A stretch of DNA of 63,737 nucleotides, filler included, from Octopus bimaculoides (taxonomy: Eukaryota): NCBI RefSeq assembly GCF_001194135.2. It is 8 parts of 8 records of this genome, joined end to end, with 100 filler letters (N's around TTAATTAATTAA, not from the genome) between each part and the next. Parts side by side here need not be neighbours in the genome. Positions count along the whole stretch, not along the records: positions 1 to 3,066 come from NW_026329187.1; 7 more parts are not named here. One strand, 5' to 3'. The position numbers and the translations under genes are program-made. The notes beneath the pieces were generated by a model. That model searched no databases and was not told where the DNA came from. It saw only the letters and a list, made by a program, of their open reading frames with translations. Of the stretch, positions 1 to 63,737 are shown piece by piece (position 1 is the first letter of the stretch; every line of letters starts with the position of its first letter).

Positions 1-99
1 TGGAAAGCGGACGTTAAACGATGATGATGATGATGATATATATATACACGCACACACATCTATGTATGTATATATATATATAGTTCAAAAAAACAATAA

Positions 100-330
100 T
101 AAAGAAACAAAAAACAACAAAGTGAGGACATGATATGGATAGTATTATTGGACGCTCAGGAAGGAAAGGGAGAGTGTATGACGTTTCGGGTGTAGCCCTT
201 CGTCGGAAAGATGGAAAGTTCGGAAAATGGAAGAACGGAGAAAGAGGAAAATGGTACCGATGCCCACGAGGTTACATGGGTTGTCCTGAAAGTTCATGCC
301 AATTTATAGTAGCTTACCTTTCGGCTTATG
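100..330 (-). mobile_element. Related hammerhead-carrying repeat (diverged subfamily)
   Basis: Minus strand 206-178 reads CCGACGA-a-ggg-ctaca-ccc-GAAAC-GTC. Flanks resemble 48720-48895 (gaggac...gacgctc...gaaag...tgacgtttcg). Confidence 0.5.
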
Positions 331-517
331 TCATGAAACCACCTTAATTCTGGGAAGATGGATATTTTCAAGTTAAAGGAAAGATGGAGAGGTTTTGTGC
401 AACAAAATGGTTCATATTTGGTTGATTAAAAATGTAATGGCAAGTATTTATTGACCTTTTTCTTTCCTTTANNNNNNNNNNCTTTCCTTTAAAATTGGCA
501 TGAACTTTCCAGACAAC

Positions 518-553
<36 letters not shown>

Positions 554-942
554 TCAGTAAATGGTGGGGTTGTGTTAACTGCACTTGGAGAAATGATATG
601 AAAGGAAAAAATAATAATAAGGCAGAATACTAAACTGAAAGCATTTTTAAATATAAATGGGTGTAAAGAAGGTGAGATTGGATTTCAAACAGGTTTTAAG
701 TGCACGGCGTCTTTTGAAGATAAGAAAGGGGGGAAAAAATGTTTTTTTCAAAGAAATAATATGTATATAATACAATAAATATACCAATACATCATAGTGT
801 CTTTAAGCTTTCGAAGTTCAGTAGTTTTCCAGCCATGCAATGAAAACCGGTTTGAAATCCAATTCAATCTTCCTCACACCCATTTATATTAAAACATGCT
901 TTCAGTTTAACATTCTGCCTAATTATTATTTTTTTCCTTTCC

Positions 943-974
<32 letters not shown>

Positions 975-1294
975 GTCCGCTTTCCATGCTAGCATGGGTT
1001 GGACGATTTGACTGAGGACTGGTACCCTTCCTAACACCAACCACTCAGCAAAGTGGACTTAGTGCTTTTTATGTGGCACAAGCACAAGCGAGGTCAGTTG
1101 ACAAACACGTACACCACACACACATACACCACACACACATACACNNNNNNNNNNNNNNNNNNNNNNNNNNNNNNNNNNNNNNNNNNNNNNNNNNNNNNNN
1201 NNNNNNNNNNNNNNNNNNNNNNNNNNNNNNNNNNNNNNNNNNNNNNNNNNNNNNNNNNNNNNNNNNNNNNNNNNNNNNNTGTTACTACAAGAGA

Positions 1295-1462
1295 ATGGTT
1301 GAAATAATTCCAACACATGTGAAGGATGTCTACATCTGCCACATTAAGCAGTTCAAAGACCATCGTGGAATGCTCTGTGAATTATTCAACATGGTCAAAT
1401 ATCCAGAAGAAATAAGAAAACACTTCCCAATTCAACAGATTACTTGGGTGACCAATAGAAAA
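1295..1462 (+). CDS. rmlC: dTDP-4-dehydrorhamnose 3,5-epimerase (RmlC/RfbC cupin), coding exon 1
   Basis: MVEIIPTHVKDVYICHIKQFKDHRGMLCELFN... matches the RmlC N-terminus (D-x-RG-x-x-x-E-x-F). It ends at AAA|GTAAGA (phase 0). The ATG at 1295 lies just after an N gap, so extra upstream coding exons cannot be excluded. Confidence 0.88.
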
Positions 1463-1599
1463 GTAAGAATCACATTTACACATTTATACACCCATGCATA
1501 GAGGCTATGTTTTGTGTGACAATGATCACTCTGTTCTCTCTCTCTCTCTCTCTCACGCACACTGTATAACAATATTTCTTTAATGTTTTATTTTCCCAG

Positions 1600-1824
1600 T
1601 TTGCCCATCGTGGACTCCGTATAGCTGCTTACTCAAAACTCTTAACCTGCATCAAAGGTTCAGTTTACGATGTGGTTGTTGACACGCGACCAGACTCCAG
1701 CACTTACCTACAATGGGTAGGTGTAACTCTGAGTGAAGAGAATGGGTACCAGCTACTCGTACCCCCTGACTGTGGACATGGTTACCTAGCCCTGGAGGAG
1801 GGCTGTGCAGTTGTCTACTGCCAG
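1600..1824 (+). CDS. rmlC: RmlC coding exon 2
   Basis: Acceptor ttttcccag|. Translation FAHRGLRIAAYSKLLTCIKGSVYDVVVDTRPDSSTYLQWVGVTLSEENGYQLLVPPDCGHGYLALEEGCAVVYCQ carries the RmlC motifs (K-L-x-C-x-x-G-x-V-x-DV-x-VD-x-R-x-x-S-x-T; P-x-x-x-x-HG-[FY]; catalytic Tyr). Donor CAG|GTAAGC. 225 nt, phase 0-0. Confidence 0.93.
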
Positions 1825-2374
1825 GTAAGCTTTCTATTTTCTTTGCTAAATTCCATTATTCATATCATGTTTATGCGAACAAGATGAGCATACCGACTAA
1901 GTTGTAGATTGTGAGTTCAAATCTGTTGATGCATATTACTCCTTGTGAAAAGCAGGGACCAAACTATCAGGAAAGGTTCAGCCTAAGCCCACACTCTATC
2001 AATCATCTTGGTGTGATTTGCGATTGGATTTCAATTCTTTATGTTCTGAGTTCAAATGCCACCAACGTTGACTTTGCTTTCATGTTTTTGGGGGTTAATA
2101 AATAAAGTACCAGTCAAGTACTAGAGTCGATGTAATTCACTAACACCTTTCTCCCTAAAATTGTTGGTCTGGTGCCAAAATTTGAAACTTTTATATGCCA
2201 TTGTGTCTGAACTATAGAATGTGAAATGATCAACTGGACAAAGTTACTGGTATGGATAATCAAGTCAAGGCCTTGTTAATTTACATGTGAATATTACAGT
2301 GTCATCAAATATCATAAACTTCATTGAATGTGTATTAGACAATTCACTGTCACACACACATGTTCACACATACA

Positions 2375-2470
2375 TACAAGAAGGTGCTGAAAAGTTCCTG
2401 GGTTTAAGGGCATTGTGAAAGTCTTAGTTGGAAGCCCAACTTTACGAGTTCTTTTATAGGTCTTAGAAAA
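2375..2470 (+). mobile_element. Mariner/Tc1 TIR-like fragment in rmlC intron 2
   Basis: tacaagaaggtgctgaaaagttcctgg... resembles a mariner terminal repeat beginning at TA. Similar relics occur near 6195 (tacagggtgcggcagaaa) and 7915-7950 (ALSDEAHF). Confidence 0.4.
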
Positions 2471-2837
2471 ACTGAAGGACCACTGCAATATGTGTGTGAA
2501 TCTGAGAAGGGAACACGTTAGATAAAGGCTATAGTAGAAGACACTTGCCCAAGGTGCCACATAGTGGGACTGAACCCAGAACTCTGCAATGTGTGTGTGT
2601 GGAATGGCTTGTTTATTCGTCCAAACATGCCACAAGCATATTTGAACTGGTAATAACATTGCATTTATATAAATATCATTGCTTAGTGCTCCTACACCAG
2701 AACTATGTGATTGGGAAGCAAGCTTCTTGTCACAAAACCACCCCTGCACCTATATGCATGTACCATGTTTTTCTTTTCTTATAATATTTTTACATTTTAA
2801 CTTTCCATGATTTAAAATTTTTTAAAATATTTTCTAG

Positions 2838-3039
2838 GGTGGATGTTTCCTGCCGTCAGTTCCTGAAAAATCTGTCCATTTGTTTGATAAAACTGTATCA
2901 ATTGACTGGCCTTTTATTGAGCAGAAAAACAATTTTCTGATATCAGAGAAAGACTCAAAAGTGCCCTTCTTAAATGTGGATATAGAAAAATTTAAACCCA
3001 ATCGCAAAAGAATTCTGATTATTTCTTCAAAAGGTCAAG
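2838..3039 (+). CDS. rmlC: RmlC exon 3 (C-terminus) plus start of a putative RmlD-like SDR domain; the gene continues past the donor
   Basis: Acceptor ttttctag|. GGCFLPSVPEKSVHLFDKTVSIDWPFIEQKNNFLISEKDSKVPFLNVDIEKFKPNRKRILIISSKGQ contains the RmlC terminal IDWP...S-x-KD motif. There is no stop; it ends CAA G|GTGAGT (phase 1). Confidence 0.88.
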
Positions 3040-3110
3040 GTGAGTGATTCTCTGAAAGGTCAAATGNNNNNNNNNNNNNNNNNNNNNNNNNNNNNNNNNN
3101 NNNNNNNNNN

Positions 3111-3122
3111 TTAATTAATTAA
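3111..3122. other. Assembly spacer TTAATTAATTAA between N runs (also 5586, 10646, 12986, 17477, 33334, 53584)
   Basis: An identical 12-mer with stops in all six frames, always embedded in N blocks. It is a scaffolding artefact marking contig joins. Confidence 0.95.
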
Positions 3123-3210
3123 NNNNNNNNNNNNNNNNNNNNNNNNNNNNNNNNNNNNNNNNNNNNTAATATAATATAATATAATATAATATAATATAAT
3201 ATAATATAAT

Positions 3211-3590
3211 GTGGAAGCGCAATGGCCCAATGATTAGGGCAGCGGACTCGCGGTCATAGGATCGCGGTTTCGATTCCCAGACCGGGTATTGTGAGTGTTT
3301 ATTGAGCGAAAACACCTAAAGCTCCACGAGGCTCCGGCAGGTGGCGAACCCTGCAGTACTCTTCCGCCACAACTTTCTCTCACTCTTACTTCCTGTTTCT
3401 GTTGTGCCTGTATTTCAAAGGGTCAGCCTTGTCACACTGTGTCACGCTGAATATCCCCGAGAACTACGTTAAGGGTATACGTGTCTGTGGAGTGCTCAGC
3501 CACTTGCACGTTAATTTCACGAGCAGGCTGTTCCGTTGATCGGATCAACTGGAACCCTCGACGTCGTAAGCGACGGAGTGCCAACAAAAA
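3211..3590 (+). mobile_element. tRNA-derived SINE, near full length
   Basis: A-box-like tggcccaatgattag, B-box-like ggtttcgattccc, body, and A-rich tail. A homologous copy is at 53784-53970 (-). Confidence 0.8.
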
Positions 3591-3972
3591 AAACAAATAT
3601 GATATATGATATATGATATGATATAATAAATGTGAATGCCGGTGTGTCACACTCTTTCAGCTTTTTCCTAGAAGTCGTAGATCAACATATCATACTATTT
3701 TGGAATCAGGCTGACTCTGTGGGTAATTTAAAAACATTCCGGGCCGAATCCGGACATGTCAATCCGGAAATTTTGGATTCCTATGTTTGCATTACTGCGG
3801 TTGTTATCGGCGATTTTTTTTACATGATTTTTTGCAACGAATATGATCACCGTTGGGATATGACACTGAAGAGAGAAATTGCATCAAATTCTTCAAAACA
3901 AGTCAGAGATCTGTTTGTAGATCTTCCCATTCAGGGTCAGTTGCTTAAAAGCTATATACATACATTCATACA

Positions 3973-4003
<31 letters not shown>

Positions 4004-4016
4004 GTATGTATATATA

Positions 4017-4092
<76 letters not shown>

Positions 4093-4149
4093 TATATGTG
4101 TGTGTATATATATATGTATGCATGTATGTATATATGTACATTTTTGAAA

Positions 4150-4925
4150 AAAGACTTTGCTAAAACAGCCATGCTCTCTTCCTTCAAGGGAACTTCTCAC
4201 AGCAACTAATAATATCAGAGACCTAGGAGTAATTGTTGATAACAATCTCAGTTGGAGTGCCCACATTAACAATAGGGTTGATATAGCTCGTAGGATGAGC
4301 TCCTGGATCTTAAGAACCTTCCGGTCCAGAAAACAAGGTGTCATCATTCCACTTTTCTCCTCCTTTGTACGGTCACACCTTGAATACTGCCGCCCCTGTG
4401 GTCTCCCCACACAAGACAAAACATCTCAAAAATTGAATCACTCCAGAGGTCATTCACTAAAAGAATTAAGGGCATGACTGATCTCGATTACTGGAGCCGC
4501 CTTAAAGCATTGAAACTCTATTCTCTCCAGTGCCGCCGTGAGCGATACATCATTTGCACGATGTGGAGAATATACCACCAGCATTGCCCAAACGACCTCA
4601 ACGATAGCTTCAAAATTCATCCAAGGCCAGGACCACGGGCCATATGTCCCCTACCCAATTAAGGATCACAGCACATAAATACACTGCAACATAATTTCTT
4701 TTCCTCAACAGGCCCTGCCCTATTTAGCATTGTCCCAAAACAGATCAAAGAGGAAAAGGATCCTATTACCGTTAAACGGAATCTGTACAAATTTCTTCAA
4801 GGAATACCAGATAAGCCACCTATACCTGGATACTACAACCTGAACTCCCTACTCGAATGGATCATAATGCGAAAAAAAGGACTTTAAAAGGGTTTGGATA
4901 ATCCTATCAGGTGGTGCTATTATAA
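4150..4925 (+). mobile_element. CR1/L2-group LINE, 5'-truncated and degenerate (RT C-terminal part)
   Basis: [18 protein letters not shown]...ILRTF...FVRSHLEYC, then LDYWSRLKALKLYSLQCRRER across frameshifts. Confidence 0.85.
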
Positions 4926-5062
4926 GAAGTTATCGAACGGTGTTTTCAGCCGATTATAGTGTCTGTCAGTATAAATGAATACAATTATGTGCTTTGACTA
5001 CAGCATTAGAGCATTTGAGCTCTTATATTTATCAATGTAGGTGTTTATAACACTCTAGTTAC

Positions 5063-5104
<42 letters not shown>

Positions 5105-5108
<4 letters not shown>

Positions 5109-5290
5109 TGATAGATTGCTGACCACTACATTTATATTTTTTTTCTCCTTGTTTCTTTCTGTGATCCTATCTGTTGAAGAGCGTAGGTTCGAAAAGTTAA
5201 AGACTTTCTCTATTCTTGAGCGTTATACTAATACATCCATTTGTTGTTTACACCACCTGTCTTCGTCTGTTGTTTTTATCACAAATTCTC
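5105..5290 (+). mobile_element. Second copy of the hammerhead-carrying short repeat
   Basis: Reverse complement aligns with 48720-48895. Motif CTGTTGA-a-gagc-gtag-gttc-GAAAA-GTT-aaagac starts at 5171. It is flanked by (TA)n. Confidence 0.6.
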
Positions 5291-5505
5291 ACATATATAT
5301 GCATATATATATATATGAGCATATACCGATATATATATACATGCATATACACAAATACATATATATTTATATATGTATATATATACATATATATTTATAT
5401 ATTTATACATACATAAATATATATGTATATACATATATATTTATATATTATACATTCATATATATATTTATATATTTATACATATATATGTATGTGTGTG
5501 TGTAT

Positions 5506-5541
<36 letters not shown>

Positions 5542-7969
5542 NNNNNNNNNNNNNNNNNNNNNNNNNNNNNNNNNNNNNNNNNNNNTTAATTAATTAANNN
5601 NNNNNNNNNNNNNNNNNNNNNNNNNNNNNNNNNNNNNNNNNTATGTATGTATATATATCATGTATCATGTATGTACATATATATCAAGAAAATTTATGTA
5701 TATAAATATTATTAAAGACAACTATCATTTTTTTTTTATATGAACACTTATAGCTGTCCAAGTCTATATTTCTCAGTCTGCATGCATATGTAGATCATAG
5801 GAATATTTCTTTCCTCATAGATAAGAGAAAAAAACTATCTCTACATATCTTACGGATTAAAGACACTCATTCACAAACATACACACAATTACACAAACAC
5901 CCACCCACTCCTAAAGCACATACATGCATTTGTGTGTCCACAAATTCACGTATGAACAGAAGTAGTCTGCATTTCAATATGTAGAAAGTGTTAAGCGCGC
6001 GCACGCACACACACACTTATACATGCATACATTCTCATATGTATATATATATATATATATATATGATAGAGAAATGACCCAGTAATATTTGCATGCATAT
6101 TGACTGAAATATAGAAATATAATTATCATTGGAGTAAGAAATATGATGTTTGTCAATTCTAATATCAGTCTGTTTATGTATGAATGTATGTATGTACAGG
6201 GTGCGGCAGAAATATCTCCCACATTTGAAATGTTGACAAAAGGAAAAAGAAACAACATTTATGAAAAATATATTTTACTTTTGTTTAAAGAAAGGGTTAC
6301 AGTTTTTGTTCATTAGCTAAATGAAAACATCGTTGGCATTTGCAGAAGTTCATTAGCAACACATAGGTGAAAGTTTCAAATAAGGGCTGTAATAATTAGC
6401 TAAAATCATTTGAAGGTGATACTTCATTATGGGGCTGGCCAATTACTAAAACTATTAAAAGGAAGAAAAAAAGAAAAGGGGTGAAAATTGAGTGTAGTCA
6501 ATTCAAATGATTTTAACTATCATTTTAACTTACAAATGATTGAAATTGTACTAACGTACAAAGAAAACCATTGTGTTTTGTCGTATATTCTTAATTTTGT
6601 AACCTTCAAGCTTAAAATAATTTCTTGACGCAATTTATAACTTTCAAGACAAAATTATCAACAGAACTTCAGTTCAATAGTAATTATATAATGTCTAGCC
6701 AGTTCGAAGAAGCTAACTAATGTATCTCAGCTGATTCAATGATTTCTTTAGTTTAGTTTATTTATTTGACTTTTTATTTAGTATATTGAAAGCGTTAGGT
6801 AACAAAACTTCGTATCTAAGTTGTCGAAATTCAACAATAAACTCAAATCTAATGTGTTTCAAATTATAGCAGATAACATATGTTACAATGTTCTTAGGAC
6901 TTATCAAATAGGATTAAGCTAATGTGCTACCTTCATTGTCTTACTAAGAGCAGTTGTCAGTGAACTGGATTTAACTATGTTTCCTTAAATATCATCTTCA
7001 TATGAGAAATCGAAGCTATTAGGTATTGAAGCACTATCTTTATATAACATCTTCACAAGGAGTTGTAGCTACACTTCACACAATGAATCAAAGCTAAACT
7101 TCAAAGAATTAATTAGCACACAGTTCTTGACAAAGAATCGAAGCTAAACTGTTTTCTTTCCAGAAGCCAAATCAATGACAGACTTGAGACGAAACGAAGT
7201 TGTTCTGAGATTAATCGATTAGATGGAACAAGGAAATGATCTTCGTTCATTTGTGTAAAGATTATTCATCAATGCTACAATCGACGTGTAAACGATGTAA
7301 TGTAAAAGGTCAGACTGACAATAACGACTTTCAACAGTCTCTCTCTTACTATTTTAGTTTTAGTCAGACACGTCACAACACAATTACTAAGATTGTAATT
7401 GTCACAAATGAGTCATGTCCAAAGGAAAGGACAAATATTCTAAAGATCATACCTTTCAAAGGAGTAAATTTTACATAAAATATGAAACGCTTATAATTGT
7501 GAAGTGAAAATAGATTGTGGATAGTTCCTGCACAGAACTTAATGTATGCTTTATTTGAGGACGTGTATGTAACCGAAGGTTGAACTTGCCATGAAATAAT
7601 AATGATTTCATCTTACGAGACATAAAGCTATGTTGTTAAAGAAAGAGGGGGGAAATAGTCCTGAAGGAATTACTTATATCCCTTTAGGTCTTTTGGCACA
7701 ATTGCCTTCACTTCCATTTAGTTATCTCCTTTCAGTCACGGTGAATAAGAGTAATGTGCTGTATTGTACGCTTGACGTGTCGAATCCTACAGTGACGGCA
7801 ATAGACAAGATACCCACACCAAATAGTAAAACGGTAGAATCCTAAGAAATTAGCGATGTACTTAGTGATGAAATTAGTGAAAAGAATGGAGGGATAATAT
7901 TGAAAGGTGGAAAGTGTGCCCTATCAGACGAAGCACATTTTGAATTATATTAAGACGAGAATTCTGAGT

Positions 7970-8182
7970 ATAATCCTTTCTACTAAAGGTACAAGCTCTG
8001 AAATTTAGGGGAGGGGGTAGTCGATTTCATCGACCCCAGTGCATAACCGATACTCATTTAATCGACCCCGAAAGGATGAAAGGCAAAGTCGAACCCAGCG
8101 GAATTTGAACTCAGTACGTAGCGGCAGACGAAATACCGCTAAGCATTTCGCCCGGCGTGCTATCGATTCTGCCAGCTCGCCG
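7970..8182 (-). mobile_element. tRNA-derived SINE, second family
   Basis: Reverse complement reads gcgagctggcagaatcg...gagttcaaattcc...gactttgcctttcatcctttcggggtcg. Further copies lie at about 2020-2175 (+), 14950-15000, 15707-15785, 21170-21590, 30740-31000, 42030-42237 and 58520-58710. Confidence 0.8.
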
Positions 8183-9567
8183 TTTTAATGCTGCGTATAA
8201 TGAAACACAAGCTCAATGGAAATGGTACATGCACAAGCAAAGTGGGTGTGAAAGGAGAGAGGGTAATTTTGTGGAAGAGTGTTAAGAGCAATTAAAAACA
8301 AGCTGTGGAGAAAGATGAACGACGAGAGCGCTTATGTTTTTAGGTGCAAGCGAGAATGTTCAGAGCACTGAAAGATAAAAAGAACGAGCCGTAGGAGGAA
8401 AACAAGTTTAAAGAATTATTTTGGTAGACGGAATGTTACAATAAATATGTATCATCTCTAAAAAGAAATTATTAAATTTTATACATCTATATATGTGGCT
8501 CATGATTTTAGTATTTATAATTCTTAAATCTCTTCCAATTTCGGCAAATAATGGAATCACAGACTATATCTCAAAATTAGTGATCTGATCTTAAAATTTC
8601 CATTAATGCGTAATTCTGCAACTTGATCTAATTTTACAATTTCTGTTGGTGTGGAATTCCGTAACTAGGTCTAACTTTACAATTTCCGTTAATGCAGAAT
8701 TCCGTAACCAGAATTCCTATAAAGCGTGGGGCAACTGTATACAAAACTAATTCACTGAATATACATACAAACATAGGTATTTTCTACTGTAACCTCGGGT
8801 CAACCAAAGCCTTGCGAATGGGTTTTGTAGATGGAAACTGAAAGAAGCCCGTCATATATACATATATATATATATAGAGAGAGAGAGGGAGAGAGGGAGA
8901 GATAGAGACAGATAGATAGATAGATAGATAGATATATGGGGTTAAAACAACAGTAACATCGTCCTTTACAGGACTGCCACGTTATTTTGGCATATAAACA
9001 TTGCTATCCGATACTATTGCTGTATTTCTCTCGCTCAGAGATTTAAAACACATTCTTTTTCTCGATACGAGATCAACGACTGTGCATCGATTAAAGAACA
9101 TATAGTATTTGCGAGTGGAGATAGTTTTCGTCACTAGCTTGTGATGGTCTCACACTGAAGACGGATAACATCTAGAAACTTAGGTCTGTTAGTATCACGT
9201 AAGGCTAAAGATGGAAGCAATGANNNNNNNNNNNNNNNNNNNNNNNNNNNNNNNNNNNNNNNNNNNNNNNNNNNNNNNNNNNNNNNNNNNNNNNNNNNNN
9301 NNNNNNNNNNNNNNNNNNNNNNNNNNNNNNNNNNNNNNNNNNNNNNNNNNNNNNNNNNNNNNNNNNNNNNNNNNNNNNNNNNNNNNNNNNNNNNNNNNNN
9401 NNNNNNNNNNNNNNNNNNNNNNNNNNNNNNNNNNNNNNNNNNNNNNNNNNNNNNNNNNNNNNNNNNNNNNNNNNNNNNNNNNNNNNNNNNNNNNNNNNNN
9501 NNNNNNNNNNNNNNNNNNNNNNNNNNNTATATATATGTATGTATATATATATATATATATATGTATG

Positions 9568-9600
<33 letters not shown>

Positions 9601-10211
9601 GTATCTATCTATGTATCTATGTATGTATCTATGTATGTATCTATGTGTGTGCCTTTGTGTCTGTGTTTGTCCCCCACAACCACTTGACCACCGGTGTTGG
9701 TGCATTTTCGTACCAGTAACTTAGAAGTTCGGCAAAAGACACCGATAGAAAGAGCACTAGATTTTCAAAAAATAAGTCCAGGGGTCGATTGGTTCGGCTA
9801 AAAACCCTTCAAGGCGGTGCCCCAACGTTGACACTGTCTAATGACAGAAACAAGTAAAAGATAAAAATTAAAATTACAAAAAAATCTGGAGCTGTGAACG
9901 CCGCTGTCATATATTTTCACCGTCTTTTAATTATGTTATTCAGTTATATTTTTCCTTACGTCTACTCCTAATTAACTTTCAAATCCTCTTCTGGGTATGA
10001 AAATAATTGTATATCAAAACCATGAACTTAAGATATCGATTATAACAAGTTAATTCATTTATTTCGTTTGTCTCATATATTTATTTTACTTATTCATTTA
10101 TGTTTTATGGTGTCTACAACACAATTACCTGTCTATTTCCTAATTTCCTATATTTATTCTGCTTATGTTTATATATGTGTGTATGTATCTATGTGTACAT
10201 ACATACTTATT

Positions 10212-10261
<50 letters not shown>

Positions 10262-10284
10262 CACATATATATATACATATATGC

Positions 10285-10446
10285 ATAGGTAGCGGTGTGG
10301 ATGTCTGGTAAGATGTTTGATCCTCAACTACATGATTGCAGGTTCAGTCCCACTGTGTGGCATATTGGCCAAGTATCTTCTATAATGCCTAGTTGACTAA
10401 AGCCTTATGAGTGGATTCGGTACGCGGAAATTGGAAGAATCCCGTC
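10285..10446 (+). mobile_element. tRNA-derived SINE, third family
   Basis: Head ...ggttcagtcccactg..., tail aaagcctt...gagtggatt...ggaa...aagaa-cccgtc then microsatellite. Related pieces lie at 2525-2590, 8780-8835, 24650-24760, 25540-25645, 29680-29810 and 60520-60680. Confidence 0.7.
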
Positions 10447-10448
10447 AT

Positions 10449-10506
<58 letters not shown>

Positions 10507-10564
10507 GGATAGATAGATAAAACTTACATGGAAGAAGATGCGTGGCATTCAATAATATAATAAT

Positions 10565-10601
<37 letters not shown>

Positions 10602-10897
10602 NNNNNNNNNNNNNNNNNNNNNNNNNNNNNNNNNNNNNNNNNNNNTTAATTAATTAANNNNNNNNNNNNNNNNNNNNNNNNNNNNNNNNNNNNNNNNNNN
10701 NATATATATATATACACACACACACATATATATATGGGTGTGAGTGTGTGTGCACATATATGTATATATATATATACACAAATATTTATGCTTATATGTA
10801 GATATGTTTGTATGTGTATATATACATATGAAAAATAGATTTACATATGTGCTCTCTTTCTCCCTGTATATGCATGTATGATGTATGTATACGTGTG

Positions 10898-10944
<47 letters not shown>

Positions 10945-11179
10945 CTATATATATATATATATATATTTCGATTTAACCATATTAGAAGGTAAATATATAT
11001 GTATAACTATATATATCTCATATATATACATATATATATAGAGAGAGAGAAAGAGAGAGAGAGAGAATATATATGTGTATATATATAGAATATATATATA
11101 GATATTTATAATATCTGTCTATATATATTTCTGTATGTATATATATATAATGCATGTATGTATATATGTGTGTATGCGT

Positions 11180-11236
<57 letters not shown>

Positions 11237-11437
11237 GATGTATCTATCTATCTATACATATGTATGTATACACATAAATTTCAAACGCATAAATTCATAT
11301 TACGGATTTATGTATGCAATATCATATGCTGGATTAATGTTTATGTATAGCTTTTATTTGCGTGTGCGTGTATATACACTCAGAACAATATACAGACATG
11401 AATATACAGACATATTACATACATATATGTATGTATG

Positions 11438-11472
<35 letters not shown>

Positions 11473-12447
11473 NNNNNNNNNNNNNNNNNNNNNNNNNNNN
11501 NNNNNNNNNNNNNNNNNNNNNNNNNNNNNNNNNNNNNNNNNNNNNNNNNNNNNNNNNNNNNNNNNNNNNNNNNNNNNNNNNNNNNNNNNNNNNNNNNNNN
11601 NNNNNNNNNNNNNNNNNNNNNNNNNNNNNNNNNNNNNNNNNNNNNNNNNNNNNNNNNNNNNNNNNNNNNNNNNNNNNNNNNNNNNNNNNNNNNNNNNNNN
11701 NNNNNNNNNNNNNNNNNNNNNNNNNNNNNNNNNNNNNNNNNNNNNNNNNNNNNNNNNNNNNNNNNNNNNNNNNNNNNNNNNNNNNNNNNNNNNNNNNNNN
11801 NNNNNNNNNNNNNNNNNNNNNNNNNNNNNNNNNNNNNNNNNNNNNNNNNNNNNNNNNNNNNNNNNNNNNNNNNNNNNNNNNNNNNNNNNNNNNNNNNNNN
11901 NNNNNNNNNNNNNNNNNNNNNNNNNNNNNNNNNNNNNNNNNNNNNNNNNNNNNNNNNNNNNNNNNNNNNNNNNNNNNNNNNNNNNNNNNNNNNNNNNNNN
12001 NNNNNNNNNNNNNNNNNNNNNNNNNNNNNNNNNNNNNNNNNNNNNNNNNNNNNNNNNNNNNNNNNNNNNNNNNNNNNNNNNNNNNNNNNNNNNNNNNNNN
12101 NNNNNNNNNNNNNNNNNNNNNNNNNNNNNNNNNNNNNNNNNNNNNNNNNNNNNNNNNNNNNNNNNNNNNNNNNNNNNNNNNNNNNNNNNNNNNNNNNNNN
12201 NNNNNNNNNNNNNNNNNNNNNNNNNNNNNNNNNNNNNNNNNNNNNNNNNNNNNNNNNNNNNNNNNNNNNNNNNNNNNNNNNNNNNNNNNNNNNNNNNNNN
12301 NNNNNNNNNNNNNNNNNNNNNNNNNNNNNNNNNNNNNNNNNNNNNNNNNNNNNNNNNNNNNNNNNNNNNNNNNNNNNNNNNNNNNNNNNNNNNNNNNNNN
12401 NNNNNNNNNNNNNNNNNNNNNNNNNNNNNNNNNNNNNNNNNNNNNNN

Positions 12448-12496
<49 letters not shown>

Positions 12497-12896
12497 GTGT
12501 GTATATATGTATATATATATTTCATGTTCTCATTATTGATGATTGTTCGTTGTTGTCGTTGTTGTCGTTGTTGTTTCTGTTGTCCCCGCTGTTCTTCGTC
12601 ATTTTTGTTTTTTGTACACACATTTCCAAACATATCTAACACACACTCATACACACACATACACATACACACACATACACACACACACACACACATGCCA
12701 CGCACTCACATACCACTCACTCACTCACATATACACCACACACACACGCATATATATATATATATGCACACACATACGTACATTTCTAATATATATGCAA
12801 AACTATATTTAAATATTTATACAGATGTATAAATTAATGTGTGTATATATATAATAAATGTATACATTTATGTTTTTATAGGTATATATGTATGTC

Positions 12897-12941
<45 letters not shown>

Positions 12942-13041
12942 NNNNNNNNNNNNNNNNNNNNNNNNNNNNNNNNNNNNNNNNNNNNTTAATTAATTAANNN
13001 NNNNNNNNNNNNNNNNNNNNNNNNNNNNNNNNNNNNNNNNN

Positions 13042-13089
<48 letters not shown>

Positions 13090-13483
13090 GTATGTTTGTA
13101 TGTATGTATGTATGTATGTATGTATGTATGTATGTATGTATGCATGTATGTATGTATGTATGTATGTATGTATGTATGTATGTATGTATGTATAATAAGC
13201 GCAAGCTCTCGGCATTTACCAATTTTATGCATCAATTTATAGAGATTAATTAAAGCTAAATACCAAAGCTATTTTTACTTTGTTTTAACAGATAAAAGAA
13301 ATCGTTTCAATATTGTTTATCTGCATCTGTTTTATTCCTTTGAATAGACACAAACACACACATAACATCTAGTTTATAATTATAAAGTTATTGCATATAA
13401 TAAACAATATTTTTATGGCAGTTGAGAAACATACATACAAATACATATATGAATATATACATACATATATATACATTTATGTG

Positions 13484-13520
<37 letters not shown>

Positions 13521-13745
13521 NNNNNNNNNNNNNNNNNNNNNNNNNNNNNNNNNNNNNNNNNNNNNNNNNNNNNNNNNNNNNNNNNNNNNNNNNNNNNNNN
13601 NNNNNNNNNNNNNNNNNNNNNNNNNNNNNNNNNNNNNNNNNNNNNNNNNNNNNNNNNNNCATACATCTATGTAATTTGTGAATGCTTACTGACTGAACTA
13701 CATATAAAAAGTAGATAATTAAAATTGATTAATATGCTCAATTAA

Positions 13746-13792
<47 letters not shown>

Positions 13793-13862
13793 ATATATAT
13801 ATATCTATCTGTACCTATATATGAGGGGGTGCGCCTGAATGTATGTTTATGATTTATATATA

Positions 13863-14835
13863 AATCAAGTTGATTGCAGAAAAGAACGGGAAGAAACAAA
13901 TTGAGAAGCAGTGGAGACAGAAGCTCCAGCATGGACAGCATATACTTCGAAGCCGAAATGCTGATCTAGACCAAGCAACAACCCATCAGTGGCTGAGGAG
14001 TTCAGGACTGAAAACAGGAACTGAAGGTTTCATATTGGCGGCACAAAATCAAAACTTGCTTATCGAAATCTATTCGGCAAACTTTCTTCAAACGGTTCTG
14101 ATCCCAAATGCAGATTCTGTGACAAATTTGACAACACAATAGACCATCTCGTTTCGGGATGTTCTGTGCTAACAACAAATGAATACAAAAATCGCCACGA
14201 TAGGGTAGGACAGTATTTACATTGGAAAATATGTAAAAACTACAAAAATCAACCCTCCTGCATACTAGTATGAACATCATCCTGAGCCTGTCGTTGAAGG
14301 TAAAAATGTCACTATTCTCTAGGGTGTTCCAGTCAACACTGACAGAACCATCCAGGCTAATCGACCAGACATAGTCATTAAAGACATGGAAAAGTAATAC
14401 TTGTAGACTAATAGATGTGTTTCCACTATTAAAAAACATATCTGTAAAGGGATTTGATAAACTTAGTAAATATAAGGACCTGGAAATTGAAATACAAAGG
14501 ATGTGGCATCTTAAAGTAAAGACTATTCCTGGTATTGTTGGTGCCCTAAGTATGATAAAATGGATGTCAGAAACATGTAGACAATATCCTGAGAGAACCA
14601 TGTCTCAGAGAAATCCAAAAGATTTTGCTGACAAGTACTGCCCACATCTTTAGAAAAACCTTATCAATTTAAATGTATGTGTTGTATTACATGAAGATAT
14701 TTCGCTACTACTCCAGCAACTTACCCTCCCCAAGCTTTCAGTCTTACAGTAACATCTCTTATCCTTCACTCGCCCTAGGACGCTGGGTGTGTCCCGGCGA
14801 GTGAGTGTAACAAACATGCAGATTAAAAGTAAATA
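13863..14835 (+). mobile_element. R4/Dong-type non-LTR retrotransposon relic (CCHC finger plus restriction-like endonuclease)
   Basis: TEGFILAAQNQ, CRFCDK...TIDHLVSGC...RHDRVGQYLHWKIC, ANRPDIVIKD, KLSKYKDLEIEIQRMW...GAL across stops and frameshifts. It is followed by (CAA)n(TAA)n. Confidence 0.82.
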
Positions 14836-14849
14836 ACAACAACAACAAC

Positions 14850-14909
<60 letters not shown>

Positions 14910-15010
14910 NNNNNNNNNNNNNNNNNNNNNNNNNNNNNNNNNNNNNNNNNNACCGCTAAACATTTTGTTTAATGCGCTATCGATTCTGCCCGCTCGCCGC
15001 CTTAATAATA

Positions 15011-15088
<78 letters not shown>
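14836..15088. repeat. (CAA)n/(TAA)n microsatellites; others at about 15638-15707, 58711-58757, 63478-63530
   Basis: Direct reading. Interrupted by an N gap and a SINE fragment. Confidence 0.9.
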
Positions 15089-15636
15089 TACCTGATGCCC
15101 TACTAGCCAGTGGCTCTTATGGGTTTTGACCTTAATTGATTGGAAGTGTTATCATGTAGATTGTTTTGTCTTGGTATAAAAAGATGGGCTACAGCAAATA
15201 TTCTGCTTAATACCACAGAGTTGCTTGTCAGTTGTTTGACCTTAACCAGCTGATCATGTCCCTTAGTGGCTGACGATATGTGCATCTCTGATCACGAGCA
15301 GAAGTAATGGGGGAGCATTATAGCCATGTGTTGAGAGGAATTCTTTGGCGTTTGGATAATTCACCTTTGGAAACATGGGGTTTGTTCATCGTCCTTAAAA
15401 CAAACCTTATTCAGGGACCTTTTGAGTGGGATAGGCCACTCGACTTGAAGAAAATTCTAACTGGGTCCTACCTGCAAGGTCATGCGCTGTTTATCTTGAT
15501 ATGAGATCACCATGTTGCACACATGTTTGCGATGCATGTGCCTGGTGTACACTTAGACGTGTAGTCATGATGGTTATATTGGGCTTCGTATATTTGCACC
15601 TGTGTCAATTTGATTACATGCGCTGCTCTCTCACTC

Positions 15637-15685
<49 letters not shown>

Positions 15686-15868
15686 GTAATAATAATAATA
15701 ATAATAATCCTTTCTACTATAATCACAAGGCAAAGTCGACTTTGATGGAATTTGAATTCGAAACGTAAAAGTGGACGAAATTCTGGTAAGTACATATATA
15801 TATGTGTATGTACATATACATTTAAATATATACATATATATGTATGTATACACACACACACTCACACA

Positions 15869-15917
<49 letters not shown>

Positions 15918-16657
15918 TTCTGAGTGAGTCAGAGGTTGAAAAACCAACTAAGAGATAGTACCTATCCAATATACTGCTAATAGTGTACCTAAATATTCAT
16001 CACCAAGGGCTAGTTATTGCGTGGCAATCTCGCAATTGAGTGTTATATATGGGCAGAGGTAAAAAGTGGTTTTCCCTTGATTTATACAGCAAATAAGAAA
16101 GTAGAGAGGATATAAAATCGACAGACATCAGCTGGTAAACATTCCAGTATGTCTATTTATTCCAATGTATTAGATAAATACATACACATGTATTAGTGAT
16201 ACAGATTATGAAATAGAAAGAGTTAATAGCAAAAGCAAGGGTGTGGAAGCATATAATCATATAGGAACAGGTGATTAATTGAGTAAATGAGCGAATGAGT
16301 AAATGAACAGATTGTCAGCAAAACCGAATGGGTGTGTAGGTGCTAGTTTCTTACGGCCGTTTCTGCCAAGAGGCAACGAAATCGTCCAGGTTGTCTCTAT
16401 CTCTTCAGTGTTATGTAGGGATGAGCAGGTAAGGCTTGGATAATGAATGTGCCTCTAGGATTTTTCAGAGATCCTAAGTGGTTTGGAGGTCTGACTCATA
16501 TAAAAAAAAACAGTTAATAATAGAAACGCGCTGTAGCTACGGCTCGTGTTTTATTTTTTGGAGTTTTTAAGGTGATATTAGCGTCTTTTGGCGTCTATTT
16601 CTAGCGCGTGGAGAGAGGCGTATAGCCAATCTCGTTATAATTATGTATATGATTTTT

Positions 16658-16692
<35 letters not shown>

Positions 16693-16747
16693 ACATTATA
16701 TATATGTAGGTGCAGTTCAATGAGTGAAACGAGTAAATGATAAAAAG

Positions 16748-16785
<38 letters not shown>

Positions 16786-17131
16786 ACATAAACACACGGA
16801 ACGCATTTTATGACACAACTTTCCGTGCACCAAATTCCATTCACAATGTTTGTTAAGCCTAGAGCTACCATAAAATACAGTTACTCAATATGGTGTGCTG
16901 TGAGTTAGAACTTCCGATCTTGTGGTTACTAGGTGAATGGAAATTTTCCAGTATATAGTCAAGCCCGCGCCATTGGACATACGTTACAAATGTATGAACA
17001 TTTATATACATAATATATACATATCAGTCGGTATGTGTGCGGCTTCGTGTGAAAACATAAATGTGTGTGTGTGTATATATATGTGTGTATATGTGTGTGC
17101 ATATGTGTCTGCGCGTGTGTGTATCTATCTA

Positions 17132-17203
<72 letters not shown>

Positions 17204-20200
17204 AATATATATATATTATATGTATATATGTATAGATATATGTATGTATTTTTGTATGTATGTATATATATATGCGTCTATATATGTATATACATATACG
17301 TATGTGTGTATATTTCATTATAGACATACAAACATGTACATGCATATATATGTTCATAGATATATGCATGTATATCTATGTATGTGTGTGTATATGTGTG
17401 TATGTGTGTATACGTATACATGTATATATATANNNNNNNNNNNNNNNNNNNNNNNNNNNNNNNNNNNNNNNNNNNNTTAATTAATTAANNNNNNNNNNNN
17501 NNNNNNNNNNNNNNNNNNNNNNNNNNNNNNNNGGTAGTGAGTATGACACAAACTGATACTAACACTGTTAGGCAAATTCTGACTCAGACCAACAGTGGCA
17601 CTCTCAGAGACATCATTAAGCTGGTTGTGATACCATTAGACTCATTGTCACATTAGTAGATAAGTTGTAACATGGTTAGACTGGTCATGTCACTGTTAAA
17701 CTGGCAGTAACACTGTTAAATGATAGTGATACTATCATACAGGTAGTGGCTTTGTTAGTCTAGTAGACACTCTTAGACTTGTAAAGGCAATGACAGATAT
17801 ATATGTGTGTGTGTGTGCGTGTGTATAACTATGTTACTAATGGCCTTTCTTCATGTAATTAGTGCATGTCTGACTTAAGGAGTGCAGGTTTTGTGTGTGT
17901 GATGCTTTAATCTGAAAGAATACTGAGGGTGAAGGGAAGTATCATTTGCCAAAAAGTTAAGTTTTTAAAATGTATATTCTCTTCATGGCCAATTTTAAGT
18001 TGTCATGTCAAACTCCAGCCTTCACGCACAATTCTCAACTAAGAAATTAATGAAAATTCACTGCTTTGTTCGTTTAATCAGGGATGAAATATTTCAATAT
18101 CAAACACTGATAACTGAAAGAAAGTTTATTAGGTGACAAAAAGAAACTGTAATTAAAAACCGAACTTGGAATATTTCAAAACAAAAATGAAACACATTCA
18201 AAATTTCTTTACAGCAAAGGACCTAGAGGGAGAGGTAATACAAGAAATAGTCTGAGGATAGTTAGAGTGGTATGCTGGTATTAGGGATGTGAATCTGCCT
18301 ACAGCTGAATGAGGAGTTAAGCACATTAGGGATGTTACTGGTCAGTATGTTAAAACAAGACCACTTAACTGGCAAGATAGCTAAGGAAAATGAATCTATG
18401 TTTCTAAGAGTAATTAATTATATCACATGAGACAAAGAGGACTGTAAAAGTAGAGAAGAACAAGAGGCAGAACAAATTGAAATCTGAATACTTTCAGTGT
18501 TTATTAATTTTATTAATGCCTCATCAGAGATTACCAACTTCTTAGTTTCAGAGAGAATATTAGCTTAGAGCTATTTATAGAAAAACTCCAACACAACAAA
18601 ACTGGACTACCTGATAGGCATAACAGTGTGAGGGTTAGAAATGTGAATTAATTAACATACCATACAGCAGTTGGATAAGCAAAACTGTAACGAAAACTTG
18701 CATATGTTTCTAAATGAACAGAAATTTTAGATTTCCTGTTGAAAGCAGATAGCATTTTTAAACTACATGGTCTTCCATGTGTGTGTGTGTGTGTGTCTTT
18801 AGCATTTAAAACCAGCCAGATCTGACCTCTCATACCTACCCAACTATGTCATTCTAAAAATGTACAATCACATCATCATAATCTTAAAGCTAGGAGATAA
18901 TGCATAATCAATTTAAAACAATATGAATACATGGCCATTACATTTGACAGTAATCTGAATGCTAAAGGATTACACACACACACACATATATATAACACAC
19001 ACACACACATTGTTATGGAATTTTTCTGTCAAAGAAATTCATTGTTATCACTGCTAAACATCAGTAGCATAAGTAGTAATTTGTTTTTAATGTAATAAAA
19101 CATATTTATTAATTTAATTTAATGTTTCACCAGAGACTTACTATTCTTTTCTGCTTACAGTTGACCAAAAAATATACCTTTCCATGTTTAACAGATTTTT
19201 TTTACTAATCCTATCACTGCCATAGAGTGTCTTTAATTCACATTAGCAATGCATACAGTAGACCAATTAAATTCTGCCAAAGTCTGTGTGTACAATAAAC
19301 AACTATAAACTATATTCCTTTTGTGAACAGGAAGGAATAATTGATGAGGTGTTAATAGACTGATCAATCTCTTTTTATGATGATGAGAGAGAGAGGGGAG
19401 GGGAGGGGAATGAGGGTTAATTATTGAGTTTACTTTCGATAGTGAAACTAAAGAGGAAGGAATAAATGTATATTATGTATTTAGAACAAAAATTTTCAAG
19501 GAATATCTTTTAAGTAAGCAACTGGTTAGATTATCAGTAGCAGAGGAACTTTGAAATGGAGAGAAATATATATGGTTGTTGAGACATTTACTCTACACAA
19601 ATCAACTGTGCATCACCCAATAGTGAAAATGATATAACATAAAGGTATGAGTGCATTTAGTGTGATTGTTATACTATCGCAGGTAGGCATGAAGTGGAAT
19701 GACAAATCTAGTACACATAGTATACATAACGGTGCGAGTAGTTCAGATTAACAGATTATAGATTTCAGTAACTATCATAATAAGATTAAGATTAATTAAA
19801 AGAGAAATTATTAACTACAAATGAGAAAGGCAAAACCTTATATCTGCAGTGATAGAATTTTTGAAAAACTTCTACCATAGTTTAAATATTAAAAGATATA
19901 TACAGAATTGCAATGCTGTGTGATGTTTGAAAATTCAGTGAAAATAAACCTGTAACAAATATTAAACAGAGAGAAAAGTGAAGACTATCATGACCTAAGC
20001 CAGAGTACATAAAATAAGCCAAGAAATAACCAGACAGAAGTAGTAAGGACTGACTCAATACAAAAAACAAGAGAGAGGCTAACGAGAACAATCAATGCTA
20101 CAAGTTGGGCAAGAAACAATGAAAAAGGACAATTATTTATAATTTAAATTAATTAATTGAAATTCAGAATAAAAGAAGGAATATAAGGATAAGTTAATTA

Positions 20201-20228
20201 AAATATGAAACTGAAAAGAATTACTTAC

Positions 20229-20622
20229 CAGTAAATATGATATGTGGTATCTTACTGTTATTTTGTGGTGATAACTGTTGATGTGGATGGTTTGGAGATG
20301 ATGGTTGCTGCTGTTGTGGTTGTGTATGTTGCTGTTGTGTCTGTTGCTGTTGGTGGCTGGTTTGCTGCTGTTGAGGTGACTGTTGGTGTTGTGGTGATAT
20401 CACAGCTGTATTCATCAACTGCTGCTGTGGTTGAGTACAAAGGGGATTCAAATCCGAGTAGAAAGATGATAAATTAAATTCCTGGCTACCACTTGTGACG
20501 GCAGTCAGCCTCTGCATATCCTCTTCAGTGAATTCCAGTGTTTGAGGTGAAATTGAGTAACCAGCCAGGTTAGTTAATGAGTTGGAGTTGCAAGAATTTA
20601 GACTTGGTTGATTATCTTGAAG
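20229..20622 (-). CDS. CRTC: CRTC, next exon downstream (Q-rich region and IPHIIFT motif)
   Basis: Acceptor tatttccag|. LQDNQPSLNSCNSNSL...QQQ...SPQNNSKIPHIIFT(G) ends in a match to the CRTC IPNIILT (PxIxIT-like) motif. Donor G|GTAAGT. Phase 0-1, in frame with the 23477-23680 exon. The terminal transactivation exon was not found. Confidence 0.85.
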
Positions 20623-23476
20623 CTGGAAATACAATGTCAACAAAGTTATTTTAAAAGAAATATACCCTAAAACATTTTTTAATACCAGTTTCTTCTTCCA
20701 CTACAGTATTTTCTCAATGTGCTATGTTCTATTAAAAAAAAACAATATTGCCATAATTAGAAGTGAACAATCAATAATTAAAGTAATTATCAACTAATTA
20801 GTATAAAGAGAAAGTCAGTCAGTAGTTACTTCATATAACTATATATACTATAATCAGCTGAGATGTTTTACACTTCTCACATATTCTAATCAAGGTAGAT
20901 TCAAAGGTAAGTGGCCTAACTACAGGAGAGTCTAAAGAAGAATTAAAAGATATTATTGGTAGGAATATGGTAGAAATAACTCCAAAAGATCAAGTCTTTG
21001 GTAATGTGTCATTTAGTAATATTAATAATGATTTCTAACATTGGCATTTAGAAATATTTTGGGAGGGATATAGTCTCCTAAATCAACTCCAGTACTACTT
21101 TATTTTATTCATTCTTGAAAGATGAAGGACAAAGATTTGTAAATGCTAATGTTAATAATAATAAAAATAATCCTTTCTGATTTTGGCACAAGGCTTGCAA
21201 TTTGGAAGAGGAGCAGCTGGAGGAGGAGAACAATTACATTGATTCCAATATTCAACTAATGCTAATTTTATCAACCCCAAAAAGGATGCACATTGATCTC
21301 AGCTGGATTTGAACACCAAATGTATAGATCTGGAAGAAAGCATTTTTGTCTGCCAGTATAACAATTCTGTCAGCCCACCGGTAACAATAATAACTTCTGA
21401 TTTTGTCACAGGGCCAACAATCTTGAGGTGAGGGAGGAGCATCACTCAACACCATCAACCCCAGTACTTAACAAGTACTTTATTTTATCAACTCTGGAAG
21501 GATGAAAGGCAAAGTTGACCTTGATGGTATCTGAACTCAGAGTGTAAAGAACCAGAAAAATACTGACATTCTAACAATTCTGCAATTGTAATTGTCTCTA
21601 AGATAGGCACAAGGACATTAAAAAGCAAAGTCTTATGCCTATGCTAGAAACTATTATTATTACTATATCAAGCACAGATATCAATTCTAACTAGTTTGCC
21701 AGTTTTATTTTCTGAAACAGCAGGGGAGTGGTTATTTTTGGCTCCAGTGAACTATTACAGAAAAAAGAGTGTTACAGTTTACTAATTTACTTTGAAATTA
21801 AACCATAACTTATTACTATGTAGTAAAAAAAACAAACAAAAAAAACAAAGGTGCAGTTTCATAAGAAGAGCTAACAAACAGTTCACAGTGAAGCTCCTGC
21901 CATCCAACCTGACTGCTACATGAAACTGGTTACAACAGGATAATTAGTACAGCTTAGAGAATACATGTTCATAGAAACCATAGCTCACAACAAGTTCTAT
22001 AAAGGCAATGGTAGGAAATATTAGATATTTTGCACATTAGTTAAACAATAAACAACTTATTGATACTATTATTTCAAGAGATCTTAGACTTAGCATAAGT
22101 AACTTCTTCGTGTGCAAATCTGTTGGTGAATGGTCTCCATGTATCTAAATAAACAATGATGTGCGACTTCATATCAGAAACCTAGTAACCCCTGGCTCAG
22201 CCCAGGTGAACAAGCTTATCATCAAAGACATTCCAGCCATGAACTTCATGCCTGTTCATCAGGCACAGTTTACTTGAAACGAAATTATCTAATGCATCCT
22301 TCTTTTCTATGACAGTAGTAGAGTGTGATCTGAAAGAGATTTGGCTGCTATTTCAAGCAGATCGTGTGATCACCAAAACATCCTTGTTGTTGCAAACCAG
22401 AGCAATATACAGCAATATATAAGTCTGCATTGTATTATCTGCATGGCATGCATACTAATATGTTTCCAAACATCAAAGCATTAAATAATACTACTTTATT
22501 CTTACACCATACAGACTACACATTCATTAAGTTCATGATAGGATGCAATGAGTATATATTTAGATATAAAGTGTTGGAACAAAGGTTTACTAAATTAACA
22601 TAGCATAAAAGTTTCCGATGATTTTGTGCAATCGAAGCAATCTTTATTGTCAACAGGAAATGATAAACTGTTGGGGGGGAAAGTATAAGCTGATAGCAGC
22701 ATAAGTGATACAGCATAATGTCTTTTAATGACACTAATACAGAAAAGCTGAGATAATTGATAAAAGACCTAATGAAAAGTGTTCCATTGAATCTTGAACT
22801 TTCTATGACCTATTCAGGTAATAACTGGTCAAATGTCATTGTACAGTCTACATTCAGACATTGAATGTGATAAAAGAAAAGAAAACACTTCACCTCTCTC
22901 AATTAAGATTCATTAATGAAAGAAGTAAAAAAATTACATCTTTCATTAGCAAACTAACAGCACTTTGTGTCTATCAATGTCCTTTTTATACAAATTAGTA
23001 AAAGGAGGAAGGACAGAGCCTTCCACATTGGCAAAATAGAGGAAGTTGGTATCCAAACTGAATACCTGCAAGTTAAATTCTAGATGAAGATTGTAGTGGA
23101 TTGTTTGAATGTTTGCAATATTATGAACTCTGCTAAAGGCACCCATGTACCAGATAGTGTTAAACTATGCAGTGCATTGATACCCAAGGATAGCATGATG
23201 GTTTTAAAGCAGATAGTGTATTAGGCCCACAACACAAACTAAAGGCACTCAAGAATATGATGGTAACGTGTTAGGCCTACAATCCAAGAACCAGCTGACA
23301 GTGTTAAACCAGGCAGTATATTAGGTTTAACAATATCAGTTCTTAATAATCTGTATAACTTGTTAAATAAGATAAAAAAGTGCGTTTTTTTAAACTAGTA
23401 AAGAGTCAATATTTATGAAACGACAACTAACTTCCTAAAGTAAAAACCACAAAACAAAAAACAAAAAAACTTATAC

Positions 23477-23680
23477 CATATTGAAGTGCTCCAGTTGATG
23501 TTGTAATTGGTTAGTCTTCTGCTGTTGTATGTAGAAGGCTTCAGTACAGGCAGTGTTATCTAAAGAGGTGGAGTTTGGTGGTAAACCAGGTGATTGTACA
23601 GGTGAATATGAAGTCTGGGACAGTGGTGATGTGGGTGACTGACAGCTACTTTCACTATTTCTATACTGTGTCAGAGAAGG
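23477..23680 (-). CDS. CRTC: CREB-regulated transcription coactivator (CRTC/TORC), internal exon
   Basis: Acceptor ctttcttttcag|. PSLTQYRNSESSCQSPTSPLSQTSYSPVQSPGLPPNSTSLDNTACTEAFYIQQQKTNQLQHQLEHFNM resembles the CRTC SPTSP...L-x-HQLE-x-FNM segment. Donor ATG|GTATAA. 204 nt, phase 0-0. Confidence 0.87.
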
Positions 23681-24760
23681 CTGAAAAGAAAGGGGAAAAA
23701 AAGATTGCTTTTTCATTAAACATTCTAACCAAACTCCTTATTTTTGTCCAAATATCTTTCTCTATTTACTTAGCCATCAAATATTAATTTAAATTATTAA
23801 GTAATTAAAATTTTTAAAGGGTTTTACAGTAAAATTGGAAGTTATTTAATTTTTATAAAATGATTTTAATATATGATATATTTTAAACAGTTACTGAAAA
23901 TATTAACCAAGAAGTTGTGGATAATTTCAAAATTGATAGAATTGATAAAGTTACTCATATTTACATTTTAGAAGAACGGTGGAGATCAGACATCAAAGAC
24001 AGACAAATGTTGAACATTTCAATGAAAGACAATGTGTATGGAATTGGAATTCATATGGAAAAATGAAATAAATTTATTAAATAAACAGCAAATTTAAGCA
24101 ATAATAAAGCATTTAAAGAAACTGAAAATAAGGTGACTTAATTCAAGCTACACATGCATATCAAAAGCATATATCTGAATAAACACTAATGATAATTATT
24201 AATAATAATCATAATAATAATGAACACACACAAAAATCAATAAAATAAACAGTTGAAATAACAAATTTCACAAGTTTACAGAATAAAGCAAAATGTTATA
24301 GTTTAACAGGAGGAAAAAGATATGTGTGTATATATATGTGCCTCTGTGTGTGTGTGTGTGTGTATAATCATAAACATCACAAATTTGCATGGTATCAAAG
24401 AAATTGTTAGTTTTCTATATCACCACACACAAAGCAATAATTTCTTTTTACAGTTTCTAATTTTCTTTTTTACAAATAAAATTCTAACGACTATCCAGTA
24501 AATTTCCTTAATGATTCCTCAAAGCAACAGCTAAACTTTCTTTAAAAAACAAAAAAACAAAAAACAAAAACAAAAAACTTTTAAAACTCAGTCCCTGCTT
24601 CCACAATGGATTTAGCAAGGTACCACCATCATCATCTATCACACACACATATTAAAAGTTCACTTCCCACCCACATAGTTCTGAGTTCAGACCCTCTACA
24701 ATATTAGGTCGGCCAAAGCCTTGTGAATAGGTTTGGTAGGTAGAATCTAGAAGTCCATCA

Positions 24761-24824
<64 letters not shown>

Positions 24825-25698
24825 CACATGCAAAAATGCTTATGTCTCTTGCGATATATAAAGGTCTGTTGGGCCTTTAGCTAGAAGTAGTGTGTGTGTG
24901 TGTGTACTGAAGTGTAGATACACAGAGACGACATTTTATAGCACACATCCTTATTACAAGAGAAAGGAATGATTTATATTTTGTTGCTGCTGAGCCCCAA
25001 CCCAACTCTAATCAAAGATGCTCTTGAGCTAAGTTATTCCAGCTCTAACCATCCTGTCTAATGAAGATGTCAGGGTGTGATCTAAGTAGATTTGGCTTCT
25101 ATGTCTAGCTAATCAAGTGACCATCTAAGGTTTTTTTCATTGACTTGAATTGTTTTAACACACTGAACAATTGCAATTCCTTTTCCTCTTCTTTGAGGTT
25201 TTCCCAAACAATAACAACAAAACTGGACGTGGAAACAAAGGCTGCATAGTTTGTGATGGCACATTTTTAATTTTTCTTTCATAAACAGGTCTCAGAGGAG
25301 GAAAGGGAACTACTATAGTATTTTTCAAGGGAGCTACTATAATATTTTTCAGGCGCTCTTCAGACTGGAGACCTACCAAGCCTGAAGGCATGTAACAGAG
25401 TGGATTTCATTAAGCACCTAAGAGCTAGGTGGTACAAGGAGTTTACATCCTGCCCCTGCCCCTCAAAATAACAAGATTTGTTTATTAAGTGTTATTAGTG
25501 GGTGATAAAACACATGACACAACTACAGCGCACCATATACGGATCACTGAATGGCACTTTGGGCAAGTGTCTTCCACTATAATCCCAGACTAACTAAAGC
25601 CTTGCAAGTGGATTTGGCAGATGGAAACTCAAAGAAGCCTGTCGTATATATACATATACACACACACATATATATATCTGCATACACATACACTATAA

Positions 25699-25743
<45 letters not shown>

Positions 25744-26760
25744 TATATACATACACATATATTTACACACACATATACATACATATATATAAAGGTATGA
25801 AACTGTGTATTAGGATTTCTGTCAATAACTGATGAAGAATTAGGGTCCTTCTGTGTTGGTCCTACGAGTAAGTTTTTTTAGTATTTAATACATTTTTCAT
25901 TTATATACATACATTTATGTGAGTGTGTGTGTTGGTTTATTTACAGCCCCGTAACTTAGCAGTTCAGCAAAAGAGACTGATAGAATAAGTTTTGGGGTCA
26001 ATTTGTTCAAGTAAACCCTTCAGGGCAGTGCCTCAGCATGGCCGCAGTCCAATGACTGAAACAAGATTAAAAAGAAACCTCATAATTTTCCTCAAGTGAA
26101 ATTTCAAGACAACAGATAAAGCATGGCCTAGATGCCACATGCTTCCCTTCCCAGATCAAGCCAGCATGGCTACAAGAAGAGGGACGGTAAAAGGCCAGAC
26201 AGTATGACAATTTTCCCATTCTGTGGTAGTAGGTCCCTCATCTGAGATGCCACATGTTGTGACACCTTCTCCAGTAGCAACTTAGTGTTGTCAGTAACCA
26301 GTCCTGGCTCCTGTAGCAGTTGAAACCTCTGACATTCTTAGCCCCACCCCCCACCCCTCCACCCGGATCGCATCCCTGCTCCCTATTAACAGGGCAGAGA
26401 CTGCTGTCTGCAAGTGTGAACCCAGTGAGTCAGAGTGGCCATTCCAGCACATCTCCCTCACTATCCTCTGAGCGATGCCTTTTCCATTTTGTCTGCTGGT
26501 GCCATTAGAAATGTTTCGATATTGTGAGGGGCAAGATTCTCCGTTAATCCATTATACACACTATAAGCTTAATTACATTCAAGAAGACAAATAACATTAA
26601 TACATGTGGAGTAATTAAACCCACTTCAACCTACACAGTGTTTCACTAACTGGAATAAAAATTTAATGCCCTCCTCTCCTGAACATATCTACCTTCTTTC
26701 CACACAGATAAAACCCTACATAACTGCGACCATGTATTGCCAAAGGGCCAGCAAATCATT

Positions 26761-26902
26761 CAAGAGAGAGAGAGGGGAGAGAAGGAGGAAAAGAGAGAGG
26801 GGGAGGAGAGAGAAAGAGGACGAGAGAGAGGGGGGAGGAGAGAGAGAGAGGAAGAGAGAGAGAGAGGAAGAGAGAGAGAGAGAGAAAGAGGAAGAGAGAG
26901 AA
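26761..26902. repeat. Purine-only (AG-rich) low-complexity tract
   Basis: About 140 nt almost exclusively A/G on +. Confidence 0.9.
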
Positions 26903-27915
26903 AGCAATCTAAGCCTTTATTCCCAGTGACACACCTTACTTTCAAGTAGTACTCATAGCAGTAGTAGATGAAAACAGCTCAAAGCATAAAAGATATTTTT
27001 GCATGTTAATTACACCAACCTCAGACGTATGTCAATGGATGTGTGTTAACTTACATGCATACACTGAAACAGTAGTAACTTGGTGTGTTCTGACTACATC
27101 ATTGTTATATGCAGAAAGCTATTTTTCATCCCTGAGTGAAGAAGATAGCTCTTGTCTTTTAACTAATTAGTAAAACTGATAATGTAAACCAGTGAACAGT
27201 CAACTCCTGAAACAACCCGCCATCATGTTTTAGATTCATACAGCTCAGCTGCAGATGTTAAAACAATAATGATAAACAGGAACACCAAAGTAAGCAACAA
27301 TATTTTATCAAGTTTGTTGTCTTCTCTCAACAATCTTTTTTATATCTTTTACATGTCTCATTAAATGGACTGCAGCCATGCTGGAGCACTGTTCTAAAAG
27401 GTTTAGTCAAACAAATCAATCCCAATACTTATTTCTTAAGCCTGGTACTTCGTCTATCAGTGTATTTTGCCAAATTATGAAATTATGGGGATGTAAACAA
27501 ACCAACACCAGCTGCCAAGCAATGGTGAGGCAACAAACACACATACATACATTTATAAATTGAAAGGTGTAATGAATAAACATTATTGTAATCGGTTAAA
27601 ACAGCTTTATGTCATTCCCAAATTATCAAAAATCGAATATAAATATATATTAAAATAACAGGGCACCCAATGGTAAAATCCAATCATATAAAATATACAC
27701 ATGTACACAAATAAAAGGTGATAAACCCTAAAAGAGTAACACAAGTGAAGTGGAATGAAGAAAAATATATATGGAATAAATTCATGCATAATAAAGGTGA
27801 CTAAAAATTTAAGGCAATGAAGCTAAAATAATATACATAAAAATACAAGAGTATGAATAGAAAAAGTAAATAAATAATAAAGTGTAAGGAAACCAGAACA
27901 GAGTCCATTTAAGCC

Positions 27916-28010
27916 CATCTCTACGATCATTTCAAAGAATGCTGATTCACATCGTTAATGTACAATCCATTAAGGAAATCCAACGGCAACAACTTTTCAT
28001 CAGGAGAAAA
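27916..28010 (-). ncRNA. Type I hammerhead ribozyme motif (PLE pLTR copy, intact core)
   Basis: Minus strand reads ttttctc-CTGATGA-aaag...cttt-GAAA-T-GATC-G-TA|gaga. Stem I is TCTC/GAGA, stem II AAAG/CTTT, and stem III is short with a palindromic GATC. Confidence 0.65.
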
Positions 28011-28459
28011 CTTCACATTTCTGGTTATTACATTGTTTAATTGCAGACAAGTTAAAATGGACAAGTTATAAAAAAATAAAATAAAATAAAAAGTTATAAT
28101 AATACAGTGGATTCAAGCAAGGATTAGTCCATTGTCCATTTCAAAGATAAAGAATTGCTACAAGTATTACTCTAATAGCAATAAATCTTCAATTAAGTTT
28201 TCAAATTCGTTAACACCAAACTTGGGGTCCATTATTGCTTCTTTGAATAGAAAATAAATGGAAGGTGTAATTTGGCACCTGTTGCAGATGTGCATGCCAA
28301 TAATATGGTTAATAATCCAGGGGACAATGATAAATTATGGCATTCTTCACTGCCTTCAGGCGTTGACAATTCAGCGCTTGGGAATGTTTCTGTTGGAAAA
28401 AAATGCGGACCCTTTTAAATTTGCAGGGACTGTTGGGACCCTGAAATTTAGTTGTAATT

Positions 28460-28880
28460 TCAGAACCCCAAATTTATGCCCCCTTAAGGGGTTTGCATAA
28501 GAAAAAACGTAGTCTATAAATGTATTGTTAAAGGGGGGAATAATTTAGTTAGGGAATATAATTGGAGCACTATTGATTTTAAAAGGAGATATAGGGACCA
28601 AATGAGTTCATTTTTGAATGCCAAATACTCCAATTCTACCACATTGGCATCCTATATTCATGATTTGAAGAAGAGTAATATGAGCTATACTATTGAATGG
28701 TCAGTCCTGTCCGACCCCCCACCAACCCACATTTTAATGCTAATTTAAACAGATGTAGATTACGTCTAAGGGAATCATACTTGATTCTTAAATGTTTTAG
28801 TTCAAAACTCCTTAATAAATTTTCTGATGTTCTTCCTTTTTGTAACCATAGGTTTTTCTCAACCTTCTTGAGTAGATACA
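28460..28880 (+). pseudogene. Degenerate PLE GIY-YIG endonuclease domain
   Basis: CNFRTPNLCPLKG (CxxC linker) is followed by NVVYKCIV...Y(IG)ST-x-x-FKRRY...STTLASYIHDLK...IEWSVL...RCRLRLRE...LLNKFSD...FCNH. YIG is recoverable only with compensating indels. Confidence 0.75.
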
Positions 28881-29122
28881 AAAATAAGGGTAAAATTAAA
28901 ATGAGATGTTTCAGAGGACCATCTGAGCCGTGATCTCAAATTGAAATTGAGTAAAACCTGCAGCAAATTCTTTATCTTTGAAATGGACAATGGACTAATC
29001 CTTGCTTGAATCCACTGAAATGGACAATGGACTAATCCTTGCTTGAATCCACTGAATTTTAACTTTTTTTTGTTTTTATAACTTGTCTGCAATTGAACGA
29101 TGTAATAACCAGAAATGTGAAG

Positions 29123-29215
29123 TTTTCTCATGATGAAAAGGTGTTGCCATTGGATTTCCTTAATGGATTGCACATTAACAATGTGAAGCAGCATCCTTTG
29201 AAACGATCATAGAGA
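29123..29215 (+). ncRNA. Type I hammerhead motif, mutated copy
   Basis: ttttctc-ATGATGA-aaaggtgttgc...gcagcatccttt-GAAAC-GATC-ATA|gaga. C3 is changed to A and stem III has a C/A mismatch, so it is probably inactive. Confidence 0.55.
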
Positions 29216-32200
29216 CGTGCTTAAATGGACTGTACATTATTTATTTACCTTTTATATTTATACTCTTGTTTTTTTATATATTTATATTATTTTAGCTCCA
29301 TTGCCTTAAATTTTTAGTCACCTTTATTATGCATGAATTTATTCCCTTTATATTTTTTCATTCAACTTTACTCCTATAGGTTTCATCACCTTTTATTCGT
29401 GTACATTTTATACTATTGGGTTTTACCATTGGGTGCCCTATTATTTAAATATATATTTATATTCGATTTTTGATAATTTGGGAATGCTATAAAGTTGTTT
29501 TGACTGATTGGAGTGTTTATTCATTATACCTTTCAATTTATTTCTCCTTTCACCTCGGTGTCCCCTGAGCACATCCAGCTGCAGTCCTATTTTCAGTTTT
29601 GCTCTTCGGTTTAATGAAGTTATAAAAATATCTTCTTAAACATATGTATGCAATGGGCTTCTATATAGTTTTCATCTACCAAATTCCCTCACAAAGAATT
29701 GGTTGGACCAGGATTATGTTAGAGGACACTTGTCCAAGGTGCTGTGCAGTGGGACTGAACCCAAAACCACATGATTACAAAGAAAGCTTCTTAGCCACAC
29801 AGCCATGCCTTGAAAAGGAATAAGCAGTGTAAAGTGGTATTAGACATTCAAAACATCAATTTGAGACTTAAAGGAGACAACAGACTCACAGGTGGGACTC
29901 AAATCATGCATCGATCACGTTCCCTCTGCCTCATAAAATAATTCAACAGCACTTAAGAGTTTGCAATTTTATTAATGTTCAAAACATGATGGAGTATTCC
30001 ACTTTCGTTCAAGACAGAACAGAGCAACACACCCAATAAGATATGTGTTTATCACTAAAATCATACAGTTAAAATATGATGAACAATTTACAGCAGCTGA
30101 TTTGGGAATATGGAGTATCAGGTACTCTAGATCAGGGATCTATAACTATTGGGCTACAGAACAGTATCAGGCCACACAGAAGGAATAAATTTTTCATTTT
30201 TATTTCTATTTTACTGGTTATCACAGTCTGCAGGTTGGTTTATTTTGAGAAAATTATCATTTCTGTCTGTGCCTTGTTCCCACACTTGTCTTTTTTTTTT
30301 TTTTATATTTCTATGAACCGATAAATTAAGCCCACAAGCTAACTGAAAGAGTAATAAGAACACTAAATTCCTTTCTTGTATACACACACACACATATATA
30401 TATATATTACAATGTAACAATTACATTATGTGTACAATTATTGAATTAATATATATATTATGCAATTTGTGTTTTGTCATGTGCATGACTAAATTCCCAC
30501 CCACCCTTGGTCCATCAAAAAATTGTCTTGCATGAAACTGGTCTGTAGTGCAAAAAAAGGATGGTAACTACTGCTCTAGACATATGGTTCTGTTGCTTTC
30601 TGTACTAGATTGGTGTGAGAAGCAACTACAGTATATTCTTTGTATTTTTCTTCTATTATTATTATTATCATTACTATTGTTGTTGTTGTTATTAAAGCAG
30701 CAAACTGGCAGAATTGTTAGCAAGCTGGGCAAAATGTTTAGCAGCATTTCATCTGTTTCCATGTTCTGAGTTCAAATCCCACCAAGGTCAACTGTGCTTG
30801 CCTTTTGTCATCCCTGCATACATCATATTCTTTTCCACTCTAGGCACAAGGTCTGAAATTTGGGGAGAGCGGGCCAGTCAATTAGATCGACCCCGGTACG
30901 CAAGTGGTACTTAACTTATTGACTCTAAAAGGATGAAAGGCAAAGTCAACTCCATAAAGACAGATGAAATACCTCTAAGCATTTCACCTGGTGTGCTAGC
31001 CGCCTTCTGCACATATCATATTGCCATGCTCCCTATGGACCATTTTCTCATTCAATCTACTTCTGTAACATATCAATATTCTAGAATTCTGACCATGGTC
31101 ATGTTTTTTTCTGCAGATATTGAAGCTGGACATGAACAACATCAGTTTCTCAAGTCACAAAGGGCCTGCAAAGGTCATGCTACAGTCACAACTCATTTGA
31201 AACTGTCTTAGATATGTTCAATGAGAATCAACCAGAAATGTCTAACAAGAACAATTTCTTTACATTGGAATAAAGGAAAAGTCTTCGGCTGAAAACTTTT
31301 TAAGACCTCCAGCAATCAGAGTTGATCCTATATCTTCTCCCTGGAGTCTCCTAGCCAAGATTTTATATTGCAAATCAGCAGTTGCCCATGCAGCAACTCT
31401 CGCTTCTCTACACCATGGATGTTGCCCAGCATGAAGGCAAGACTGATAAAGCTGGACACCAGTGCCATCACAAGTAAACTCAGAACATAGGAACCTAGAA
31501 CAAACACCAAAAGGCAGTTTATTTAATACTCTTAACAATTCCACCAATCCATAAACCCAGACTTATCTTATAGGTCAAAGTCAACCCAACAGGAAATGAA
31601 CCGAGAATGTAAAGAGCTGGTTAAGACAACAATACTGTGAATTATTTGTCAGACACTAAAGCAATTTCACGAATCTATGACCTACTAAGTACAACAATTA
31701 AATGAATAGACCCATAGAGTCTTTCTATATATAAGCTCATCTAATATATCTTCTCATATGCATAGAAGTGGCTCAAGTGGAAGATACATTAAATTGCCTT
31801 AACAGCTATACTTGTACAAATATTTTACATAATGAAAGACTAATGTTGTTGTTTAGTTTCCAAACCTGCTTTGATCTAACAGATACAAAGATATTAAATT
31901 CTGTCTTTTAACATACTCAGGACAATACTGTCTAATCATTAATTTTAATGAATCCTTCCATTTTTGTTTAAAGATCGCAAAATGTGATTTGAGGGAATAT
32001 TAATTGTCATTTGTGGTAGGTTGAGCAACTGTGTAGATACTATTTTGCTAGATCATATTAATTTAATGAATACAGACCGGATATCATAGTAAAGACTGAT
32101 ATCTTGTAAATTTTCAATATCATAAAAGAAACTGATATTTTTTGAAAAGCCCAAAAAGAAAGATAATATTTGACTTAATATACTAATGTACTATAAGGTA

Positions 32201-32231
32201 ACCTAGTCTAATTTATAATAATAATAATAAT

Positions 32232-32344
<113 letters not shown>

Positions 32345-32996
32345 CATAATATTATTTCTATTCAAATACTGGTTATGAAATTGAGCTTCATAATAACAAT
32401 TAGTGATAATTTCATTTCCAATTTATATTCTGAATAAATAATATTTTTTTTTAAATCTGTTTGAATATGAAATTATACAGTAACAACAACAAGTGTTTAT
32501 TGTATTTTCCCAATTTGAAGATCAAAAGCAAAGTTATGCTTCTTCTAAATTCAAAGACAAACGGACATAAAAGAAATACAAGGTAACTCTTTCAAATGGA
32601 AATCAAATTTTCTACCAAAGAATTCACTCAAAGATTAATAAATAGGCAACTTTAAGATTTCTTTTTTATTTTGAAAGTGGCATTTGTTTAATAATAATGT
32701 TGTTGTTATTATTATTATTATTATTATAACTGACAACATATTTATTGAAGAAAGAGAAAATTTTGATAAGATTACTATGACTAAAAGCAGTTATTGATTT
32801 AAGAGATAAAAAAGAAGTAATTTGTCTTGGTGCTAGGACACATTAACTGTAGGATAATCTTCATCTGGGAATTGGAGGATGTACGATTTCAGCTAGATAT
32901 AATGTAAACCAAGAGGAAAGTCAAAGTGAATAAAATCTTGTAAGTGACCAAGAAGATGAAGAGCTGCTATTGTAGTTGAAAGTGGCCACTATATTT

Positions 32997-33035
<39 letters not shown>

Positions 33036-33244
33036 TCTTTTACTCGTTTCAATCATTTGACTGCAGCCATGCTGGAGCACCACCTTTAGTCAAACAAATT
33101 GATTCCAGGACTTATTTTTTGTAAGCCTAGTATTTATTTTATCGAGCTCTTTTGCTGAACCGCTAAGTTACAGGGGATGTAAACACACCAACATCAGTTG
33201 TCAAGTGATGGTGGGGGAATAAACACAGACACACACATATATAC

Positions 33245-33289
<45 letters not shown>

Positions 33290-33389
33290 NNNNNNNNNNN
33301 NNNNNNNNNNNNNNNNNNNNNNNNNNNNNNNNNTTAATTAATTAANNNNNNNNNNNNNNNNNNNNNNNNNNNNNNNNNNNNNNNNNNNN

Positions 33390-33424
<35 letters not shown>

Positions 33425-33497
33425 CTTATACGTATATATATATATATATATGCATATATATATATATGTATACATATATATGCATATATACATGTAT

Positions 33498-33530
<33 letters not shown>

Positions 33531-34077
33531 CACACACACATATATATATATATATATTTATATATGTACATACACACACACATATGTGTGCGTGTGTGTG
33601 CGCAATCAAATAACAGTTATCTAAAGACAGTTCAATTAGTATGTAAATCTAATGTAATTATTTGAACGCTTTACGTATTTTCCTAATTAGTGAAACCCTT
33701 ATCAAATTAGAAAATTAATATGCATTCACAAATTTTCAAGCTGTTTCTATTCGTTGATAGGTGCAATTGCATGATAAACTTATGGGAATATGTACGGGTA
33801 GTTAATTTTATCAATAAAAAAATATTTTTTTAAAGTCTGTATTGGTATACAGTTAATTTTAATCAATATGGGTATACAACAAATCGAGTTATTTATTTAC
33901 AGTATAGTGTGCGGAATACTTTTAATGCTAGTTATAAAGTTTCTTTACAGTTACTTACTTGCATCTGTTTAATAGACTAATATAAACCACAGACACAGAC
34001 ACAGAGACACACACATACTTATATATGTATAAGTATATTTATATCTATGCATGTAATTATAAGCATACACACATAAT

Positions 34078-34111
<34 letters not shown>

Positions 34112-34208
34112 AATTCAAAAAAGGATAAAACTCTTTTACAAGAATTTTATCAAGAAGCCAGTGTGTAAAAGAATTCATTAGGGAAATTTCTATTCCCAAG
34201 AATATAAT

Positions 34209-34355
34209 TATTCGTTTATATTTATATAAAGGGCATTATTATAGAATTATTATATGGTACTAAATGTGGTACTAAATGTGGTTATTTTGAGAAGTCCACT
34301 GTGTGGCGTTATTATTTTTCTATAATAATGCCCTTTATATAAATATAAACGAATA
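34209..34355. repeat. Perfect 38-bp inverted repeat (MITE-like hairpin)
   Basis: 34209-34246 TATTCGTTTATATTTATATAAAGGGCATTATTATAGAA is the exact reverse complement of 34318-34355. Confidence 0.9.
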
Positions 34356-34724
34356 TATATANNNNNNNNNNNNNNNNNNNNNNNNNNNNNNNNNNNNNNN
34401 NNNNNNNNNNNNNNNNNNNNNNNNNNNNNNNNNNNNNNNNNNNNNNNNNNNNNNNNNNNNNNNNNNNNNNNNNNNNNNNNNNNNNNNNNNNNNNNNNNNN
34501 NNNNNNNNNNNNNNNNNNNNNNNNNNNNNNNNNNNNNNNNNNNNNNNNNNNNNNNNNNNNNNNNNNNNNNNNNNNNNNNNNNNNNNNNNNNNNNNNNNNN
34601 NNNNNNNNNNNNNNNNNNNNNNNNNNNNNNNNNNNNNNNNNNNNNNNNNNNNNNNNNNNNNNNNNNNNNNNNNNNNNNNNNNNNNNNNNTACATATATAT
34701 ATGTATATATATATATATATATAT

Positions 34725-34757
<33 letters not shown>

Positions 34758-37708
34758 TACATACATACATATATATATATACATATATATATACACATAT
34801 ACATATACATGTACACATAAGTAATTAAATATATTCTAATATACTTACACACGTTACTATATCTAATTTGGCATGTAAATATATGTAGCATATATGTAAA
34901 TGTATGTATGCGTATATATATCTATATATCTACATATGTATCTATATCAATAAATTGTAAATGCAAAAATAAAAACAAAAACACAAAAGATTCTGCGGTA
35001 CACGTGTTTCAAGCTTTATAGTTGTTACATCAGTGTATAAATGACAATATAAAGCTATCTTCAGCCGCAAATGTATTCTCTCCCAAGAATTATATCACAT
35101 AGGCGTTAAAGGAGGAAGAAAGATGAGATATAAGAGGTGAGGTTCCGTTTGGTATTGTAACTATATATGTATATTTATATTTATATACATACACACACAC
35201 ACACACATATATATTTATAACTATTGATATATATAACTTTTGAAATATATAAATAAAAAAAGTGATTTTGAGTGTTTGTGCGTAATCTAGACAATAGGTA
35301 ATACTTGAAATTTTTTCTCGTGTTTTAGTTGTAATATCGTCATTTGGTGAAACATTTCTATCCTTTTTTGATTCGCGTCAATGTATTTTTACTTGCTAAC
35401 AGATCATGCGCTCTAGGCAATGGTAAAATCAGAAACATTGGCTCCATTCATGGAAAAATATGTTTCTGATGTTTTAGAAAGCATATTTATTGTATAAGGT
35501 GTTATACTTTTCTATCTTCGGTTTGAAAAGGAGAAATATTTCCAATTGACTATTTTATAATAGAAACATGCAATATTGATTAAAGCTGTGAAGCTGACAT
35601 AGATGAAGACATACACGTTTGGTATGTTCAAATATCTGGTTCAAATGTTGCCATTTTAAATAATAAAAGAAACAATCTTTGTCTTTGAAGAATACACACA
35701 CACACACACACGCACGCGCACACTCACATATGTATATATGCATATAAATATGCACGTATATATGGAAGCTTACATATACGTGCATCCTAACATATTTATT
35801 TGGTTGCATAAGAGAAAATGAGAGAGAGAGAGTTGAGGGGAGAGAGAATAATGTCTGTATGAATACATATAAAATCATTTAGAATGACATGCAAATATAA
35901 AAGCACGGATACTCGTGTATACACATCTTTAATAAAGCGCATGCCCGGATTCTCTTTTTTATGTTCAGAAAATTTACTGAAATAAAATAATCTTTTAGTT
36001 TTACTTACCTTTAAAATTCCATGGGAAAGTTGAAAATAAAATAAAATACAAAGATAAATAAACAGTATACTTTATTGTCTTTAATAAAAAAAAAACATTA
36101 AATTTCATTAACACATTTTAAATTAAAGAAAATCGGTGATATTTGAATTGATTAAGCTAATGATCATTGTAGTAATTTTAATCTCAAAAAGAATCTATGT
36201 TGATATGACGCATTGACACCGTATCAGAAATCTTCAGGTATGTAGGCAATTGGGTCGAACCTATTTTGTAACTTATGTCTTACTTAACCTCAGTTCCCCG
36301 TATATCGAGCTGACATGTGAGGAAATGAGTTTCATATATGACTATCTTGCCATTTGGTAACTGAAAAACTATTGTTCAATGTGTCAGATGGTTGGCTCCG
36401 ATCTGAGGAAAATTTCGCCGAAATTTTTAACAGATCGACAGACAGCTCAGACATCTTCATAAGCTCAATTTGTATAACTTTTATCCACTCTGGTAGGTTG
36501 AAATTTACATTCGACTCTGTGAGGTTTGAAGCCAGGATGTCAACGAATGACAGTAAATACTTTAGCGTAGGTAGTACGTCGTTCTACCGTGTCTACCAAT
36601 TCACTGCAATTAGGAAGAACACGTATTGAGAATCGAAACACATGAAAAATGTTTAACACACTAAAGAGAAATCAGAAAATATTTAAAATGAGACTTATAT
36701 AATGATAGAACATTGGTGAAATATTTAACACAAAATGTCAGCTACATTTAATCTACTTTGCGAAATGAAACAATATGGTTTAAAGCTTTTGTTGTACAGT
36801 TGGTCTTTTTACTTTATTGAAGATTCAAATATTTGAGTAGAACTATTGATTTGTCATCTAACAATATATAAGTATGACCGTATATATGTATATACAAAAG
36901 TATACTAATACATACACACATACACACATATATGTATATATATGTGCATGTGTACGTCCGTATGTCTGTTATTTGTATGAATACAAACGTATTTGTAGTG
37001 TTATGGGGATATGCATTGATGTGAGTCTGTATGCATACACAGCTACAGCGAATAACTGTTAAGTCGGTATGCTTGCTTGTGTTTTTAAGGTTTAGGTTTT
37101 CTGTTTAATATTTCTCAATGCGGAAAGGTCAAATAAGAAACAAAAGAAAAATTATAGATGAAAAAATTGTTGTGTATATTCCAGAAGGGGAGATTAAAAA
37201 TAAAATTATAGAAGTCAATGCTGAAATTTTTAACAACAAAAATAATATCTATTGTAATGGCAGGAACTGATCCAAAATATATATAAACAAGTTAATAGAT
37301 TGAACAGTCGAAAAAAGAAAATGGTGGTGAGAGCAATGAAAAAGAAACAATAGCTGTTCTGTTGCCAATTCGATTTCAAATGGTGAATTGCCAAAAGGAA
37401 AATGTGCCATATATCCTAGTGGCAATGAATAGATCTTAATGAATATTGAACTTGTGTAGATCATTGATGAAATAGTTACATGCAAGCCAAACAAATTTCT
37501 TATATGGAAACCAGCCAAACTAGCCAAAATTTAGTTCCAAACTACAACACTTCGATTTGTCTACCAATCAGAATTACACATAAACATCAATGTCTCTCCT
37601 CCCATCCTAGTTTGCTATCCTTAGTTGGTTGTAATCAGATTTTAGTTTTGATTTGTTTCTGTCTCAAGTTAGAATTTTATACTTTTATACATTAAACAAA
37701 CGCCTGCA

Positions 37709-37778
<70 letters not shown>

Positions 37779-38591
37779 AATATGTATGTATATATATATT
37801 AATGTATATGTGCATATACAGTTATGTATATATAAGATATATGTATGCGTACTTATATATATACATACACTCCATACATACATACATATATACATACATA
37901 TGTAGGTAGGTACATATATAAGTATGTGCATGTATGTATACAGAATGAACAGGATACAATATTCCTTTATTTCACGCACTAATAGTACCATAAACAGAAT
38001 ACATTGCAAACCGCTTGCAGATGATAGAAACGTATTGATTTTGATCAGACTTTCCCTTCGGATACTGAAAAAATAGAATTCGGATTTCAGTGCTACTTTT
38101 TGATGTAATGTAAATGGAACACAAGCCGTTCTAGGCTACCTTCAAAAATTAATGGCATGAGACATTTACAGTAAACACTAAATTTTTATTACCCGTGTAA
38201 TTATTACCAAAAATGAAATTACCGACAACTGTATAAGGGTAAAAAAAATATATGAATATATTTGAGGAATTAAAAAGGGAGTCTGGTAATTCAATTTAAA
38301 ATACTTAATGACAATTACTACGATATTCTGGGCTCAAGTTTCAGTGGATGTTCACAATAGTACGTCTTAATAAGTCCTATCTATTTATGAATTTTAAAAG
38401 ATATAAATTTTTATTTGAGCAATATATTATGTGAGGCACAACGTGAGAATACTTGGAGTTAATTGTATACTGAGATTTTCAAATATTTGAAAAGAGTGAT
38501 AAGGAGTTAATGCTCTTTAGTTTCAGATTTATAACCTGGAGTTATATATATACACACATATATATATGTGTGTATATATATATTTATATCC

Positions 38592-38681
<90 letters not shown>

Positions 38682-39238
38682 ATATATACATATATATATA
38701 CACATNNNNNNNNNNNNNNNNNNNNNNNNNNNNNNNNNNNNNNNNNNNNNNNNNNNNNNNNNNNNNNNNNNNNNNNNNNNNNNNNNNNNNNNNNNNNNNN
38801 NNNNNNNNNNNNNNNNNNNNNNNNNNNNNNNNNNNNNNNNNNNNNNNNNNNNNNNNNNNNNNNNNNNNNNNNNNNNNNNNNNNNNNNNNNNNNNNNNNNN
38901 NNNNNNNNNNNNNNNNNNNNNNNNNNNNNNNNNNNNNNNNNNNNNNNNNNNNNNNNNNNNNNNNNNNNNNNNNNNNNNNNNNNNNNNNNNNNNNNNNNNN
39001 NNNNNNNNNNNNNNNNNNNNNNNNNNNNNNNNNNNNNNNNNNNNNNNNNNNNNNNNNNNNNNNNNNNNNNNNNNNNNNNNNNNNNNNNNNNNNNNNNNNN
39101 NNNNNNNNNNNNNNNNNNNNNNNNNNNNNNNNNNNNNNNNNNNNNNNNNNNNNNNNNNNNNNNNNNNNNNNNNNNNNNNNNNNNNNNNNNNNNNNNNNNN
39201 NNNNNNNNNNNNNNNNNNNNNNNNNNNNNNNNNNNNNN

Positions 39239-40080
39239 CATCAACTTGCTATGAAAGCAAGTAGTAATTTCACCTTCTCTTTATTTTTAGTGCAAGTTTT
39301 GAAGAGTGCAGTTCGAATTTAACAGTTACTTTTTCAAAGCTAAAATGGAAGCGACAATGGAGCATATTCGGTATATTTTGCTTTATGAGTTCAATAAAGG
39401 CAACAACGGAACGCAAAGTGCGAGGAATATTAATGTCAAATATGGGGATCGGACAATAAGCGTAAGCCAGTGTCAACGGTGGTTCCAGAAATTCCGAGTG
39501 GAAACTACAGCCCAGAAGACGAGCCTCGTCTAGGAAGCCCTATAGCGCTTGACAAGAACGTCCTGCAAAACCTGGTGGAACAAAATCCCATCACAACTCT
39601 CTTGAGAAACTAACAGAGAAGCTTGGATTTGGTCATTCAATCAGTAATTCAAATCAGTGCTTGAAGAAAAAGACCATCTTTGGTTTCAAGACGAAAGGTG
39701 TTATTCCATCAGGATAACGCTCACCTACATACAGCGAGGATGACATTCCAAAGGCTGGAGCAGTCTCATTGGGAAACGTTACCCCCATCCATCATATTCG
39801 CTGGATATTGCCCCATCTGATTATCATTTATTCAGCAGTCTTCAAAATCATTTGGACGGGAAAAATATGAATTCTGAGGCCAGAACAGTAATGGAGGAGT
39901 ATTTTTCGTCACGGACAAGTTGATTTTGGAAGAGGGGCCTTGCAAGTCTACTCGATGGATGGAAGGCCATTATAGAAAATCAAGGAGAGTATATTTTAAA
40001 TAAAAAAAGAACTTTGTTTATCATAATTTTGATATAACAAGTATAAAAAAACCGCATTATTTATGGGATGAAACAATATA
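39239..40080 (+). mobile_element. Mariner-family transposon, internally deleted and degenerate
   Basis: HIRYILLYEFNKG...ARNINVKYG...CQRWFQKFR (HTH region), HQDNA, and DIAPSDYHLF-like segments. The terminal sequence cgcattatttatgggatg...ta resembles a mariner TIR. The 5' TIR would fall in the preceding gap. Confidence 0.85.
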
Positions 40081-40259
40081 AACAATGGTTACTATGTTTC
40101 ATATTGATATTGGAATGACCTTTATACGTCAACATCTCCTAATTACAGTCCTCTGTAGATGTTGAATGTAGATAGACAACTATAATTCAACATTCAGATA
40201 TCTATGATTTGTGATTTGCGGCGACATGCAAGTATACATATATCTATATATGAGTATGC

Positions 40260-40292
<33 letters not shown>

Positions 40293-40753
40293 CGTGCGTG
40301 CGTGTGTGTGTGTGTGTGTGTGTTTGTGTGTGTGCGCGTATGCGCGTGTGTGTGTCTGAGTATGTGTGTCTGAGTGTGTGTGTATTTAGTCTCTCTCTGT
40401 TTTGATTTGTATGGGTACCGTTGGATTATGTAATATTTAATTAGGAGTTGAATTGTGATACCTTTCAATTGACAGCTGAAGATATGATCATATAGGGTGA
40501 AGAGATCGATCCTGTTACAACTACCTCAGGATACGGGTTTTCGGACTTATGTAAATTGTTATGTAAGACCAATAATTTCGGGATGTCGTCTGTAACTTCG
40601 CCTTTACAAAACTCATATAAATTTAACAACTTAAAATATCTACACTTTCTTCCAAAGGCCGATTCTCGGTGTTTTAGCTGAGATTAAAGTAAAGTTAACA
40701 ATTCGACCAACTATAATCACAACAGATAGGTCACAACAAATATCTATCTATCC

Positions 40754-40928
<175 letters not shown>

Positions 40929-40958
40929 CATCTATCTATCTATCTATCTTCACACACA

Positions 40959-40992
<34 letters not shown>

Positions 40993-63737: not shown

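What the first reader, a model, noticed from the sequence alone, without database searches (positions are those of the whole stretch)
1295..3039. Spliced bacterial-type L-rhamnose pathway epimerase (RmlC) in an apparent octopus genome
Seen: three exons with GT-AG boundaries and matching phases encode a complete RmlC cupin of about 185 aa. Intron 2 contains the same SINE families as the rest of the window, so this is host DNA and not bacterial contamination. Established: RmlC is the third step of dTDP-L-rhamnose synthesis in bacteria. Among animals a rhamnose pathway is mainly characterised in nematodes (C. elegans rml genes), and vertebrates lack one. Inference: cephalopods or molluscs may have an uncharacterised nucleotide-deoxysugar pathway, acquired by ancient horizontal transfer or patchily retained, perhaps for mucus, skin or egg-case glycans.
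Basis: partly seen in the sequence, partly recalled or inferred. Interest (0 to 1): 0.75.

Follow-up and report, generated by a model that had tools for sequence, protein, structure and literature searches.

The report
Octopus RmlC–RmlD fusion gene, first exons
The three exons are real octopus DNA, but they are only the start of a larger, already annotated and experimentally unstudied two-domain gene of the kind that makes activated rhamnose in some algae, and this copy has lost one key catalytic residue.

Summary
Exons 1295-1462, 1600-1824 and 2838-3039 have GT-AG borders and encode a full RmlC cupin domain (Pfam PF00908, E = 2e-39).

- The window is the whole of a 3,066-bp unplaced Octopus bimaculoides scaffold (LGKD02034306.1). 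RefSeq already models this gene as a 200-aa "dTDP-4-dehydrorhamnose 3,5-epimerase" (XP_014790046.1).
Exon 3 ends in phase 1 at a consensus donor.
- In O. sinensis the same three exons open an 11-exon, 507-aa protein: an RmlC domain fused to an RmlD-type reductase. O. vulgaris has a 507-aa orthologue with the same three exons and splice sites.
- Octopus carries two tandem, convergent copies. Argonauta, a cuttlefish, amphioxus, the tunicate Styela and several algae have orthologues.
- The nearest relatives are eukaryotic fusions, not bacteria, so a direct bacterial transfer into cephalopods is not supported.
- The algal fusion enzyme (Prymnesium) is a proven 3,5-epimerase/4-reductase that makes TDP- and UDP-L-rhamnose.

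In this scaffold the catalytic histidine is arginine (CGT at 1618-1620). Every other cephalopod copy keeps histidine. No paper in the library searched describes rhamnose synthesis in cephalopods.

The parts
1280..1294 (+). The 15 nt between the assembly gap (N at 1145-1279) and the ATG. They are in frame and open (CYYKR).
   Evidence: The same tgttactac(a/g)agaga precedes the ATG in O. sinensis and O. vulgaris. Longer isoform models start upstream (P0317 MRKECCYYER-MVEII, P0316), so an upstream start hidden in the gap cannot be excluded.
1295..1462 (+). Coding exon 1 (168 nt, aa 1-56): the N-terminal strands of the RmlC cupin domain.
   Evidence: It is 94.6% identical to the O. sinensis exon and 95.8% to the O. 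vulgaris exon, with the same borders. It is the start of RefSeq model XP_014790046.1.
1463..1599 (+). Intron 1 (137 nt, gt...ag) with a (TC)10 run.
   Evidence: The orthologous intron is about 4.3 kb in O. sinensis and about 6.3 kb in O. vulgaris.
1600..1824 (+). Coding exon 2 (225 nt, aa 57-131): the core of the cupin, with the RGL(H/R) motif, Lys69 and Tyr129.
   Evidence: It is 99.1% identical to both other Octopus species (2 differences in 225 nt).
1618..1620 (+). Codon 63, CGT = Arg, at the position of the catalytic base His63 of Salmonella RmlC.
   Evidence: O. sinensis and O. vulgaris have CAT here. All four full-length Octopus copies keep His, as do Argonauta, the cuttlefish, P0021, P0022, Styela, Branchiostoma and the algal fusions. 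The aligned RGLH of 1dzr is shown.
1825..2837 (+). Intron 2 (1,013 nt, gt...ag) holding interspersed-repeat fragments at 2039-2136, 2384-2525 and 2526-2574.
   Evidence: These segments recur 6, 9 and 15 times in loci L005-L008.
2838..3039 (+). Coding exon 3 (202 nt, aa 132-198 plus the first base of codon 199): the C-terminal part of the cupin (Asp170), a linker, and the first strand of the RmlD domain.
   Evidence: In O. sinensis the exon ends at aa 198 and the next exon starts at aa 199.
3009..3039 (+). Codons 189-198, RILIISSKGQ, plus G of the split Val codon: the start of the RmlD-type Rossmann domain.
   Evidence: Pfam RmlD_sub_bind begins at residue 189 of the full-length orthologue P0320. 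The stretch aligns with R(I/V)L(I/V)IG(A/S)(S/T)GQVG of the homologues.
3040..3066 (+). Donor site (AAG|gtgagt) and the first 27 nt of intron 3. The scaffold ends here. TGA at 3045-3047 is the false stop of the 200-aa RefSeq model.
   Evidence: Exon 4 of the same species lies on chromosome CM046626.1. It starts with TT GGA CAA after its acceptor site, so G3039 + TT gives Val.

Best explanation
What it is (shown). The window is an orphan 3,066-bp scaffold of Octopus bimaculoides. It carries the first three of eleven coding exons of a nuclear gene for a protein of about 507 aa with two domains. The N-terminal domain is an RmlC-type cupin (NDP-4-keto-6-deoxyglucose 3,5-epimerase). The C-terminal domain is an RmlD-type short-chain reductase.

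Where the rest is (shown). Exons 4-11 lie on chromosome CM046626.1, next to assembly gaps. There they are annotated separately as 247-aa 'SpsK' fragments.

Context (shown). Octopus has two tandem, convergent paralogues. This scaffold most resembles the one I call B. The gene belongs to the eukaryotic RmlC-RmlD fusion family.

Function (inferred). The biochemically characterised Prymnesium parvum fusion is the model. By analogy, the cupin domain inverts C3 and C5 of an NDP-4-keto-6-deoxy-D-glucose using a His base and a Tyr acid. That substrate is probably the UDP form, which animal TGDS enzymes make. The reductase domain then reduces C4 with NAD(P)H to give NDP-beta-L-rhamnose.

This copy (shown, with an inferred consequence). 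The His base is replaced by Arg through a single A-to-G change. If that change is real and not an assembly or allelic artefact, the epimerase half of this copy should be inactive or altered.
For: Identity of the window. It is identical to GCA_001194135.2 LGKD02034306.1. P0319 = XP_014790046.1 equals my 198 aa plus 'GE'.

Domains. PF00908 matches at E = 2e-39. Full-length orthologues carry PF00908 at residues 7-176 and PF04321 RmlD_sub_bind at 189-478, E = 3.7e-51. TIGR01221 rmlC and TIGR01214 rmlD are the best NCBIfam matches. PDB matches are RmlC and RmlD structures.

Gene structure. tblastn finds 11 coding blocks in each of O. sinensis and O. vulgaris. Splice sites are identical in three species. 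The phase-1 end of exon 3 joins exon 4 on the O. bimaculoides chromosome. N gaps sit where exons 1-3 should be.

Purifying selection. dN/dS is 0.17-0.44 over the 198 codons.

Transcription in relatives. Contiguous transcript-length contigs of 1.8-2.8 kb encode the 502-503-aa cuttlefish-like orthologues without introns.

Catalytic residues. Lys69, Tyr129 and Asp170 are kept. The SxxxYGKSK reductase motif is kept in the Octopus proteins.

Relatives. The best hits are eukaryotic fusions of about 500 aa. In a neighbour-joining tree, cephalopods form a clade with 98% bootstrap support, and the sampled bacteria are split from the rest at 67%.

Biochemical precedent. P. parvum RmlCD makes TDP- and UDP-beta-L-Rha (PMC6556577). 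Vertebrate TGDS makes UDP-4-keto-6-deoxyglucose (PMC12488480 and PMC13080230).
Against: - No enzyme assay, sugar analysis or transcript from Octopus itself was available. The protein clusters that hold the Octopus copies list no transcript-assembly members.
- The catalytic His is Arg in this scaffold.
- All octopod copies have Ser in place of the first Gly of GxxGxxG, and STNY in place of STDY. Cofactor binding or activity may therefore differ from canonical RmlD.
- Both domains score below NCBIfam's equivalog cut-offs: 113-115 against 155.75 for rmlC, and 159-173 against 224 for rmlD.
- I did not test for a TGDS-type dehydratase or a rhamnosyltransferase in Octopus.
- I found no report of rhamnose in cephalopod glycans.
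Confidence: 0.8

Rival explanations
1. A complete stand-alone RmlC of about 185-200 aa. This is both the reader's reading and the current RefSeq model XP_014790046.1.
For: The cupin domain is whole. Reading past 3039 meets a stop after two codons, TGA at 3045-3047. Stand-alone RmlC does exist in nematodes (PMC10473587).
Against: - Position 3040 is a consensus donor (AAG|GTGAGT) used at the same place in O. sinensis and O. vulgaris.
- The last 10 codons are the first strand of the RmlD domain.
- A matching phase-1 exon 4 exists in the same species.
- Every full-length cephalopod orthologue is 502-543 aa.
- The scaffold simply ends 27 nt later.
Confidence: 0.03
2. A gene acquired by cephalopods, or by molluscs, directly from bacteria, like nematode rml-3.
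For: RmlC and RmlD are typical bacterial enzymes. Bacterial RmlC-RmlD fusions of about 505 aa exist. The gene's distribution in animals is patchy. No bivalve or gastropod orthologue appeared among the named hits.
Against: - The nearest relatives are eukaryotic fusions from amphioxus, Styela and prasinophyte algae, at 39-58% identity and E values down to 1e-73. Bacterial RmlC reaches about 36% and bacterial fusions 31-32%.
- The neighbour-joining tree puts cephalopods inside the eukaryotic fusion group.
- The gene has 11 exons, and its structure is shared across Octopus.

Caveats: the tree is a simple distance tree with 17 bacterial sequences, and support for the bacteria split is only 67%.
Confidence: 0.08
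3. A decaying or non-catalytic copy. In O. bimaculoides this paralogue has lost epimerase activity (His63Arg). It is a pseudoenzyme, a redundant duplicate, or serves as a reductase only.
For: - Arg replaces the catalytic base in this copy only. RmlC needs a His base and a Tyr acid (PMC9095892).
- A second paralogue exists that could cover the function.
- dN/dS is higher on comparisons with this copy (0.31-0.44) than between O. sinensis and O. vulgaris (0.17).
Against: - There are no stops or frameshifts, and all splice sites are intact.
- Exon 2 is otherwise 99% conserved.
- The difference is a single base in a short orphan scaffold of a gapped draft assembly, so an error or a rare allele is possible.
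- The counts behind dN/dS are small (13-14 non-synonymous and 8-12 synonymous changes).
Confidence: 0.3
4. A MAT2B-like regulatory subunit of methionine adenosyltransferase, as several database names say.
For: NCBI and UniRef name the orthologues 'methionine adenosyltransferase 2 subunit beta(-like)'. The C-terminal domain matches human MAT2B structures at E about 5e-17.
Against: - The same domain matches RmlD structures better (E = 5e-21 and 9e-21).
- Its best family models are RmlD ones: TIGR01214 at E about 1e-46 to 1e-51 and PF04321 at E = 3.7e-51.
- The MAT2B chains that matched (315-334 aa) align only to residues 184-474, the RmlD-type domain.
- The name looks like an automatic transfer from the nearest reviewed animal protein.
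Confidence: 0.04

Closest known systems
RmlCD fusion enzyme of Prymnesium parvum and other haptophytes and Gymnodiniaceae (Wagstaff et al. 2019, PMC6556577)
   Same: The architecture is the same: an N-terminal RmlC cupin and a C-terminal RmlD reductase in one chain of about 500 aa, encoded in a eukaryotic nucleus. That enzyme is a proven bifunctional 3,5-epimerase/4-reductase making TDP- and UDP-beta-L-rhamnose. MMETSP algal fusions are among the full-length hits, at 34-36% identity to the N-terminal 198 aa.
   Different: The octopus gene is in an animal and is uncharacterised. Octopod copies have Ser for the first Gly of GxxGxxG and STNY for STDY. This scaffold has Arg for the catalytic His. 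I did not compare it directly with the P. parvum sequence itself.
Bacterial RmlC (dTDP-4-dehydrorhamnose 3,5-epimerase, e.g. Salmonella 1dzr)
   Same: The fold family is the same (PF00908), with about 36% identity end to end. Lys, Tyr and Asp of the active site align.
   Different: The bacterial enzyme is a stand-alone protein of about 183 aa. The octopus domain is fused to a reductase and encoded by spliced exons. It scores below the TIGR01221 equivalog cut-off. His63 is Arg here.
Nematode RML-3 (C. elegans rml-3), the only animal RmlC studied so far
   Same: It is an animal RmlC-type epimerase gene with introns, and part of a rhamnose pathway (PMC10473587).
   Different: RML-3 is a separate protein, reported to nest within bacterial sequences as an interdomain transfer into chromadorean nematodes. 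The octopus domain is part of a fusion and groups with eukaryotic fusions. I made no direct sequence comparison with RML-3.
Plant, fungal and giant-virus NRS/ER (UGER) epimerase-reductases
   Same: They have the same predicted net reaction: NDP-4-keto-6-deoxyglucose to NDP-L-rhamnose. They lie downstream of a UDP-glucose 4,6-dehydratase related to animal TGDS.
   Different: NRS/ER does both steps with a single RmlD-like domain and has no cupin. The octopus protein has a separate cupin domain.
MAT2B (methionine adenosyltransferase regulatory subunit)
   Same: It has an RmlD-like short-chain reductase fold. It is the source of the database names.
   Different: In one search the MAT2B chains match only the reductase half. 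The octopus C-terminal domain matches RmlD models better.

Membership tests
RmlC / dTDP_sugar_isom cupin (PF00908) | Full-length match to the family profile above the curated cut-off | tested here: met
   135.3 bits against a cut-off of 27, model positions 2-166 of 168, E = 2.2e-39.
RmlC equivalog (TIGR01221, the bacterial enzyme in the strict sense) | Score at or above NCBIfam's equivalog cut-off | tested here: not met
   113.9 bits against a cut-off of 155.75. The full-length Octopus, P0021 and Styela proteins fall short as well, at 105-134 bits.
RmlC 3,5-epimerase active site | Catalytic base His (His63 of Salmonella RmlC) | tested here: not met
   Arg63 (CGT at 1618-1620) in the window. 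His is present in all other cephalopod, chordate and algal homologues aligned.
RmlC 3,5-epimerase active site | Catalytic acid Tyr, plus the Lys and Asp partners (Tyr133, Lys73 and Asp170 of Salmonella) | tested here: met
   Tyr129, Lys69 and Asp170 align and are invariant across the nine-sequence alignment.
RmlC 3,5-epimerase | Epimerisation of NDP-4-keto-6-deoxyglucose at C3 and C5 | not testable with these tools
   This needs a coupled enzyme assay or deuterium-exchange NMR.
Eukaryotic RmlC-RmlD fusion (RmlCD) | An RmlC domain followed by an RmlD domain in one reading frame | tested here: met
   The window holds the RmlC domain, the first 10 residues of the RmlD domain and an open donor site. 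Orthologues P0320, P0184 and P0182 carry PF00908 plus PF04321 in 507 aa. Exon 4 of the same species joins in phase.
Eukaryotic RmlC-RmlD fusion (RmlCD) | Closer to other eukaryotic fusions than to bacterial RmlC | tested here: met
   Identity is 39-58% to eukaryotic fusions against about 36% to bacteria. The neighbour-joining tree agrees, with the bacteria split at 67% bootstrap. Support is moderate.
RmlD-type reductase (short-chain dehydrogenase/reductase) | GxxGxxG dinucleotide-binding motif | tested here: inconclusive
   Octopus has SSKGQVG and Argonauta SAKGQVG, where other homologues have G(A/S)(S/T)GQVG. The first Gly is lost in octopods and the last two are kept. Only SSKGQ lies in the window.
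RmlD-type reductase (short-chain dehydrogenase/reductase) | Catalytic Ser/Thr and YxxxK | tested here: met
   FSTNY and YGKSK are present in the O. sinensis and O. vulgaris proteins and in the O. bimaculoides fragments P0315 and P0318. These lie outside the window.
Complete NDP-L-rhamnose pathway in the organism | An upstream NDP-glucose 4,6-dehydratase (TGDS/RmlB type) and a downstream rhamnosyltransferase | not tested
Papers report TGDS homologues across Metazoa (PMC9741107), but I did not check Octopus.

The most novel reading that the evidence does not exclude
Coleoid cephalopods, and with them amphioxus and some tunicates, make NDP-L-rhamnose or a related 6-deoxyhexose themselves. They would do so with TGDS plus an anciently inherited eukaryotic RmlC-RmlD fusion that most animals have lost. 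Nematodes would then not be the only animals with this capacity. Within Octopus, the duplicated gene would be diverging, with one O. bimaculoides copy having lost the epimerase base.
Probability: 0.4. Interest if true: 0.6.

Novelty: new member of a known kind. Interest (0 to 1): 0.42.

Why it matters
**Rhamnose synthesis in animals.** Papers I could read state that nematodes are unique among animals in encoding L-rhamnose synthesis (PMC10473587). A genome survey reports the rml pathway as absent from eukaryotes (bioRxiv 10.1101/854612). An intact, intron-rich RmlC-RmlD gene under purifying selection in five cephalopod species, amphioxus and a tunicate says that picture is incomplete.

**What happens to the TGDS product.** Animal TGDS is now known to make UDP-4-keto-6-deoxyglucose. 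That compound is exactly the substrate such an enzyme would take. These animals therefore offer a direct test of what happens to that metabolite when a downstream enzyme is present.

**Annotation.** The gene is split over three RefSeq models in O. bimaculoides. Across species it is named four different ways: epimerase, SpsK, rfbD and MAT2B-like.

Tried and rejected
- **First protein search with the 198 aa.** It returned only bacterial RmlC at about 36% identity. That would have suggested a bacterial origin. The word index had missed all the close relatives, which the exhaustive search and the profile search then found.
- **Rfam and tRNA scans of the piece.** They gave nothing above noise, only microRNA-like hits on (TA)n runs. 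No tRNA-derived SINE head was recognised.
- **Bootstrapping with Biopython's BLOSUM distance.** It timed out. I replaced it with a Kimura-corrected identity distance.
- **Literature searches for rhamnose in cephalopods, or for this gene in cephalopods, amphioxus or tunicates.** They found nothing relevant. The tunicate and amphioxus gene-transfer papers do not mention it.
- **Search for an Octopus TGDS.** I considered it but could not run it.
- **Contamination, stand-alone RmlC and MAT2B readings.** I considered and rejected all three (see the rival explanations).
Full report
**1. The observation**

I read the piece and rebuilt the exons by script.

| Exon | Coordinates | Length | Borders | Phase at end |
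|---|---|---|---|---|
| 1 | 1295-1462 | 168 nt | starts at ATG; \|gtaaga | 0 |
| 2 | 1600-1824 | 225 nt | cccag\| ; \|gtaagc | 0 |
| 3 | 2838-3039 | 202 nt | tctag\| ; \|gtgagt | 1 |

The joined 198 aa match Pfam dTDP_sugar_isom almost end to end (E = 2.2e-39). They also match about 35 solved RmlC-type structures, best Salmonella 1dzr at E = 1.3e-24.

The ATG lies 15 nt after a 135-N assembly gap, and the frame is open back into that gap (CYYKR). No stop closes exon 3.

**2. Where the window comes from**

A cluster look-up returned a 200-aa RefSeq protein, XP_014790046.1, "dTDP-4-dehydrorhamnose 3,5-epimerase [Octopus bimaculoides]". Its longest contig is 3,066 bp. Its sequence is my 198 aa plus "GE".

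Fetching its contig gave GCA_001194135.2 LGKD02034306.1, which is identical to window 1-3066. So the piece is a whole unplaced scaffold. The gene is already annotated. The annotated stop (TGA at 3045-3047) is reached only by reading into what is really intron 3.

**3. The real gene**

An exhaustive HMMER search of 1.84 billion representative proteins put proteins of about 500 aa at the top. Each matched from its residue 2 to about residue 197. A profile search then named several of them:

| Protein | Species | Length | Identity to the 198 aa |
|---|---|---|---|
| P0182 | O. vulgaris | 507 aa | 94% |
| P0184 | O. sinensis | 507 aa | 94% |
| P0196 | Argonauta hians | 502 aa | 71-72% |
| P0297, P0300 | cuttlefish Acanthosepion pharaonis cluster | 503 aa | not compared (P0297 is 52% identical to full-length P0184) |

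The full-length Octopus orthologue scanned (P0320) carries PF00908 at residues 7-176 and PF04321 (RmlD substrate-binding domain) at 189-478. NCBIfam's rmlC and rmlD models are the best hits for P0320, P0184, P0021 and Styela. PDB matches are RmlC and RmlD structures.

tblastn of the O. sinensis protein against its locus shows 11 coding blocks over 26 kb. The third ends at aa 198 and the fourth begins at aa 199. The three window exons align without indels to O. sinensis and O. vulgaris, with the same splice dinucleotides.

On O. bimaculoides chromosome CM046626.1, exons 4-11 of two convergent copies are present. They are annotated as 247-aa "SpsK" fragments. Runs of N of 1.1-6.6 kb lie where exons 1-3 should be. 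Exon 4 there begins TT GGA CAA after its acceptor, so G3039 + TT gives Val and the protein reads KGQ-V-GQLFF.

The window is therefore the missing 5' end of one of these two genes. By its residues at positions 5, 34 and 51 it is most like the copy I call B.

**4. Host DNA, not contamination**

- The exons are interrupted by introns.
- Orthologous loci sit on chromosome-scale records of two other Octopus species.
- Several window segments recur in 163 kb of other octopus loci, in both orientations:

| Window segment | Copies found |
|---|---|
| 1-39 | 6 |
| 955-1022 | 8-12 |
| 2039-2136 | 6 |
| 2384-2525 | 9 |
| 2526-2574 | 15 |

I could not show that the intron-2 repeats and the upstream repeats belong to one family. 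ARAGORN and Rfam recognise no tRNA-like head.

**5. Active-site check**

Against Salmonella RmlC, Lys69, Tyr129 and Asp170 of the octopus domain align with Lys73, Tyr133 and Asp170. The catalytic base His63 aligns with Arg63.

- The codon is CGT at 1618-1620. O. sinensis and O. vulgaris have CAT.
- Both paralogues of both those species keep His. So do Argonauta, the cuttlefish, P0021, P0022, Styela, Branchiostoma and the algal fusions.
- This is one of only two differences in an exon that is 99.1% conserved.
- RmlC works by a His base and a Tyr acid (PMC9095892). If the G is real, the epimerase half of this copy should be crippled.
- The source is a 3-kb orphan scaffold of a gapped draft, so an error or a rare allele cannot be excluded.

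Two features are shared by all octopods. The first Gly of the reductase GxxGxxG motif is Ser (IISSKGQVG). STDY is STNY. The YGKSK motif is kept.

Nei-Gojobori dN/dS over the 198 codons is:
- 0.31 for window against O. sinensis;
- 0.44 for window against O. vulgaris;
- 0.17 for O. sinensis against O. vulgaris.

These values point to purifying selection, perhaps weaker on this copy, but the counts are small.

**6. Origin**

Named relatives outside cephalopods are the following:
- Styela clava (P0023);
- Branchiostoma belcheri, and a B. floridae hybrid (P0024 cluster);
- Micromonas pusilla (P0025 cluster);
- Cymbomonas;
- Pycnococcus and Pseudoscourfieldia;
- MMETSP algae.

Sequences close to Bigelowiella carry the cupin in a longer protein. 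Rhizarians are reported to have an RmlC/NRS-ER fusion (PMC6556577).

No bivalve or gastropod protein appeared among the named hits. One unidentified transcript (P0022, 51%) is sister to the cephalopods.

A neighbour-joining tree of the cupin domain (53 sequences, 175 columns, 100 bootstraps) gave:
- cephalopods 98%;
- cephalopods plus P0022 97%;
- a weak link to Branchiostoma (32%);
- 17 bacterial sequences, including six bacterial fusions, split from all others in 67% of replicates.

This places the gene in the eukaryotic RmlC-RmlD fusion family. It argues against a direct bacterial transfer into cephalopods. It does not decide between ancient inheritance with many losses and transfer between eukaryotes.

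**7. How it most likely works**

The Prymnesium parvum RmlCD fusion was expressed and shown to be a bifunctional 3,5-epimerase/4-reductase producing TDP- and UDP-beta-L-rhamnose (PMC6556577). Vertebrate TGDS has recently been shown to make UDP-4-keto-6-deoxyglucose (PMC12488480 and PMC13080230).

The inferred mechanism in cephalopods is therefore:
1. TGDS makes NDP-4-keto-6-deoxyglucose.
2. The cupin domain inverts C3 and C5.
3. The reductase domain reduces C4 to give NDP-L-rhamnose.

The domain architecture, gene structure and residue conservation are shown. The substrate, the product, the presence of the partner enzymes and any glycan acceptor are all inferred.

**8. Novelty**

The gene is annotated under four different names in five cephalopod species, so it is not a new gene call. 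I found no paper on it:
- PMC10473587 says nematodes are unique among animals in having the pathway.
- A 2019 survey calls the rml pathway absent from eukaryotes.

I rate it a new member of a known kind, of moderate interest. There is a clear annotation fix to make. The His63Arg difference also needs checking against reads.

Noticed in passing
window 1463-1599, against L005 10169-14472 and L006 10169-16462: Intron 1 is 137 nt in the O. bimaculoides scaffold but about 4.3 kb in O. sinensis and about 6.3 kb in O. vulgaris. Only its first ~20-40 nt and last ~100 nt are shared. This is either repeat insertions in the other two species or a collapsed join in this draft scaffold.
   Followed up: partly
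L005 44657-46262 (minus strand); L007 19917-25035; L008 18528-25035: Octopus has two tandem, convergent RmlC-RmlD paralogues a few kb apart, in O. sinensis, O. vulgaris and O. bimaculoides. In O. bimaculoides, both lack exons 1-3 on the chromosome because of N gaps. The gene is therefore split over at least three RefSeq models.
   Followed up: yes
window 601-708 and 832-939: A 108-nt inverted repeat, 84% complementary, with a 123-nt spacer, lies upstream of the gene. It looks like a small foldback or MITE-like element. No copy was found in 163 kb of other octopus loci.
   Followed up: partly
window 1-82 and 948-1022 (to about 1099): Two copies of an interspersed repeat lie in opposite orientation, ending in (GAT)n and (ATC)n. 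Between them they bracket most of the upstream 1 kb. The repeat recurs up to 12 times in the other octopus loci.
   Followed up: partly
window 277-305 and 492-520, around the 10-N gap at 472-481: A 29-nt inverted repeat, 93% complementary, lies on either side of a short assembly gap. Next to it is an (AT)15 run at 521-551.
   Followed up: no
Orthologue proteins P0182, P0184, P0316, P0320 and P0196 (outside the window, except SSKGQ at 3024-3038): Octopods alone have Ser for the first Gly of the reductase GxxGxxG motif, and STNY where other homologues have STDY. Cuttlefish-like sequences keep IGSTGQVG. This may change cofactor binding.
   Followed up: partly
L003 10001-10531; L004 1038-1568 and 3223-3585: A metagenome contig with eukaryote-like neighbours (Exo84 domains) carries an RmlC-domain piece. 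The shorter contig L004 has the same piece, and there an RmlD-domain piece follows about 1.7 kb downstream. This is probably another intron-split RmlC-RmlD gene in an unidentified eukaryote.
   Followed up: no
L001 and L002 (SRR27666070, SRR27666068): Transcript-length contigs encode an intron-free 502-aa orthologue, 58% identical to the window protein over its first 198 aa and 68% identical to a cuttlefish model. It is probably from a squid or sepiolid. It shows that the fusion is transcribed and spliced in decapodiform cephalopods.
   Followed up: partly
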